Below, in pieces: positions 1 through 64,000 of a DNA stretch of 64,000 bases (position 1 is the first letter of the stretch; each line of letters begins with the position of its first letter). The notes under the pieces are model-generated. The model was not told the origin of the DNA. It worked only from the letters and a program-made list of their open reading frames with translations, and searched no databases. The position numbers and the translations under genes are program-made. The stretch spans positions 96,001-160,000 of the IMG/VR virus record IMGVR_UViG_3300026097_001223, one strand, 5' to 3'. Origin of the DNA: a virus.

Positions 1-10
1 TATTATTATC

Positions 11-1840
11 ATGGGCGGCGCACTGGAAGTTGGCAAGCTTGTTACAGCAGTGTGGTTACACAAATACTGGAACAGAGCCAACTGGTGGCTTCGTACCTAT
101 CTTGGCCTGTCAGTGATTATATTGATGTTTATCACTAGCATGGGTATTTTTGGTTTCTTGTCAAAGGCACACATCGAACAAACTGCTACAGCCGGCGAAG
201 GTGTAGCACAAATTGAGCGCATTGACGAAGAGATTGCCAGACAGCGAGCTGTCATCGAGCGAGCAGAAATAAAAATACAAGATGTGCAAACGTCAGGCAC
301 TGGTGCAGATGTGAATATCCAGGCACAGATTGACCGAGAACAAGCTCGCATTGACACAGCATATGATCGAATACAACCTGCAATTGATTCAACCAACCAG
401 CAGTTAGAATCAGACAAAGAATTTTTCCTTGGACAATTACCTGAACTGGACGAAAAACTTGCTCGACTGGATGACATGAGCAATATAGACACCACTGACG
501 AAGAAGCAGTTAAACGACTGCAAGCACTAGTAGGCGCCAGACCAGATGGTGCATACGGTGGAGGCACTGCAAGAGCAGTTAGAGATTATCGCGAAGGTTT
601 ACAAGCAGATCGTGACAGCATATTTGCAAAAGTAGAGGAGCTGAAAGCCTCGGCTCAGGAAGAAATTGCAAGACTTCGTGGTAGAGCAGAAAGCGAAATT
701 GACGACAGTAATGCATTAATTGCACGACTAAGGTCTCAGCTAGGACAAACCACTGGCGAAGACATTGGTGCTGTGATACAAGAGCAAAATCAACGCATCA
801 GTCAAGCAAACTCAGAAATGGATCAACTGGTGGAAGAAAAATTCCAGCTTGAAGCAGAGTATCGCAAACTAGAAGCAGAAGTCGGTCCGATTAAATACAT
901 TGCAGAGTTTATCTACGGCGACGAAGCAAACAAAAACATGCTGGAAGAAGCAGTTCGCTGGGTTATAATTGTTATTATATTTGTATTTGACCCGCTAGCT
1001 GTGCTACTGCTTATTGCAAGTCAGTATACATTTAATTGGACTAGACAAGATCGTGCATCCATCCGTGAGGAAATTACACCACAAGATTCAGAAGAGACTG
1101 GAGAGTCTGGAGCCAGCCAGTCACATTCCGGTGAATATCATGGAAACAATGAAGAAACAGAACCCGAGCTTGTATTATCAGACACAGATACCGATACTGG
1201 AGAGAGAGATACAGAAGTTGAGGACACGCACAGCTTATCAGACCAAGTGCATACTCAGCCGATTATCGTTTACCCGGAACCAGAAGAGTTAAACTCAGTT
1301 GAAATTGACGATCTTGATGATGAGCCGCATGTTGTTATGGTTTACGAAGAAACAGTTGTGGACAACAACGAGCCCAACGCAGACAAAGCCAAGTTTGCAA
1401 TACTGCCGGATCTCGAAGATGCAATTCAAGAAGCACGATTCGAGGACGATCCAAACTATAGCGATCTTGGCAACGGATATGTGCAGTACAATGGCAAAGT
1501 ATACGCCAAAGAAGCATTTAGTGTCAGCTTCAAGGACATTGTTGCACGACCAGACATAGATATAGATACAAATGTAGACTTTGGCACACGCTTCCCAGAG
1601 CAGCCCACAAAAGGCGATTTGTTTCTACGTGTAGATCATCTTCCTACTAAATTGTACAAGTACAACGGTGCAAAGTGGATAGAAGTAGACAAAGATCAAA
1701 ATACTAGTATTCTAAACGATGACTCATATATAGAGTTATTAATTGACAAACTAGCCGACGGTACCTATGAGCCAGACATGCTAAGTGACCACGAGCGAGA
1801 CATTGTAGAAAAATATTTAACAGACAAAGGAGAAAAATAA
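11..1840 (+). CDS. Membrane-anchored coiled-coil phage protein with a peptidoglycan-binding-like insert; may be 5'-truncated by the window edge
   Basis: N-terminal TM segments, long coiled coil, second TM (WVIIVIIFVFDPLAVLLLIA), acidic tail. LQALVGARPDGAYGGGTARAVRDY resembles PG_binding_1. The frame is open upstream of the ATG. Confidence 0.6.
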   Translation: MGGALEVGKLVTAVWLHKYWNRANWWLRTYLGLSVIILMFITSMGIFGFLSKAHIEQTATAGEGVAQIERIDEEIARQRAVIERAEIKIQDVQTSGTGADVNIQAQIDREQARIDTAYDRIQPAIDSTNQQLESDKEFFLGQLPELDEKLARLDDMSNIDTTDEEAVKRLQALVGARPDGAYGGGTARAVRDYREGLQADRDSIFAKVEELKASAQEEIARLRGRAESEIDDSNALIARLRSQLGQTTGEDIGAVIQEQNQRISQANSEMDQLVEEKFQLEAEYRKLEAEVGPIKYIAEFIYGDEANKNMLEEAVRWVIIVIIFVFDPLAVLLLIASQYTFNWTRQDRASIREEITPQDSEETGESGASQSHSGEYHGNNEETEPELVLSDTDTDTGERDTEVEDTHSLSDQVHTQPIIVYPEPEELNSVEIDDLDDEPHVVMVYEETVVDNNEPNADKAKFAILPDLEDAIQEARFEDDPNYSDLGNGYVQYNGKVYAKEAFSVSFKDIVARPDIDIDTNVDFGTRFPEQPTKGDLFLRVDHLPTKLYKYNGAKWIEVDKDQNTSILNDDSYIELLIDKLADGTYEPDMLSDHERDIVEKYLTDKGEK

Positions 1841-1843
1841 ATT

Positions 1844-2056
1844 TTGATAAAAGGACGCACCGTTAGAGTTCACGACGATAACGTAGAAAAAGCAATTAGA
1901 AAATTAAAAAAGAAAGTCAGCAACGACGGTCGTCTTTGGGAAGTACGTCAGCGTGAGCAGTACGAAAAACCCAGTCATAAAAGAAAAATTGCAAAGCAGA
2001 AAGCACGTTCAAGACATCTCAAACAACTCGCTAAACAAAAAAATCAAACCTATTAA
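1844..2056 (+). CDS. rpsU: 30S ribosomal protein bS21
   Basis: VRVHDDNVEKAIRKLKKKV...REQYEKPSHKRK matches the bS21 pattern; basic 70 aa; TTG start. Confidence 0.9.
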   Translation: MIKGRTVRVHDDNVEKAIRKLKKKVSNDGRLWEVRQREQYEKPSHKRKIAKQKARSRHLKQLAKQKNQTY

Positions 2057-2089
2057 ACCTTTTTTCTTGAATAATCACTCAAGAAGCAT

Positions 2090-2097
2090 TATAAATA
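2090..2097 (+). promoter_or_regulatory. T4-type late promoter TATAAATA upstream of hsp20
   Basis: Exact T4 late consensus in the intergenic region. Confidence 0.75.
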
Positions 2098-2101
2098 GTA
2101 G

Positions 2102-2159
2102 TGTAACGCCGAAAGTCGGGTTACAAAGTCATTCTTGCTAAACAAAGGAGAAAATTATG
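2102..2159 (+). promoter_or_regulatory. ROSE-like RNA thermometer in the hsp20 5' UTR
   Basis: Hairpin TGTAAC-G-CCGA-AAG-TCGG-GTTACA (2102-2125), then TTCTTGCT (2132-2139) able to pair with the SD AGGAGAA (2146-2152) with G2137 bulged. Confidence 0.65.
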
Positions 2160-2597
2160 ACACGTACACTTACAAGCACAGATCTAGCCCCATTTTATCG
2201 TAATGCGATCGGTATCGACAGTTTGTTTGATAGACTAGATCACCTAAACCGAGTCAGCGAAGGCTCGACTAACTATCCGCCCTACAATGTTATCAAGCAC
2301 AGTGAAGATGAGTACAGTATTGAAGTTGCTGTAGCAGGGTTTGCCGAAGGAGAAGTTGATATCAGTTTCAAGGACGGACAAGTGGTCATTGAAGGGAACA
2401 AAACTGATGAAGAATCTGCAGCAGAATACCTGCATAAAGGTATCAGCGGTCGAAAGTTTGTTCGCACATTTCAATTGGCTGAATACATTGAAGTCAAGTC
2501 AGCGACCATGGAAAACGGTATTCTTACTGTGTCGTTAGTACGACTTCTGCCAGAACGTCTACAACCTAAAAAGATTGAGATTGTTCACAAGTCGTAA
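2157..2597 (+). CDS. Small heat-shock protein, Hsp20/IbpA family
   Basis: NYPPYNVIK...IEVAVAGF...YLHKGISGRKFVRTFQLAEYIEVKSATMENGILTVSL...PKKIEI; strong SD. Confidence 0.95.
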   Translation: MTRTLTSTDLAPFYRNAIGIDSLFDRLDHLNRVSEGSTNYPPYNVIKHSEDEYSIEVAVAGFAEGEVDISFKDGQVVIEGNKTDEESAAEYLHKGISGRKFVRTFQLAEYIEVKSATMENGILTVSLVRLLPERLQPKKIEIVHKS

Positions 2598-2605
2598 CTT
2601 TTTGT

Positions 2606-2637
2606 TAAATACATGTAGCGGTCACATGGCCGCTACA
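2606..2637 (+). promoter_or_regulatory. Late promoter TAAATA followed by a strong hairpin upstream of clpS
   Basis: TAAATA 2606-2611; inverted repeat TGTAGCGGTCA/TGGCCGCTACA 2614-2637. Confidence 0.55.
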
Positions 2638-2655
2638 CTTTGAGGAATCAAAAAA

Positions 2656-2964
2656 ATGCCAGCATCAGAAACAGAAAATCAATTAAAAAGTAAACTCAAG
2701 ATGCCACCGTTGTATCAAGTGATATACTTGAATGACAATGCAACCACTGTAGATTTTGTGATTGACAGTTTAATGGATCACTTTGGATACAGCAACGATA
2801 CAGCATTTGCATTAACTGACGAGATTCACAACAGCGGCAGTGCCACTGTTGCAGTAATGCCATACGAACTAGCAGAGCAAAAAGGTGTAGAAGTCACTAT
2901 ACAGGCTAGAGGCGCAGGATATCCTCTGCAAATTAAACTGGAACCAGACGAAGTTATAGCGTAA
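2656..2964 (+). CDS. clpS: ATP-dependent Clp protease adaptor ClpS
   Basis: PPLYQVIYLNDNATTVDFVI...EIHNSGSATVAVMPYELAEQK...YPLQIKLEP. Confidence 0.88.
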   Translation: MPASETENQLKSKLKMPPLYQVIYLNDNATTVDFVIDSLMDHFGYSNDTAFALTDEIHNSGSATVAVMPYELAEQKGVEVTIQARGAGYPLQIKLEPDEVIA

Positions 2965-3745
2965 CTACAATACGTTTAGGGTGGTACACAGACTTGGCAT
3001 GTCGGCTTGTGCGTTGGTTTCGGCAATTGTTAACAAATCGAATACCATGTTTAACAGTGTCAATGTCTCCGCCGTACTGGCCGAATATCCATGTATCCAC
3101 TTTTTCCACAGGTGCTTGTTTAATTAAACTTTTAAAAACACTGTTGCCCATGATAGATGAATTCATGCTTTCAGTGACATCTGGATCATGCTCTATCAAT
3201 TCATAAAGCGGTACTGTATGTGTAACAACAATTATTTTTTCAACTTGGTCCATTGAGTGCAAGCGTTCGAGAGTGTTGATTAGATATGTTGCATCGGCAA
3301 GTGCCAGTTCGCGAACTTCAGATGCATGTTCAGGGCCAAGATGGTTTTCTGCACACCACCACTGTTTTGCCTGCTGTGGATCTACATAAGGATCAAATGC
3401 AAAGTCCCACCAACCATTTGTTCCAACAATGGCAATTTGATTTGCAATCACAACATGATTTTGCAAATACACAAGATCATCGCTCTCTCCTAGGGAAGAT
3501 AACAAATCTTCGTAACTGTCGTCAATACTGTGCGGCAGTTCCACAATGTGTTCATCGTCGCCGTCGATGTAAAAAACAGTATCGTAGCACTGTTGTAGGT
3601 CTACTAAAAAGTCTACTACAGTATTTCGATCGTGACCGGCTCCGCCTGCAAAAATACAGTAGGGACTGGTTGCTATCATAGATAAATCTAAGTCAGGCCA
3701 AGACTCGATGAATGTATCGCTTATAATGTCAAATTGATATGGCAT
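2954..3745 (-). CDS. Calcineurin-like metallophosphoesterase fold protein with degenerate motifs
   Basis: Start reassigned to MPYQFDIISD (3745), 5 nt after a minus-strand TAAATA. Motif order IISD / AGG / IDGDDEH / VTHTVP / WIFG matches the MPE scaffold. Confidence 0.65.
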   Translation of the reverse strand: MPYQFDIISDTFIESWPDLDLSMIATSPYCIFAGGAGHDRNTVVDFLVDLQQCYDTVFYIDGDDEHIVELPHSIDDSYEDLLSSLGESDDLVYLQNHVVIANQIAIVGTNGWWDFAFDPYVDPQQAKQWWCAENHLGPEHASEVRELALADATYLINTLERLHSMDQVEKIIVVTHTVPLYELIEHDPDVTESMNSSIMGNSVFKSLIKQAPVEKVDTWIFGQYGGDIDTVKHGIRFVNNCRNQRTSRHAKSVYHPKRIVVTL

Positions 3746-3768
3746 AGAACTATTTACAAGGAGATTAC

Positions 3769-4161
3769 ATGCACGTAATATTTGGAAAAGAAAAGGATCA
3801 ACTCGAAGAAAGTGATGTTGATATTGAAACACTCAAAACACAGTACAGTATAGTGCCGCTAGACCGTGTACGGTACAGTGACCAGGGAGAAGTTATTCAA
3901 AGTTGGTGTTTATTAAGTGGAGATAATACCAGCACTATGGAAGAAGCTCCTCATTTGCCTCGTTTAATTGAATTGCACGAAAACATGATGCAAAACTATT
4001 ACCGTCGAGAATGGAAGTTCTGCGAAGACGCAGCAGAAAATCTAAAAGGCAGGTTCGGCGGAGAGTTGGACAGCTTTTATCAACATTTTTTAAATCGTGT
4101 ACGCAACTACATAGACAACGAACCAGACGCAAACTGGGACGGAGTTATCAACAACTATTGA
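3769..4161 (+). CDS. Hypothetical protein resembling the C-terminal helical domain of class III adenylate/guanylate cyclases
   Basis: YYRREWKFCEDAAENLKGRFGGELDSFYQHFLNRVRNYIDNEPDANWDGV; SD AAGGAG. Confidence 0.5.
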   Translation: MHVIFGKEKDQLEESDVDIETLKTQYSIVPLDRVRYSDQGEVIQSWCLLSGDNTSTMEEAPHLPRLIELHENMMQNYYRREWKFCEDAAENLKGRFGGELDSFYQHFLNRVRNYIDNEPDANWDGVINNY

Positions 4162-5372
4162 TACCACAGCAGTGGATTTGTCGGAATGTAATTTTTACAC
4201 AGATCCGCTGCTGTTGACAGTGGCACAGGATCATGATTGCTTACGCTCAAATTTAGCTGGCTTTTGTCAAAGCAAGGTAGTTGTCTTTTAGACCAAGCTG
4301 AATGACTAGCAGCTCGCAAATTTTGATTCAGCTCATTGGTTACAGTTTCTAAAAATTCAGTGCTGAAAAAACGTCTTTTGTTGTATTCAGCTACAGCAAA
4401 GATGTTGTCGCTGTGACGCATAATGTTGCTGTTCTTTGCCTGCTCCATGGCGTTTACAATTGCACTCATTCTCATCACTGGATCTTCAATTTCATCATAG
4501 CCTTCGTCAATCCATCGTCCAAATGTTTGAAACCCATAGTCTCTGAGAACTTGCAAACTGCCGGGCCCGGCCATGAGAATAAACGGCTGACAACACGCAA
4601 TTGGTCTTAGTATTTTTTCTGTAAGCATTATTCGCTTTTGATCGGCTACAGTTTCTAGCACAACATCAAACAAACTGGATCTAACATCACTAGCACAGTA
4701 TGTGGCACTGCCAGCAGATTCTGCTGTGTTCGGTTCAAACGCAAATTCTGCAGAACTATACTTGCTATAGTGAGTGTCGCTGTCATATGGATTAAACCTT
4801 GTTCTAGTGCTAGAACACACAGCACTGTTGTTTAACAGTTCTAAAAACTTCAGTCTATACTGTCTGGATCCGGTCCAAGCTCTGCAATACACATTGAACA
4901 AATATTTTATTCTTCTCGGCTGTTTAACCACGGATGGATCTACTTCAGCATATCGATACCAATCTCGAGCAATCACAGCATGACTCCACCAATATGCAGT
5001 GCTGAATCTTTTGCGATACTGTTCTACTTGGTCACTGTTTATTTCACTGTGCAATAGTATTTTCTTTTTGTAAATGTTTGCCCAGGTATCAAAATCCAAA
5101 TTACATTCTTGCAAATAAACATGCAAGGCAGGGTCAAAATTTTCATGTAGGTAATCTTGCTGTGCATCTGCACTATACCAGTCAAATTGGAGAGGTTCCT
5201 GGTCGTGACAAATCACAATTGGCTTTATAATTGTATCATAGGGTTGCAAATCACGCAAAGGCCATAAATTGCTTTGATTTTTGGACCCATGCGGATAAAA
5301 ACGATAAATTAAAGCATTACCGTCGAATTGGTCGTCTATGTAATGATACAAACTGTCAAGAGGAATTGTCAT
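4155..5372 (-). CDS. Putative glycosyltransferase-like protein (TEK..RP...QPFI family)
   Basis: VLETV...LTEKILRPIACCQPFILMAGPGSLQVLRDYGFQTF...IDEGYDE, reminiscent of the GT10 nucleotide-sugar motif; paralog at 23740. Confidence 0.5.
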   Translation of the reverse strand: MTIPLDSLYHYIDDQFDGNALIYRFYPHGSKNQSNLWPLRDLQPYDTIIKPIVICHDQEPLQFDWYSADAQQDYLHENFDPALHVYLQECNLDFDTWANIYKKKILLHSEINSDQVEQYRKRFSTAYWWSHAVIARDWYRYAEVDPSVVKQPRRIKYLFNVYCRAWTGSRQYRLKFLELLNNSAVCSSTRTRFNPYDSDTHYSKYSSAEFAFEPNTAESAGSATYCASDVRSSLFDVVLETVADQKRIMLTEKILRPIACCQPFILMAGPGSLQVLRDYGFQTFGRWIDEGYDEIEDPVMRMSAIVNAMEQAKNSNIMRHSDNIFAVAEYNKRRFFSTEFLETVTNELNQNLRAASHSAWSKRQLPCFDKSQLNLSVSNHDPVPLSTAADLCKNYIPTNPLLWYQ

Positions 5373-5373
5373 T

Positions 5374-6612
5374 GTGAATATTGGTTTTATTGGTCTCGGT
5401 AAACTAGGCCTAGATTGCGCAGAAGTGTTTGCACAACACTACGAAACACGTGGATATGATATCGCACCACGTACAAGCGATACAGTTATTGTATGCGAGA
5501 TTGACGAAGTAGTCAATAAAAGTGACTGGATATTTATCGCTGTTCCAACTCCCCACGAAGAAGGTTACGACGGCAGTGTGCCCAGCTCGCACATGGAACC
5601 AAAAGACTTTGGACATGATGCTGTAATCAGTGCTATTGATGCAGTTAACAAGCATGCAAACAGTGCAAAAAACATCGTGCTTATCAGTACAGTGTTGCCA
5701 GGAACCACGAGACGCAAATTTGCTAGCCGATTAAACAGTGATCACACATTCTTGTATAATCCCTACTTGATTGCAATGGGCAGTGTGAAATGGGACATGA
5801 CCAATCCAGAAATGGTAATGATTGGCAGCGAATCAGGCGATGATCCAGCAATGCACTCATTGATTGAAATCTACAAAAAAATGATGACAAACGATCCTCG
5901 TTATGTAACAGGCACCTGGGACGAGTGCGAAGCAATTAAAATTTTCTATAACACGTTTATTAGTGCCAAAGTCGGACTTGCTAACATGATTCAGGACTTT
6001 GCATTACGCATTGGCAATATTGATGTTGACGTAGTAACTGACGCACTCGCTAACAGTACCATGCGTATCATGGGACCAAAGTACATGACAGCAGGCATGG
6101 GCGATGCTGGTGCTTGTCATCCTCGTGACAATATTGCCCTGCGTTGGTTAGCAGAAAAATATGACATTGGTTACGATTTATTTGACACAATTATGCATGC
6201 TCGCGAGATACAGGCAAAGAACCTAGCTGAATATCTCATTGACATGCGTAAAGGCGACATGCCTATTGTTATCCATGGCAAGGCGTATAAACCAGATGTA
6301 GAATACTGCATCGGTAGCTACAGCACATTGATAGGTTATTATGTAGAGCAAGCTGGTGTTGATGTTGTGTATGTTGATCCTCTGGCCGACGACACAGAAA
6401 ATGTTGTTGACAGCGTGAACGAGCCTTGTGTGGTATTACTAGCACACAACAGAGGTATTACCTATGGGTATACTGGCACAGAAGACGAAGATCCTTTCTA
6501 CTTCGACATTCCAGCTGGTAGTATTATTGTGGATCCTTGGAGAAAAACTCCGTTAGACTTTAACAGCAACTATGAAGTGATCCATTATGGTAACACACGA
6601 CCAAATTATTGA
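5374..6612 (+). CDS. UDP-glucose/GDP-mannose dehydrogenase family protein
   Basis: GxGxxG (IGLGKLG), IAVPTP, STVLPGT, K.FYNTF.S.K, GACHPRD, AYKPD. Confidence 0.9.
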   Translation: MNIGFIGLGKLGLDCAEVFAQHYETRGYDIAPRTSDTVIVCEIDEVVNKSDWIFIAVPTPHEEGYDGSVPSSHMEPKDFGHDAVISAIDAVNKHANSAKNIVLISTVLPGTTRRKFASRLNSDHTFLYNPYLIAMGSVKWDMTNPEMVMIGSESGDDPAMHSLIEIYKKMMTNDPRYVTGTWDECEAIKIFYNTFISAKVGLANMIQDFALRIGNIDVDVVTDALANSTMRIMGPKYMTAGMGDAGACHPRDNIALRWLAEKYDIGYDLFDTIMHAREIQAKNLAEYLIDMRKGDMPIVIHGKAYKPDVEYCIGSYSTLIGYYVEQAGVDVVYVDPLADDTENVVDSVNEPCVVLLAHNRGITYGYTGTEDEDPFYFDIPAGSIIVDPWRKTPLDFNSNYEVIHYGNTRPNY

Positions 6613-7102
6613 TCCTTGGTGGACTCTAGCAGACCTAGAGTCCTTGGATTACATCAATGAACCTTTCAATGATGCAGAGAGTCTTGCACGTTGGAGAAAG
6701 CTAGGATATACACAAACCAAGTTTACCGGTGACATGTATGACATGCGGAATCCAAAACCGTTGTGGATAGACGGATTCAAAGACTATTTTCCCTACGATC
6801 ATTTTAGTTGGAGCCTGTATAAAATGGGACCCGGCACCACTTTACCATGTCACGGTGACACCTACAAACGTTTCCGAAATCTACATGGCATAGAAGATTT
6901 AAACCGCATTGTACGCAGTGTAGTGTTTTTGGACGACTGGCAAAGCGGGCACTATTTTGAAATTGACAGTCAGCCATTGGTAAATTGGTATAAAGGACAA
7001 ATTGTTACCTGGACAGGGGACACACTTCATCTAGCTGCTAACGTTGGCATGACTCCTAGATACACTCTTCAGCTTACAGGTGTGCGAAATGAAACTGCCT
7101 AA
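6587..7102 (+). CDS. 2OG-Fe(II)-type oxygenase (beta-hydroxylase-like)
   Basis: LPCHGD...LHLAAN.G.TPRYTLQLTG (HxD...H...R). Confidence 0.65.
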   Translation: MVTHDQIIDPWWTLADLESLDYINEPFNDAESLARWRKLGYTQTKFTGDMYDMRNPKPLWIDGFKDYFPYDHFSWSLYKMGPGTTLPCHGDTYKRFRNLHGIEDLNRIVRSVVFLDDWQSGHYFEIDSQPLVNWYKGQIVTWTGDTLHLAANVGMTPRYTLQLTGVRNETA

Positions 7103-8015
7103 GGTGTACTCAGCTAACGAATGGGCACCGCTGGAAAGCATTGTGGTAGGCAGTGCACTGGGTGCTTGTTGGCCCGATCAAGATCCTGTGTTTCAGTTGG
7201 AAAAAGATCGCACCCTGTGGAAAAAATCACCCTTGCCCAGCGGCCCAGTTGCACCTCATGTGATTGAAGAAAGTGAAGAAGACCTCGATGCTCTTGCTGA
7301 TATACTGGAAAAGCAAGGCGTAACAGTGCATAGGCCGCAACACCGGGACTTTGAAAAAACCAATGGCATGTACAATTATTGTCCTAGAGACCGACTGTTA
7401 GTAGCCGATGCAACAGTTGTAGACTGTGCCATGATGTACCCTAGTAGAGATCAAGAAATAGAAACATTAAGTCATGTTCTTGAAGATGTGCCAGTGATTA
7501 AAATGCCAAGAGATTCAGGCATGGTGTTGGATGCAGCAAACGTTTGTCGGTTAGGCGACACCTGGTTGTTCCTTGAAAGCAACAGTGGCAATCAAGCTGC
7601 ATATCAATGGTTATGCGAGCAGTTTCCAGAAAAAAACATTGAAAAAGTAAACTTTTATGCTGGTGTGCACATCGACAGTACTATTTGTGCTATTAGCGAT
7701 AGCACAGTGTTGGTTAACTCACAGCGTGTAAAGCTCGATCAGTTACCCGAAGCACTGTCTGATTGGAATATCATATGGGTCGATGATGTTGTAGCACAAG
7801 ACTTTTATGAATACCCTTATGCCAGCAAATGGATTGCTATGAATGTGTTAAGCGTTGACCCAGGTACAGTTGTGGTGGATCGCAAACAAGATCGCTTAAT
7901 AAATACATTAGAAAGAAATAATTTCACAGTGATCCCCCATGAGCTGAGACACAGTAGAACACTAGGCGGAGGGTTCCATTGTGTAACCCTGGACCTAAAG
8001 AGGCGACATGTCTGA
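7089..8015 (+). CDS. Amidinotransferase (glycine/inosamine-phosphate amidinotransferase family)
   Basis: NEWAPLESIVVG, CPRD, DAANV, HID, GGGFHCVTLD; ATG at 7089. Confidence 0.9.
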   Translation: MKLPKVYSANEWAPLESIVVGSALGACWPDQDPVFQLEKDRTLWKKSPLPSGPVAPHVIEESEEDLDALADILEKQGVTVHRPQHRDFEKTNGMYNYCPRDRLLVADATVVDCAMMYPSRDQEIETLSHVLEDVPVIKMPRDSGMVLDAANVCRLGDTWLFLESNSGNQAAYQWLCEQFPEKNIEKVNFYAGVHIDSTICAISDSTVLVNSQRVKLDQLPEALSDWNIIWVDDVVAQDFYEYPYASKWIAMNVLSVDPGTVVVDRKQDRLINTLERNNFTVIPHELRHSRTLGGGFHCVTLDLKRRHV

Positions 8016-10005
8016 CCAAGAAGCATTAAAAAAACTATTAGATTCTGAAGAAGTACAACAACAGATTCGTATTGCAATCAATCAGATTGTAAATCAGCAC
8101 GTGAGCACTTCGCTGTCGCAAACAGACATTGATACTGCTGTTGATAGACACTTGGCAAAAAGAATACGTTTTAACAAAGATACTGTACTGGATAGTTTTC
8201 CTGGTATACAGGATAGCAGCACTAAACCAGAACTAACCATCTTGCCAGACAATGTTGTTGTTGAATCTACATTGATTGCAAAAAATATTGAATCAATGGA
8301 AACAGCTAAACTTGAAAATCTAGAAGTAAACGGAGAATTAAAGTTCAACGGCGATTCATTGGTCAGCACCGGGAACAATAGCAAACTGCTGGATTATATT
8401 ACAAAATCGATCACTGCCGGCATAGATCAAACAGTTGTATCTGGTATAACTGACTCAGTAAAAAACAGTATAACAAACGAAGTAATAACCAAAGCCAGAC
8501 TGGAATACAATAAAACAGTAAAAGATATAGTCGAACAAGAAATACCTTTGTTGCTCAATACTGCGGAAGTTGAGCAGAAAATTGATACACTGAGCAACCA
8601 AATTATAAATCAGCTGGTTAACCGTACGGTGGAATCCACTGATATTGCTAACCTAGTAAAGCAAAATGTCGACCGTGCAGTTCGCATAAATCGAGAATCT
8701 CTTAAAACTTCATTCCCAGGTATTGATGACAATGCTGACAGTGTAGAGCTTACACTGTTACCTGACACTGTTGTTGCAGAAAACAGTTTGGTAGCCAAAA
8801 ATCTAGAAATAATAGAACATGCTAAAGTACAGGATTTAGAAATTGCTGGCAATATCCTGTTCAATGGCAATGCTTTTGTTAATCGCGGTGACAATCGTGC
8901 ACTGATTGAAGAAATAACTCGCAGTCTCACAGCCGGCTTAGATAAAAAAATCCTAGACAGTATCAGTACCGAAGTAAAAGAAAAAATCAATCAACGTGTG
9001 CTGGAGAAAGGACAACTGGAGTTCAGTGCAACCATTCGCGATGTAGTTGAGCAAGAGCTTCCAGCCTTTTTAGCCGGTGACGCGGTTGATGCTAAAGTGG
9101 ATGCACTGCTACCCCAAATTCTCAACCAGAACATTGAACGCACAATTAAATCTGCAGATGTACCGAAATTGGTAAATCAAGCAGTCACACGCACAATGAC
9201 ACTGAACAAGAGTCAATTAAACAAGATGTATCCGGGCATCGAAGATCAAAGTGAAGAAGTCAGTTTAACTCTGATGCCAGGTGTGGTTGTTAATGAAAAT
9301 GACTTTGTAAGTAAAAACATAGAAGTAGTGGGTGATCTATCTGCTAAGACCGCTACTGTGAACAGTTTAACAGTGGTAGACAATTTGAATGTTCAAGGCG
9401 TGGCCTGGGACGGAATCACTGAGCAGATTACAGCCGCAGTAAAAACAAGAGTACAAGATCAGTGGCAAGACACTGTAACTGACAAAGTTACAGCACAGAT
9501 TGCTAAAACAGGCATTAACATCAATAGTGCAATCATAGACGGTCAGCCGTTGATAAACAATGGACGATTGCATGACACTGTGGTTGAAACTGCGCCTCTA
9601 AGAAAGCTTGAAGTAAACGGCACTGCAAATATTAACAATGTTACAATAACAAAAACTCGTCTTGGCATTGGCACAAACAGTCCAGAACGCAGTCTCAGTG
9701 TGTGGGACGAAGAAGTAAGTGTTGTTGTTGGCAAGCACAAGACTAATACTGCCTTCGTTGGTACCAACAGAGATCAGGAGCTACAAATTGGCACAAACAA
9801 CAAAGGACAGTTGATTGTTAAACAAGACGGCACTGTTAGTGTGCCCAAGTTAGTTGTCGGCAAAAATCAAATTGGACACACTGACACTGTGCCAAATTGG
9901 AGCGGTACCAAAGGTGATATTATGTTTAACAGTAATCCAGGAAACGGACAATCATTTATCTGGATCTGTCTTGGCGCATACAGATGGCAAGGATTTGGCG
10001 AATGA
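8008..10005 (+). CDS. Large protein with three 172-aa tandem modules; possible virion structural or fibre protein
   Basis: (S/M)(F/Y)PGI.D motif at aa 63, 235 and 407. C-terminal IGTNSP and GDIMFNSNP...WICLG..RW tail-like motifs. Confidence 0.55.
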   Translation: MSDQEALKKLLDSEEVQQQIRIAINQIVNQHVSTSLSQTDIDTAVDRHLAKRIRFNKDTVLDSFPGIQDSSTKPELTILPDNVVVESTLIAKNIESMETAKLENLEVNGELKFNGDSLVSTGNNSKLLDYITKSITAGIDQTVVSGITDSVKNSITNEVITKARLEYNKTVKDIVEQEIPLLLNTAEVEQKIDTLSNQIINQLVNRTVESTDIANLVKQNVDRAVRINRESLKTSFPGIDDNADSVELTLLPDTVVAENSLVAKNLEIIEHAKVQDLEIAGNILFNGNAFVNRGDNRALIEEITRSLTAGLDKKILDSISTEVKEKINQRVLEKGQLEFSATIRDVVEQELPAFLAGDAVDAKVDALLPQILNQNIERTIKSADVPKLVNQAVTRTMTLNKSQLNKMYPGIEDQSEEVSLTLMPGVVVNENDFVSKNIEVVGDLSAKTATVNSLTVVDNLNVQGVAWDGITEQITAAVKTRVQDQWQDTVTDKVTAQIAKTGININSAIIDGQPLINNGRLHDTVVETAPLRKLEVNGTANINNVTITKTRLGIGTNSPERSLSVWDEEVSVVVGKHKTNTAFVGTNRDQELQIGTNNKGQLIVKQDGTVSVPKLVVGKNQIGHTDTVPNWSGTKGDIMFNSNPGNGQSFIWICLGAYRWQGFGE

Positions 10006-10571
10006 TCACTCGTTCAGCATGGATACTAGACGACAACAGCATCAAGCGTAAGAGCTATGATTTTGATGACATGCGAGCAGTGGGCCCATTGTGGGGAGGA
10101 CCGGCTACTTTTCAAGAATGGTACACTGACAACATTGTTAGCATGGATTTGCCCACTAACAAACAGTTGATAGCAAGAAAAATGCACAGCAACACCAATC
10201 TTCATGTACCCAAAGATCAAAATGCTGGCCTTGATCGCCCTGGCGGTGTTAGGCTGTTCGAACACGACTACAAAGAAACTTTTATACATCAAGATCAACT
10301 GTGTTGTATGATGCTGATAGCTGACTTTCACGACATCTTGTTGCTCATGCATTTCAAAGTTGCACCTGACATCACAGGAGATAAACTGCACGATCGCAAT
10401 GAAAAAATGTATATCAGAGAACTTAAACACGCAATAGAATCATATCCAGAAACACAGTTTGTTGCAATCGACGTCGGTGATGATGTAGATGAAAGTTTAC
10501 TAGAACTTGATAATTTCACTTGCGATACCTACAAAAATGTGTTAGAGTTGTTGTTAGACAACGACGACTAA
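10002..10571 (+). CDS. Hypothetical protein
   Basis: ATGA overlap with the upstream stop; 189-codon ORF. Confidence 0.6.
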   Translation: MITRSAWILDDNSIKRKSYDFDDMRAVGPLWGGPATFQEWYTDNIVSMDLPTNKQLIARKMHSNTNLHVPKDQNAGLDRPGGVRLFEHDYKETFIHQDQLCCMMLIADFHDILLLMHFKVAPDITGDKLHDRNEKMYIRELKHAIESYPETQFVAIDVGDDVDESLLELDNFTCDTYKNVLELLLDNDD

Positions 10572-10581
10572 GGATAGGTAT

Positions 10582-11658
10582 ATGCACCCACGTGTAGGGT
10601 TCTGTTGCAAGTATTTGCATCCAGATCAAACTCAATCTAAAAAGCTGTTAGAAGAAATTCAGCGCCCATTAACTGAACGGTGTACAACTGTGGCCTGGCT
10701 TAATCGTCAAACTCGCGAAGATGCAGAACAGCGTCTTTGGGATCTCATGGTTCATAACACACAGGCATGTTTGAATCTGGTAAACTATGTAGGAGGATTA
10801 CCAAATGAGCTTCGAATGGTTCGACTGGGTAGTAATCAGTTGCCTATGTACACTGAGCCTAGCTGGCGCTATTTTTGGCAGTTACCTAGTGTACGTGAGT
10901 ATTGCGAAAAAGCATTTGCTCGTGTCGGTGACGCCGCTCGTAGACAGAATGTTAGGATCAGCTTTCATCCTGGGCAGTTTTGTGTGCTTGCTAGCGATAG
11001 TGATAGTATTGTAGAACGCAGTATAGAGGAGTTTGAATATCATGCCGATATGGCCAGGTGGATGGGTTACGGTCGTTCCTTCCAGGACTTTAAAATCAAC
11101 GTACACATATCGGGTCGAAAAGGTCCACAAGGCATCAAAGAGGCTCTCCCAAGACTCAGCACCGAAGCACGAAACTGCATCACAATCGAAAACGATGAAT
11201 GCGGATGGGGATTGGATGCCAGCCTCGAATTGGCTAAAGATTTGGCGCTCGTACTAGACATACATCATCATTGGGTAAGAGAAGGCGAATATATTGATGT
11301 GGATGACGATAGGGTTAAGCGTGTTATTGACAGCTGGCGTGGTGTACGCCCTGCATGTCATTACAGCGTGTCAAGGGAAGACTACTTGGATGGGCATTCA
11401 AGCACGGTCCGGCCGGATATGGCTGCACTGCTTGCTGCTGGATACAAAAAACAAAAACTGAGAGCGCACAGTGATTTCTATTGGAATCATGCTGTGAGCG
11501 AATGGGCTGCTACGTTCAGTGAATACTTTGATATTCAGTGCGAAAGCAAGATGAAAAATCTAGCCAGTCACCCGTTTGCTAAAGACTATGTGATGACAGC
11601 GGAATCAACGTGCGAAAGTCTTCGTCGCGAATCCGATCTAGCTCTTTGTTATAGTTAA
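10582..11658 (+). CDS. uvsE: UV-damage endonuclease UvsE/UvdE
   Basis: RMVRLGS, RISFHPGQFCVLAS, IENDE, LVLDIHHH, LRAHSD, DIQCESKMKNLA. Confidence 0.9.
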   Translation: MHPRVGFCCKYLHPDQTQSKKLLEEIQRPLTERCTTVAWLNRQTREDAEQRLWDLMVHNTQACLNLVNYVGGLPNELRMVRLGSNQLPMYTEPSWRYFWQLPSVREYCEKAFARVGDAARRQNVRISFHPGQFCVLASDSDSIVERSIEEFEYHADMARWMGYGRSFQDFKINVHISGRKGPQGIKEALPRLSTEARNCITIENDECGWGLDASLELAKDLALVLDIHHHWVREGEYIDVDDDRVKRVIDSWRGVRPACHYSVSREDYLDGHSSTVRPDMAALLAAGYKKQKLRAHSDFYWNHAVSEWAATFSEYFDIQCESKMKNLASHPFAKDYVMTAESTCESLRRESDLALCYS

Positions 11659-12724
11659 CCTGTGTTTGCCACAGCGCAGGGTCAAACTTGTGCTGTGCAA
11701 TCTGCTTCCGAAGCTGTTCAAGCCATACACGGCTATCCTCAAAGCTTTCAACAGCAATAGTTTGATCTAAATTTTCTAGTACCATGGGTTTAAGATCGTC
11801 GGGCCAATTAACTGGATTCATAAACTCGGGCATCCACACAGATTTTGCAGTTTGCTTACATATATGTCCTCGGGCATGTTTTTCATGGCGTATGTCTGAT
11901 ATGTATTTTTGTAAAGGACCTAGATGCAATAGGTTGAGATTACTGACAGTGGTATTAAATACCACACTTTTTCCTACTTGAACAATCTTCTTGATATTTT
12001 TATCAACTTCTGTCCAGTTAGTGCCGTGTCTTATTATTTCGGCTTGTTCGCCTACAGCATCCAAACTGATTGCCCACGCTAGATAATATCCTAGCTTTTC
12101 TGACATTTCCTGCCAAAAGTCGTCAAACACACTGCCGTTTGTGATCATAACTATACGGCGATCCTTTTCTTTGGCGTTGGACAGTTGATACACAAGGTTT
12201 TTTACCTCGTCTATCAAGGTGGGTTCTCCACCGGCAAGTGTTACAATTTGCAGTTGTTCAATGTTGTCAGCAATCCAGGTTTGATTTTTGCTATTATTGA
12301 ATACCAACTTGCTGTTTACAGGAGGCTGTAGATTTTTTATATAGTCGCTTTGTTTTAAATCAGCTAACCAGGCACTGCTTGCACCTGCATAGCAACTACG
12401 ACACTTGAAATTACAAAGATTGTTACTGCGATAATCAAACTCAGTAATATTAGTTTCTGTATAAAAGTCAGGATGGTCCTCTAGACCTTTTTGTCTTGTA
12501 CTAGAAAACCCATTTTCTTCCTGTTTTTTGCAAAATCTGCAGTCGTTATCAACCTCGCCACGCAAAAACTTTTGTTGTAATTGCTCTAGTTCATCGCTAG
12601 CCAACCATTCGTCGATACTGCCAGTAAATCGTTTTGCGTAGCTACAGCAAGGTTTTACCCCATCGTGCTCGCTGTAAACACTGCGGAACGGCATCGGGCA
12701 ATACCATTGAGAATCGGACATCAT
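11579..12724 (-). CDS. Radical SAM protein with N-terminal SPASM/twitch-like Cys cluster
   Basis: NLCNFKCRSC (CxxxCxxC), LAGGEP, ITNGS, ISLDA; N-terminal CPMPF...KPCC. Confidence 0.85.
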   Translation of the reverse strand: MMSDSQWYCPMPFRSVYSEHDGVKPCCSYAKRFTGSIDEWLASDELEQLQQKFLRGEVDNDCRFCKKQEENGFSSTRQKGLEDHPDFYTETNITEFDYRSNNLCNFKCRSCYAGASSAWLADLKQSDYIKNLQPPVNSKLVFNNSKNQTWIADNIEQLQIVTLAGGEPTLIDEVKNLVYQLSNAKEKDRRIVMITNGSVFDDFWQEMSEKLGYYLAWAISLDAVGEQAEIIRHGTNWTEVDKNIKKIVQVGKSVVFNTTVSNLNLLHLGPLQKYISDIRHEKHARGHICKQTAKSVWMPEFMNPVNWPDDLKPMVLENLDQTIAVESFEDSRVWLEQLRKQIAQHKFDPALWQTQVNYNKELDRIRDEDFRTLIPLSSHSL

Positions 12725-12993
12725 TTTGCTAGACTTTTTACCTGGGCTACTAGATCGGCTTTCTTTTTACGTCGGTCAATGTCTACATCAAAATTTTCTT
12801 TTGCGTAGGTTTCTAATTCGGCTTTGGTCATTTTGTCTAAATCCGCTTTAGGCTTTTGCGTGTTGTTTACACCGTGAATGTCAGCAACATGGCCGAGTAA
12901 CGGCTCTGGAGTTGTAGTAGGCGCAGTTTTTTCGGGTTGCGTATACAAGCCATCATCGGTACTAGTAAATAATTTTTTTAGCCATCCAAACAT
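12721..12993 (-). CDS. Small protein with Rho-N/HeH-like C-terminal motif
   Basis: DLDKMTKAELETYAKENFDVDIDRRKKKADLV; SD AAGGAA and TAAATA (13018-13023, minus) upstream. Confidence 0.55.
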   Translation of the reverse strand: MFGWLKKLFTSTDDGLYTQPEKTAPTTTPEPLLGHVADIHGVNNTQKPKADLDKMTKAELETYAKENFDVDIDRRKKKADLVAQVKSLAK

Positions 12994-13060
12994 TTTGTTG
13001 TTCCTTCTGTTATGGGATATTTACCTTGATATTTTTTAGTGCAAAAAGATAAGAAAAATG

Positions 13061-13089
13061 TTGCAATGCACAAAAATATCATATATACT
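13061..13089 (+). promoter_or_regulatory. Sigma70-type promoter with a TGC-N3-GCA box over the -35
   Basis: TTGCAA-17-TATACT; TGCAATGCA at 13062-13070. Confidence 0.6.
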
Positions 13090-13117
13090 TGCAACTTAAA
13101 CATTAAAGGAGAACCAC

Positions 13118-13354
13118 ATGTTTGATTTTGAAAAAGCCCGTGAAATGATGAATGTAGATCAATACACAAAAACAGTTAACACAGCGGTAGATACTGCCAT
13201 TGACCAGATGGAAGCATCTAGCAATGCATTTGCCGGATACATCACCGACAACAAAGCCAAAAGCTTTTTTGAAGCAGTCACTGAAGCACAGTATTCAACT
13301 GTACGCACTGCTATCAGCAACTATCGTTTGGCTGTAAAGTCAATTTCCATCTAA
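13118..13354 (+). CDS. Small helical protein, possibly phasin-like
   Basis: SD AAAGGAG; Ala-rich amphipathic sequence. Confidence 0.45.
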   Translation: MFDFEKAREMMNVDQYTKTVNTAVDTAIDQMEASSNAFAGYITDNKAKSFFEAVTEAQYSTVRTAISNYRLAVKSISI

Positions 13355-13371
13355 CCTTTACAAATAAAAGG

Positions 13372-13431
13372 TTGACAATGTTGTCAGTCTCCTTTATTAT
13401 AATAATATAACGTGTTAAAGGAGACTAGACA
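13372..13431 (+). promoter_or_regulatory. Sigma70-type promoter overlapped by an SD-sequestering inverted repeat
   Basis: TTGACA-17-TATTAT (TATAAT 3 nt further); AGTCTCCTTTA (13386-13396) is complementary to TAAAGGAGACT (13416-13426). Confidence 0.7.
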
Positions 13432-13722
13432 ATGAATTCACGTGTTAAAGCCGCAGTTGATGCAATCAACGCACTTGAAAACTTTAATGAGTTACGTAAC
13501 ATATATACAGCAGTTCGTCAAAAAGAAACCCGCCTGAGCCGCAACAATATTCGCAGCATTGTAAAAGGTTCTGATGTTGAATTTACAGCCCGCAATGGCA
13601 CTGTTGTACGTGGCGTTGTAACCAAAGTAAATCGTAAAACTGTTGAAGTAGTTCAAGCAGGTGCTACACCTTTCGGTCGCACAACCTACAAGGTTCCTGC
13701 TAGTATGTTAACTGTAGTTTAA
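13432..13722 (+). CDS. Hypothetical protein with an SH3/KOW-like beta C-terminus
   Basis: Strong SD; VEFTARNGTVVRGVVTKVNRKTVEV...YKVPASML. Confidence 0.65.
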   Translation: MNSRVKAAVDAINALENFNELRNIYTAVRQKETRLSRNNIRSIVKGSDVEFTARNGTVVRGVVTKVNRKTVEVVQAGATPFGRTTYKVPASMLTVV

Positions 13723-13734
13723 AGAGGAGTTATT

Positions 13735-14397
13735 ATGAATAAGTCAATCCTAGCTGTAGCTCTTGCGAGCACTGTACTTGCTGGTTGTTCCAGCTTGAAT
13801 CCACTGAGCAACAACACTGTTGTTCAACAACCTGATAGCAACATGACTGCTGTAAAAGAACGCACTGTCGGTCTTGAATTCGACGAAGATGTTAAAATTG
13901 TGTACACCACGTTTGGCAATCTCAAGCGCATTGAAGTATTGGGCCGTGCACCAAGTTGGAAGGCACAAGCACCAGTGATGGCAGAAATAGATGCCAAAGA
14001 AAAGATGGTGCGATTCATGTACGAAGAAGACGTGTCCAGTGAACGCCGTGTGAACATTGTTGCTCGTTCGTTGGAAAAGGCCACTGACAATGCTGTAAAT
14101 CGCATGGACGGTACCGCTGTTGAATACAGTGCCGCAGAGCTAGAAGGCGAAGTCGCACAAGGTGCAACTCCGGGCCAAGACAACACCAGTCGCCGGATTG
14201 CCGAAACTGTAGAAAATACCACAGTGAATGTACTGAAAACAAGCACTGCCAGCGGTAAACTGCGTGGATTTATTAAAACCAAAAGCTACGAGACCAAGGC
14301 TAAAAACGGCGACACATACTTTGTGGTAAAGTATGAATGGAGTGAGGACAACGTAGATGTTGCAAATCAAGTTCGTGCTAAGATGTTTGGTAACTGA
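13735..14397 (+). CDS. Lipoprotein (LPP20-like)
   Basis: Lipobox LAGC after a signal peptide; SD GAGGAG. Confidence 0.7.
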   Translation: MNKSILAVALASTVLAGCSSLNPLSNNTVVQQPDSNMTAVKERTVGLEFDEDVKIVYTTFGNLKRIEVLGRAPSWKAQAPVMAEIDAKEKMVRFMYEEDVSSERRVNIVARSLEKATDNAVNRMDGTAVEYSAAELEGEVAQGATPGQDNTSRRIAETVENTTVNVLKTSTASGKLRGFIKTKSYETKAKNGDTYFVVKYEWSEDNVDVANQVRAKMFGN

Positions 14398-14398
14398 T

Positions 14399-15454
14399 AT
14401 GAAAAAGCTGTTTGCCGGCATGCTGTTAGGGTTGAGTTTGATCTCAACCCATGCAGTAGCAATTGACCCGCAGTGGGCCAGTGTTATTGTTAATGCAGGA
14501 CGCTGGATGTATCTCTATAACGCAGAGAACGAACAACAGCGAGCATATCAAATTCGTGTACAAGGTGTCGGTGCCACTGAACAGCAAGCAAGACAACAGG
14601 CATTTGCACTGGCAGTAGAACAAGCCGTGGGCACACTGTTAGTAAGTGAAACCGAAGTTGACGTCAACGACGTTGTAAGACGCGATCTACTGAACTACAG
14701 CAGTGGTTATATCTACAACTTCAAGTATGTGTCCAGAACACAGAGTGCGCAGGGTGTACGGCTGGTAATAGATGTTTGGGTACAAGAAAGCGACATCGCA
14801 GAACGCATTGCTACGATCAGCCGTGACAAGAGCAAACTGGAAGGCAACCGAATCAGCAACACGCTTGCCAGTATCGAAAAAGAACAAGCGTCTGGAGACC
14901 GTTTGCTGGAAATCGTGCTTAACGATTTTCCGAGTAAGAGCTACGAAATAAAAACTACACGACTAGAATACACTGTAGAAAACCGTGTACCTTATCTGAA
15001 TGTCAGTTATAATATCAGTTGGAAAGAAGGCTACATAGACAGTCTCAAAGATACACTGCGTAGAGTAGGTGTTCGCAGTAGACTTGCTGATAACGATCCA
15101 GGCATGCTGTTTGTGGATACAGACTGTGTATTCTGTCGCAACGAAGGATACGCAACTGATAGCACCCGCGGTCGTAAAATGGTTGTGAACACATTTTATA
15201 AACAACCACACTTGTTGGTGACCATCTTTAACAGCAACCGTGTACCAGTAGCAGAACAGTGTTGGTGGTTTCCAAATCTAGGCGGCGACACAGCAGACGT
15301 ATTGCTTAATGCCGATATGCAAAAGGTTCGTGTGTATCCTGAGCAAACGCTATATAACACTATGAAGATGGATATCTCTGCCTACGACGTAGAAGACATG
15401 CACAGTGTTGAACTCAACATTGTAAGCAAAAACAACTGCCCGGAGTTGCAATGA
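14399..15454 (+). CDS. Exported protein with an LPP20/FlgT-N-like domain
   Basis: Start MKKLF with signal peptide; VQGVGATEQQARQQAFALAVEQAVG...DLLNYSSGYI. Confidence 0.55.
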   Translation: MKKLFAGMLLGLSLISTHAVAIDPQWASVIVNAGRWMYLYNAENEQQRAYQIRVQGVGATEQQARQQAFALAVEQAVGTLLVSETEVDVNDVVRRDLLNYSSGYIYNFKYVSRTQSAQGVRLVIDVWVQESDIAERIATISRDKSKLEGNRISNTLASIEKEQASGDRLLEIVLNDFPSKSYEIKTTRLEYTVENRVPYLNVSYNISWKEGYIDSLKDTLRRVGVRSRLADNDPGMLFVDTDCVFCRNEGYATDSTRGRKMVVNTFYKQPHLLVTIFNSNRVPVAEQCWWFPNLGGDTADVLLNADMQKVRVYPEQTLYNTMKMDISAYDVEDMHSVELNIVSKNNCPELQ

Positions 15455-15690
15455 GCGAACAACCCCTTTGGTTTAACAAAATCACAGGACAGTGGGAACC
15501 TCGTATAAAAATTGACAGCGAGGAGTTTTGGGTGCGTCATGTAGAATACCAACAGTCGCCCTATCAACAGTGGCGTGAAAACATGGTATACAAAGATACT
15601 GTGATGATGGAAAGTATAGAACAAGAATTAGATGCAATGACTCGATATCCAGCTGCTGAAAAAATATGGAACAAGATTAAATCCACATGA
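15451..15690 (+). CDS. Hypothetical protein
   Basis: ATGA-coupled ORF in the operon. Confidence 0.55.
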   Translation: MSEQPLWFNKITGQWEPRIKIDSEEFWVRHVEYQQSPYQQWRENMVYKDTVMMESIEQELDAMTRYPAAEKIWNKIKST

Positions 15691-15917
15691 CACCCCAAGA
15701 AATATTTGAATATCGACTGAAATGGAAGCCTGGCACTTGTGTAGCTGTGCACAGTGACTTGGAAAATCGTGCTAAAACTTGGTGCAATAAAAACGTGCCC
15801 AAGCATCAGTGGACCACAGTAGAATACACAGATGTGTATGAGCATACCTACTGTTTTGAGTCTGTTGAGGCTGCAGAACAGTTTAACATAGAGTTTCAAG
15901 ATTGGATAACAAACTAA
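15687..15917 (+). CDS. Hypothetical protein
   Basis: ATGA-coupled ORF in the operon. Confidence 0.6.
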   Translation: MTPQEIFEYRLKWKPGTCVAVHSDLENRAKTWCNKNVPKHQWTTVEYTDVYEHTYCFESVEAAEQFNIEFQDWITN

Positions 15918-17104
15918 GTTGCCCTTGGGCTGAACAAGGTTTAGCATTGCACAACACCGGCAGGGCTCTGCTGTGTTGTCACAGTCGTAGCTATTTAGAA
16001 GACGACAACGGTGATTGGATCTATTGGCACAGTCACACTCTTGATGATGCGTGGAACAGCAAAACACGTCATGAAATAATTGACAGTTTGGCACAAGGCA
16101 TTGAGCATCCAAACTGTGATGCATGTTGGCAAGAAGAACGTGTTGGCCGTAAAAGTCGTCGTATTGTAGCCAAGGAACAATTTGATTTGCCGCCGGCTGA
16201 CTCACCAAAACTAGTCGATCTTAAACTAGGCAACACCTGTAATCTTGCATGTACCATGTGCTGGCCTGAAGTAAGTTCAAAATGGCTTGCTGACTATTAT
16301 CATGTATACGAAGATCCAAATATTATCTACAGTGACTACAAACAACGCTGGGCTAGTATACAAAAAAGTTATGACCGAGAAAATCACCAGCTTTGGGACG
16401 ATTTAAAGCGCATTTTGCCAAATGCCGAACACTTGGATATTTTTGGTGCTGAGCCATTTTTGTTGGATAGACTATGGGATATACTAAAATGGAATGTAGA
16501 ATTAGGGCATAGCAAAAACCAAACTTTGCATATTAATACAAATACTACCATCTGGCGGGATGATTATGTTAATATCCTATCACATTATAAAAAAGTATCC
16601 GTGGATCTAAGCATAGACGCTACTGATCACTTATTTGAATACATACGTTATGGAGCTGAATGGCAGATTGTTCAAAAAAATATACAAAAATGGGCCGCTA
16701 TAAAAAAAACAAATAAAAATATTAATGTAGCACTGTGCGTGACTGTAACAAACACTAATGTGTTTGATCTAGATAATATATACTTAAAACTAAGAGAATA
16801 TGGTCTTGCCTTCTTCCTTAACATTGTTCATATGCCTGTGCATCAGTGTATTCGGAGTATGCCTAGCCAGCTGAAAACAATAATTAATAATAAATTACGA
16901 GATAATATTGACAACCTGGGATACAAACGTGAAGTAGAAAGTTTGTTAAATTTTATGATGCTGGACGACCCAGATCAAGAAGCCAATTGGCAAGAATGGT
17001 TGCGAAGCACATATGAGTTGGAAAAAAGAAGAGGCAATAGCTTGCGTAAGGCCGCTCCAGAATTTATCTCAGTGCTCGACCGACTGGGTTACCATCTTCC
17101 TTGA
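15902..17104 (+). CDS. Radical SAM protein with N-terminal SPASM/twitch-like cluster
   Basis: LGNTCNLACTMC, IFGAEPF, INTNTT, LSIDA; N-terminal CPWA...LLCC. Confidence 0.85.
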   Translation: MDNKLSCPWAEQGLALHNTGRALLCCHSRSYLEDDNGDWIYWHSHTLDDAWNSKTRHEIIDSLAQGIEHPNCDACWQEERVGRKSRRIVAKEQFDLPPADSPKLVDLKLGNTCNLACTMCWPEVSSKWLADYYHVYEDPNIIYSDYKQRWASIQKSYDRENHQLWDDLKRILPNAEHLDIFGAEPFLLDRLWDILKWNVELGHSKNQTLHINTNTTIWRDDYVNILSHYKKVSVDLSIDATDHLFEYIRYGAEWQIVQKNIQKWAAIKKTNKNINVALCVTVTNTNVFDLDNIYLKLREYGLAFFLNIVHMPVHQCIRSMPSQLKTIINNKLRDNIDNLGYKREVESLLNFMMLDDPDQEANWQEWLRSTYELEKRRGNSLRKAAPEFISVLDRLGYHLP

Positions 17105-18107
17105 TTACCTCCCCGGCTTGATTTACCACAACAACATCTTTTGTGCCACGTTTACCAAATGCTCTGGTCATAACCACTGCCAGTGGTCTGATACCACGGA
17201 TACCTAAACTGCGGCTCAGCCTGCCTTCGTTGTTTCTCAACAACCAATACATGGCATGACTTTCGGGTATATCTTTGATGTCTTTGATAACTGCATGACA
17301 TTCGATAATAATCTTATTGCCCTGTTGCACAAAATGTTGTGGCTGAAAACTTTGTATTACAATGCCGCCTTGTGGATTGATGTCAGTGCCAAAGATAGCT
17401 CGCATGGCTTCTTCGGCTGTGGGCTCAACTACAACTTCTCGACTGAGTTTAAAACTTCCGCTGGGTAATTCAATTAAATCAATGGTGCCGCGATCTACTA
17501 AGCGATCAATGATCTCTCGTGCCTTTTCGCCAAACGCACTGTCAGCACTTTCCCACGTGTCAGCATTTACTTTTTTGATACTCACTGGTAACTGTTGTGT
17601 ATCGCTTGCTAGAACAACATCTGCTTTTTTGCCGCCGGCTACATCTTTACCGCTGGCCATTACCTGAGTAACATTGTCGATGCTGAGCGTTTTACCGCGT
17701 TGATCCTTAAAGGTTACATCAGCGGAACCATACTTTTCTACAACACTTTGAATCATGCCTGCTAGTTCCATTTCGTTGGCAATGCCAGCACTTTTATCAC
17801 CCTGGACACCTGTGTCTTTTACGATGATTCTAGTTGGATCATTTTCAAATGCAATATAGCCCACACTGCTGAGACTGGGCTTGTCTTTTAAAATTTGTGG
17901 ACCTAGGTTTGGCATGTCTCGCTGAAGCAGACCTAGAACTCGTTGAAGATTGTCTTCTCGATACTGCACCTTGCCTGGGCCGTCTGGTATTTGTATCAGC
18001 ACACTAATGTTGTTGCCTTTGATCTTAAGGTTTTCGTACCCTTGTTTTTTTAAATATTCTGCAACCTGGCTGTTGGCTGCTTCTGTTAGATTGATTAAGT
18101 CTCTCAT
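17064..18107 (-). CDS. Hypothetical protein with a PD-(D/E)xK nuclease-like motif
   Basis: GKKADVVL...PVSIKK; upstream ANE motif (GIANEMELA). Confidence 0.5.
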   Translation of the reverse strand: MRDLINLTEAANSQVAEYLKKQGYENLKIKGNNISVLIQIPDGPGKVQYREDNLQRVLGLLQRDMPNLGPQILKDKPSLSSVGYIAFENDPTRIIVKDTGVQGDKSAGIANEMELAGMIQSVVEKYGSADVTFKDQRGKTLSIDNVTQVMASGKDVAGGKKADVVLASDTQQLPVSIKKVNADTWESADSAFGEKAREIIDRLVDRGTIDLIELPSGSFKLSREVVVEPTAEEAMRAIFGTDINPQGGIVIQSFQPQHFVQQGNKIIIECHAVIKDIKDIPESHAMYWLLRNNEGRLSRSLGIRGIRPLAVVMTRAFGKRGTKDVVVVNQAGEVIKEDGNPVGRALR

Positions 18108-18166
18108 TGAAAATCCATTGTGTTGTATTACTTATGGTAATTATTAAACAAAACAAAGGAATCGCA

Positions 18167-18688
18167 ATGACCCAGCCTGTTCAAGTTTACAAAGACATTT
18201 TAGACGCCGTCACCTTGGAAAACTTCAAGCAAGAAATATCACAGAGCAACTTGAATTTTTCTCAGGAATACCCTAACAGGCTGTTGACCACAACAGACCA
18301 CACAGCCTGGTTGATCAATACCTTTCAATCTCTGCTTGATGAAATACAACCTTATACAGAACACAGTCACGTTCAACAGGCCTTTATAGGCTACGAGCTT
18401 CCTGAATGTGTGTTTTCGATACACAGAAGTCATCCTGCTATTGCTGGAGTAGTACATGTGAGTCTGGAAGATCATCCAATGAATAGCTTGATTTGTTTAA
18501 CAGACAGCCTGGATAATCCTGATGACTATCTCTGGGGATTAGGGAACTATTCAGCTGACAGCTATGAATTTGTTGCTAACAGTGCTATTGTAGTGAAAAA
18601 CACAGAGCCGAGATATCATTGGGGATTTCGATTGCCAATCGGTCCTAACACTGTCAAACGAGGCGTTTGGTTTTACCTTGGCAAGTAG
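18167..18688 (+). CDS. Degenerate 2OG-Fe(II)-oxygenase-like protein
   Basis: SD AAAGGA; FIGYELPECVFSIH...YHWG...KRGVWF parallels the converging neighbour. Confidence 0.45.
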   Translation: MTQPVQVYKDILDAVTLENFKQEISQSNLNFSQEYPNRLLTTTDHTAWLINTFQSLLDEIQPYTEHSHVQQAFIGYELPECVFSIHRSHPAIAGVVHVSLEDHPMNSLICLTDSLDNPDDYLWGLGNYSADSYEFVANSAIVVKNTEPRYHWGFRLPIGPNTVKRGVWFYLGK

Positions 18689-19201
18689 TTAAACAAACTG
18701 AAACCCAATGCTGGTTCTATAACCATTTGTTAAGAATCCGCTTTGGTGTGTTTTTAGATTTGCATTGAGATTGAAATATCCGCAGTTTTGTTGATATTTC
18801 ACAGTATGAGTAATTGGTTCCATGAAGGTAGTGCCAGGTATAGGATGATTGCTCTTCATCAGATACACCTGGCTCATTATTGATATGTCAGTGGCATCGC
18901 GATGTCTAGGTACTTCACTGCCAGGCAAATCCAAAAACAATTTTGCTTTGCGGTATTCAACATCCAGTCCAGTGGTCTGTCTACACAGTTCTGCCATTTC
19001 AAGTCCGAGATCTCTAAAAGGATCTTCGTCGTTGCTCACAGGATAACTCATTCTAGCTAGACGACGGTCCATGTGCCAATGATAGCCGTGTTCAAAAAAT
19101 GTGTCTAGCCAGGCCAAAGTTTCTTCGGTGAATACACTGTTGATTTCCCACAGTGTATCAAATGGTATGTTGACGTCGATGTCAGGGTTCAAATACTGCA
19201 T
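18689..19201 (-). CDS. 2OG-Fe(II) oxygenase-like protein
   Basis: LFLDLPGSEVPRHRD...QVYL...GTTF...NCGYF...THQ...YRTSI; TAAATA 6 nt upstream. Confidence 0.65.
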   Translation of the reverse strand: MQYLNPDIDVNIPFDTLWEINSVFTEETLAWLDTFFEHGYHWHMDRRLARMSYPVSNDEDPFRDLGLEMAELCRQTTGLDVEYRKAKLFLDLPGSEVPRHRDATDISIMSQVYLMKSNHPIPGTTFMEPITHTVKYQQNCGYFNLNANLKTHQSGFLTNGYRTSIGFQFV

Positions 19202-19227
19202 AATGAATATTTAAACCGTTTTACAAT

Positions 19228-19356
19228 TCAATAAAAATCTTTATACTTGGTAGACATTAGCTCGCGAACACCGTCGTAGTCACCTTGATTTGCTAGTTCT
19301 TTGCATTCCAGTGCAATTGCTATGCTCTTGCAAAAATTAACGAGATAGGTTATCAT
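19228..19356 (-). CDS. 42-aa small protein (not in the ORF track)
   Basis: MITYLVNFCKSIAIALECKELANQGDYDGVRELMSTKYKDFY with SD AAAGGA 4 nt upstream. Confidence 0.55.
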   Translation of the reverse strand: MITYLVNFCKSIAIALECKELANQGDYDGVRELMSTKYKDFY

Positions 19357-19519
19357 AATATCCTTTGTTGTTGGCGTATTGTTTTTGTAACCACTCAACC
19401 TGTTCCAAGCTGTCTGGCTTGTGGCTGAGAATATATTTTTCTAGATCTGTGAGTTTTTTCTTTTTTGGTGTATGCTCGATTGGAAAAAACAATCCTTGTA
19501 AAAAGTCAATCATCGCCAT
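19337..19519 (-). CDS. Small protein, DUF3563-like
   Basis: Start MAMIDF with SD AAGGAG; LEKYILSHKPDSLEQVEWLQKQY. Confidence 0.55.
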   Translation of the reverse strand: MAMIDFLQGLFFPIEHTPKKKKLTDLEKYILSHKPDSLEQVEWLQKQYANNKGYYDNLSR

Positions 19520-19704
19520 GCTCCTTCTAATAGGTTTTTTGCATATTCGTGATACCCGTGACGAGCCAGTTGTGATGCCGCTCTGCAACGACCATACCAT
19601 TCAAGTTGGCGGTAAAGTCTTTTGGCAAATCTTCGGCACTTGATTTGAAAAACAGGACGACGAAATGCCACGTCGTTTGTGCTGCTTTGTATGCTTTGTT
19701 CCAT
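19510..19704 (-). CDS. Small basic protein
   Basis: SD AAAGGA; GRCRAASQLARHGYHEYAKNLL; TAAATA at 19742-19747 (minus). Confidence 0.6.
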   Translation of the reverse strand: MEQSIQSSTNDVAFRRPVFQIKCRRFAKRLYRQLEWYGRCRAASQLARHGYHEYAKNLLEGAWR

Positions 19705-19817
19705 TGTGTAGAATCCTTTGTGGTTGTCTTTTAGACAGTGCTATTTATTGCAGTGCAACAATAATACTAAACTTTCGTAGAAAAAACAAATTTTTCTATA
19801 TCTTTTAGAAAAAAAGG

Positions 19818-19846
19818 TTGACCATACTGTGCATCGACCGTATACT
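19818..19846 (+). promoter_or_regulatory. Sigma70-type early promoter
   Basis: A-tract, then TTGACC-17-TATACT. Confidence 0.75.
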
Positions 19847-19872
19847 AATAATGTGAGTTAAGGAGAAAGGCA

Positions 19873-20070
19873 ATGAGTGACAAAATTGAAATTTTAAAAG
19901 AGGTCACACCCGGCCTTCCGCAAAACGTATACTATGTTCAGGGCACAAGTCTTGTTGCTTTCTACCCTGAGGGCGACAAAGATGCGTTTCGTATCTATAA
20001 AACACCGCTGAAGCATTTTTCCAAGCGGTACCGCAAATTTGAAACAATTGCAAAGGTGAATGCACTATGA
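19873..20070 (+). CDS. Hypothetical early protein
   Basis: SD AAGGAG downstream of the early promoter. Confidence 0.65.
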   Translation: MSDKIEILKEVTPGLPQNVYYVQGTSLVAFYPEGDKDAFRIYKTPLKHFSKRYRKFETIAKVNAL

Positions 20071-20411
20071 TGTTGAAGTATCAAAATCTTGCCAAAGTTG
20101 GTGACACAATTCGTGCTTACGACTTTATGGGTCGCAAAGACGCATATATTCAGGGCACAGTAGTTGACAAAGGACCAGTCAAAAACGAGGACGGTGCTTA
20201 CATGCTGTTTGATGGGTACACAATTCAAATCGAAAAAGACGGTGCCGAGTTTGGTCGTGAAGGCGATATTGGGTATATCCCATTTGAAACGTCAATGGAT
20301 TATGACAATCGTGTTGAGCTAGTCGACTGGGATAATCGTGCCGAAGAAGAGTTGGCAATCCAGATGATGAAAGAACTCAACGCAGAACAGAACTGTATGG
20401 TGAACGTATGA
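20067..20411 (+). CDS. Hypothetical early protein
   Basis: Coupled ORF; KVGDTIRAYDF...YIQGTVV beta-rich. Confidence 0.65.
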   Translation: MMLKYQNLAKVGDTIRAYDFMGRKDAYIQGTVVDKGPVKNEDGAYMLFDGYTIQIEKDGAEFGREGDIGYIPFETSMDYDNRVELVDWDNRAEEELAIQMMKELNAEQNCMVNV

Positions 20412-20632
20412 AAAATTTTGCAATGTTTACTCCGGAAGGAGATCAATTGGTAAGACGTATTGCGGATGCAGCAATCACCATGATCAATAACGGTGACTTT
20501 ACCAAGTCCGAAGCGTATGACTTTGTGTTTCGCAAGTTGCGTCTATTGTCAAACAGCGACATGTTTGGTGAAGCAGGTGATACAGCAGTGCGTGAGTGTG
20601 TTTTATTTGCAATAGACAAGGGGTATGCATGA
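20408..20632 (+). CDS. Hypothetical early protein
   Basis: ATGA-coupled ORF. Confidence 0.6.
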   Translation: MKNFAMFTPEGDQLVRRIADAAITMINNGDFTKSEAYDFVFRKLRLLSNSDMFGEAGDTAVRECVLFAIDKGYA

Positions 20633-20793
20633 TGTTAGCACCAGTTTTTTGGTTAGTTGCAGTTGTGTTAGCTGCGCTGCAATTTTTTATAGGACATAAT
20701 GTATTACTCACACTGTGTGCATTTGCTTTCTGGGGGCTGGGTGCTGTTAGTTTGGTATACAAAATGAGACAAGCCATCTACGAGGAGAAGTAG
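20629..20793 (+). CDS. Small two-TM membrane protein
   Basis: ATGA overlap; two hydrophobic segments. Confidence 0.5.
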   Translation: MMLAPVFWLVAVVLAALQFFIGHNVLLTLCAFAFWGLGAVSLVYKMRQAIYEEK

Positions 20794-20794
20794 C

Positions 20795-21001
20795 ATGTAT
20801 AATTTGTCAGTTCTTGAAGACTACTGCGAACAGTTGCGATCTGATGCAGAACGCAAGGTAGAGTGGACACTGAGCGATCACATCTCGCTGGAACGAGCAG
20901 TGCGTGTTCGCAACAGTTTGTATGCTATAGCAGACGAAATTGAAGAAGTTATTGCAGGTATTCGGGTAGCCGATAAGTATCTGCATGAAGATGACTCGTA
21001 A
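20795..21001 (+). CDS. Hypothetical protein
   Basis: SD GAGGAG; in the operon. Confidence 0.55.
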   Translation: MYNLSVLEDYCEQLRSDAERKVEWTLSDHISLERAVRVRNSLYAIADEIEEVIAGIRVADKYLHEDDS

Positions 21002-21431
21002 CAGAACTGTAGCGGCACTTTTTGCAGCTATAGCAGTTTACTTTTTTGTTTACAGCTTTCAATATCAACTAGGCAGTGCCAGTAGAATGGGCCCTGCCTA
21101 TTTTCCTATTATGACCAGTGTAAGTTTGTTTGCTGTGGCTGTGTGCATATGGCTGTTTGAAAACGATCATGCACCAGCCAGATTTGAATGGGACGTTTTC
21201 TCCGCAGGAGTGCCCATTGGTGCTATTTTGGTATTTGCAGTCAATCTTGAATTTCTCGGTTTTGCAATAACCACAATGTTGGTAACTCTGCTTACTGCTG
21301 TGAGCAAAGAAAACAGAAACCTACCACTCACACTGGGCACAGGCATTTTTCTAGTTGGCCTAGGTTGGGGAGTTTTTGTAAAGTTTCTTGATGTGTATCT
21401 GCCCATGTGGCCTGCTTTTTTATGGAATTAA
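20985..21431 (+). CDS. tctB: Tripartite tricarboxylate transporter small membrane subunit TctB
   Basis: LGSASRMGPAYFP; four TMs; LGFAITT...VFVKFLDVYLPMWP; directly upstream of tctA. Confidence 0.8.
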   Translation: MKMTRNRTVAALFAAIAVYFFVYSFQYQLGSASRMGPAYFPIMTSVSLFAVAVCIWLFENDHAPARFEWDVFSAGVPIGAILVFAVNLEFLGFAITTMLVTLLTAVSKENRNLPLTLGTGIFLVGLGWGVFVKFLDVYLPMWPAFLWN

Positions 21432-22918
21432 TTGACAACTTATATCTAGGATTTGCAACTGCACTCAGTGTTGAAAATATTTTCTACTGTTTTGTGGGTG
21501 TGTTTTTAGGCACCGCTGTGGGTGTTTTGCCTGGCCTCGGACCGCTGGCTGCAATAACCATGCTGTTGCCACTTACATACAGTTTCAATGATCCAAGCAG
21601 TGCTATTATCATGCTTGCTGGCATCTACTATGGGTGTCAGTATGGAGGAAGCACTGCCGCAATTCTAGCAAACATTCCCGGCGAAAGCAGTGCAGTGGTC
21701 ACTGTGGTAGACGGTTATCAAATGACCAAACAGGGTAGAGCTGGCACTGCACTGGTAACAGCGGCACTGAGCAGTTTTTTTGCTGGCACTGTTGCTACAC
21801 TGTTTATTGCTGTTGGTGCACCTGCTCTAGCCGAGGTAGCATTTGCGTTCGGTCCGCCTGACTATTTCAGTCTCATGTTTCTGGGACTTATACTGGCAGT
21901 GGCATTGAGCACAGGCAGTGTGCTAAAAAGTCTAGCAATGGTGATATTTGGTGTACTGATCGGTCTTATTGGCACAGACGTTACCACAGGCGTTGCACGA
22001 TTTGATTGGGGTGTACCAGAACTGTTCGATGGCATTCCATTTGTGGTAATTGCAATGGGACTGTTTGGTTTTGCTGAAATCATGTACAACCTTGAAAATC
22101 CACATGTGCGACAATCACTGAATAATCAACAGCCCACTCTTAGGTTATCTAACAAAGAACTCAGGCGAGCCGCTCCGGCAACAGTTAAAGGCACTGTGGT
22201 CGGTAGCTTTCTTGGACTGTTGCCAGGCAGTGGAGGAATCATTGCTAGCTTTGCTGCCTATGCATTAGAAAAAAGAACCAACAAAAAACATCACAGTGAA
22301 TTTGGTAAAGGCGCAATCGAAGGTGTAGCAGCTCCCGAAAGTGCAAACAATGCTGGCAGTCAAACCAGCTTCATTCCCATGCTGGTATTGGGTATACCTA
22401 CTACTCCTATCATGGCACTGATGATAGCCGCACTCTTAATACACCATGTAGTGCCTGGTCCTCAGATAGTCAGCACCAATCCCGAAGTTTTTTGGGGATT
22501 GATTGCCAGTATGTGGATAGGCAATCTGCTGTTGCTGGTTTTGAATCTGCCGTTGATTGGTATTTGGATACGCATGTTAAATATAAGTTATAATATACTG
22601 TACCCAATTATACTGATATTTGCATGCCTGGGCGTGTATGTGGTCACCAGCAATGTTGTTCATGTATTAATGACCGTTCCTTTTGCAGTGCTGGGTTATC
22701 TGTTTAAAAAATGGGAATGTGAACCCGCGCCATTGATGATGGGATTCATAGTAGGAGCAGCCATGGAAGAACATCTACGCAGGGCCATGACCATCAGCAA
22801 AGGTGATTGGATGGTATTTGTGGAAAGACCTATCAGCGCCACACTGTTGGCTATCGCAACAGCATCTTTGGTTGTTGTGGCAATTTACGTTGCAAGGAGA
22901 GTGCGTGTACATTCGTGA
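21422..22918 (+). CDS. tctA: Tripartite tricarboxylate transporter large subunit TctA
   Basis: GVLPGLG, GIYYGCQYGGS, NIPGE...DGY, G.LPG.GG, APESANNA, LGIPTT; start MELIDN. Confidence 0.93.
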   Translation: MELIDNLYLGFATALSVENIFYCFVGVFLGTAVGVLPGLGPLAAITMLLPLTYSFNDPSSAIIMLAGIYYGCQYGGSTAAILANIPGESSAVVTVVDGYQMTKQGRAGTALVTAALSSFFAGTVATLFIAVGAPALAEVAFAFGPPDYFSLMFLGLILAVALSTGSVLKSLAMVIFGVLIGLIGTDVTTGVARFDWGVPELFDGIPFVVIAMGLFGFAEIMYNLENPHVRQSLNNQQPTLRLSNKELRRAAPATVKGTVVGSFLGLLPGSGGIIASFAAYALEKRTNKKHHSEFGKGAIEGVAAPESANNAGSQTSFIPMLVLGIPTTPIMALMIAALLIHHVVPGPQIVSTNPEVFWGLIASMWIGNLLLLVLNLPLIGIWIRMLNISYNILYPIILIFACLGVYVVTSNVVHVLMTVPFAVLGYLFKKWECEPAPLMMGFIVGAAMEEHLRRAMTISKGDWMVFVERPISATLLAIATASLVVVAIYVARRVRVHS

Positions 22919-23750
22919 AAAAAACGGCATAGATGATCTGTACGGATACAGTGTTGGCACGGTGTTAAATGATTGCGGACATGACGACAGTAAATTGATT
23001 GCAATGCTTATCCAAAAGGCAATGCGCGACTACAATGTCAATGTATGGTTATGTGATTTCACTGTGAAAAATTTACTTGAATATTCGCAGGCACAAGAAC
23101 GGTGCGGCGTAGCACAGGTGTATAATAATTACATTAATGATTTTATCCTAGGAAACAACTATACTCCCAGGCAATATGAATACCCGGCAGATTATGTAAT
23201 GGGTGCACAAGAGTTCGACGAAAGTGTTAGATTTTACAATGCTACAAAGTTTGCATATTTTTTAGAAAATCCTATCGACAAGTTCCGTGTACCGATTGCT
23301 TATAGTTATGGCGACAATAACACACTGTTAAGACACCCAGGTAACACACGCTACATGTCAATGATGGCAATGCCAGACAATACAGGTGTGCAATTGTTGA
23401 TTACGGATTTTGTAAAAAATAAACAGATTTTAGAACATGCAAAAGCACAGTGCACTAACTGTGTTAATCTTGCTGAGTGCACTGCACAAGAAATAGTTGA
23501 ACTATTTGATTTTAGTACGTACCACGGATTAAGTGTGCGATATAGTAATCTTGTAGGAATACAAGTGGTAGAATCTCACAGCCGATTAACAGAATTTTAC
23601 GAGCCTTTTATTATTTCTTACACTGGTTCTGAATTGTATGTTAACAAAACCTTGGTCGCACAATTACGTGTCGGTGAAAAAAATCATAAAGATTATTTTT
23701 ATATGCCTGGCACAAAACATGACTATTTGCAAATGGAATATGAGTTTTAA
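22905..23750 (+). CDS. Hypothetical protein
   Basis: GTG at 22905 preceded by AGGAG; AT-rich ORF. Confidence 0.55.
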   Translation: MYIREKNGIDDLYGYSVGTVLNDCGHDDSKLIAMLIQKAMRDYNVNVWLCDFTVKNLLEYSQAQERCGVAQVYNNYINDFILGNNYTPRQYEYPADYVMGAQEFDESVRFYNATKFAYFLENPIDKFRVPIAYSYGDNNTLLRHPGNTRYMSMMAMPDNTGVQLLITDFVKNKQILEHAKAQCTNCVNLAECTAQEIVELFDFSTYHGLSVRYSNLVGIQVVESHSRLTEFYEPFIISYTGSELYVNKTLVAQLRVGEKNHKDYFYMPGTKHDYLQMEYEF

Positions 23751-24912
23751 ATTTTTTATACCCAATGGCAAACTACTTCGGCAATCCATTGTGCCACAAT
23801 TTAATTTTTTAGATACACTTGAGTATTTGAACATTGAGTATACTGTAACCAATAGGCCAGAATCTGACAGTATTCTTTTAATTGTGCCGCTAAATGAAAT
23901 ACAAATTCGAGGCAACGACCACTGGGTCGAAGGCATAAAAAAATATTTCACAGATCATTCTTGGTCAGGTCCGGTGCTGATTTGGTACCCCGAGGAGCAG
24001 TTTGATTGGATATCCGGCGGACATATTTTAAATGAAATTGTAAAAAAGCTAGGTTATCCAAAACACAATGTTTTTTACGTTAGCGGAGATAAAACACCAG
24101 TTGAATCGGCTAACCTAGCTAGCGACAATGTTTTGTATTTTCCTTACTTTGCTTATCGTATATCAAGATTAACTGCTCCAACAAGCAAACAACTCAAGTC
24201 TGCTCAAAAATCTTTTATTTGTCCAATATGGCATGCGAGACCAGCAAGGCAATATCTACTGCATTATCTTTATAAAAATAATTTTTTAGATAAAGGATAC
24301 GTAAGCTTTGGGAGAAATAAGTATTCCACATTGGAGGTTTTAAAACAGTATTCCAGCAAATACTTACCAGCCAGCGAGCTAGAGCAAATTGCGGAAACCA
24401 TGACTCTGTTTTTGCCATTGGAAGAAAACAATTTTACTCCGCAATATCAATTGACAATCGATGACTCGGGTATGAGTCAAGACAAGGCATGGAGTCATCA
24501 GTGGTTGTTAGATCAATTGTATCCTTATATGAGATCCACAAAGGTTTATATTTCGCCGGAATCCGGGTGGAATTGGCAAGGGGACTTACCACACCCTACA
24601 GGATTTCTCACTGAAAAAACTTTTTTCGCTGTGTTAAGCAGAATGCCGTTTTTAATTCATGGCGAAAAACATTTAATAAAAACCATGCAAGATCTTGGCT
24701 ATGAAACATTTTCGGATCATGTAGATGAAAGCTACGATGAACACGACAGTATTCATCAACGTACATTGGCAATGCTCGATTCACTTAATCAATTTTGTGA
24801 TATTAGTGACATATCAGTGTTCGATGATATTGTCGAACACAATTACAATGTGCTGTTAACCAGCGACTATAAATCTATGTTAACTACTCAATTAGAAAAA
24901 ATACAGCCTTAA
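23740..24912 (+). CDS. Putative glycosyltransferase-like protein, paralog of 4155-5372
   Basis: FLTEKTFFAVLSRMPFLIHG...LGYETFSDHVDESYDE. Confidence 0.5.
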   Translation: MSFKFFIPNGKLLRQSIVPQFNFLDTLEYLNIEYTVTNRPESDSILLIVPLNEIQIRGNDHWVEGIKKYFTDHSWSGPVLIWYPEEQFDWISGGHILNEIVKKLGYPKHNVFYVSGDKTPVESANLASDNVLYFPYFAYRISRLTAPTSKQLKSAQKSFICPIWHARPARQYLLHYLYKNNFLDKGYVSFGRNKYSTLEVLKQYSSKYLPASELEQIAETMTLFLPLEENNFTPQYQLTIDDSGMSQDKAWSHQWLLDQLYPYMRSTKVYISPESGWNWQGDLPHPTGFLTEKTFFAVLSRMPFLIHGEKHLIKTMQDLGYETFSDHVDESYDEHDSIHQRTLAMLDSLNQFCDISDISVFDDIVEHNYNVLLTSDYKSMLTTQLEKIQP

Positions 24913-24916
24913 TTGG

Positions 24917-24944
24917 TTGACAAACAAGTTGTTTAGTGTAAACT
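24917..24944 (+). promoter_or_regulatory. Sigma70-type promoter for the tRNA-riboswitch-btuB operon
   Basis: TTGACA-16-TAAACT, 11 nt before the tRNA. Confidence 0.6.
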
Positions 24945-24955
24945 ATAAACAAGTT

Positions 24956-25032
24956 GGACCTATAGCTCAGTTGGTTAGAGCAGTGAACTCATAATTCATT
25001 GGCCCCTGGTTCGAGTCCAGGTGGGTCCACCA
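24956..25032 (+). tRNA. tRNA with CAU anticodon, most likely tRNA-Ile2 (lysidine type)
   Basis: Cloverleaf GGACCTA/TGGGTCC, loop CTCATAA, TTCGAGT, encoded CCA. C4-G69 and C5-G68 fit Ile2; elongator Met is not excluded. Confidence 0.85.
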
Positions 25033-25080
25033 ACTTATTCATAGCTGCAACTCGTAGTGCATAACTAAAACTAGGTACAG

Positions 25081-25249
25081 TTGAGGTCACCGTGAACATA
25101 GAGATTCATGGGTAATCGGGGAAGCAGTAAATCTGCACTGGCCTTGCAACGGTAGAGCGACACTGGGTCGCGAGTCCGAATGCCGTCCTCAATATTCTGG
25201 TACCGCAGAGCACAAGGTACTGCTCTGACAACTTACAAAAAGGTACACA
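25081..25249 (+). ncRNA. Cobalamin riboswitch, class II (AdoCbl-variant-like), with expression platform
   Basis: P1 TTGAGG/CCTCAA; GGGAA; GCAG-TAAA-TCTGC; ACTG...GCAACGGT; GAGTCCGAATGCC; loop CCTTG (25142-46) complementary to CAAGG (25213-17) in the downstream hairpin loop; lies directly upstream of a BtuB-like gene. Confidence 0.9.
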
Positions 25250-26860
25250 ATGAAAAAATCTATTCTCTCCATTGGCCTATTGGCCGTGTCTCTTTCTACG
25301 TCAGCAGAAACCACTGACATAACAATTTATGTTACTCGAACACCAGTTGAACAAAGCATTGACACCAGGAGTTATACTAGAGCGGACTCTTTAGAACAAC
25401 TGGAACAGTCTCCGGGTATTAATATTGTGCAGAGCGGACCGCGTGGACAAAATACCAGCATGTTTGCACGAGGCACAGAAAGTGACCATACACTGCTTGC
25501 TATCAACGGCATGCCTATCAAAGATCATAGCACTATATCTGGCAGTGATGACATTGGACAACACAGTTTGGCTGGTATTGATCAACTGTTGTTTATACGA
25601 GGTCCAGCCGGTAGCGCCTATGGGCCCAATGCTGTAGGAGGTGCTGTTGACTTTATCAGTCGCGGCACAGGCGACAGTGTATCAGCATCAACTGGTACCT
25701 ATGGTTATAAAAATCTGTATGGCAGTAAACGTTTTGCAAAGGATTCCTTTGCTGGTAGCATTGCTGTTGAAACAGAACGTGCCAATGGCATTGATGTTCA
25801 GGACAACGGTGATCAGGACAGCTACACCAAGAAAAACATAAACCTGTATGGCAGTTGGATGCTGGATCAAGGCGACTTGTACTTGAACTATATCCAGTCA
25901 GACAATAGCAGTGACCTAGATGGATGGAACGAAACCAGTAACTGGCAGTTTGATAACACACAACTTGGCTACGAAACACAAAGTGCTCGGATCGTCTACA
26001 ATCAAGCAAATCATAAACGCATCTATGATACTTCCAGTGTGTATCTCAGCTCTGACGCTAGACTGTTGACTGAAAAAACCTGGAATCAATGGACAGTGAG
26101 CCTAGAGCACAGCAATCATGAGTACGACAGCAACAGTCGAACTGAGCAAGGGGCAGCTGTTGCTTATAATGATCAGTGGCTAAGTGCCGAATTGCGATCC
26201 GATGACACTGAGCTAGGGTCATTTGCCAGCTGGAGACTGGGCGTTTCTCACAGTGGTTTGCGAGCCAGCGTCGCCAACGGATTTAGAACCCCCAGCCTCT
26301 ATGAAGTCTACGGTGATGATTTGTATGTAGAAGAAAACACAGGCCTGCAAGCAGAATATATCACTGCATATGAATTGGGATATAGAAACAGCTGGGTTGA
26401 TACTGCTTTGTTTTTCAACCAAGAAACAGACAGGATCACATACATCACTGATCCAGAGACCTATGTAGGACAGTACACAAACAACATCAAAGACACTGTT
26501 CGTACACACGGAGTTGAAACATCTCTTACCAAAACTGTGGACGATGTTACTGTGAATTACAACTATACCTATACCTGGAGTGATGCAGACAAGCTGAGAC
26601 AGCCAGCTCACATGCACAACCTTGCTCTTTTATATGGCAGTGTAACATATAGTGCACAGTATATAGGATCGCACCTGGACACTGACAGCAACACGTTTAC
26701 TACAGTGAACATGAATGATGTGCTGTTACAGAATTTGTCTTACAAGAAAAAATGGTTCACTGTGACGGTAAATAATATCACTGATCAACAGTATCAACGT
26801 CCAGATGGGTATCAACAATACGGACGCACTATCACATTAAAGGCAGATTATGAATTCTAA
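25250..26860 (+). CDS. btuB: TonB-dependent vitamin B12 receptor, BtuB-like
   Basis: Signal peptide; plug LEQSPGINIVQSGPRGQNTSMFARGTESDHTLLAING; FIRGPAGSAYGPNAVGGAV; NGFRTPSLYE; terminal Phe; riboswitch upstream. Confidence 0.88.
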   Translation: MKKSILSIGLLAVSLSTSAETTDITIYVTRTPVEQSIDTRSYTRADSLEQLEQSPGINIVQSGPRGQNTSMFARGTESDHTLLAINGMPIKDHSTISGSDDIGQHSLAGIDQLLFIRGPAGSAYGPNAVGGAVDFISRGTGDSVSASTGTYGYKNLYGSKRFAKDSFAGSIAVETERANGIDVQDNGDQDSYTKKNINLYGSWMLDQGDLYLNYIQSDNSSDLDGWNETSNWQFDNTQLGYETQSARIVYNQANHKRIYDTSSVYLSSDARLLTEKTWNQWTVSLEHSNHEYDSNSRTEQGAAVAYNDQWLSAELRSDDTELGSFASWRLGVSHSGLRASVANGFRTPSLYEVYGDDLYVEENTGLQAEYITAYELGYRNSWVDTALFFNQETDRITYITDPETYVGQYTNNIKDTVRTHGVETSLTKTVDDVTVNYNYTYTWSDADKLRQPAHMHNLALLYGSVTYSAQYIGSHLDTDSNTFTTVNMNDVLLQNLSYKKKWFTVTVNNITDQQYQRPDGYQQYGRTITLKADYEF

Positions 26861-27338
26861 TATACGACTTTTTTTATTTTTAGCAGGGGCACTGTTTTTA
26901 TTTAGAATTGTGCCGCATCCTCCAAACTTTACACCTGTTATCGCGGCAACTGTGTTTGCCGCGTGTGCAGGACAGCGTTTTTGGGAAACCATGGCTGTGG
27001 TGCTACTGGCAATGTTTGTGAGTGATTTGTTTTTAGGATTACATGCTGGTATGCTGTGGGTATACGCCAGCCTGGTACTTGTGTTCGTGACCTCAAGGTA
27101 TATGAGTTTACTTGCAAGCACACTGATTGGACCTACAGTATTTTTTGTGTCTAGTAATTTTGCAGTATGGTTGAGCGGATGGTATCCTATGACCCTTGAA
27201 GGGTTGATTACTTGTTATGTGGCTGCCATACCATTTTATGCGACCAGCTTGACTGCGACAGTGTTCTATGTTATATTATTTAAAATAATGCAACGTTATC
27301 TCGCAGTAGCTCAGCAGGATAGAGCATCGGACTTCTAA
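26850..27338 (+). CDS. DUF6580-like putative vitamin transporter (ECF S-component-like membrane protein)
   Basis: RIVPHPPNFTPV; SDLFLG; FFVSSNFAVW; CYVAAIPF; about 5-6 TMs; start overlaps the btuB stop. Confidence 0.75.
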   Translation: MNSNIRLFLFLAGALFLFRIVPHPPNFTPVIAATVFAACAGQRFWETMAVVLLAMFVSDLFLGLHAGMLWVYASLVLVFVTSRYMSLLASTLIGPTVFFVSSNFAVWLSGWYPMTLEGLITCYVAAIPFYATSLTATVFYVILFKIMQRYLAVAQQDRASDF

Positions 27339-27376
27339 TCCGAGGGTCGCAGGTTCGAATCCTGCCTGCGAGGCCA
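27300..27376 (+). tRNA. tRNA-Arg(UCU)
   Basis: CTCGCAG/CTGCGAG acceptor; TCGGA-CTTCTAA-TCCGA; D-loop GGATA (A20); encoded CCA. Confidence 0.93.
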
Positions 27377-27417
27377 ATTATTCCTCTTGCCGCTAAGTAC
27401 AAAAATAGGAAAAAATC

Positions 27418-27666
27418 ATGAACTTTTTTATCATAGTACTATTAAGCGGATCGGTCAATGGAGCCGAAGAGTATTTTATTGTAACTGATCCAACATTTGA
27501 AACCATGGAACAGTGCGCAGATCATGGCGTTAACAACCAAAGTTCAGTGTTACAGGGCATGTACAATGCTACGGGTAGAACAAACTGGGACACAATAGCC
27601 TGCGTTGATAAAGAAAGATTACAATACATGTTAAGAAATATAAAACCAGAAGGTATAGATGCATAA
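27418..27666 (+). CDS. Small exported or membrane protein
   Basis: Hydrophobic N-terminus; F.TMEQC motif; TAAGTA at 27394. Confidence 0.55.
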   Translation: MNFFIIVLLSGSVNGAEEYFIVTDPTFETMEQCADHGVNNQSSVLQGMYNATGRTNWDTIACVDKERLQYMLRNIKPEGIDA

Positions 27667-28420
27667 AACTCCAGAAAACATAAGCAATTGGATAAAAACC
27701 TACGCTGAAGATGCTGGACTCGAAACTCTAGTGGTAGGTGTAAGTGGCGGCATTGACAGTGCTGTAGTGAGCACACTGTGTGCAATGACTGGCATGAACA
27801 CAGTGGTAGTGAGCATGCCTATTAGACAAAAGGACGAGCAACATGAACTCAGTGTTGATCATTGTTTGGCATTGCTTGAAAGATTTCCAAATGTTCACTG
27901 GGACACTGTGAATCTCACTGAAGCGTTTGAACAACTAGAAACACTGTTTGCAAACACGCAATACAACAGTGAATTAGCATTTGCCAACAGCCGCAGTAGA
28001 CTGAGAATGATCACACTGTACCAAATTGCAGGAAGCACTCGCGGACTTGTGGTGGGCACTGGCAACAAGGTTGAAGACTTTGGCGTTGGGTTTTACACCA
28101 AGTATGGCGATGGCGGTGTTGACATTTCGCCCATTGCAGACCTAACAAAAACTCAAGTTTGGGAAATGGGAAAAACAATCGGCGTCGATCAACGCATCAT
28201 TGATGCCAAGCCCACCGACGGATTATGGGACGATGGTCGAAACGACCAGGATCAATTAGGCGGATTGACCTATTCACAATTAGAAGAAGCCATGCGCCTA
28301 GCAGATGCAGTGCGAGCAGGTGCTCCTCTAGAAGCGCATGAAAAACGACTGCTAGACAAGTACAACGAGATTCGCAAACCAAACCTGCACAAGATGAATC
28401 CAATTCCTGTATTTAAATGA
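27659..28420 (+). CDS. nadE: NH3-dependent NAD+ synthetase
   Basis: VVGVSGGIDS, NSRSRLRM.TLY, GTGNKVE, GFYTKYGDGGVD.SPIADLTKTQV, PTDGLW. Confidence 0.95.
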   Translation: MHKTPENISNWIKTYAEDAGLETLVVGVSGGIDSAVVSTLCAMTGMNTVVVSMPIRQKDEQHELSVDHCLALLERFPNVHWDTVNLTEAFEQLETLFANTQYNSELAFANSRSRLRMITLYQIAGSTRGLVVGTGNKVEDFGVGFYTKYGDGGVDISPIADLTKTQVWEMGKTIGVDQRIIDAKPTDGLWDDGRNDQDQLGGLTYSQLEEAMRLADAVRAGAPLEAHEKRLLDKYNEIRKPNLHKMNPIPVFK

Positions 28421-29007
28421 GCAACATACCAAAAAATAAAAGCGTTTTAATTTTTGCATATTTTCGAAGTGGTAGCACTGCTCTCTGTGACCAAATTGCT
28501 AAACAATTAAATGTCCCTAATTTTGACGAAGCATTTCATAACTGTTACCCTGACAGAAGAGATGAATTTTTAAAATATTATCCTAAGCGTTGTGTATTCA
28601 AAATCATGGGCGATCAAACTGGAGGGAAGTATACCGCCCAAATTAACAATGCATTCCGAGACTGCTACACTATAAAATTAACAAGACGAGATTTAGCAGC
28701 ACAATGTACAAGCTGGGTTATAAGTCAAATGGGCTACATATGGCATCAATACAAAACTATGCAAATGTCAGATTATACCATTGAAATTGACCATAAATGG
28801 TTTAAGTTATATATAAATCAAATTTTGCAAAGCAATCAACTTATTGATAGTTTTACAAGATATACCAACTTTGACAAACATTTGGTATACGAAGATTTAA
28901 AACCAATTACCGGTGACTATATAAAGCGTAAAAAACCTACTAACTACACGGAAGTATATGATTCGGTTAAAATTATCTTGGAAAGAAATCATGGATATAA
29001 CTTATGA
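28417..29007 (+). CDS. Sulfotransferase-like P-loop protein
   Basis: FRSGSTALC, LTRRDLAAQCTSW, LVYEDL. Confidence 0.6.
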   Translation: MSNIPKNKSVLIFAYFRSGSTALCDQIAKQLNVPNFDEAFHNCYPDRRDEFLKYYPKRCVFKIMGDQTGGKYTAQINNAFRDCYTIKLTRRDLAAQCTSWVISQMGYIWHQYKTMQMSDYTIEIDHKWFKLYINQILQSNQLIDSFTRYTNFDKHLVYEDLKPITGDYIKRKKPTNYTEVYDSVKIILERNHGYNL

Positions 29008-29678
29008 ATCTTGTTGTATTCGGCGACAGTTTTGCTCATGGGATTAATAAAGAACCTTATCGCATGTTAAACGAGGAAAGTAACGCACAAAGCTTTGCGC
29101 AACAGATTGTTGACCAATCTAATGTGTTTTCTGAATGTATAAACAATGGCAAATCGGGAAATAGCAACGGTTGCATTGCCCATGATGTGTACCAATATAC
29201 TCTAGAAAACAATACCAGTAACTGTTTTTTTCTTATTTGTTGGACCACTCCTTTGAGAAGACATCGGTGGAACGGGAAAACTTATGTGCCTTGTAATGCG
29301 CAAATTGCAGAATATACAAATCACAGCAGAATTTATGAAACTCTTAGAGATATTGCACTTGTAGCAAATTTCTTACAGCATAACAATATTCCATACTTGA
29401 TGACTCAAGCATTTGATGACTTAAAAAAATACACACACGACAAAACCATAATGATTCCTAACTGGATAGAATATCCAGCGCCTAATAACACACTTTTTGA
29501 CATCTGCGCAAAAAGGTGGCTCAGTGATGTTGAACACAATGATTACAAAAAAAATCATGCTACGTTTGATGTAGAGACCGAATATCTTGCTGGATGTAAA
29601 CACCCTAACAAACTAGGTCATCAGAAGATTGCAGAAACATTGTTGCCTTACATTTTACAAAAGATTTCAAAAAAATAA
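29004..29678 (+). CDS. SGNH/GDSL hydrolase-like protein
   Basis: VFGDSF, GNSN, HPNKLGHQKIA. Confidence 0.7.
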   Translation: MNLVVFGDSFAHGINKEPYRMLNEESNAQSFAQQIVDQSNVFSECINNGKSGNSNGCIAHDVYQYTLENNTSNCFFLICWTTPLRRHRWNGKTYVPCNAQIAEYTNHSRIYETLRDIALVANFLQHNNIPYLMTQAFDDLKKYTHDKTIMIPNWIEYPAPNNTLFDICAKRWLSDVEHNDYKKNHATFDVETEYLAGCKHPNKLGHQKIAETLLPYILQKISKK

Positions 29679-29691
29679 CCATTATTTGTCA

Positions 29692-29720
29692 TTGACCATA
29701 CATAAAAAAACTGTTATAGT
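29692..29720 (+). promoter_or_regulatory. Sigma70-type promoter of the tRNA cluster
   Basis: TTGACC-17-TATAGT. Confidence 0.7.
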
Positions 29721-29730
29721 TAATCATAAT

Positions 29731-29823
29731 CGAGAAGTGGCCGAGTGGCTGAAGGCGCTCCCCTGCTAAGGGAGTATAGGGTTTGTAGCCCTATCGAGGG
29801 TTCGAATCCCTCCTTCTCGGCCA
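29731..29823 (+). tRNA. tRNA-Ser(GCU)
   Basis: Long variable arm; CTCCC-CTGCTAA-GGGAG; G73; CCA. Confidence 0.93.
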
Positions 29824-29836
29824 ATTTTACATATAT

Positions 29837-29913
29837 GCCGCTGTAGCCCAATTGGCAGAGGCGTCTGGTTTAGGTCCAGAAGGTTGGGGGTTCGACTCCC
29901 TCCAGCGGCACCA
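29837..29913 (+). tRNA. tRNA-Leu(UAG) with a short variable loop
   Basis: GCCGCTG/CAGCGGC; TCTGG-TTTAGGT-CCAGA; variable region only AGGTT; A73; CCA. Confidence 0.85.
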
Positions 29914-29920
29914 TACATTT

Positions 29921-29995
29921 GCGGGTGTAGCTCAGTGGTAGAGCCCTTCGTTGCCAACGAAGCTGTCGTGAGTTCGAATCTCATCACCCGCTCCA
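29921..29995 (+). tRNA. tRNA-Gly(GCC)
   Basis: GCGGGTG/CACCCGC; CTTCG-TTGCCAA-CGAAG; U73; CCA. Confidence 0.95.
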
Positions 29996-30059
29996 CTTAG
30001 AGATATATTCTTTATGTTGAACACAATTTTAATAAAATTTTTTAAAGTTTACATTTATA

Positions 30060-31091
30060 ATGCAATTATCTGATATACAAAGCTTACAATGTGAAATTAC
30101 ATCCTACTGTAATGCAAGATGTCCGCAGTGCCCTCGTTTTGATCAATATGGTAATCTTTATCCTGGCTTGACATTGCAGCACTGGAATCACCGTGATATT
30201 TTAGCAAACATAGATCTTGATCAACTAACCGGTCTAAACTTGGTAAGGATAGAAGGCGACAAAGGCGATCCTGTGATGCATCCAGATTGTTACGATATTG
30301 TAAAATTCTTTGTGCAAGCTCCTAGTAAGCCACTGGTAAGATTGGTTACAAATGGCAGTATTCAAACAGAAGATTGGTGGCACAATCTAGGTGAACTCAG
30401 TAATGAAAATAACTTTGATGTGATTTTTAGCATTGACGGGTTGGAAGATACAAATCATATCTACCGTATAAACACCGACTACAATAAAATCATGAGAAAT
30501 GCCCGTGCATTCATAAATGCGGGCGGGCAAGCTATTTGGAAGTTTTTGGTCTTTAAGCACAACGAACATCAGCTTGATACAATTACCACTCTTGCACAAA
30601 CCATGGGCTTTGCTGCAATTCAAGTTAGAAAGGCCGACGACTATAGATTTCTTGGCAACAAAAGTTTTGTTGTTTACGATAAAGGAAACCCAGTTGGAGA
30701 AATTGAACCTAGCAATATACCAAGAGAACAACTGTTGTATTTTAAATGGTTTAACCAAGAAAAAGAATTTATTCCTAGACATGAGATAGACAAACATTGT
30801 GTTTGGATGAGTCAAGGTAAAATGAACATTACGTTTCAAGGCTATCTCATGCCATGCTGTATGATGCATCATGTGCTCAATGACGTAGACAAAGATCTGG
30901 TAAAACAGACTGTTGAACTCATGCACAATCCCAATGATTTACTTTTGACAAAACACACCGTCGGTACTATACTGAATAGTAAATTTTATAAATATAATCT
31001 AGAAACTCATCTCCAAAGTACTAACCTGCATCCAATTTGCGAAACCAACTGTAGATCACAGATAAAGGACAAACTAATTGCAACTGACTAA
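30060..31091 (+). CDS. Radical SAM protein with a C-terminal SPASM-like cluster
   Basis: ITSYCNARCPQC, GDP.MHP, TNGS, FSIDGLEDTNHIYR, MPCC. Confidence 0.85.
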   Translation: MQLSDIQSLQCEITSYCNARCPQCPRFDQYGNLYPGLTLQHWNHRDILANIDLDQLTGLNLVRIEGDKGDPVMHPDCYDIVKFFVQAPSKPLVRLVTNGSIQTEDWWHNLGELSNENNFDVIFSIDGLEDTNHIYRINTDYNKIMRNARAFINAGGQAIWKFLVFKHNEHQLDTITTLAQTMGFAAIQVRKADDYRFLGNKSFVVYDKGNPVGEIEPSNIPREQLLYFKWFNQEKEFIPRHEIDKHCVWMSQGKMNITFQGYLMPCCMMHHVLNDVDKDLVKQTVELMHNPNDLLLTKHTVGTILNSKFYKYNLETHLQSTNLHPICETNCRSQIKDKLIATD

Positions 31092-31305
31092 TTTATTAAA
31101 ATGGCTGGCTACTGGGATACTGGTAATAGGCACTATATTTAACGCCCTTGGGTATTACCCACTCGGGCCGTATATTCTAGCAACAGGTGGATATGTATGG
31201 CTAATAGTTGCAATTCGTTGGCGTGACTGGGCACTTATACTAACTAATGCTGTAATGAGTACAACAGGATTAGCACTAACACTGTACACAGTGTATTTTA
31301 CATAG
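31078..31305 (+). CDS. Small 3-TM membrane protein (DUF6552-like)
   Basis: KWLATGILVIG...YPLG...VW...WRDWALILTN. Confidence 0.6.
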   Translation: MQLTNLLKWLATGILVIGTIFNALGYYPLGPYILATGGYVWLIVAIRWRDWALILTNAVMSTTGLALTLYTVYFT

Positions 31306-31317
31306 GAAAAACAACAA

Positions 31318-32382
31318 ATGAAAATATCAAAAATCCCAGGGCTGGGTAGATTTGGTGTATTCATCGACGACGTCGATTTTAAAAATATCACAGATGAAGA
31401 ATGGATGGAAATCGGCAAGATCCATTTAGACAGTCTGGTAACCATAATTCGGAACACAAAGCTGGATCCCGATCGCTACAATGAATTGATGTTAAAGTGG
31501 GGCACTCCCCGAGGCGTAGAAAACTTTAATGTATACAAAAAATATGGTATTAACAGCGGAAAAGAGTTTTACGAAAGATGCTTTGCCGAAGATCCCACTA
31601 TTGACCAAAAGCACCGAGAGTGGGGGAAACATCTTTACAGACTAAGTCATCGTCCTGCTCTTTTACGTGTTTCTGGCAAACTGGACGAAGACGGAAATCC
31701 AATTGGCATGTTTGCTGAGGGCGAGCTGTTGTGGCACAGTAATGAGTCTGGTAACTTAACCTTTACGCCGGGTGTGAGTCTATTAGGCCAGGAAAACATG
31801 ATTGGGTCATCCACTGGGTTTGTAACCACAGTTGATTGGTATGAATCGCAGTCAGATAGTTTCCGCAGCGAGCTGGATGAAATGATTGTGCTTCACAAGT
31901 TTACTCCGGGCAAAGTGAATCCAGGCCTGAGAGAAGAACAAGATGTTCTCATGCGAGCCATGTGTGTAGCAGACGATACTGAAATTCCAATGGTAATGAA
32001 CAGTCCAGGTGGATTCACTGGGTTGCACTACAGTGTAAACACAATGGACCGTATCAAAGGAATGACCAAAGAAGAAAGCGATAAAATATTTGATATCATT
32101 GGCAAGGGTATCTTTACTGAAGAAAATATCTACGACCATTGGTACCAGCACGACGATGACCTGTTGTTGTTTGACAATTCAATAACACTGCATCGAAGAC
32201 TGGGCGATGTGAAAGGACGACTTGCATATCGAATTCAGTACGACTATGAAACTGTGCTTGACGAGCCATGGATGCCATATCGTCAAGAGCCTTATCAAAG
32301 TGAATATATTGAACAGATCACTGAACAGGTTGAATTTATGGGACCAAGAAAGTCAAGGTTCAAACTTCCAGAGATCTCTTGA
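31318..32382 (+). CDS. TauD/TfdA family 2OG-dependent dioxygenase
   Basis: LLWHSNE, GSSTGF, W...DLLLFDNSITLHRR. Confidence 0.85.
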   Translation: MKISKIPGLGRFGVFIDDVDFKNITDEEWMEIGKIHLDSLVTIIRNTKLDPDRYNELMLKWGTPRGVENFNVYKKYGINSGKEFYERCFAEDPTIDQKHREWGKHLYRLSHRPALLRVSGKLDEDGNPIGMFAEGELLWHSNESGNLTFTPGVSLLGQENMIGSSTGFVTTVDWYESQSDSFRSELDEMIVLHKFTPGKVNPGLREEQDVLMRAMCVADDTEIPMVMNSPGGFTGLHYSVNTMDRIKGMTKEESDKIFDIIGKGIFTEENIYDHWYQHDDDLLLFDNSITLHRRLGDVKGRLAYRIQYDYETVLDEPWMPYRQEPYQSEYIEQITEQVEFMGPRKSRFKLPEIS

Positions 32383-32407
32383 CACATGCTCTTTTGTCTA
32401 GTACAAT
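32379..32407 (+). promoter_or_regulatory. Sigma70-type promoter
   Basis: TTGACA-17-TACAAT. Confidence 0.7.
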
Positions 32408-32445
32408 AGTAGAACATAAAAGAGTCTATCACCGAGGAGAACATT

Positions 32446-32745
32446 ATGACTGGTTGGATTAACTTGGGCACGTTTGCCTATGGGCTATTGGATGGCACGA
32501 AAAACGCACTGAAAACTGCACCCATGGAATACAAGTATCTGGTCAGCAATCTGCTGGCGGCTATGTGGTGTATTGGATTTGGTATCTACACAGCAGAGTT
32601 GTTGTTCATTGGCTACAACATCATCGGGCACATCGCTCTTATCACCTGTGTGTTCTTCACATTCTTTGTGTTCACCGCAGAACGCAAAACGTCAGAGCCT
32701 GCACCGCCTAATAAGGTTCAATGGGATTTAGAGCGAGAGGGATGA
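32446..32745 (+). CDS. Small membrane protein
   Basis: SD GAGGAG; two TMs. Confidence 0.65.
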   Translation: MTGWINLGTFAYGLLDGTKNALKTAPMEYKYLVSNLLAAMWCIGFGIYTAELLFIGYNIIGHIALITCVFFTFFVFTAERKTSEPAPPNKVQWDLEREG

Positions 32746-32912
32746 GCAAGTTTCGCAACCTACTTGCAGACCTATTCAAAACAGATGAAGAAAAACTGCG
32801 AGATCGTAAACGCCGTGTCCAACATCCACATATAGTTGACAGCAAACGTCACTGGGATTGGGACACGGGATACTCAGACATAGAGGACACCCACAATGAC
32901 AAAAGAAAGTGA
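32742..32912 (+). CDS. Hypothetical protein
   Basis: ATGA overlap; start MSKF. Confidence 0.5.
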   Translation: MSKFRNLLADLFKTDEEKLRDRKRRVQHPHIVDSKRHWDWDTGYSDIEDTHNDKRK

Positions 32913-33156
32913 TAACTTTTATCGTGATGCTAAGTTGGTATTAGTTTGGAGCACTATTGTTACTGTGATTGCTTTATTGTTTTCATTAATTGGACAGTAT
33001 GCATATGCTTCAGAAAACGATTTAGGCTACACTCGGCAGATAAAGTGTGAGCAATCACAAGATGGCAGACAGGTCCAGTGCTGGTTAGTAGAAGTTCCTA
33101 ATCAGCCAGTGCCTGGCATTGACATTTCAACGGGGGCGGAGCGTGAAAAAAATTAA
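32896..33156 (+). CDS. Small exported protein
   Basis: TM or signal segment followed by a Cys pair. Confidence 0.55.
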   Translation: MTKESDNFYRDAKLVLVWSTIVTVIALLFSLIGQYAYASENDLGYTRQIKCEQSQDGRQVQCWLVEVPNQPVPGIDISTGAEREKN

Positions 33157-33478
33157 CTATCCAGGTACAGCCGGCATTGCTCATGACAGTGCCATTGCCG
33201 CTGTAAAAGCAGTGAACGAGGACGACGGGTATGTGATATTGCCGCCTTATTGGTTAGAAGCCAATCAACATGTTGCATCCGTGGCTCCTGGACACGGACA
33301 ACTCAGCAATAATAGTGCTATAGATTACTCAGCGTTTCGAGATGCTGTCAGAGCATTAATCGAAAGTGCAGAACGTGCGGCAGTTGAACTAGCTGGGGAA
33401 CCTGCTCGAGAAATATTTTGGCAGGAGTTTATTACACGCAATGAAACACAAAGTGGAAAAATCTGGGAGGATGAATAG
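33119..33478 (+). CDS. Hypothetical protein (start uncertain, possibly GTG further in)
   Basis: ORF in the operon. Confidence 0.5.
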   Translation: MTFQRGRSVKKINYPGTAGIAHDSAIAAVKAVNEDDGYVILPPYWLEANQHVASVAPGHGQLSNNSAIDYSAFRDAVRALIESAERAAVELAGEPAREIFWQEFITRNETQSGKIWEDE

Positions 33479-33562
33479 TGGAAGACACAGGGTTTGTACT
33501 ATTTTGTTTAGGTATTGCATTTTTGTTAGCAACCATGGTCGCTGATACATAGCATAAAAGTT

Positions 33563-33570
33563 TATAAATA
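33563..33570 (+). promoter_or_regulatory. T4-type late promoter driving tmRNA
   Basis: TATAAATA directly upstream of the acceptor piece. Confidence 0.7.
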
Positions 33571-33574
33571 ACAG

Positions 33575-33895
33575 TATTCGTTGAGACGAAGTAATAGGTT
33601 GACGGACCCGGGTTCGACCCCCGGCTGCTCCACCAAAGATACATCTACAACTCCGAGAGAGTAGACCGAAAGGTGAAATAGTAGGAGACGAACGTGGTGT
33701 ATCTTTGATGGGGCAGATTATGGATTCGACGGCGACTGAAAGGCTTCGTGGAGAATCGTCAAGGCAGAAGACGTTAGGATTGGGGGTTCCCGGTCGAAGA
33801 AGCAAACTAAAGTAAACGCAAACGATGAAAACTTTGCACTTGCTGCCTAACTAGGACAGCGGAGAAACAAGGGATGCTTGGCAACAGAAAGAACC
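33575..33895 (+). ncRNA. ssrA: Circularly permuted two-piece tmRNA (alphaproteobacterial type); ends approximate
   Basis: Acceptor piece ends CCCGGGTTCGACCCCCGGCTGCTCCACCA (33635). Intervening segment closed by CAAAGATACATC/GGTGTATCTTTG. Coding piece starts GGGGCAG..GGATTCGAC (33710); G3-U70 pair; tag ANDENFALAA* at 33818-33850; CTTGGCAACAGAA near the end. Confidence 0.93.
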
Positions 33896-33925
33896 TTGAT
33901 TTTTGTGCACCTGCTAAATATGTGC

Positions 33926-34102
33926 ATGATTTATGTATTGGTGTTAATAGGCGTACTCAACTCTACAGCTGAAGTAGAAACTCTTGGCACATTTACCACC
34001 ATGCAAGAATGTTTTCAAGCACGTGAGCAGGTTGTGGAATCCATTGGGAGACCAATCATCAACTATCAAGCAGTGTGTGTATTACATAAACACAGTCAAT
34101 AA
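33926..34102 (+). CDS. Small exported protein
   Basis: ATG 5 nt after TAAATA (33915); hydrophobic N-terminus; TF.TMQECF...YQAVC. Confidence 0.55.
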   Translation: MIYVLVLIGVLNSTAEVETLGTFTTMQECFQAREQVVESIGRPIINYQAVCVLHKHSQ

Positions 34103-34204
34103 CATCCATAAAAAAATACCATTGCAAAAACCGCTATATTTGCGTTGACAACATAGTCTACGTTAATATATAGTACACATATACTTTTTAATCAAGGAGT
34201 AACA

Positions 34205-34777
34205 ATGAAAGAAGGACAAAAGGTGCCAGAGGTAACCTTTAAGTATCGTGTTCGCACAGACGGCAAACCCATCACATATGTTGATGAGACCAATGGTGGC
34301 GACAATCCATTTGAGTTCAAAGACATTTCAACAGCAGACATCTTCGGCGGAAAAACAGTTGTAGTATTTTCGCTGCCAGGGGCATACACACCAACCTGTA
34401 GTACATATCAAGTGCCAGGATTTGAAGAAAAATATGCTGATTTTGTAAATCACGGTGTAGATGATATCTACGTATTAAGTGTAAATGACACATTTGTTAT
34501 GCGTCGTTGGATGATTGATCAGGGTGTGAAAAACATCAAGTTCATTCCAGATGGCAATGGTGAATTTACAGAAGGCATGGGCATGCTTAATTGCATGACA
34601 GCAGTGGGCTTTGGCAACCGCAGTCGTCGGTATGCCATGATTGTCAAGGATGGCACCATAGAGAAGATGTTTGTTGAACCAGATTCAACAGCAGACAATC
34701 CCGATCCATATGGCAAAAGTTCGCCCGAGTCGGTATTAGAATATCTTTTCGAAGAAACAATAGCTGAGTTAACATAA
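34205..34777 (+). CDS. Peroxiredoxin (Prx5/atypical 2-Cys type)
   Basis: VVFSLPGAYTPTCS, SVNDTFVM, PDGNGEFT, RSRRYAM; TTGACA promoter at 34145. Confidence 0.92.
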   Translation: MKEGQKVPEVTFKYRVRTDGKPITYVDETNGGDNPFEFKDISTADIFGGKTVVVFSLPGAYTPTCSTYQVPGFEEKYADFVNHGVDDIYVLSVNDTFVMRRWMIDQGVKNIKFIPDGNGEFTEGMGMLNCMTAVGFGNRSRRYAMIVKDGTIEKMFVEPDSTADNPDPYGKSSPESVLEYLFEETIAELT

Positions 34778-34787
34778 GGAGAAAACT

Positions 34788-35222
34788 ATGAGCGTTAAAG
34801 GCACTAAAACAGAACAGGCATTGAAAGATGCTTTTGCAGGCGAATCAAAAGCAAACCGTCGCTATTTGTATTTTGCAAACATGGCAGACATTGAAGGTGC
34901 TCCAGAAGTAGCCAATGTATTCCGTAATACAGCAGAAGGCGAGACTGGTCACGCACACGGCCACATGGAGTATCTAATCACAGGCGGTGCAGGTGATCCA
35001 GAAACAGATCTTCCAGCAGGCAATGTGGTAGAAGCATTAGAAAGTGCTATTGCAGGTGAAACGCATGAGTACACCGACATGTACCCAGGCATGGCAAAGA
35101 CTGCACGTGACGAAGGCTTTGATGAGATTGCTGATTGGTTTGAAACACTGGCCAAAGCAGAGCGTTCACATGCTAACAAGTTCAAGAAGACACTTGATGC
35201 ATACAACGAAGAAAACGCATAA
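34788..35222 (+). CDS. Rubrerythrin (short form without rubredoxin domain)
   Basis: [39 protein letters not shown]. Confidence 0.92.
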
Positions 35223-35245
35223 AAATTAAATCACTACAATGCCAC

Positions 35246-35273
35246 AAAAGCCCCTCACTGCAGGGGCTTTTTT
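35246..35273 (+). terminator. Rho-independent terminator
   Basis: AAAAGCCCCT-CACTGC-AGGGGCTTTT-TT. Confidence 0.85.
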
Positions 35274-35285
35274 GTAAATACAGTT

Positions 35286-35453
35286 ATGGAAAAAGTCTAC
35301 TGGGTTTTATTGCCAGGATCAGCTCGTGCGCAGCCTCTTACTCAACAGCAGTATGAATCCTATATGAGAAGTAAATTTAGACTATGGCAAGGCACAATTC
35401 AAGGCGTGTCAAAGGCAACTTTAGAGAAAACCAGAGACGTTGACAAATTCTAG
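35286..35453 (+). CDS. 55-aa small protein (not in the ORF track)
   Basis: MEKVYWVLLPGSARAQPLTQQQYESYMRSKFRLWQG...; ATG 5 nt after TAAATA (35275). Confidence 0.5.
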   Translation: MEKVYWVLLPGSARAQPLTQQQYESYMRSKFRLWQGTIQGVSKATLEKTRDVDKF

Positions 35454-35500
35454 TTAAATATTGTTTCAAATTTTATTAGATTTTATTTTTTTGGAACAAG

Positions 35501-35857
35501 ATGACTGAAACTCAACTGCTTTTTGCACTATTCTCCTGGCTGGTTTTAACCAGCATTATATACACTATCACAGGTTGGCAACGTGTTGCTGACTGTTATC
35601 GTATGTGGTTTACTCGTGAATACTGGACTGACTATAACATTATAGAGGCTGCAAGCTGGATTGCCAAAGCCATAATTATTATTCCTGGATTGATTTTTGG
35701 AATACAAATTTGGCAATTTTACTTTGTTGCACTGGCTACCAGCATGACACTGATTTGGGCAAGCAACAAAAAGTTGTTACCAACTCTTGTAGGATTCAAC
35801 ACCCTGTGGATTTGGTTGAGTATGATGGTAATTGCGCAGAACATAATCGATGTATAG
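35501..35857 (+). CDS. Small membrane protein
   Basis: Multiple TMs; WTDYNIIEAASWIAKAIIIIPGL. Confidence 0.65.
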   Translation: MTETQLLFALFSWLVLTSIIYTITGWQRVADCYRMWFTREYWTDYNIIEAASWIAKAIIIIPGLIFGIQIWQFYFVALATSMTLIWASNKKLLPTLVGFNTLWIWLSMMVIAQNIIDV

Positions 35858-37436
35858 AAAACCAGTAAAAAATATAGTAGTACTAGGTGGCGGCACTGCT
35901 GGTTGGCTTGCGGCAGGCTATATCAGCAGTCAACTGCCCGATGTCACCATAACCGTTATTGAAAGTGACAAGACAAAAATTGTTGGTGTAGGCGAAACCA
36001 CTGTGCCACAGTTTCGTACACATCTCGAAAAGATGGGTTTACAAGAAAGTCAATGGATGAAAGCCAGCGGCAGTACATTTAAATATGGCGCACGATTTGA
36101 TGGCTGGCGCACAGGATCGGACAGCAGGTGGCATGGGTTCGGTGATTTCCTAGGAGAGAAAAGTATTCTGAAAAGCACTGGCGAAATCAACAAGGCCAGT
36201 GCATCCAAGGAAACAGACCATGCAATTGACTGCGACTACTGGTTTAAATTATTACAGCAAAACAAAATATCAGGATCTCAGTTGAACTGGTTCAACAGCG
36301 AAGCCTACTATCTAATAAAACACAGCCGAGCACACGCTCTAATGGATGGCACACAGGTTGCAAGTCGGTGTCCAGGGTATGCATACAACATCAATGCGTT
36401 CAAAGTAGGGCAAGCAATAAAAGATCTAGTGGCAATGCCAAATGGAGTTGTGCATAAAGTTGCACACATCGATCAAGTTGTTTACGCAGAAGATCAAAGT
36501 GTGGACTATCTCATAGACAGCAATGGACAAAAGCACACTGCTGATTTGTACATAGATTGCACAGGATTCCGTAGGTTGCTTATTGGAGAGCATTCAAAAT
36601 GGATTAGTTTCAGTGATCGGTTAGGATGTCAAAACGCCATCGGCGGCCGAGTGCAATACAACGACGACCAAGAAACTGCTTGTGATCCTGTGTTACACAC
36701 CACAGCAATGAGTGCAGGGTGGAGTTGGCGAGTACCTCTACGAGACGACACTGGATCAGGCTGTGTGTTTGACTCACGGTTTATAGATCCAGATGATGCC
36801 GAACAAGAGCTGATCGATCTCTGGAAAAGCAGAGGCAAAGAAATTGACATTAAAGTGCGTATAAAATACGACAACGGTATATTAGATCGCAGTGCTCACA
36901 GAAACGTTGTTGCAGTTGGTCTTGCTAGTAATTTTTTAGAACCATTGGAAGCAACCAGCATCAGCTTTACCACTCTTGCCAACGAATTAATAGTGCAGCT
37001 GATACAAAAACACAACGGACACTGGGGGCATCGTGACAGCGAAACACTCTCGCGACTGATGCGACGAGAAATTGACTATACTACTGATTTCATTTGGTTA
37101 CACTATGCGTTAACACAACGAAAAGACACAGAATTCTGGCGCCATGTAGGACAGCATCGCGAACAGGCCTTGCAATTGGCATACAGATGGTACCTTGACA
37201 ACGTCGACATACATCGTCGAGAAAAAGATTTCGATCACACACGATATAACAAATTTGATTGGGCACAGATGCTTACTAGCCAGTGTGCCTATCATGACGT
37301 TCCTACTCATCCAGTTGACTCTCGTTTTCTAGAACGGGCACTGATTCAGTATCAATATCGAGATACTGTAGGACAATGGATGTCTCGCACCCTGCCTAGT
37401 CATTGGCAATATCTATTGCATATCAATAACAGCTAA
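35850..37436 (+). CDS. Tryptophan 7-halogenase family flavoprotein
   Basis: VLGGGTAGW, GVGETT, YIDCTGF, GWSWRVPL, FLEPLEATSI. Confidence 0.88.
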   Translation: MYRKPVKNIVVLGGGTAGWLAAGYISSQLPDVTITVIESDKTKIVGVGETTVPQFRTHLEKMGLQESQWMKASGSTFKYGARFDGWRTGSDSRWHGFGDFLGEKSILKSTGEINKASASKETDHAIDCDYWFKLLQQNKISGSQLNWFNSEAYYLIKHSRAHALMDGTQVASRCPGYAYNINAFKVGQAIKDLVAMPNGVVHKVAHIDQVVYAEDQSVDYLIDSNGQKHTADLYIDCTGFRRLLIGEHSKWISFSDRLGCQNAIGGRVQYNDDQETACDPVLHTTAMSAGWSWRVPLRDDTGSGCVFDSRFIDPDDAEQELIDLWKSRGKEIDIKVRIKYDNGILDRSAHRNVVAVGLASNFLEPLEATSISFTTLANELIVQLIQKHNGHWGHRDSETLSRLMRREIDYTTDFIWLHYALTQRKDTEFWRHVGQHREQALQLAYRWYLDNVDIHRREKDFDHTRYNKFDWAQMLTSQCAYHDVPTHPVDSRFLERALIQYQYRDTVGQWMSRTLPSHWQYLLHINNS

Positions 37437-37476
37437 AACCCAGCACTTTTCTATTCCCTGATCCTGGTAAATACAA

Positions 37477-38520
37477 ATGTCAGGTTGGGGAGCTATGACA
37501 GTGAAAATTTCAAACAATATATGGCCGATAGCAGCGGTTATTCTGCTTGCGTCGTCTTCGGGATGGGCATTGGAAGATGCCGACGGTGAAGCAGACAGCA
37601 GCAGTCTTGTGGTCACAGAAAGTACCACAACGACCAACAGTACCGTTAACAGTACAAACACCAATACCAACACCAATAATAATACGGTGAATAGTACTAG
37701 CACCAGTACTAATACCAATAACAATGTGTTGAGTGGTGGTACTAACAATACCAACACAAACATCAACACCAATAATAATATACTAAGTGGTGGTACTGAC
37801 AACAAAAACACCAATATCAACACCAATACCAACAACAGTACTATTAATCAAACAACCAACAATACCAGTAACAGCACGATTAATAATACAACCAACTCAA
37901 CCATTGATCAGACAACCGACAGCACTATCAATCAAACCACTGACAGCACTATCGATCAAACTGTTGATCAAACTGTTAACAGCACTAACACAAACACAAA
38001 CACAAACAACAATACCAATGTTAACACTAGCACCAGCAATAACACCAACACCAACAATAACAACAACAAGAGCGATGTGACACAAACCATCAAGTCACCG
38101 CCGCCCAGTGCCATTGCTCCTACTGTGAATGCAGGCGGTAATGATACTTGTACTGTGAGTTACAGTGCCGCAGTGCAGAGTCAGGTACTGGGCATTGCAG
38201 GTGGCGGCCATGTTCGTGATCTAAACTGTGAACGCCTAAAGAATTCTAAACAGTTATACAACATGGGCATGAAGGTTGCGGCTGTGAGTTTGATGTGCCA
38301 GGATCCAAAGGTATTTACAGCAATGGAAATGGCTGGAACACCTTGTCCGTTCAACGGCAAGATCGGTGAAGAAGCCAAAGAAATGTGGGCAAAGTATCCA
38401 GAACTGAAGCCTACAGAACAGGAAGAGGAAACCAGACGCAATGACACACTCAAGGGCATTGGCTGGGGCATACTCGGCAGTGCTCTGCTCATGTATGCTA
38501 CTGGTGGCGCCGCTTTCTAA
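37477..38520 (+). CDS. Exported Asn/Thr-repeat protein with a conserved Cys-containing C-terminal domain
   Basis: Signal-like N-terminus; NTNTN tracts; PPPSAIAP...C..D.NCERLK..K.L..MGMKVAAVSLMCQD; TAAATA at 37468. Confidence 0.65.
   Translation: MSGWGAMTVKISNNIWPIAAVILLASSSGWALEDADGEADSSSLVVTESTTTTNSTVNSTNTNTNTNNNTVNSTSTSTNTNNNVLSGGTNNTNTNINTNNNILSGGTDNKNTNINTNTNNSTINQTTNNTSNSTINNTTNSTIDQTTDSTINQTTDSTIDQTVDQTVNSTNTNTNTNNNTNVNTSTSNNTNTNNNNNKSDVTQTIKSPPPSAIAPTVNAGGNDTCTVSYSAAVQSQVLGIAGGGHVRDLNCERLKNSKQLYNMGMKVAAVSLMCQDPKVFTAMEMAGTPCPFNGKIGEEAKEMWAKYPELKPTEQEEETRRNDTLKGIGWGILGSALLMYATGGAAF
37897..38060 (+). repeat. Coding tandem repeats (24-bp STI(D/N)QT(T/V)D units x3, then AACAC/AAC microrepeats)
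   Basis: Units at 37897, 37921 and 37945; ACAAAC repeats from about 37989. Confidence 0.7.
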
Positions 38521-40489
38521 AGCGGGTCCTCACGACAACCACACATTCCAAGCACCTGACCACAACGAAATAAAAGATTGGTGGGTAGGCCAGGGCGGCA
38601 GCATTGACAGTTATCTTTATTCAGAAAACTCAACCACAGGATCGGACGGCGTGTTAGGCAATGAACACATCTGCATAAGAGACGATGTCAACAAAGTGTA
38701 TGTGGGTCGTTCAGATGTCTGCGTTAATAGGTCAATGGACTCAACCTATAGTTATATACAGATCGACGAGATAGACTGGGCCACACAGGAATACATTGTG
38801 GGACAGACAGGTGACTTGATAGGCGACACTTCTCAGTATTGGGATGGTTGTTATACAGTCAATCAAGGATGGGGTGGAACTTCAGGCGGATCATGTCCTA
38901 CTATTAATGATCAATACGTTGGTGCGGCGGATGGACAGATTAACTTTGGTTATGTAGAACGCACACTAACAAACCTCGCCGCAATAAACATCGCACTGGA
39001 GCAGGCTGGTATTGAAGCAACAGGCTACAACTATTCGTGGAGCATAAAGAACAACGATGCTGAATACAAAGACAGTGGTAATGGCAGAAACACACCAGAT
39101 ACGTTCTATGTGGAAGTGGTTATTCGTGACACACAAGGAAATGCAGTGTTTTCTAAAACCTATGACTACAGTCAATATTACAGTAGTTGGACACCTGTTA
39201 CAGGAGAGGAAACATTTGCCGATCCTTTTGATGTAAGCACACTGGAATCTATTCAACTGAATGTCACAGGTAAGGATTTGGGATACTGGGCAGGATACTA
39301 TGGTCCAGAGTTCAAGGATCCTTCGATAAAACTTAACTACAGATACGCAGGCAATCCTGTGGCAGAAGAAAGCCTAGAGGATACGGTATTGCTGTCAGCA
39401 CAGTGTTCAGCAGATCCTACATTCTCCCCAGAATGCCCAGGCTACAATGACGCATTTATGGCTAACATAAACACAGGAGCACCTACAATAGACGATGTCA
39501 CAACTGGGATGCTAGATCCTATAACAGACACTGCTTCAACGGGAGGATTTTCTAATGACCCAATGGATACAACAAATAATGGATTGGTGGGAATGGCATC
39601 GTCTTCGCCAGCACCAGGATCAAATGTGCAAGAAACACAAGCCGCAACCTCAGATACAGCAACAGAATCAGTTGCAGAATCAACAGGCGAAACCAGCACA
39701 GGAGCAGGAAGATCACTGAATGCCAATGAACTGAACGCACTCAGTGCCGCTGAAGATGTAGCCAGTGCCGCAACCAGCATAGCCGCAGAGAGTAGCACAC
39801 AGAGTCTTACAAGCAGTAACACCGGCACTAGCACAGGGGCTCCTGGCACCACAGGCGGCTTTGACACCAACGGTGTTGCGGGTGCTTCTAACTTTGGTGG
39901 CGGCTTTGGCGGTAGCAGTTTTGGTTCAGACAGCACCAACTCAGGAATGGATTCTAACATGGGCAACACAGGAATGGACAGCAACTCAGGCGATTCTGCT
40001 AGCATGGATCTTGCCATGGGCGGGTCAGTGCAAACTGAAGATATCACAGGTGAATCTGCACTGAGCGCATCAGAGCAGTTGACTCAAGGTGCTGACATGG
40101 CAGACATAGAACTGGCCAGTTTGGATTTGGATTTGATACGAGACATTGTGAACAGTGTTGCAGAACGCACACTACAAGATATCAAAGACGAACAAGAAGA
40201 CAGTATGGAAGAAGCCAATGAGGCCAGCATTGCACAAGCCAACGCAGAAGAAGATAGACTGGCACAGGCTGCAATGGCAGGCAGCACAGATGAATCAGCA
40301 CTGGTAGCACTGTTGGGATATAATCCCGACTTTAGAGCATATCAACAACCGCAAATGGCAGACGGTGATTTATACCCGCCAAAGGATATATACACGGACA
40401 AGAAAAACTATGACAATCCTGCAGCTCGATTTTTCAATGGAGCCAGCGATGCAAAACACAAGTCGATGGTAAGGAGCCAATACAGATAA
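38441..40489 (+). CDS. Large exported protein with Ser/Thr/Gly-rich linker and acidic C-terminus
   Basis: Signal peptide; C..DP..SP.CPGY motif; low-complexity region. Confidence 0.6.
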   Translation: MTHSRALAGAYSAVLCSCMLLVAPLSKAGPHDNHTFQAPDHNEIKDWWVGQGGSIDSYLYSENSTTGSDGVLGNEHICIRDDVNKVYVGRSDVCVNRSMDSTYSYIQIDEIDWATQEYIVGQTGDLIGDTSQYWDGCYTVNQGWGGTSGGSCPTINDQYVGAADGQINFGYVERTLTNLAAINIALEQAGIEATGYNYSWSIKNNDAEYKDSGNGRNTPDTFYVEVVIRDTQGNAVFSKTYDYSQYYSSWTPVTGEETFADPFDVSTLESIQLNVTGKDLGYWAGYYGPEFKDPSIKLNYRYAGNPVAEESLEDTVLLSAQCSADPTFSPECPGYNDAFMANINTGAPTIDDVTTGMLDPITDTASTGGFSNDPMDTTNNGLVGMASSSPAPGSNVQETQAATSDTATESVAESTGETSTGAGRSLNANELNALSAAEDVASAATSIAAESSTQSLTSSNTGTSTGAPGTTGGFDTNGVAGASNFGGGFGGSSFGSDSTNSGMDSNMGNTGMDSNSGDSASMDLAMGGSVQTEDITGESALSASEQLTQGADMADIELASLDLDLIRDIVNSVAERTLQDIKDEQEDSMEEANEASIAQANAEEDRLAQAAMAGSTDESALVALLGYNPDFRAYQQPQMADGDLYPPKDIYTDKKNYDNPAARFFNGASDAKHKSMVRSQYR

Positions 40490-40683
40490 TGGAAGCAATA
40501 ATATTTGCAGGCGCACTCAGTTATTTTGGGTTTGCCGGAGCAGAATGGGCACATGAAAAAGTAGAAAAATACTTTGAAAAACAATCAGAACAAGTAGAAC
40601 AACAAGAAGAAAATCGCCCAGCACAGGGCAAGATACGGCTGATTCAACGCGGAAAAGTCGTTGCCGAAACAAAACTAGATTGA
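40489..40683 (+). CDS. Small membrane-anchored protein
   Basis: Coupled ORF; N-terminal hydrophobic segment. Confidence 0.5.
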   Translation: MEAIIFAGALSYFGFAGAEWAHEKVEKYFEKQSEQVEQQEENRPAQGKIRLIQRGKVVAETKLD

Positions 40684-40693
40684 GGAGTTATAC

Positions 40694-41071
40694 ATGGCAG
40701 AAGAAACAATCAAACCTACAACACCTGTAGAAAATGCAACCGTAACAGTGGACAAAGATGCCATTGATGGTGCAGATCTCAACGGAGACGGACACGTTTC
40801 TAAAGAAGAGATGGATATGCATTTAGAATTTAAACGCAAAGAACTCGAAGACAAAGACGCACAGCGTGACGCAATTCGCAAGATGGCCTGGTTTTCACTG
40901 TTTGGTCTTCTGCTGTACCCAATTGGTATTTTCCTTACCTCAGCGTTTGGCTTAGACACAGCAGCACAACTAATTGCTGACATTGCTCCAACTTATTTTG
41001 CTTCAATTGCAGTGTTGGTTTCTGCATTCTTTGGAGCTGATGCATTCGCTAACAAAGGCAAGAAACAATGA
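40694..41071 (+). CDS. Holin-like membrane protein with an EF-hand-like motif
   Basis: DLNGDGHVSKEE, followed by two TMs ending AFFGADAF. Confidence 0.55.
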   Translation: MAEETIKPTTPVENATVTVDKDAIDGADLNGDGHVSKEEMDMHLEFKRKELEDKDAQRDAIRKMAWFSLFGLLLYPIGIFLTSAFGLDTAAQLIADIAPTYFASIAVLVSAFFGADAFANKGKKQ

Positions 41072-41532
41072 CACAAAATGAATATGACGTCGTTGTGATT
41101 AATGTGGTCGATGGCGACACTGTGGACGTGGACATTGATTTGGGCTTTGGTATTACACTAAGAGACGAACGAGTACGTATCATGGGCATTGACACAGAAG
41201 AAAGCCGCACGTCAGACAAGGTAGAAGACTTGTTTGGCGAAACTGCTAAGGCTCGTGTGAAAGAACTTATGAAGTCTGGCGCCAAGCTCATTACCACTGA
41301 AGACAAGGGTGGTGAAGATATGAAAGGCAAGTTTGGTCGCATCCTGGGAGACTTCCGTCTACCAAGCGGCAAGACACTTACCGAAACTCTCATTGAGGAA
41401 CATCTTGCCGTTCCCTATCACGGACAGAGCAAGGATGATATCCGAGCACAACACCTTGCCAACAGAGAGCAACTGCTCAATGAAGGTGTTGTTAGTAAAG
41501 AAGAATATGAAAAAAGGTTAAAAGATGACTGA
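41068..41532 (+). CDS. Thermonuclease (SNase-like) family protein
   Basis: VVDGDTVDVDIDLGF, RVRIMGIDTEESR, GKFGRILG. Confidence 0.88.
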   Translation: MTQNEYDVVVINVVDGDTVDVDIDLGFGITLRDERVRIMGIDTEESRTSDKVEDLFGETAKARVKELMKSGAKLITTEDKGGEDMKGKFGRILGDFRLPSGKTLTETLIEEHLAVPYHGQSKDDIRAQHLANREQLLNEGVVSKEEYEKRLKDD

Positions 41533-42262
41533 TCATATCAAACACTGCCATTTAATGGCCCGGTGCGCCGGAACGGCTTATCTTGATGGTGCAGACGCCA
41601 AGGCAAAATTCAAAGAGTTAGGATTCACTGGACACAAGTTTTTTGACAAAGATGGTGCACAGTGTCATGCAGTTTGGAACACTGACATGTATGTGTTGTG
41701 TTTTAGAGGAACAGAACCAGATGAACTCAGTGACATTAAAGCTGATCTCAATGCTTGGCCAGATCGCGGCGAAAGCGGCGGGTTGGTTCACAACGGCTTT
41801 CAGAATGAAGTTGACAAGCTGTGGAGCGATATAGAAAAGCATGTTGAAAAAAACTGCAAAGACAAACTGTTTTACATCTGTGGTCACAGCCTAGGTGGTG
41901 CAATGGCTAGTGTAGCCGGCAGCAGATACAAAGATTCTGTGCACTGTGTATACACCTACGGTTCTCCTCGAGTTGGCAACGGCGCCTGGGTACGCAGCTG
42001 GAAAGATGTTCCACACTATAGACACAAAAACAACAATGACATTGTAACCAGTGTGCCGTTTTGGTTCATGGGCTATAGACATCACGGGTCGTTGCGCTAC
42101 ATCAACTTTTACGGTAATGTCCGCAAGTTGACACCCTGGCAAAAGATCAAAGACAGCTGGAGAGGACGCTGGGCAGCATTGTGCACAGGTTCACCGTTTG
42201 ACGGAGTAGCTGATCACGACATTGGTGCTTACATTGAATTTACAGGACGAAACAATGATTGA
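41525..42262 (+). CDS. Lipase, class 3
   Basis: LCFRGTE, VHNGF, CGHSLGG, YTYGSPRVGN, NNNDIV, DH. Confidence 0.9.
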   Translation: MTDHIKHCHLMARCAGTAYLDGADAKAKFKELGFTGHKFFDKDGAQCHAVWNTDMYVLCFRGTEPDELSDIKADLNAWPDRGESGGLVHNGFQNEVDKLWSDIEKHVEKNCKDKLFYICGHSLGGAMASVAGSRYKDSVHCVYTYGSPRVGNGAWVRSWKDVPHYRHKNNNDIVTSVPFWFMGYRHHGSLRYINFYGNVRKLTPWQKIKDSWRGRWAALCTGSPFDGVADHDIGAYIEFTGRNND

Positions 42263-42524
42263 CCGACTATTTGATGATACACTGTGGATATATACAGCAA
42301 TACTTGGCTCAGTGTTTGGTGCAGCATTTCTTGCATACTTTAAAGACACAAGAGCAGGGCTATGGTGCTACGCCAAGCTGGATGAAACGCTGGATTTTCT
42401 TGTTGAGCGCTGGGGCTGGACTTGGTTTGAACAACCCGTGGATGCATGGCGTAAAAAGTATCCATATGTTACCAAAAAAATTGACGAATTAGAAAAACGC
42501 ATAGAGGAGCTAGAACAAAAATGA
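42255..42524 (+). CDS. Small membrane protein
   Basis: Start MIDRLF; one TM plus C-terminal coiled coil. Confidence 0.6.
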   Translation: MIDRLFDDTLWIYTAILGSVFGAAFLAYFKDTRAGLWCYAKLDETLDFLVERWGWTWFEQPVDAWRKKYPYVTKKIDELEKRIEELEQK

Positions 42525-42682
42525 GTTGGATTAAAGACAGACTATTTGAAAGAACAACCTGGGACGGCGCTGTTCTCATTGGTGCAGGACTGGCATTTTT
42601 GCTGTTCAAGCCAATTGCAAGTCTAGTAGCATATGGTGCAATAGCATATGGTGCTTGGACTTTATACACTAAAGAAAAATAA
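42521..42682 (+). CDS. 53-aa two-TM membrane protein (not in the ORF track)
   Basis: MSWIKDRLFERTTWDGAVLIGAGLAFLLFKPIASLVAYGAIAYGAWTLYTKEK; ATGA overlap. Confidence 0.65.
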   Translation: MSWIKDRLFERTTWDGAVLIGAGLAFLLFKPIASLVAYGAIAYGAWTLYTKEK

Positions 42683-42697
42683 CAAAGGAATGGAAGA

Positions 42698-43318
42698 ATG
42701 GCTGACAAAGATCTAGGCGAAAGCATCGAAAACTTCGAGAACGAAGTAGAAAATCTAAAAAATACAAAGATGAAGATTTTTGGCATATCAATGACCCCAA
42801 CCAATATAGGTGCGGCCTTGGCCCTGGTGTCAGCTATTCTTGGCACACTGTATGGCGCATTTGAAAGTTACAAAGCATTTCAAGAAATGAGCGAAAAGCT
42901 AGAAAAAATGGACATTGAAGCAGTAGAAGCTCGCAATGTTGCTATTGAAACCAAACTAGCTGATGCTATTGACTACACTCGCGACATTAAGAACGGACTG
43001 CGGGACGACATACTGCGAATCGAACAACAGGTCAACAGAATGGAAGACAAGGTAGAGGACAGCGAAGACCGTGTTAAAGACAGCCAAGACGCTATTGAAA
43101 CACATCTAGAAACCATTCGTGACGAAATGAACGACGTAAGAAAGGATGTGGCACAGAGCACCCGTGAGATTGAAGGTCTAATGCGCGAAACTGAAAAAGA
43201 CGTTCGTGATACCATGCGTAGCACAGAAGACAGAATTGATTCAGACATGCGTCAACTTGACAAGGATCTTAACGAAAAGTTGCAGGAGGCATTAGACAAC
43301 CCTCTTAACGATATGTAA
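42698..43318 (+). CDS. Membrane-anchored coiled-coil protein
   Basis: One TM, then a long heptad-rich region. Confidence 0.65.
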   Translation: MADKDLGESIENFENEVENLKNTKMKIFGISMTPTNIGAALALVSAILGTLYGAFESYKAFQEMSEKLEKMDIEAVEARNVAIETKLADAIDYTRDIKNGLRDDILRIEQQVNRMEDKVEDSEDRVKDSQDAIETHLETIRDEMNDVRKDVAQSTREIEGLMRETEKDVRDTMRSTEDRIDSDMRQLDKDLNEKLQEALDNPLNDM

Positions 43319-43379
43319 TCGAAAAAATATTTGAGTGCACAAGAGCAACCTAAGTTGCCGCGCACAGGAGCTAGAAAAA

Positions 43380-43817
43380 ATGATCGCTGAATTAGCAGCC
43401 GCTAATGCCGCGTTTGATGTTATCAAGCAAAGCATTCAGAACGGCAAAGAAATCTACGAGGCTGGCGAAGCAGTTGCGGAATACTTCGGACTAAAAAACG
43501 AAATACAAAAACGAGCACACGAACACGGATACAAAAGTGATCTTCAAGCGTTCATGGCCGCTGAACAACTCAAGAAACAAGAAGATGAATTGAAGAACAT
43601 GATGATCTATCAAGGCCGCGGCGGCATGTGGAACGACTGGCTAAAGTTTCAATCAGACATGAAAAAATCTCGCGACGAAGAAGCTAGACAAAAGAAATTG
43701 GCAAAAGCCAAACGCAAGAAAGTGTTGATAAATGTTTTAATTATCGCCAGTGCAGTAGTTGGAACTGGTGCACTTGTTGCTGCAGGAATTTATTTGTTAA
43801 TTGCCTTAGCAAAATAA
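43380..43817 (+). CDS. Coiled-coil protein with a C-terminal TM
   Basis: SD AGGAG; start MIAELA. Confidence 0.6.
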   Translation: MIAELAAANAAFDVIKQSIQNGKEIYEAGEAVAEYFGLKNEIQKRAHEHGYKSDLQAFMAAEQLKKQEDELKNMMIYQGRGGMWNDWLKFQSDMKKSRDEEARQKKLAKAKRKKVLINVLIIASAVVGTGALVAAGIYLLIALAK

Positions 43818-43826
43818 TTATGTGTT

Positions 43827-44558
43827 ATGGATAAGTTTAAAATTTATGATAATGATAAAAATCTCGGCAGACCATACAAAACAAAATGGGCTGGGATGGA
43901 CAATGAAGATTTGTTCAATCATAATAAAAAACTTATGGAAAAAACAAGTCCGCATTGGATATATTTTACTAAAGATGTCTCTTACATAAGAAACAGCAAC
44001 GGATTTAGAGAAAAATCATTTTCAGACGTTGACTGGGTAAACAGTATTGTGCTGTTTGGATGCTCGACTGTCGAAGGAGTAGGCGTAGCTGAAGAAGACA
44101 GTCTGCCCCGACAATTAGAATCGTTAATGAATATTCCAGTTGTAAACATGGGCATAGGAGGAGCAGCTGTAGATATAACATGCTGGAACTCTACAATTTT
44201 ACATGATCACTACCCTATTCCTCGAGCTATTGTGCATGTCTGGACTGGACTAGATAGATACAGCGACCTAACGGATGCCGGCACTTACAAAAAATCAAAT
44301 CCAACCAGTAACGATTATCAAATTGTCCTAAATTGGGCACATAGGTCATTGGAATACATTAGGTCTGACAGAGCCATGTGGAAAAACAAAACTTTTTATA
44401 TTGAAGGAACCTACTTTCGCGGAAACTACGACGATCGGATAATGAAATTTAAAACAATTGATCTAGCCAGAGACTTATCGCATCCTGGTATACAAAGTCA
44501 CAAACAAGCAGCCGCGAAAATAAAAGAAAGATTGTTAGAACAAGGGTTTCGCAAGTGA
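43827..44558 (+). CDS. SGNH hydrolase-like protein
   Basis: LFGCSTVEGVG, NMGIGGA, RDLSHPG. Confidence 0.65.
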   Translation: MDKFKIYDNDKNLGRPYKTKWAGMDNEDLFNHNKKLMEKTSPHWIYFTKDVSYIRNSNGFREKSFSDVDWVNSIVLFGCSTVEGVGVAEEDSLPRQLESLMNIPVVNMGIGGAAVDITCWNSTILHDHYPIPRAIVHVWTGLDRYSDLTDAGTYKKSNPTSNDYQIVLNWAHRSLEYIRSDRAMWKNKTFYIEGTYFRGNYDDRIMKFKTIDLARDLSHPGIQSHKQAAAKIKERLLEQGFRK

Positions 44559-44607
44559 ATGGTTTATATATTGTTCTAGTACATTTATTATTTTTACAAC
44601 ATAAAGG

Positions 44608-44636
44608 TTGCAATACCAGTATAACTAGCATATAAT
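44608..44636 (+). promoter_or_regulatory. Sigma70-type promoter
   Basis: TTGCAA-17-TATAAT. Confidence 0.75.
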
Positions 44637-44641
44637 ACTAG

Positions 44642-44730
44642 TATGCTGTAAAAAGCATATCCGCTGCTCAATTCCCACTGAGCACCGTCAAGAAGGTTGA
44701 CTCCCAATCAACCTTCTTGCTTTGCTTACT
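44642..44730 (+). ncRNA. Candidate small structured RNA or leader (three hairpins)
   Basis: TATGCT/AGCATA, TGCTCA/TGAGCA and the 12-bp CAAGAAGGTTGA/TCAACCTTCTTG, followed by a T-rich tail. Confidence 0.45.
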
Positions 44731-44740
44731 TGGAGATAAT

Positions 44741-45064
44741 ATGGATCTATTTTTACAATTTTTGACAACCATGGCCATAATGTATGCATTCATGCGTGTA
44801 GGACATTCGCTATCCAGTATACCACAAGAAGATTTAGAGCCAGTGGACGAAGATAATTTTGTAATTCTAGGTTACATTACACGGGAACAGGATGTCTTTT
44901 ATGTGTGGAATTATGCCACAGATGAATTTCTTGGACAAGGCCGAACAAAGCATGAGCTCGAAGGTCATTTGCGAAGCAATTTGGATGAGTTGTATCAGCA
45001 GCTAAACATTGTAGACAAAGACAACGGAATCACTCTGCAGGCATATCGTGAGCTTAACCAATAA
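44741..45064 (+). CDS. Hypothetical protein with an N-terminal TM
   Basis: SD GGAG; ATG at 44741. Confidence 0.6.
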   Translation: MDLFLQFLTTMAIMYAFMRVGHSLSSIPQEDLEPVDEDNFVILGYITREQDVFYVWNYATDEFLGQGRTKHELEGHLRSNLDELYQQLNIVDKDNGITLQAYRELNQ

Positions 45065-45248
45065 TATCATTACACTACCTCAAGAGAAAACATTAATAGA
45101 ATGGTTTCACTGGCTGAGCAATCATGGATTTTATATCAAAGAACACTACGGATGGGTAAGTACAGACACAGGACTTGGTGTCCAGTTTTTCAAAGAAAGT
45201 CATGCTAACAGTGTTAGAAGTTTAATGGTTCTTAAACGCAATACGTAA
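45048..45248 (+). CDS. Hypothetical protein
   Basis: Overlapping GTG-start ORF. Confidence 0.45.
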   Translation: MSLTNNIITLPQEKTLIEWFHWLSNHGFYIKEHYGWVSTDTGLGVQFFKESHANSVRSLMVLKRNT

Positions 45249-45265
45249 CTCTATCGGAGAGATAA

Positions 45266-45550
45266 ATGAGTGTTAAAAATTTAGCCAACGAAGCAGAACG
45301 CATGCTTGCAAATCTTTCTCTGAGAGATAAGTACAACCTATTTGAAATTGTGTTGCAACAGCTCGGAAAACGACAATCACCCGAGAAACAAGCAGAACTT
45401 AATGCGGTGTATCGGGCAATAGTGCAAGATCGAGACACTGACAAGACCACGCTTAGGCAAAAAGAACGTGGGTATCAGAACAGTATCAGTGATGACATAC
45501 GTGGCGGTGATTTGACTGGCAATGCTCGGAAAAACAGGAAAAAGGCATGA
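45266..45550 (+). CDS. Hypothetical protein
   Basis: SD GGAG. Confidence 0.6.
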   Translation: MSVKNLANEAERMLANLSLRDKYNLFEIVLQQLGKRQSPEKQAELNAVYRAIVQDRDTDKTTLRQKERGYQNSISDDIRGGDLTGNARKNRKKA

Positions 45551-46251
45551 AAGCACGAATTAGAAAGTACCCAACTTGGTTTGGTCCACATCACTTAGTT
45601 GAAAAGATCTTCTTCTGGGCAGAAAGCTGGGATGAATACGGATTGCCAGATCGTCCACAGTGGGTCCACAATGCCGGATCGTGGTATGCGGATACCTGGC
45701 TGGGTAGAGGACATTCTTGGTTGGCTGAACGGTATATGGCGTGGCAGGAAGGTCGTCGTGTGAGTGTAAAACTTGATTCCTGGGATACTTGGAATGCCGA
45801 CGACACACTGGCACATATTGTGTTGCCTATGCTGGTTGATCTTAAACTGACCAAGCAAGGTGCTCCTAATGTTGATCCGGAAGATGTTCCAGAGAATCTT
45901 CGACCAGGCAAACTTGAAGTAGAACAGTACAAGATGGATGGCACCGCAGATGCACTGTTCTTTAAGCGTTGGGATTATGTCCTAGACGAAATGATTTGGG
46001 CGTTCTCAGAACATGTCAAAGATTACGACGAAGCAGAAGGACGGTTCCACACAGGCACAATTGACATGTTAAGTGTGCCCGTTGACGAAGCGGGCAATGA
46101 AGTTGCCGAGAAAGATGCCAAATACTTCCGCATGGATCGTGGACCCAACGACACCAGCCATTTTGACAAAGCAGGCTGGGAAGTGTATCATAATCGCAAG
46201 CAGAACGGATTCAGACTTTTTGGCAAATACTACACCTGTCTGTGGAGTTAA
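45547..46251 (+). CDS. Conserved phage hypothetical protein
   Basis: WNADDTLAHIVLPML..LK..KQGAP.VD.EDVPE.LR...RWDYVLDEMIWAF. Confidence 0.7.
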   Translation: MKARIRKYPTWFGPHHLVEKIFFWAESWDEYGLPDRPQWVHNAGSWYADTWLGRGHSWLAERYMAWQEGRRVSVKLDSWDTWNADDTLAHIVLPMLVDLKLTKQGAPNVDPEDVPENLRPGKLEVEQYKMDGTADALFFKRWDYVLDEMIWAFSEHVKDYDEAEGRFHTGTIDMLSVPVDEAGNEVAEKDAKYFRMDRGPNDTSHFDKAGWEVYHNRKQNGFRLFGKYYTCLWS

Positions 46252-46276
46252 ATATCGCCACACCTACTGAGGCACT

Positions 46277-46699
46277 ATGAATAAAATGGAACAAGTATTA
46301 AGCGAAAAACCTGACATTGAACAGGAGCATGTTCATGTTGACGAAGACAGTCCTCGTATTAGCACACGAGCCACTCAGCTGGCTATGGAGTTGTCAAAAG
46401 AGAAAAAACGTCTCAACGAAGAACTCAGTGCCCTGCAAGCAGAATATGAAAATCTTGCTCCTACTACACCAGTAGGAACCGTTGACTGGTATATCAAATG
46501 GGTAGCAGTGGTTGCGGCTGTGAGCGGTATTTTCATTACCAGTGCTGGCCTTTTTATTGTCGGGCAACTGTTGTATCTACTGGGCAGTATAAGTTGGACA
46601 GTTGTTGGTATCTACTGGAATGACAAGGCCATTATACTGGGCAGTATTATTCCTGCAACTGCTGTAGCACTCAACTTAGTTAGGACACTGTTTTCGTGA
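46277..46699 (+). CDS. Coiled coil fused to a DUF6552-like 3-TM domain
   Basis: WYIKWVA...LG...W..VG..WNDKAII; TAAATA at 46249. Confidence 0.6.
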   Translation: MNKMEQVLSEKPDIEQEHVHVDEDSPRISTRATQLAMELSKEKKRLNEELSALQAEYENLAPTTPVGTVDWYIKWVAVVAAVSGIFITSAGLFIVGQLLYLLGSISWTVVGIYWNDKAIILGSIIPATAVALNLVRTLFS

Positions 46700-47145
46700 C
46701 TGCACCGAAACGTAGAAAGCCTGATAATGTAGCCGATAATCCAATGGACAAAGCATACGGTACTAATGTTGGTGCCCCTGCTATTACTTTACCCGATGTA
46801 GACGGATATAAAAAAGGCATTGCAGCAGAAGCCAGTCATAGATTTCACACACGCTATCGAGAGCTAGAGCAAGAGTATATAACACTTATGGAAGAAGCTG
46901 AATATAACGACAGACTTATAAATGCAACCATTGCATTCAAGCCAACCATCGGCACAGTGTACTATCTTTACAACAACGGCAATGATTTCATCAGCATGCT
47001 TTCCCCCGACGACTGGGGCGAAAGTTATATGCAAAATAAAACTTTTGTTGGCGCTTTTTGCATCATGTCGGACAATGTTTGGAAGCAGATTCCTTATCCT
47101 CCTGAACCAGATAAAACCATTGATTCTTTTATAGAAAAAGATTGA
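46696..47145 (+). CDS. DUF2452-like protein
   Basis: KPDNVADNP...YGTNVGAP...F.PTIG..YYLY...SMLSP.DW. Confidence 0.6.
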   Translation: MTAPKRRKPDNVADNPMDKAYGTNVGAPAITLPDVDGYKKGIAAEASHRFHTRYRELEQEYITLMEEAEYNDRLINATIAFKPTIGTVYYLYNNGNDFISMLSPDDWGESYMQNKTFVGAFCIMSDNVWKQIPYPPEPDKTIDSFIEKD

Positions 47146-47173
47146 CAACTCGGATCCTTTTTGCTACTATAAT
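47142..47173 (+). promoter_or_regulatory. Sigma70-type promoter
   Basis: TTGACA-17-TACTAT with an overlapping TATAAT. Confidence 0.65.
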
Positions 47174-47201
47174 TGCATAGTTAGGACAAAGGACACACAG
47201 T

Positions 47202-47834
47202 ATGTTTTCGCAAGAACAAGTTTGGGCAGGCGCTGTTATGGCACACAAACTCAACGGTGGGTACTATAATAAAACACGTTGTTTTTATGAAGGCAGCCTT
47301 GACAAACACCAGCGACGCAGTAACACTGCACTGATCATGAGTGCGCTCAAAGAAGAAAGCGACTTTGACCCAGGGTTAATCAAACAAGGTCAAACTGTTC
47401 GCTCTTATCTCAGTCGAATCTACACAGGCAAAAGTCTTGCCAGCAATCTCAATGAGTTCGAAAGCAAAGATGCTAGTGTGATCAGTAAAACCGAGTTCGG
47501 CACAGACGATGTGTTTGACGTAGCCAACGTGGCCCGTTTGATTCAACGCTATGAAGAGTTTCTTGCCACAGAACACTGTTTGAGTCGTGTTCCTGAAAAC
47601 TGCATAGGCGAAGTCAAGCAACGCAGAGATTTTGATATGTCAGTTGTAAGCAGTACCTACAGTACAAAATACGACAGTTATATTGTAAAAGGCATTGTCA
47701 ATGACAAAGTGCCTGTAATGTTCTTCTATAAGAAGCCTTTGGAAAATAACATCACAGTGTCAGCTCGTGCTACTGTTAAACGTTATAGTCCAGACATTGT
47801 TCAACTAAATCGAGTAATCATAAACGAGGGATAA
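47202..47834 (+). CDS. Hypothetical protein
   Basis: 210-aa ORF downstream of the promoter. Confidence 0.65.
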   Translation: MFSQEQVWAGAVMAHKLNGGYYNKTRCFYEGSLDKHQRRSNTALIMSALKEESDFDPGLIKQGQTVRSYLSRIYTGKSLASNLNEFESKDASVISKTEFGTDDVFDVANVARLIQRYEEFLATEHCLSRVPENCIGEVKQRRDFDMSVVSSTYSTKYDSYIVKGIVNDKVPVMFFYKKPLENNITVSARATVKRYSPDIVQLNRVIINEG

Positions 47835-47836
47835 TC

Positions 47837-48142
47837 ATGAGTGAACGCACATACACTGTAGCAGGTACAGCACGTCAAAATGGCATTGTAAAAACACGCT
47901 TTGCTAACGACTTTTACAATAGGATTAAAATCCTAAACAAAGCTGGGTGCAAAGATATCAAGCTAGTAGAACTGCCAGAACCAATGAGCAAACTACAGGC
48001 TTTGCAGTATATCAAGAATCTGCCTGACTTCCAGGATTCAGACAGTGCCATGGCTATTGACATCAAACTGGATGAAAAAATTGCCATTGCCAAGAAAAAT
48101 GCTTACAAACAGGTTTCTAGTAAAGTGGCAGCGTTGGCATAA
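47837..48142 (+). CDS. Conserved phage hypothetical protein
   Basis: YTVAGTA...KTRFAND..RIKIL.K.G..DI.LVELPEPMSK. Confidence 0.7.
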   Translation: MSERTYTVAGTARQNGIVKTRFANDFYNRIKILNKAGCKDIKLVELPEPMSKLQALQYIKNLPDFQDSDSAMAIDIKLDEKIAIAKKNAYKQVSSKVAALA

Positions 48143-48144
48143 GT

Positions 48145-48393
48145 ATGGACATGGACGAAGAAACAGAAGACGAAGGCATACATAATACCATACTTGATGT
48201 GTTAAGTGTATTGCTGGTGCACGGCTATGATCAAGTGAACATTGGTGGCTTGATGCGCATTCTCGGTGTCGAGCCAGAAATAGCCGAACCTTATGATTCT
48301 GTTGATGTGCCTATCTTAGATGGGTTAGAAAACACGGAACAGCTGATTATGACAGCAGTTTCGCAAGACACAGGCAATACAACAATACACTAA
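48145..48393 (+). CDS. Acidic hypothetical protein
   Basis: ORF in the operon. Confidence 0.6.
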   Translation: MDMDEETEDEGIHNTILDVLSVLLVHGYDQVNIGGLMRILGVEPEIAEPYDSVDVPILDGLENTEQLIMTAVSQDTGNTTIH

Positions 48394-48674
48394 TGCAATC
48401 TTTTTTATCTGTGTGGACGGAAGGCTATCGCACCGATCGATTGGCTTTCTACCTTGAATTTATCAGTTTTGTTTTCACTGTAGTAGCCAGTTTAACTCTT
48501 GCAATAAATGCAAATGCACCCAATATGATGGTTGTGTATCCTGCTTTCTTTGTTGGAGCAGTGACACAGTGTGTTGCAAGTTATCGACGCGGCGCAGCCT
48601 GGGTAATGCTGTTGACTTTTTATTTTAGTATAATAAACACGTTTGGCTTTGGAAGAGCCATCGGATGGTGGTAG
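48393..48674 (+). CDS. Small 3-TM membrane protein
   Basis: TAATG overlap; three hydrophobic segments with a central YP. Confidence 0.65.
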   Translation: MQSFLSVWTEGYRTDRLAFYLEFISFVFTVVASLTLAINANAPNMMVVYPAFFVGAVTQCVASYRRGAAWVMLLTFYFSIINTFGFGRAIGWW

Positions 48675-48675
48675 C

Positions 48676-49764
48676 ATGAGCAATTACCCAACAGTAAACA
48701 GTCACAATAGCTGGAGTCGGTTGGAAGAAGTGATGCTGGGCGATGTGTATCCAGACTCTTGGTACAGTCACTTGCCAGACGAAATCGAAGACACGTTCTG
48801 TCGACTCAGTGAGATAACTCGTGCAGATCTCGCAATAATTGAAAACAAATTGCAAGAATTTGGTGTTCAAGTGCGTAGGCCAAACTATGAAAAAATTGAG
48901 AATCATCTTGCGCCAGACACTGAAACTCTTAAAAAGCCTGACATTACGCCCAGAGACTACTGCGTGGTAATCGGCAATCAGTTAGTAATTGGTAACCCTA
49001 GAACGTTCGAAATACCGGAATCGCCGTGGCATTACCTTTATCAAGAATACGGCCTCAGTTGTGTTAACAGTCATGACTTGGAACGCAGCGTAAGCGGCAA
49101 AGAAATGATCAACTGGCACCGCGGGTTTAACGGAGCCAATGTTGTTAGATACGGAGACACTATTCTCTGGGATAATCCTTCGTTGCCCGATGATAAAAAA
49201 GCACAAGCAACGACGGATCTACAAACATTGTTTCCTGACTACAAGTTCCACATTGTGGACAATGGCGGCCATATAGATGGCTGTTTTCACACTGTGCGCC
49301 CGGGACTGCTATTAACTTCTCACTATTTCGACGATTACGAAACATATTTTCCAGGTTGGGAGTGCATTGCAATTCACGGCGAGCCAGAATTTGCTCGACA
49401 CAACAACAACGGGAAAATAGACACTAGGCAAGTATATGGAAATGGACGCTGGTGGCTTAAAGGTGTTGACATGCCAATGTCCTTTAATAAACACATTGTG
49501 CAGTTTGCGCATGACTGGGTAGGTGAACCACAAGAAACATACTTTGAAGTAAATGCATTGGTTGTTGATGAGAAAAATATTCTTATTTTAGGTGAAAACG
49601 ATGCAGTATTTAGACGCTTTGAAGAATTAGGAATCACTGCACACAGTGTGCCATTTAGAGCAAGAACATTTTGGGATGGCGGACTTCACTGTCTGACAGT
49701 GGATGTGCGCAGACAAAGCAAGATAGAAAACGTTTTTGAGATTGACACAAGCCAGTATCTCTAG
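48676..49764 (+). CDS. Second amidinotransferase-family protein
   Basis: NSWSRLEEVMLG, TPRD, HIDG, FEVNAL, DGGLHCLTVD; start MSNYP. Confidence 0.88.
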   Translation: MSNYPTVNSHNSWSRLEEVMLGDVYPDSWYSHLPDEIEDTFCRLSEITRADLAIIENKLQEFGVQVRRPNYEKIENHLAPDTETLKKPDITPRDYCVVIGNQLVIGNPRTFEIPESPWHYLYQEYGLSCVNSHDLERSVSGKEMINWHRGFNGANVVRYGDTILWDNPSLPDDKKAQATTDLQTLFPDYKFHIVDNGGHIDGCFHTVRPGLLLTSHYFDDYETYFPGWECIAIHGEPEFARHNNNGKIDTRQVYGNGRWWLKGVDMPMSFNKHIVQFAHDWVGEPQETYFEVNALVVDEKNILILGENDAVFRRFEELGITAHSVPFRARTFWDGGLHCLTVDVRRQSKIENVFEIDTSQYL

Positions 49765-49789
49765 TAGTATTAAAGCTTGGGGGTAACCA

Positions 49790-50158
49790 ATGAACAATAT
49801 AGATCTAAGCAACATGACATTCGATCTTGATCACAGTGATTTTGCTACGGTGACTGTTCCTGACGACACTATTGATCTTGGCATGTTTGATGCCGACAGC
49901 TTAACAATCAGTCTCAGCGACGATTGGCTATCTTCAAGCAATGTGCAAAGACTAACTGGCCCGGACGCTGATTTAGAAATCAATGGCAAGAGTGTGTTAC
50001 AAACTCTTGAACGACTGGAGCAAAGACTGGCAATCATTGAAGAAAATCCAGAGCTAGAAGATGACTGGCAGGAATTAAAGTCTCTAGGCGATCAGTATCG
50101 TGCTCTTGAAGCAGAAATCAACAACAAACTCAAAACTTACAATACCTTAAAGGACTAG
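49790..50158 (+). CDS. Hypothetical protein
   Basis: ADLEINGKS...LEQRLAII...ELE..W.ELK.LGDQYR.LE. Confidence 0.65.
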   Translation: MNNIDLSNMTFDLDHSDFATVTVPDDTIDLGMFDADSLTISLSDDWLSSSNVQRLTGPDADLEINGKSVLQTLERLEQRLAIIEENPELEDDWQELKSLGDQYRALEAEINNKLKTYNTLKD

Positions 50159-50161
50159 TGT

Positions 50162-50602
50162 ATGACCATGCATCTAGCACAGGGATTAAGTACCCTGCAA
50201 ACACGCAAGCCAACTGCGCCGAAGCTTACAAAAACCAAGCGCAAAAAACTACAAGAAGAGTTACGACTGTACAATAAAAAAATGAAGCAGCAAGGACGCC
50301 ACAGCGAACAGTTAGATTTTGACAGCTATGTTCAGAAACTGCATGGTAAATTAGACACTGTAGCACGAGCAGATCGGCAAATGGCCACAGAAGTAAAAAC
50401 ATTTGAGTACAAACTACCAGATACCAGCCGCAATCGCCAATACAAAAGTCATGACAGTGGCAAGGGATTTGCGGCCATGCCGCAGCGCAAGGAGTACACA
50501 GGTACACTGGTCAAAGGAATTGCTACAATGCACAAATCAAACGCAGTGCCTGTTATCTCAGACGAAGAAGCAGAAAGCATATCTAAAATGCGTAGAAACT
50601 AA
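50162..50602 (+). CDS. Conserved basic phage protein
   Basis: MTMHL...YTGTLVKGIATMHKSNAVPV. Confidence 0.7.
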   Translation: MTMHLAQGLSTLQTRKPTAPKLTKTKRKKLQEELRLYNKKMKQQGRHSEQLDFDSYVQKLHGKLDTVARADRQMATEVKTFEYKLPDTSRNRQYKSHDSGKGFAAMPQRKEYTGTLVKGIATMHKSNAVPVISDEEAESISKMRRN

Positions 50603-50613
50603 ACAGGAATACA

Positions 50614-51231
50614 ATGCTTTTACAAGAATATTTGCTACGGCAAGCACTCAAAGAATACGATATTGTTGATGCTGAGATACAGATAGATCACAAAAATGGT
50701 AAAAATACCGTGAACTCTATTGAACTAGGTATCAAATATCCACAGGAATACTTGGAAAAAATTTCAACTCTTAATCAAGATAAACTGTATGATTATGGAT
50801 TTGTGGGTTCCTTAACGGACGGAAAAGGTAGAAAAGAAATACTAGAAAAATATCATATCTTGAACAGTAAAATCAGTCATTCTAGCAATGGTAGAAATCC
50901 CAAAGTAAAATATGGATTTGACACTGAATACTATCAAACAATGGTTAATTCTAAATTCAGTCTTTGCCCAGGGCATCCTGCAATGCCAAAGCATCCTAAT
51001 CGCTGGACATATAGATTTATTGAAAGTGCTTTTTGTAGATCAATACCAGTAAATTTCAAAGAAACTGTGTACGGGGATAACTTTGTTAAAGATATATTTT
51101 TTGTATGGGATGATGATGTTCCTTGCGAGATCAAAGATTACAACGCTATAGTAGAGCAAAATTATATCACAGCGGTTACACGTTGGACTTTACAACCTAG
51201 TGAAGCAGAATTAATCAAAAAGAATAGTTAA
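50614..51231 (+). CDS. Exostosin (GT47)-like glycosyltransferase fragment
   Basis: YGFVGS...RKEIL...Y...MVNSKFSLCPG...WTYRFIES..C.SIPV. Confidence 0.6.
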   Translation: MLLQEYLLRQALKEYDIVDAEIQIDHKNGKNTVNSIELGIKYPQEYLEKISTLNQDKLYDYGFVGSLTDGKGRKEILEKYHILNSKISHSSNGRNPKVKYGFDTEYYQTMVNSKFSLCPGHPAMPKHPNRWTYRFIESAFCRSIPVNFKETVYGDNFVKDIFFVWDDDVPCEIKDYNAIVEQNYITAVTRWTLQPSEAELIKKNS

Positions 51232-51826
51232 AATAATTTATGGTGTTTTTGTATACTTTTTCGACTTTTTCTTTTGTACTGTTTGAATATAAATTTCTAT
51301 AATCTTTTTCTGTGCGAAAGCCGGTCTTGAGTTTTGTAGTTTTAAGTTCATTGTTATATGATAACCCTATTCTGGATAACACGAATTCAAAATCTGTTTC
51401 TAGTTGATTGTATTGCATAACATAATTGACTAGAGGAACATTATTTTCTGTATACAGTCTCCATCCCCCCATATGAGAAATTTTTTTATCATTTAATACA
51501 AAATTTTCAAAACCTTTTTCTGTTCGTTTAGGGTCACGACTCATAGCCCAATAATACTGGCTTACTACTTTATCCCAAGGATTTCGTTCGACTGTAAATT
51601 TAAAAAAATTATTATATTCTATCGGAAAGTGTTGTTTTACAAATAAGATACTATGATGTTCAATATTTTTATGAGTATTCACTGGGGGCATATTTTCCGT
51701 GCCCATTCCGCCAAATACTAAATTATCATCATCGGATATCTTATCTAACAATATTTTTTCAATACTAGATCCTGCTGTTTTTTGTGTTTTTATAAAAATA
51801 AACTTGTATTTTGGCGAAATAATCAT
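51215..51826 (-). CDS. Sulfotransferase family 2 protein
   Basis: FIFIKTQKTAGSSIE, FTVERNPWDKVVSQY; TAAATA 6 nt upstream. Confidence 0.82.
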   Translation of the reverse strand: MIISPKYKFIFIKTQKTAGSSIEKILLDKISDDDNLVFGGMGTENMPPVNTHKNIEHHSILFVKQHFPIEYNNFFKFTVERNPWDKVVSQYYWAMSRDPKRTEKGFENFVLNDKKISHMGGWRLYTENNVPLVNYVMQYNQLETDFEFVLSRIGLSYNNELKTTKLKTGFRTEKDYRNLYSNSTKEKVEKVYKNTINYFNYSF

Positions 51827-51903
51827 TAAACTTATTTATTATATTACAAGGACTAGTAGCATTAAGCCTAGATAAATATCTACAAGGAAAAAGTTAAATT
51901 ACT

Positions 51904-52230
51904 ATGATTAATATAACAGAACCAGCTCAGGCCAAACTGCGTGAACTCCTAGACAGCCAAGACGAAGAAAATCTACGTTTTCGAGTGTTTGTCCAAGGCG
52001 GAGGTTGCTCGGGATTTCGTTATGGATTTACCTTTGACGATCAAATCATTGATGGTCAAGATTGGACCTTTGATGCAGGTGATGTCCCTTGTGTTGTAGA
52101 CCAACTCAGCTACAGCTACCTATCAGAAGCCGTGGTTGACTTTGAAGACTCGCCTTTTAACAGCTCTTTTATTGTTAAGAATCCCAAGGCCGTGAGCACC
52201 TGTGGGTGTGGCGAAAGCTTTGCAGTGTGA
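51904..52230 (+). CDS. erpA: Fe-S cluster insertion protein, ErpA/IscA (HesB) family
   Basis: RVFVQGGGCSGFRY, VDQLS..YL, NPKAVSTCGCGESF. Confidence 0.92.
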   Translation: MINITEPAQAKLRELLDSQDEENLRFRVFVQGGGCSGFRYGFTFDDQIIDGQDWTFDAGDVPCVVDQLSYSYLSEAVVDFEDSPFNSSFIVKNPKAVSTCGCGESFAV

Positions 52231-52267
52231 TGCTTCGGTAGACTAAATAGTTTACTGAGGTATTATA

Positions 52268-54205
52268 ATGAGTCGTGAAATTATTAACGTTGGCAACACA
52301 GCCAACGATGGTGCTGGTGATCCGCTACGCACTGCAATGATCAAAACCAACAACAACTTTAGTGAAATCTATGACACTGGGTTGATCACCAGTAATCTTT
52401 CAATTTCTAACACCACTGTTACTGTAACAAGTGCCAATGCTAATCTGGTACTAAGTGCCAATGGCACCGGTGTGTTACAAAGTACATCAAACATCCTGCC
52501 CAGTGGCAATATTATACTGGACATTGGATCTAATTCTAACAGATTTGCTGCAGTGTATGCTAACAGTATTGATATCAGCGGCACTGCTGATGTTGTAGGT
52601 AATCTAAGTGCAGGCAATTTAGAAACTCCAGGTAATCTAACCGCAGGTGCAATAACTGTTTCTGGTAACGTGTCATTTGCTAACACCTCAGTGCAAAACA
52701 TTACTGTTACAGAAACCACTACAACAAATAATATCAGCGTTACAAACACTGTGACAGCAGACACTGTTACAGCATCGGGCAACATCACAGCAGAAAATAT
52801 CAGTGCTAATGTATTCCTTGAAGCAGCCACAGTGGATGCAACAGGCAACATCGAAGGCGCTAATTTCGTAACCAGTGGTAATGTAGAAGTTACTGGAAAT
52901 GTCAACACGAATAATTTAATTGCAACCAATGATGTCGAAGTAGGCGGCAATTTGCTATTGTCAGGCCTGTCGGGCTTTACAGTATTTGGCGACATCAGCA
53001 GTGGTACCGGTAATATACAAGCAGATACAGGTAACATCATTGGTAACATAGACAGTGTTACAGCAACAATTGCAACTATAAATGCAAACACTGTAACTGC
53101 TGCCGATAGCATTCAAAGCGATGGCTCATTGGAAGCAGTTGGTAATCTAACCATCGGCGACGCCAGTACCATAACAGAAAACACAATCTATGGTAATCTC
53201 ACAGTCACAGATATATTAACAGTAGATGGTCAAATAATTGGCAATGTTACCATAAGTGGCAACGCAGATTTAGACATTGTTACAGCAAACAGTTTTCAAG
53301 GACCGTTGTCCGGCAATGTAAACGGCAATCTCACAGGCACTGCTAGTCAAGCCTTTGGTGTCTATGTACTAGAAACATCTGATCCAAATGCAACTTACAA
53401 CATCCCGTTTATGGCATTAACTGGCGCTGGCAACATATTTACAGGACTACAAGTAGACAATGGTGGTCTTACATTTAATCCTGACACAAACACACTAAGT
53501 ATTGCCACCGGTACTAACGGTATTGTTAACACCGTAACAGTGGTTGCCAGCGGAAACATAAGTGCAGGGAATACCAGTACTTCGGGCACTGCGTCAGTAA
53601 CAGGTAATATCACCGGCGGAAACATCAACACAGGCGGAACTGTTAATGCAACAGGTCAAGTCACAGCCGGTAATGTACAGGCTACTAACACAGTGTTTGC
53701 TGCGGCAGCTACAATCACAGGCAATATAAGTGGTGGCAATATTTCAACTGCCGGCACAGTAGGTGCAGCTGGAAACATTTCCGGCGGTAATATCTTTACA
53801 GGTGGAATTGTTACAGCCACTGGCAACATATCTGGCGGCAATCTAGTAACTGCTGGCGATATTGTAACAAGTAGTGGTAATGTAGATGTCACCGGCAATG
53901 TAAATGCAGGCAATGTAGATGTCACTGGCAACGTAGATGTTGGTGGCGATTTAAATTTTGGACTCGGTGCATCCTTAAATCTACCACTGGGCAACATAAC
54001 AGGTGGCAATTTAATAGCAGTTAACAGATCAACTGCTAACACCGTACAGGTACAAGGTTCCGCACCTGCAAGCAGTGTAGGTGCTGCAGGCGATCAACAA
54101 GGTGACATAGCTGTGGATACCAATTATATCTATGTGTGCACTGCAAATTATGATGGTATTGCCAACATTTGGAAACGTTCTGCCCTAGACGGAACTCCGT
54201 TCTAA
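52268..54205 (+). CDS. Long tail-fibre-like virion protein
   Basis: N-terminal INVGNTANDGAGDPLR.A..K.N.NF.E.Y (T4 gp9/10-like anchor); GN(I/V)(T/S)(G/A)GN repeats; C-terminal GD..GDIAVD.NYIYVC; TAAATA at 52244. Confidence 0.75.
   Translation: MSREIINVGNTANDGAGDPLRTAMIKTNNNFSEIYDTGLITSNLSISNTTVTVTSANANLVLSANGTGVLQSTSNILPSGNIILDIGSNSNRFAAVYANSIDISGTADVVGNLSAGNLETPGNLTAGAITVSGNVSFANTSVQNITVTETTTTNNISVTNTVTADTVTASGNITAENISANVFLEAATVDATGNIEGANFVTSGNVEVTGNVNTNNLIATNDVEVGGNLLLSGLSGFTVFGDISSGTGNIQADTGNIIGNIDSVTATIATINANTVTAADSIQSDGSLEAVGNLTIGDASTITENTIYGNLTVTDILTVDGQIIGNVTISGNADLDIVTANSFQGPLSGNVNGNLTGTASQAFGVYVLETSDPNATYNIPFMALTGAGNIFTGLQVDNGGLTFNPDTNTLSIATGTNGIVNTVTVVASGNISAGNTSTSGTASVTGNITGGNINTGGTVNATGQVTAGNVQATNTVFAAAATITGNISGGNISTAGTVGAAGNISGGNIFTGGIVTATGNISGGNLVTAGDIVTSSGNVDVTGNVNAGNVDVTGNVDVGGDLNFGLGASLNLPLGNITGGNLIAVNRSTANTVQVQGSAPASSVGAAGDQQGDIAVDTNYIYVCTANYDGIANIWKRSALDGTPF
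53560..54015 (+). repeat. Coding repeats of GNI(S/T)GGN(I/L/V) units in the fibre shaft
   Basis: Repeated TGNITGGNI, TGNISGGNI, AGNISGGNI, TGNVNAGNV. Confidence 0.7.
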
Positions 54206-54247
54206 CACTCAGTCTTGCCATAAATATCTATAACAAAGAGGTCATTT

Positions 54248-54508
54248 ATGGCAAGGCAAATCATCAACATCGGAACATCAGCAAACGACGGAACAGGCGA
54301 TCCGTTGAGAACCTGTTTCGATAAAACCAACGACAACTTTCAAGAACTATACATTCGCTATCAGCCAACTGTGCCTGATACTAGCAAAGGCAACACAGGT
54401 GATGTAGCGGGCATGTATGCGGCTGATGCAACACATTTTTACTATTGCACTGACAACTACGACGGTGTTACTGATATCTGGTACAGAGTAGCAGGAAGCA
54501 CATTTTAA
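54248..54508 (+). CDS. 86-aa mini-fibre (anchor plus tip motif only)
   Basis: Shares both terminal motifs with 52268-54205; TAAATA at 54221. Confidence 0.7.
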   Translation: MARQIINIGTSANDGTGDPLRTCFDKTNDNFQELYIRYQPTVPDTSKGNTGDVAGMYAADATHFYYCTDNYDGVTDIWYRVAGSTF

Positions 54509-57500
54509 TGTCATCATATGACTATGAAAATCCGCCCGAAGGACAGCCAGTCTGGATCACAGAATCTGGAAGCCTTGGCAAAATTCAAGAAGGTATCTTT
54601 TATCAATTGCCTTTGCTGGCGTTTCTGCCCAGCGACCCTGACAACAAAGATGTTCTCTATTATGAAATGATTGCAGGTGAACTGCCGGAAGGTATTCAAT
54701 GTAGGCTCAATGGATTGATTGAAGGCACGCCCAAGGCAGTGAGTAGTTTACAGGGTGTCGCTGCAGATGTCGACGAAGACACTGTGAGCGAATTTTGTGT
54801 GCGAGTGTATACCGAAAGGCTGTTGCCCGATGGCACAGAGGTTCCTTATAGAGTTGCTGATAGAACATTCAGTCTCACAGTTACTGGACAGGATCAACCG
54901 GAGTGGATAACTCCTCCTGGGCAGATAGCACAAACACTAGACGGCGAACTGTTTGAGTTCCAAATGGAATACCAAGATCGAGATCCAGGCGATACTCCAA
55001 CAGTAACATTCGAAGGCGGTGACCTGCCGCCGCAGTTGTCTGTGAGTGAAACAGGATTAATATCTGGATTTCTTGAACCAGTTACCAGCCTCAACGAAGG
55101 TGCAGTAGCAGGCTATGACGGCAACGACGGCAAAGACGCATACCCGTTTGACTTTACCACAAGAAGCATAAGCAAAAACTACGAATTTACCTTGGGCATC
55201 AGCGACGGCAAGGACACTATACTGCGGGATTTCAGCATTTTTGTTTACAGCACAGACAGCTTAGCCGGCGACAACAACGAAATCACGGGCGACAACAGTT
55301 TTATCCGCGGTGACACAAGCACAGTGAGAACTCCGCTGTTGCTGAACACTGAAACTGATCTTGGCACTTATCGACACGACAATTTCTTTGCTTTTAAATT
55401 TAACGGCATTGATCTAGACGGCGATGCTATAGAATATGTGCTCAGTTTAGGAAGTGGTGTAGGCTATGATGCCACGCCATTTACCGGAGTCAGAGTTGAT
55501 CTAGAATGCACAGGCACTGCAGGTAACGATACTTTAGAAATAACCAGTCTAGTAGACAGCAGTTTGCCAGACAGTGTGGATGAATTGCGTATTGGAATGA
55601 CTCCTAGGGTATTGGGTGTTCCAGCAGATGCTAGAATTATAAGTGTATCCGGAGATACAATTACACTGGATAAAAATCTCAATCTTGATGTAGATGGATT
55701 TGTTGTATTCCTTTACAGCCCAGGCGCCGGAGTAGACATCGAAGGCGGATTTGACCGAGATGGCAGCCAATTCGACCGATCAGGTCTGAGTTTACCACCT
55801 GGTCTCAGTATAAACAGTGACACTGGCTGGCTGACTGGCTATCTGCCAGATCAAAGCATCACAGAAATTACCTATAGATTTGCAGTGCAGGTAAGAAAAC
55901 GTGACAACCCAGTTATCAGCAGTGAATACTATTTCTTTACAATGACTGTTATTGGCGATATTGAAACTGAAGTCACATGGCTAAGCCCGGAATTTTTAGG
56001 CAACATTGTAGCCGGCACACAGAGTCAATTCAAGATAGAAGCAGAAACACGCAGTGGCGTAGATCTCAGCTACAGACTAAAAAGCGGCGAATATCCGCTA
56101 GGAGCAGGGCAATACAATCGCCTGCCACAAGGCCTGAGATTACTCACCAGCGGCGAAATTGTAGGAACTACCACATTTAACACTTTCAGTTTAGATAGAG
56201 GCACAACCACATTTGACAGAGAACTGGAAACTCGCAGGGAAATTGACGAAACCACGTTTGACTTGAATTTTGAGTTCACAGTGAATGCTTTCAACAACAG
56301 CAGTATTACAGAGTTTAGAAGTTTAACTGCTATCAATGTGTCAACTGTTGGCGAAAACTATTTAACACCGCCTACCGTGAGTTTTACACCAGAGCCACAG
56401 GGCAGTAATGCTATCCCTGCAACAGCTGGTGCTGTAACACTCAGTGATGGTGTTGTTGTGGATATTTCTGTTGATTCACCTGGCACAGGATACGAATCCG
56501 GAACAACTGGTGTAACAATTGTCCGCACTGGAATTGAATCCGAAACCACAGTGGATGCAGATGCTGTTGCAGTAGTAAACGAAAGCGGAGGTGTAGCAAA
56601 TATTATAATAACACAGCCCGGTGCAAACTACGGAAACGTGCCGGGTGTAATTATCACCGGGACAGGAACAGGCGCAACAGCTACAGCAACTCTAGGCAAC
56701 GGTGCTGTCACTGCTATTCAACTTGGTAATCCAGGTGCAGGTTACACACAAAATCCAAATGTAGTAATAAACAACTTTACAGCAAATACATTAGCAACGG
56801 GCAACATAGGCGATGACTTTGTTAATTTAGTTAACCCCGACGGCACTGCTGCTACAATTGCAGGACTGGTCTCGGGCTTATCTGTCACTGGTAACGGAAT
56901 TGCGTCGGGCAGTAATGTAGACACGATTTCAGGAAGCACCGTAACGCTGACTGCTAACTTAACAGCCAATGTGGACAACGTGATATCATTTACCGACAAC
57001 AGTGGCGCTGGTGCAACAGCTACAGCAAACAGCTTTGTTAGCGAAACCACCGGCGGTATCAGTGTATTCAAGACTTTTAACATACAGGTAATTAGAGAGT
57101 ACACTGAACCTTACGAGAGTTTGTATATCAAAGCATTGCCCCCAAAAGAAGACAGACAAGCAATATATGAGTTTTTATCAGACAGTTCTATTTTTCAACC
57201 AGAGTTCATCTATCGCAAGGACGACCCAAATTACGGAGTGGCAACAGATGTTGTTTATGATCATGCATACGGACTCAAGGCTGGCGCTATAAGTTCTTAT
57301 GTACAAGCCATGGATTTTAATCACTATGAACGTGACATTACACTTGGCCCGCTGAAAACCGCTCAAGCTGTTGACGAAAATGATAACGTGGTATACGAAG
57401 TTGTATACAGCGAGGTTGTAGATAATCTCGTAAACTCAGAAAATCAAAGCGTCAGTAAAAGCGTCGTACTACAACAGCCTGTAGAAGTCGATGGTACAGA

Positions 57501-58038
57501 CATAACCACAGTGTATCCTAACAGTTTGTTTAACATGAGAGAACAGATAATCGATCAGATTGGCCGAGTGACCCCTGCACTGCCTCAGTGGATGACCAGC
57601 AAACAGGCAGACGGACGAATACTGGGATTTACAAGAGCATGGGTAATAGCGTATACTGTATCGGGTAAAAGTGGCAGAGTAAAATATGACATTGAGCAAG
57701 CATATCCAGAAGGGTTTAACTTTGTTGACTTTGAAATTGATCGATATGATATTAACAAACGATTAACCAATAATTGGAATCCCACAGTTGACATTCCTGG
57801 CGATACTGTAGACAGTACAGAACCCACTGTAGATAGTATACGAATAACCACAGACCTGGCGCCTCGAACAGGTAATTGGCAACCCAGCACCGGTATGACT
57901 ACATTCGACAGAAACAGTGGCGACGAAACAGTGTTTGACAGTGGAGCAATGAGATTTGTATCGCCTGTGGATCAATACAATGCCAGCGATGAATTCGACA
58001 AGTACGTGATTTATCCTAAGGTTACTATTTTACAATAG
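54508..58038 (+). CDS. Large baseplate or tail structural protein with Ig-like repeats
   Basis: P.WIT..GSLG, G.LP.G..L...G.I.G repeats, TTFD motifs, central (S/N)PG(A/T)GY repeats. Confidence 0.65.
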   Translation: MSSYDYENPPEGQPVWITESGSLGKIQEGIFYQLPLLAFLPSDPDNKDVLYYEMIAGELPEGIQCRLNGLIEGTPKAVSSLQGVAADVDEDTVSEFCVRVYTERLLPDGTEVPYRVADRTFSLTVTGQDQPEWITPPGQIAQTLDGELFEFQMEYQDRDPGDTPTVTFEGGDLPPQLSVSETGLISGFLEPVTSLNEGAVAGYDGNDGKDAYPFDFTTRSISKNYEFTLGISDGKDTILRDFSIFVYSTDSLAGDNNEITGDNSFIRGDTSTVRTPLLLNTETDLGTYRHDNFFAFKFNGIDLDGDAIEYVLSLGSGVGYDATPFTGVRVDLECTGTAGNDTLEITSLVDSSLPDSVDELRIGMTPRVLGVPADARIISVSGDTITLDKNLNLDVDGFVVFLYSPGAGVDIEGGFDRDGSQFDRSGLSLPPGLSINSDTGWLTGYLPDQSITEITYRFAVQVRKRDNPVISSEYYFFTMTVIGDIETEVTWLSPEFLGNIVAGTQSQFKIEAETRSGVDLSYRLKSGEYPLGAGQYNRLPQGLRLLTSGEIVGTTTFNTFSLDRGTTTFDRELETRREIDETTFDLNFEFTVNAFNNSSITEFRSLTAINVSTVGENYLTPPTVSFTPEPQGSNAIPATAGAVTLSDGVVVDISVDSPGTGYESGTTGVTIVRTGIESETTVDADAVAVVNESGGVANIIITQPGANYGNVPGVIITGTGTGATATATLGNGAVTAIQLGNPGAGYTQNPNVVINNFTANTLATGNIGDDFVNLVNPDGTAATIAGLVSGLSVTGNGIASGSNVDTISGSTVTLTANLTANVDNVISFTDNSGAGATATANSFVSETTGGISVFKTFNIQVIREYTEPYESLYIKALPPKEDRQAIYEFLSDSSIFQPEFIYRKDDPNYGVATDVVYDHAYGLKAGAISSYVQAMDFNHYERDITLGPLKTAQAVDENDNVVYEVVYSEVVDNLVNSENQSVSKSVVLQQPVEVDGTDITTVYPNSLFNMREQIIDQIGRVTPALPQWMTSKQADGRILGFTRAWVIAYTVSGKSGRVKYDIEQAYPEGFNFVDFEIDRYDINKRLTNNWNPTVDIPGDTVDSTEPTVDSIRITTDLAPRTGNWQPSTGMTTFDRNSGDETVFDSGAMRFVSPVDQYNASDEFDKYVIYPKVTILQ

Positions 58039-58088
58039 TGAAAAAAGCAGATAAATAAATCTATACAGATTAGAAAGGATGACAATTT

Positions 58089-59138
58089 ATGACTAGTTCA
58101 ATTGTACCGGCTGATATCGATGGCACTTATCCGATTGCCGGACAAGACAACGATTCACAAGGGTTCAGAGACAACTTTACCAATATCAAAAACAACTTCG
58201 AGCGAGCAGCTGACGAACTCACTGATCTGCAGGCCAAAGTTGTACTGAAAAGTGCTCTCACCGGTACCAGCAGTGTAAACAACAACATGGGCGGCGTGGT
58301 TATTTCCAGTGCCAAACTACAGGATACACGACTAACACACGTGGATCTAGGCACTGTTAGCGGCACTGTAAACGTTAACTACGGACTAGGACATTACCAA
58401 AGTGCTACACTAGGTGCTAGCACCACAATTGATTTTGGAAGTACATTCCCAGGAAGCACATTGAACAGTGCAGGGTTTATTATTCTGCAAATTAAAATCA
58501 CAGACACTGCATACACATTGACATTTGCTAGTCCAGTTGGCAATGGCGATGCTGCCAAGAGCTTAAGCAGTTTGCAAGGTGTATCGGGGCAAACTATTAC
58601 GTTTGCGGAAACAGGCACATATGAATTTGAATTTTATACCACTGACGGCGGCGACACTGTGTTTGTCAATGAACTCACTCGCCCAAGAGGTGTGTTTCAA
58701 GACACTGCCACATTTGCCGGCGGTGTAGATGTTACAGCGAATACCGCTGCAACCAGTACCAGCACTGGCAGTATAGTCACAGCCGGCGGTGCCGGTATTG
58801 CAGGCAGTATAGCAGTAGGTGGATTGTATCTTGATAAAAACACCAAGGGCGATGTTACCGGTGATGAAAGTCTCAGTTTAAGTACCAGTGTAGATGTGTT
58901 TACTACCAGTGCTAATACAGCAGTAACACTGGGCACTGGTGTCGAGGGACAGTACAAAACATTGATTGCCAACGATGTATCAAGTGGTAACGTAACATGC
59001 ACACTGGATACAGTAGGCGAAAGCGGTTGGGGCGGCAGTGGCGAAATCCTGTTCAGCAACAACGGCGAAGCCTGCACACTGATCTACACCAGCAGCAAAT
59101 GGTTTGCTGTGGGCAATAACGGTGCAACCTTCTCTTAA
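58089..59138 (+). CDS. Tail or fibre-associated structural protein
   Basis: IDGTYPIAGQDNDSQGFRDNFTNIK.NF; beta-rich; TAAATA at 58052. Confidence 0.6.
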   Translation: MTSSIVPADIDGTYPIAGQDNDSQGFRDNFTNIKNNFERAADELTDLQAKVVLKSALTGTSSVNNNMGGVVISSAKLQDTRLTHVDLGTVSGTVNVNYGLGHYQSATLGASTTIDFGSTFPGSTLNSAGFIILQIKITDTAYTLTFASPVGNGDAAKSLSSLQGVSGQTITFAETGTYEFEFYTTDGGDTVFVNELTRPRGVFQDTATFAGGVDVTANTAATSTSTGSIVTAGGAGIAGSIAVGGLYLDKNTKGDVTGDESLSLSTSVDVFTTSANTAVTLGTGVEGQYKTLIANDVSSGNVTCTLDTVGESGWGGSGEILFSNNGEACTLIYTSSKWFAVGNNGATFS

Positions 59139-59140
59139 GG

Positions 59141-59172
59141 TTGCATTGTTGCTTTCTTTCTGTTAGTATACT
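59141..59172 (+). promoter_or_regulatory. Sigma70-type promoter
   Basis: TTGCAT-17-TAGTAT with an overlapping TATACT. Confidence 0.5.
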
Positions 59173-59175
59173 TGT

Positions 59176-59403
59176 ATGCAACATCCACTAATTGGCAACT
59201 TAGATGATCTTTCACTGGATCAACTTCATGAAAAAATCGCCGAGCTTAATAGCAAAATGACCTTTGCTATTAGTTCGGGCAATGAACACTTGATTAATCA
59301 AATCTACATGGCACTAGAAAGCTATCAAACTGAATACAAAAAACGCACACAAGCAAGTCAAAAACCTGATCAAGACTTTTCGGACAAAATCGACATTTCA
59401 TGA
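59176..59403 (+). CDS. Small helical protein
   Basis: MQHPLIGNLDDLSLDQLHEKIAEL; coupled to the next gene. Confidence 0.65.
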   Translation: MQHPLIGNLDDLSLDQLHEKIAELNSKMTFAISSGNEHLINQIYMALESYQTEYKKRTQASQKPDQDFSDKIDIS

Positions 59404-59906
59404 TACGAGATAATGTAGGGCAACTGATTGCCACTGATCAAGATCTGATCAATGCAATAATGAGCGACAATCTAGAACTGTTTCAGCGCACTGTGTTAGT
59501 GGATTCATCTGTGGATATCAACAGTATTGCTTTGCAGTTAGAAGACTGTAACTTACAAACTGCCGGCAGTTATAACACAGTCGACGAGTTTGATGAAAAA
59601 AATCAAGCAAATTGGCACATGCCCGATGAATACAAAAATATGGATATTGCAGAACACGTGCTTGGATTATGCAACGGCGAAGCTGAACTGCAACGTGCCG
59701 GGCATGAACTATTGCTGTATCAAGAACGTGATTTGTTTGATCTGCTGTGTTATTGCGTTTATCTAGTTGATACCATGAAAGATAACAATATCATTTGGGG
59801 CGTAGGCCGCGGCAGTAGTGTAAGCAGTTTTGTGTTATATCTAATTGGTATACACCAGGTAAACAGCTTGTACTATGAATTACCAGTGGAAGAATTTCTA
59901 CGTTAA
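59400..59906 (+). CDS. Stand-alone fragment of DNA polymerase III alpha subunit (split DnaE)
   Basis: RAGHELLLY...YLVD.M..NNI.WGVGRGSSVSSFVLYLIGIHQVNSL.YELPVEEFLR matches the DnaE GRGS region; ends before PDID. Confidence 0.8.
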   Translation: MIRDNVGQLIATDQDLINAIMSDNLELFQRTVLVDSSVDINSIALQLEDCNLQTAGSYNTVDEFDEKNQANWHMPDEYKNMDIAEHVLGLCNGEAELQRAGHELLLYQERDLFDLLCYCVYLVDTMKDNNIIWGVGRGSSVSSFVLYLIGIHQVNSLYYELPVEEFLR

Positions 59907-59931
59907 ATACCCACGCAGAAGAGGGAATACA

Positions 59932-60453
59932 ATGAATAGACGAATTTATACATCTGCTAGAGGCAAAAAAATTGACCTAGGCGATGTGATGTTAAAGAAT
60001 GAAGATGTCCGTGCTGTTGGCAACATGCCAGTGAATGCTCGCGGTGACATTATCGACAGCAACAATAAAACAGTAGTGCCTCGAAACAAAAATGTAGCAA
60101 AACACTACAGCAAACAAACCAACGTTGTTGATGAGCCTGTGTTTGCAACCAAAGCCGAAGCCAGAGCCGCAAAAGCAAAAACTGTTGATGATACTGAATC
60201 AGCAGACGAGCAAACACCTGTAACCGTAGTAGAACCTACGATACAGGAACAAGTCTCAGAGAAGCCATCTGAAACTGAATCTATTGTGGAACAGGCAGCC
60301 GAGGAAATGATGGAAGAGGTAGAAGAAACTGAATCCACGGACCAGCAAGAAGACAAACCATCTGGGCTAGCGGCAGCAATTGCAAAAAGTCGCAAGGTCA
60401 CACAAACTAAAACCACGCCACCTGGCAAGAAAAAGAAAAACATGAGACTGTAA
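59932..60453 (+). CDS. Hypothetical protein with an acidic C-terminus
   Basis: YTSARGKKID...AVGNM.VNARGD.ID; TAAATA at 59904. Confidence 0.65.
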   Translation: MNRRIYTSARGKKIDLGDVMLKNEDVRAVGNMPVNARGDIIDSNNKTVVPRNKNVAKHYSKQTNVVDEPVFATKAEARAAKAKTVDDTESADEQTPVTVVEPTIQEQVSEKPSETESIVEQAAEEMMEEVEETESTDQQEDKPSGLAAAIAKSRKVTQTKTTPPGKKKKNMRL

Positions 60454-60462
60454 GGAGAATAA

Positions 60463-60906
60463 ATGAAACTGGATGCAGGCGGATCACAAAAGTACCTACG
60501 CCCACTAGAAGGCTTTAAATCAATTCGTGCATTGCATGATGATGTACTGGTTGTTGATATGAATTTTGAAGCAAGACTAAGTGCAGGCGGTATTTTCATA
60601 CTAGGAGACGATGGCACTCAAAGAGGACTACGCCCACGCTGGGGACTGGTGTACACTGTAGGACCTGATCAAACTGATGTAAAAGCAGGGCAATGGATAT
60701 TGGTAGAACACGGTCGCTGGACTCGCGGTTTTGAGTTTATCAACAGCGAAGGTGATACACAAACCTTGAGAAAAGTAGATCCAGAGTGTATACTGTTGGT
60801 CAGTGATGAAGACCCTACCGGTTACATTGATTCTATAAATGCAGATGAAATTGATACCAGCCCTGGTGTTCAACATCGCCCAGAAGATTTCGGTGCTGGA
60901 CAATAA
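60463..60906 (+). CDS. groES: Co-chaperonin GroES-like protein
   Basis: RALHDDVLV...SAGGIFI...RWG.V..VGP...VKAG.WILV; SD AAGGAG. Confidence 0.8.
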   Translation: MKLDAGGSQKYLRPLEGFKSIRALHDDVLVVDMNFEARLSAGGIFILGDDGTQRGLRPRWGLVYTVGPDQTDVKAGQWILVEHGRWTRGFEFINSEGDTQTLRKVDPECILLVSDEDPTGYIDSINADEIDTSPGVQHRPEDFGAGQ

Positions 60907-61045
60907 CAATCAGTCTAGTGCGGATCCTGAGAACACTGTTCCACAGGAGGTATGCGACTATGACTTTAGCGATGCCCCGGAGTGGGCTGTTCCCCGAGAG
61001 TGGTTTATCGAAGGCCGCTACGATCTTGAACAAGACATAATATAA
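60893..61045 (+). CDS. Possible small acidic protein (start uncertain)
   Basis: Fills the gap; in-frame GTG at 60893. Confidence 0.3.
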   Translation: MLDNNNQSSADPENTVPQEVCDYDFSDAPEWAVPREWFIEGRYDLEQDII

Positions 61046-61051
61046 TCCACT

Positions 61052-61219
61052 ATGAAAACAGCCTGGGAATATTGGTGCAAGGCCATTGGCCAGAAAGCCT
61101 ATGATGATAGTAACAAGGCAGATCATGTTGCAATTATCCGAACTGGATGGGTGCTCTTGCATGTTGTAACCTGTTGTGCTATAATAGCAGGAAATGGACG
61201 CACACTAGGATTTTGGTAA
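61052..61219 (+). CDS. 55-aa small membrane protein (not in the ORF track)
   Basis: MKTAWEYWCKAIGQKAYDDSNKADHVAIIRTGWVLLHVVTCCAIIAGNGRTLGFW; TAATG overlap with the next ORF. Confidence 0.6.
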   Translation: MKTAWEYWCKAIGQKAYDDSNKADHVAIIRTGWVLLHVVTCCAIIAGNGRTLGFW

Positions 61220-61341
61220 TGAATATAAATGATTACAACAGAGAAGACGGCTGGTTATTAGTAAGTGTGTACGCATTCGGCTTGATTCTACATAACAAAT
61301 ACACAAAACAAACTGTGAGGGTACCGCAAGAGCATGAATAA
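61219..61341 (+). CDS. Small hypothetical protein
   Basis: Overlaps genes on both sides (TAATG upstream; 8-nt overlap with the clamp-loader start). Confidence 0.45.
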   Translation: MNINDYNREDGWLLVSVYAFGLILHNKYTKQTVRVPQEHE

Positions 61342-62251
61342 TCTTTGGGTTGAAAAATACAGACCAAGTACTGTTGATGGTTATGTGTTTCGCGACGAAG
61401 CACAGCGAACACAGGTTAACAATTGGGTCAAGGAAGGCACTGTTCCGCATTTGCTTTTTTCTGGTGCAGCAGGAGTAGGTAAAACTACACTTGCTAGAAT
61501 ATTAATCAATCAACTTGAAGTCAGTGAATATGATGTGCTAGAGATCAACGCCAGTCGTGAGAACAGTGTTGATACTATTCGTGACAAGATCACTGGCTTT
61601 GTTAGCACATTGCCGTTTGGTGATTTTAAAGTTGTGCTACTAGACGAGGCTGATTATATTTCGCCCAATGGGCAGGCAGCACTGCGCGGTGTAATGGAAA
61701 CCTATCATGCCAGTGCACGATTTATACTAACCTGTAACTATCCGAACAAGATTATCCCTGCATTACACAGTCGCTGTCAAGGATTCCACATTGACAAAAT
61801 TGATCAAGTGGAGTTTACAGCTCGTGCCGCTACTGTGCTAGTAGAAGAAGGTGTAGAGTTTGAATTGGACATTCTCGACAGCTATGTTAAAGCAACCTAT
61901 CCAGATCTGCGTAAATGCTTGAATACACTGCAACAGAACAGTACAGACGGTGCATTGAAAGACCCAGCGGAAGATGTGTCAGCAGCAAATGATTGGAAAC
62001 TGCAGGCTGTTAACTTGTTCAAGAGTGGCGATATCAAACAGGCTAGAACTGTGATGTGTAGCAGTGTACGTCCTGAAGAAATGGATGATGCATATCGTTG
62101 GTTGTATGACAATTTGGATCTGTGGAGTACAGATGAGGAAATCCAAGATCAAGCTATCGTGATTATTCGCAACGGGCTAGTAAATCACAGCCTTGTTGCA
62201 GATCCGGAGATCAATCTCAGTGCTACGCTAATTGAGTTGACCGCTCTCTAA
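61334..62251 (+). CDS. Clamp loader AAA+ subunit (RFC small subunit / T4 gp44-like)
   Basis: LWVEKYRP, GAAGVGKTT, EINAS, LLDEAD, FILTCNY, SRC, PDLR. Confidence 0.93.
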   Translation: MNNLWVEKYRPSTVDGYVFRDEAQRTQVNNWVKEGTVPHLLFSGAAGVGKTTLARILINQLEVSEYDVLEINASRENSVDTIRDKITGFVSTLPFGDFKVVLLDEADYISPNGQAALRGVMETYHASARFILTCNYPNKIIPALHSRCQGFHIDKIDQVEFTARAATVLVEEGVEFELDILDSYVKATYPDLRKCLNTLQQNSTDGALKDPAEDVSAANDWKLQAVNLFKSGDIKQARTVMCSSVRPEEMDDAYRWLYDNLDLWSTDEEIQDQAIVIIRNGLVNHSLVADPEINLSATLIELTAL

Positions 62252-62971
62252 CAGTTGTTTCCATAATTGTTCAAACCAATCAAGGTTGCTGTTTTCTTGT
62301 ACTCGAACCCATGAACGGTAACCTTGATTCTTTTCCAAAAACTCTGTGTAAATTTGCTCCAGGCTGTCTGTTGGTTCAAACGTCTTGCTAAGAAAACACG
62401 CTACACTGTTTAACTCGGCGATAAAAGTATCATAGCAGAAAAAATTTTCAAAAGCAAAGTCGTAACATGAATTATTGCACGGTTGCCAATCATGTGAAAA
62501 CTGTGTGATCTTATGTATAAACAAACTTTCAAGTTCTTGAACTGTGTACACAGACTTGTTGCCAATGTCGGCCTGTAAACTGGCTAACAGTTGTCTACCT
62601 TGCTCGCAGGCTAGTAGTTGTGATTCGGTATCTTGAGCTAACTCTCCGAGGTTGATATTATTACCGTTTGTTCGTGCATAATGATTTATCAATACCAGCG
62701 GATATAATTTACTAGGCACAACAATACGTATTACCTGTTCCCCTGGATTATAACTTAGTTTTTTCCCGCTCCAATGCCAGGCCTGCACAGGTCTGTTATT
62801 AAAATCAGAATGCCAGGTCCCATGGCTGTTGCCATTGTTTGTAAACCAGTTGTCATCGGCATATACTGGGTCGTTGAGCACGAATCTCGAAATAATTCTT
62901 TCCAGGAAATTACCATGGCTGCCGGCAACAAAGTCAATTTTTATTTTGGTAAAATTCTTGCCTTTTTGCAT
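62228..62971 (-). CDS. Hypothetical protein, possibly sulfotransferase-like P-loop fold
   Basis: IDFVAGSHGNFLE N-terminal loop. Confidence 0.5.
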   Translation of the reverse strand: MQKGKNFTKIKIDFVAGSHGNFLERIISRFVLNDPVYADDNWFTNNGNSHGTWHSDFNNRPVQAWHWSGKKLSYNPGEQVIRIVVPSKLYPLVLINHYARTNGNNINLGELAQDTESQLLACEQGRQLLASLQADIGNKSVYTVQELESLFIHKITQFSHDWQPCNNSCYDFAFENFFCYDTFIAELNSVACFLSKTFEPTDSLEQIYTEFLEKNQGYRSWVRVQENSNLDWFEQLWKQLLESGQLN

Positions 62972-63608
62972 GATGGTAGTTCACTCTGCTTCGAACGTGG
63001 TTCTTGGTAAAAAGTTTGCCACGGTAATAAACTTCGTCGGGACTGTGACTTCGGCTTAATGCAACCTGCCAGATATGTTTTGCATGTTCAGGAAAATTCA
63101 TACCTAACACATTTTGTAGAATTTGCCAGCCATTGTCGTTGAGCATGTCAGCTAATGTTACTGTACTTGCACCCGATATTGTAACGCCGTTGTTACCGTG
63201 TAAAGAAACTTCGCATTCATGCTCAATTTTTTTACACATTTCTTGCACAGTTAACTTTTCTGCCGAATTAAACATAAATGATTTTACAATATGTTCCCAG
63301 GCTCTTTTAACACATTGCTCGATGTCTGTGTGGTCATGTAAAATGTAAATAGCTTTATCGTAGTCGTCAAGCATATCCTCACGTCGTGACAGCACCCACT
63401 GAAATTCAGAAATTCTTTTTAGTCCCGAGTGTTCCTTGTACACCTGATATTTCCCTGGATAATTTCCAGGATTTTTATTTTGTATAGTCCTGCCTGTGTA
63501 CGAATCAATGTTCCAAGATTGCTGGACATCTGGATTTAACATTCTTATGAGATATTGTTGAACAAAATCTGTGCGTACTCCGCCAGGACCGGAAACCAGT
63601 ATATTCAT
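62934..63608 (-). CDS. Hypothetical P-loop-like protein
   Basis: ILVSGPGGVRTDFV; TATAAATA (minus) 6 nt upstream. Confidence 0.55.
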   Translation of the reverse strand: MNILVSGPGGVRTDFVQQYLIRMLNPDVQQSWNIDSYTGRTIQNKNPGNYPGKYQVYKEHSGLKRISEFQWVLSRREDMLDDYDKAIYILHDHTDIEQCVKRAWEHIVKSFMFNSAEKLTVQEMCKKIEHECEVSLHGNNGVTISGASTVTLADMLNDNGWQILQNVLGMNFPEHAKHIWQVALSRSHSPDEVYYRGKLFTKNHVRSRVNYHHAKRQEFYQNKN

Positions 63609-63614
63609 AATGTC

Positions 63615-63631
63615 TATTTATAAACTAAATA
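63615..63631. promoter_or_regulatory. Back-to-back divergent late promoters
   Basis: TATTTATA 63615-63622 (minus strand TATAAATA) and TAAATA 63626-63631 (plus). Confidence 0.7.
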
Positions 63632-63636
63632 GTTGT

Positions 63637-64000
63637 ATGAAAGAAGATATCTTCAAAGGCGACACTGATTATTGGCAGGTAGCCGAACTTATAAAAAATG
63701 TATACTTTAGCGAAGGAACGCTGGCTACGCTCATGGATTATGAACGTGTACTCGATCAGCTAGACATCTATGCTTTTCGTAATTGGGCACTAGGTGAACT
63801 GGTTGACGGTCCAGACATTTCGCGCTATAAGGTGAGTGCTACCTGGATGTATCCAATAAAAAACATGCCAGATCCTAGAGGCGCTGCTAGATTGTTGCCG
63901 TTTGATGCAGAAGTAAAATATAAAAAAACCACAATCACTGTGCCTATCAAAGTCACAGATCCCAGTGACTTTCGCCCGGGAACACACAAGCCTAAATTGA
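63637..64000 (+). CDS. Hypothetical phage protein, runs off the window end
   Basis: MKEDIFKGDTDYWQVAELIKNVYFSEGTLATLMDYERVLDQLDIYAFRNWALGELVDGP...; open to the end. Confidence 0.7.
   Translation, partial: MKEDIFKGDTDYWQVAELIKNVYFSEGTLATLMDYERVLDQLDIYAFRNWALGELVDGPDISRYKVSATWMYPIKNMPDPRGAARLLPFDAEVKYKKTTITVPIKVTDPSDFRPGTHKPKL

Follow-up and report, generated by a model that had tools for sequence, protein, structure and literature searches.

BtuM is a solitary S-component-like cobalamin transporter that has a conserved cobalt-ligating cysteine. Much of the ocean plankton is B12-limited, and phages rarely carry riboswitches. The B12 S-component CbrT, which binds cobalamin and cobinamide, requires EcfAA'T (PMC5997447). 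A "TonB-dependent vitamin B12 receptor" is found among the AMGs of pelagimyophages, as a table entry only (Zaragoza-Solas et al. 2020, PMC7029224, supplementary file 10); the same work reports no riboswitches found and names no inner-membrane partner. In the literature we found no report of a phage riboswitch gating a nutrient importer; neither a phage B12 importer under riboswitch control nor a DUF6580 partner for one has a published description that we could find.

The locus analysed here belongs to the 182-kb virus record IMGVR_UViG_3300026097_001223. The window is the whole stretch of 64,000 nt under study (record positions 96,001-160,000), and all coordinates refer to it. The source is a large marine T4-like phage: the 182-kb contig, estimated by CheckV at ~52% of the genome, encodes a T4 Gp23 capsid gene, and baseplate and virion proteins are encoded within the window, in agreement with the clearly viral context described in the first-pass annotation. 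A rescan recovered every element listed by that annotation on the + strand at the coordinates below, in the order promoter, tRNA(CAT), aptamer, receptor, DUF6580 and tRNA-Arg(TCT). We read them as a phage auxiliary operon for corrinoid (B12) uptake under a B12-sensing leader, a reading to which we assign a probability of roughly 0.7. The features are:

24917..24944, + strand: sigma70-like promoter TTGACA-16-TAAACT (consensus scan 10/12)
24956..25032, + strand: tRNA with anticodon CAT, Ile2-like, CCA encoded (Rfam tRNA 71.2 bits)
25067..25205, + strand: cobalamin-clan riboswitch aptamer (RF00174, 29.2 bits, E 1.3e-5, below the gathering score)
25074-78/25200-04, + strand: aptamer P1a
25080-86/25187-93, + strand: aptamer P1b
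25090-25111, + strand: aptamer P2
25117-19/25183-85, + strand: aptamer P3
25124-36, + strand: aptamer P4
25139-48, + strand: aptamer P5/L5
25150-52/25176-78, + strand: aptamer P6
25157-71, + strand: P6 hairpin
25206..25227, + strand: P13 hairpin, 7-bp stem (conserved, one wobble change)
25240..25252, + strand: Shine-Dalgarno (SD) AAGG 25240-43, GGUAC 25242-46 and start AUG 25250, read from the sequence
25250..26860, + strand: compact TonB-dependent outer-membrane receptor, BtuB-like, 536 aa, with Plug domain
26850..27338, + strand: DUF6580 inner-membrane protein, 162 aa (PF20221 E 2.9e-32)
27300..27376, + strand: tRNA-Arg(TCT), 39-nt overlap with the 3′ end of the DUF6580 ORF

The −35 and −10 hexamers of the promoter are kept in the homologous loci L003 and L004, where the flanks have diverged; the region holds no more matches of this kind than shuffled sequences do. 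ARAGORN calls the CAT tRNA Met(cat). Its top E. coli matches are genes annotated as tRNA-Ile (81.8% over the full length), and the sequence fits tRNA-Ile2. The DUF6580 ORF starts within the receptor gene, overlapping its stop by 11 nt, and its own stop codon TAA (27336-38) falls in the anticodon loop of the tRNA-Arg, an overlap also present in L003 and L004. The earlier assignment of the promoter and of both tRNAs is upheld by these data.

The leader had been described as a full class-II cobalamin riboswitch. It has an AdoCbl-II-like core, but the full class-II label is doubtful: the RNA scores below threshold and carries added P2 and P6 hairpins. An Rfam scan of the whole 64-kb window at gathering thresholds gave no cobalamin match, and a larger multi-locus Rfam scan likewise missed the leaders. 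In a local scan the window aptamer reached 29.2 bits with RF00174 (E 1.3e-5) against a gathering score of 31.5, and its homolog in L004 (the 67% lineage) 24.9 bits with RF01689 against 36.5, so that the Infernal comparison proposed at first pass yields bit scores under both thresholds. An independent viral AdoCbl-II model, R1, gave 16.9 bits for the window aptamer; the window leader and its group were the only sub-threshold matches of this model in ~1.6 Mb. Alignment A5 displays a core common to the window aptamer and 15 canonical aptamers. The window aptamer is a hybrid: to the AdoCbl-II-like core it adds a P2 hairpin and, at the P6 position, another short one. Its P4 loop is shorter than the conserved GUGNAAU-type loop and, together with the sub-threshold score, this means that ligand binding is not assured. 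Exact scans for the core pattern matched one metagenome record and no viral record, and leaders of the window type are thus rare; an nhmmer search using the leader alignment was too narrow.

The low aptamer scores and the shortened P4 loop would also suit a leader that has decayed into a relic and no longer senses B12, placed before genuine B12 uptake genes whose expression, driven by the early promoter, would be constitutive as it is in related phages without the switch. The position of the SD outside P13 agrees with such a history, as does the result of the R1 scan, which had no riboswitch match at L019 and L021, the nearest relatives of the receptor in the tree, or in other groups; at L019 a tRNA abuts the receptor/DUF6580 pair. 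We consider decay improbable because a relic would drift, whereas three lineages with saturation at synonymous sites (pS 0.78) keep the leader ~90% identical. Every stem change among these lineages is compensatory (3 compensatory pairs in the aptamer helices) and the complementarity of the kissing loop is kept. In the 48-pair structure, 36 pairs of which lie in the aptamer helices, 100% of cells are paired versus 33-40% in slid controls; the covariation score, drawn from three lineages only, was matched by 14 of 500 shuffles.

Downstream of the aptamer, the P13 loop CAAGG (25213-17) is complementary to CCUUG of L5 (25142-46) and forms with it a candidate regulatory kissing loop. All three lineages keep its 5 pairs unchanged, although other bases of the loops vary; this invariance carries no covariation signal. 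The GGUAC at 25242-46 can pair with GUACC 25200-04, as an alternative to the P1 GGUAC (25074-78); these pairings likewise never vary in the three lineages and carry no covariation signal. The SD lies 13 nt past P13 in the window and within the hairpin in canonical relatives. In thermodynamic folding the SD is mostly free in both constrained states, and no simple hairpin sequestering it was found. Two candidate elements were discarded: a terminator of the intrinsic type, for which there is no U-tract 3′ of P13, and use of the loop AAGG as ribosome site for an alternative start, since 25218-25249 contains no start codon and an in-frame UGA occupies 25226-28.

We propose that this leader represents a divergent cobalamin riboswitch that controls translation. 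When B12 is absent, GUACC would pair with the upstream GGUAC and extend P1, leaving the ribosome-binding site free. When B12 is bound, the L5-L13 kissing loop would dock the P13 hairpin and GUACC would pair with the SD-adjacent GGUAC, occluding the ribosome-binding site; import would consequently be raised only when B12 is low. This OFF-with-B12 polarity is assumed by analogy. A functional switch of reversed sign, in which B12 stabilises P1 and frees the ribosome-binding site, or one that works through mRNA decay or Rho, could be accommodated by the slightly greater stability of the P1-extended, SD-free conformer (−47.5 versus −46.6 kcal/mol for the near-isoenergetic alternative) and by the lack of both a simple SD-sequestering hairpin and an intrinsic terminator. 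To our knowledge, however, where a riboswitch preceding btuB-type uptake genes has been characterised, ligand binding lowers expression. In canonical viral relatives the start codon is part of the hairpin right after the aptamer, and it is not obvious why an importer should be induced by the compound that it brings in. We rate such a switch marginally below the decayed leader.

The 536-aa receptor is composed of a signal peptide, a TonB-box-like DITIYVT, a plug (Pfam Plug E 1.3e-12), a barrel and a C-terminal F. BtuB is its nearest solved relative both by sequence and by fold, in line with the BtuB-like label of the first-pass annotation: it is the best phmmer match in the PDB (E 8e-19; Cir and FepA 1e-7), and the top 12 Foldseek matches of the AF2 model (pLDDT 77, low confidence over residues 1-37) are all E. 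coli BtuB (TM 0.82, E 4e-29). Siderophore and heme receptors, grouping with which had been named at the time as a finding that would overturn the B12 reading, score far below BtuB on both counts. The best NCBIfam match, TIGR01779, gives 123.8 bits against a cut-off of 599.7, and PRK10641 gives 91 against 836; the two remain the best-scoring families. DITIYVT, which follows the signal peptide in the low-confidence part of the model, resembles the TonB box of BtuB and may act as one. The gene is under purifying selection (dN/dS 0.14).

The DUF6580 protein matches PF20221 with 112.6 bits (gathering 27) and contains the invariant RxxPHPPNFTP motif. Its AF2 model (pLDDT 89.8) has the six-helix ECF S-component fold (Foldseek TM up to 0.66). 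Cobalamin-bound BtuM heads the structural matches, with Z 13.2 in VIA-align ahead of 21 other S-component entries (9.4-11.9), and the only match of the DUF6580 profile in the PDB is a weak one to 6fnp_A of ECF-CbrT (E 0.008). No invariant or near-invariant Cys occurs among 35 DUF6580 sequences. Selection on this gene is also purifying (dN/dS 0.07). The family is present in genomes of at least 589 species, and we found no description of it in the literature. The proposal that DUF6580 works as a BtuM-like solitary S-component gains from the fold and profile matches, and we regard the protein, on the strength of its model, as a candidate solitary B12 carrier. The 182-kb contig, incomplete at ~52% of the genome, has no EcfT and no true ABC ATPase, which fits solitary action.

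Relatives of both genes occur in marine bacteria and in viruses. In cellular genomes, a TonB receptor is found within 4 kb at 35 of 80 DUF6580 loci. RF00174 riboswitches of 63-115 bits lie upstream at all nine receptor-adjacent bacterial loci scanned and at L010 and L011; L007, a cellular homolog of the receptor, has no riboswitch upstream. The cellular operons of Cbl riboswitch, receptor and DUF6580 often adjoin metH and a PduO-type adenosyltransferase gene. IMG/VR holds 145 relatives of the receptor and 107 of DUF6580, with pairs in both gene orders, and canonical AdoCbl-II riboswitches (58-98 bits) precede module genes in ~25 viral contigs; a single-protein search of viral contigs gave no match. 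Some viral modules adjoin homologs of the capsid gene of G000.

The phage contig itself offers no consumer of the vitamin. Neither nrdJ nor metH, sought there as the first-pass annotation had advised, was found in the 182 kb, nor was any B12-binding domain, and the phage ribonucleotide reductase is class Ia NrdAB, not NrdJ; the beneficiary enzymes must hence be those of the host. TonB_C, PduO-type adenosyltransferase and CobS_N were likewise not found in the contig. As the contig supplies neither a B12-dependent enzyme nor TonB nor an ECF module, host parts must serve. The absence of a phage B12-dependent enzyme from the contig would also suit a receptor with mainly a surface role, for example in phage or colicin susceptibility, or with another substrate, and DUF6580 as an unrelated membrane partner. 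BtuB-type proteins do serve as phage and colicin receptors, and this one scores well short of the BtuB equivalog cut-off. The two genes are nonetheless coupled to a cobalamin-clan leader and have canonical B12 riboswitches before their viral and bacterial relatives, the partner matches B12 S-components, and the low scores of siderophore and heme receptors speak against another ligand. Nothing in the present results points to surface remodelling, which had been raised earlier as a second function, and we hold this whole alternative to be very unlikely.

Although both genes have cellular homologs, misassembly of host DNA onto phage DNA, a concern voiced at first pass, can be dismissed: the TctA...tRNA-module-NadE-tRNAs junctions are common to three independent assemblies, other samples included, the locus GC (41-46%) is unremarkable for a genome of 42%, phage genes flank the locus on both sides in one 182-kb contig, and the receptor is placed within a largely viral clade of the tree. 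The B12 locus is integral to the phage, and the gene pair is kept by selection inside a bona fide phage genome.

Together, the predicted folds, the cellular operons, the viral AdoCbl-II loci and the selection on both genes argue for the core of the original proposal, a phage-encoded, B12-sensing import route across two membranes. In the uptake operon as we picture it, the conserved early-type promoter would transcribe tRNA-Ile2, leader, receptor, DUF6580 and tRNA-Arg as one unit. The receptor would insert in the host outer membrane, energised by host TonB-ExbBD, and the S-component-like DUF6580 protein would, like BtuM, carry B12 over the inner membrane independently of any ECF module. The imported B12 could feed host MetH, NrdJ and B12-radical-SAM enzymes needed for phage production. 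The phage thus probably makes infected cells import B12 only under B12 shortage.

A broader reading, for which we see even chances, is that marine T4-like phages encode a ligand-gated, self-sufficient import system for B12 across both membranes, in which a minimal BtuB acts with DUF6580 as a new family of solitary S-components that need neither BtuCDF nor an ECF module. Much of the B12 import of SAR11, SAR86, SAR116 and many other ocean bacteria would then run through DUF6580, so far overlooked in this role, and in infected cells phages would redirect B12 flux by a riboswitch of their own. If true, a widespread phage module raising B12 uptake would be a new viral route reshaping vitamin traffic. 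The data give DUF6580 a testable candidate function as inner-membrane B12 carrier, and the 536-aa receptor and the hybrid aptamer are small natural variants fit for structural and ligand-selectivity work.

Compared with known systems, the receptor shares with E. coli BtuB (PDB 1NQE-1NQH, 2GSK), its best match in sequence and fold, the TonB-dependent plug-and-barrel architecture. It is only ~21% identical, shorter, with trimmed loops, and below the TIGR01779 cut-off; it is phage-encoded, transcribed behind a tRNA, and has DUF6580 rather than BtuCDF as partner. The E. coli btuB leader (RF00174) is likewise a cobalamin-clan RNA directly upstream of the receptor; control of the phage gene, too, probably acts on translation, with L5 and the hairpin after the aptamer forming the candidate kissing loop. 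With the AdoCbl-II/AdoCbl-variant riboswitches (RF01689) of marine bacteria and viral contigs, the window RNA has in common the core GGGGAA, ACUG-CCUUGCAACGG and AGUCCGAAUGCCG and the same downstream genes. It differs from them by two additions, a P2 hairpin as in RF00174 and, at the P6 position, one of 5 bp, and by a shortened P4; RNAs of its type score only 16.9-24.9 bits, against 58-98 bits for canonical viral RF01689 copies.

BtuM of Thiobacillus denitrificans (PDB 8OVV, 8C7P) shares with the DUF6580 protein the six-helix fold (149 of 162 residues aligned at Z 13.2), the small size, the lack of a nearby ECF module and a Gram-negative setting with an outer-membrane receptor. DUF6580 is ~15% identical to it, belongs to another Pfam family and lacks an invariant cysteine, having its own invariant R-x-x-P-H-P-P-N-F-T-P motif. 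The alignment of the DUF6580 profile to CbrT of Lactobacillus delbrueckii (ECF-CbrT, PDB 6FNP) covers the region of a P-N-x-x-P motif; the match is weak, and the phage contig differs in having no ECF module. The pelagimyophages (PMC7029224) are also marine T4-like phages with a BtuB-type receptor gene, from which the present phage departs by its 42% GC and a different leader. The receptor was therefore already known as a supplementary-table entry; riboswitch control and the DUF6580 partner, for which we found no published description, are what this locus adds.

The virus record of which the window forms bases 96001-160000 is 182,329 bp long, with a GC content of 42%, a completeness of ~52% (CheckV) and a T4-type Gp23 capsid gene (330 bits). 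Genes for baseplate and virion proteins, and for a phage endonuclease, lie in the window. The elements that the first-pass annotation had listed within 24917-27376 were confirmed on the + strand; those delimited by scan, tRNA or ORF are:

24917-24944, + strand: promoter-like sequence TTGACA-16-TAAACT (consensus scan)
24956-25032, + strand: tRNA(CAT)
25250-26860, + strand: receptor ORF, 536 aa
26850-27338, + strand: DUF6580 ORF, 162 aa, overlapping the receptor ORF by 11 nt
27300-27376, + strand: tRNA-Arg(TCT)

Promoter-like matches are not more frequent in the region than in shuffled sequences. Both hexamers are kept in two other lineages and their surroundings are not. The assignment of tRNA(CAT) to Ile2 agrees with its top E. 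coli matches, which are genes annotated tRNA-Ile. The window's group comprises three lineages of identical synteny (tRNA, leader, receptor, DUF6580/tRNA-Arg, 82-aa ORF, NAD synthase). A chimeric origin of the locus is very unlikely given this shared synteny, the viral clade to which the receptor belongs (see below), purifying selection on both proteins (dN/dS: receptor 0.14, DUF6580 0.07) and an unremarkable GC content over the locus. The last 39 nt of the DUF6580 ORF lie inside tRNA-Arg (27300-27338), its stop codon TAA (27336-27338) overlapping the anticodon TCT (27334-27336). This overlap is also present in the two other lineages, L003 and L004, and 5′ processing of the tRNA would thus remove the stop codon from the transporter mRNA.

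Just upstream of the module (20985-22918) are TctB (E 1e-17) and TctA (E 2e-149), membrane subunits of a tripartite tricarboxylate transporter; no TctC was recognisable beside them, and L003 shows this same arrangement. The module is followed in all three lineages by the 82-aa ORF and the NAD synthase NadE (27418-28420; PF02540, E 5e-48). The region, with its 5 tRNAs, transporters, 82-aa ORF and NadE, has the appearance of a host-like metabolic gene island. Further downstream (30060-32382 and 35850-37436) are found a radical SAM/SPASM protein without a B12-binding domain, a TauD-like dioxygenase and a tryptophan-halogenase-like protein (phrog_2928, E 1e-89), as well as a permuted two-piece tmRNA (33543-33941; RF04321 97 bits, alpha_tmRNA 60 bits) with the tag ANDENFALAA. 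Marine T4-like phages are known to carry tmRNAs of the two-piece kind (PMC9004378).

The receptor protein features a signal peptide, a TonB-box-like DITIYVT sequence, a Plug domain (Pfam) and a C-terminal aromatic residue. Its closest solved relative by sequence is BtuB (E 8e-19), followed by Cir and FepA (1e-7), and its top NCBIfam family is TIGR01779, whose 124 bits are far under the 600-bit cut-off. The 12 best PDB matches of the AlphaFold model (pLDDT 77) are all E. coli BtuB (TM 0.82, E 4e-29); siderophore, heme and copper receptors rank below. The receptor thus groups by sequence and fold with BtuB rather than with siderophore or heme receptors.

The second protein belongs to PF20221 (E 2.9e-32); no literature on DUF6580 was found. 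Its model (pLDDT 89.8) matches solely ECF S-components, the best of them being BtuM with bound cobalamin (Foldseek TM 0.66; VIA-align over 149 of 162 residues, Z 13.2 against 9.4-11.9 for the others). The sole PDB sequence match of the family profile is 6fnp_A (E 0.008), from the vitamin B12 transporter ECF-CbrT (PMC5997447); the chain length of 182 aa identifies it as the S-component CbrT. An RxxPHPPNFTP motif is invariant throughout the family; no cysteine is. DUF6580 is BtuM-like in its predicted action but not a BtuM family member.

DUF6580 is found in genomes of at least 589 species, the copies nearest to the phage protein being those of SAR86, SAR116, Pelagibacteraceae and marine Gammaproteobacteria. 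A TonB receptor lies within 4 kb in 35 of 80 cellular DUF6580 loci, in most cases immediately 5′ of it as in the window, and a canonical Cobalamin riboswitch (63-115 bits) precedes the receptor in all nine receptor-adjacent loci scanned. Two MAG loci have metH, riboswitch, receptor, PduO adenosyltransferase and DUF6580, the last two in either order. On a SAR11 (Pelagibacteraceae) single-cell contig (L250, 121-4447) the order is B12-binding radical SAM gene, AdoCbl-II riboswitch, receptor and DUF6580, inside a glycosyltransferase island; a TonB-type route for B12 thus seems to exist in some SAR11 cells. Judged by these neighbourhoods, DUF6580 is a member of the B12 regulon. In two candidate-phyla-radiation genomes, Saccharibacteria and Levybacteria (L202 2986-3069, L192 3320-3393), DUF6580 is preceded by an AdoCbl-II-like match (37-46 bits, our model), and its 4-kb flanks yielded no TonB receptor. 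Such loci are consistent with DUF6580 itself being the B12 carrier. On a 221-kb contig of probable cellular origin (L007, 7755-7985), the gene for a BtuB-like receptor is followed directly by one for a small DUF6552 protein, and a weak DUF6552 match lies near the module in L004 (6031-6258).

No riboswitch was reported by the Rfam scan at gathering thresholds. A local scan matched RF00174 Cobalamin at 25067-25205 (29.2 bits, gathering 31.5; E 1.3e-5), and the homologous leader of the lineage whose receptor is 67% identical matched RF01689 AdoCbl-II (24.9 bits, gathering 36.5). With an independent covariance model of five viral AdoCbl-II aptamers, the window being left out, the sole sub-threshold matches in ~1.6 Mb of loci plus the window were the leaders of the window's group (16.9-20.1 bits). 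Alignment with 15 canonical aptamers identified a common core (GGGGAA, ACUG-CCUUGCAACGG, AGUCCGAAUGCCG). The window RNA differs from them by an additional P2 hairpin, as in RF00174, a 5-bp hairpin at the P6 position and a shortened P4. This hybrid form accounts for scores below both Rfam thresholds and leaves the earlier label of a "full class II" riboswitch only partly right, the core being AdoCbl-II-like. The leader is 91% identical among four sequences of three lineages while between them the adjacent gene is saturated at synonymous positions (pS 0.78), which argues for a functional RNA. All 192 cells of the 48-pair structure are paired, against 33-40% in slid controls, and stem substitutions are all compensatory (3 pairs) or wobble; 14 of 500 shuffles reached the observed score, a control that is only suggestive with so few sequences.

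After the aptamer comes a 7-bp hairpin (P13, 25206-25227). Its loop, CAAGG, and that of L5, CCUUG, are complementary, an arrangement that known cobalamin riboswitches use for their regulatory kissing loop. No terminator was found downstream of the hairpin. The SD AAGG (25240-25243) lies 13 nt past it; canonical viral relatives instead have the start codon within a hairpin. The palindromic GGUACC (25199-25204) can pair with GGUAC 25074-25078, extending P1, or with GGUAC 25242-25246, adjoining the SD; the full conformers have −47.5 and −46.6 kcal/mol. The three GGUAC(C) elements are kept in three lineages and a fourth copy, in a loop, is not. We therefore favour a translational OFF switch, a polarity that we infer: the ligand would stabilise docking of P13, freeing GUACC from P1 to occlude the ribosome site. 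In simple folding, however, the SD stays mostly unpaired.

In IMG/VR the receptor has 145 relatives and DUF6580 has 107, and many of these lie on contigs 100-330 kb long. Viruses carry the pair in both gene orders, and each gene also alone. The window receptor is nested in a 93-row clade, 85 of them viral (FastTree local support 99-100%; long branches are readily joined and cellular sequences were sampled via DUF6580 neighbours). Canonical AdoCbl-II riboswitches (58-98 bits) lie just upstream in ~25 distinct viral contigs; other viral groups gave no riboswitch match with our model. Several viral modules adjoin homologs of the capsid gene of the window's record or sit in tRNA clusters. In three loci (L058 4885-4979, L146, L168 5442-5534) an AdoCbl-II riboswitch lies between DUF6580 and receptor, so that the receptor alone would be regulated. 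In related phages of matching gene order, beside capsid genes (L100 and L101, 2704-2750), the receptor is preceded at ~500 nt by a glutamine riboswitch (45-54 bits), and our model detected no cobalamin riboswitch at these loci.

The phage ribonucleotide reductase is class Ia, and the 182-kb contig has no B12-binding domain, NrdJ, PduO, TonB, EcfT, ABC ATPase or CobS; energy coupling and B12-dependent enzymes must be supplied by the host or by the unseen half of the genome. Homology, modelled structures and context support the first-pass reading of the operon as predicted B12 import. No description of a receptor-DUF6580 riboswitch operon in phage was found in the literature; a 2020 pelagimyophage survey has a "TonB-dependent vitamin B12 receptor" in its supplementary AMG table, and its authors state that they detected no riboswitches (PMC7029224). 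The kinds of component are already known (cobalamin riboswitch, BtuB, S-component carrier) and are here in a phage setting.
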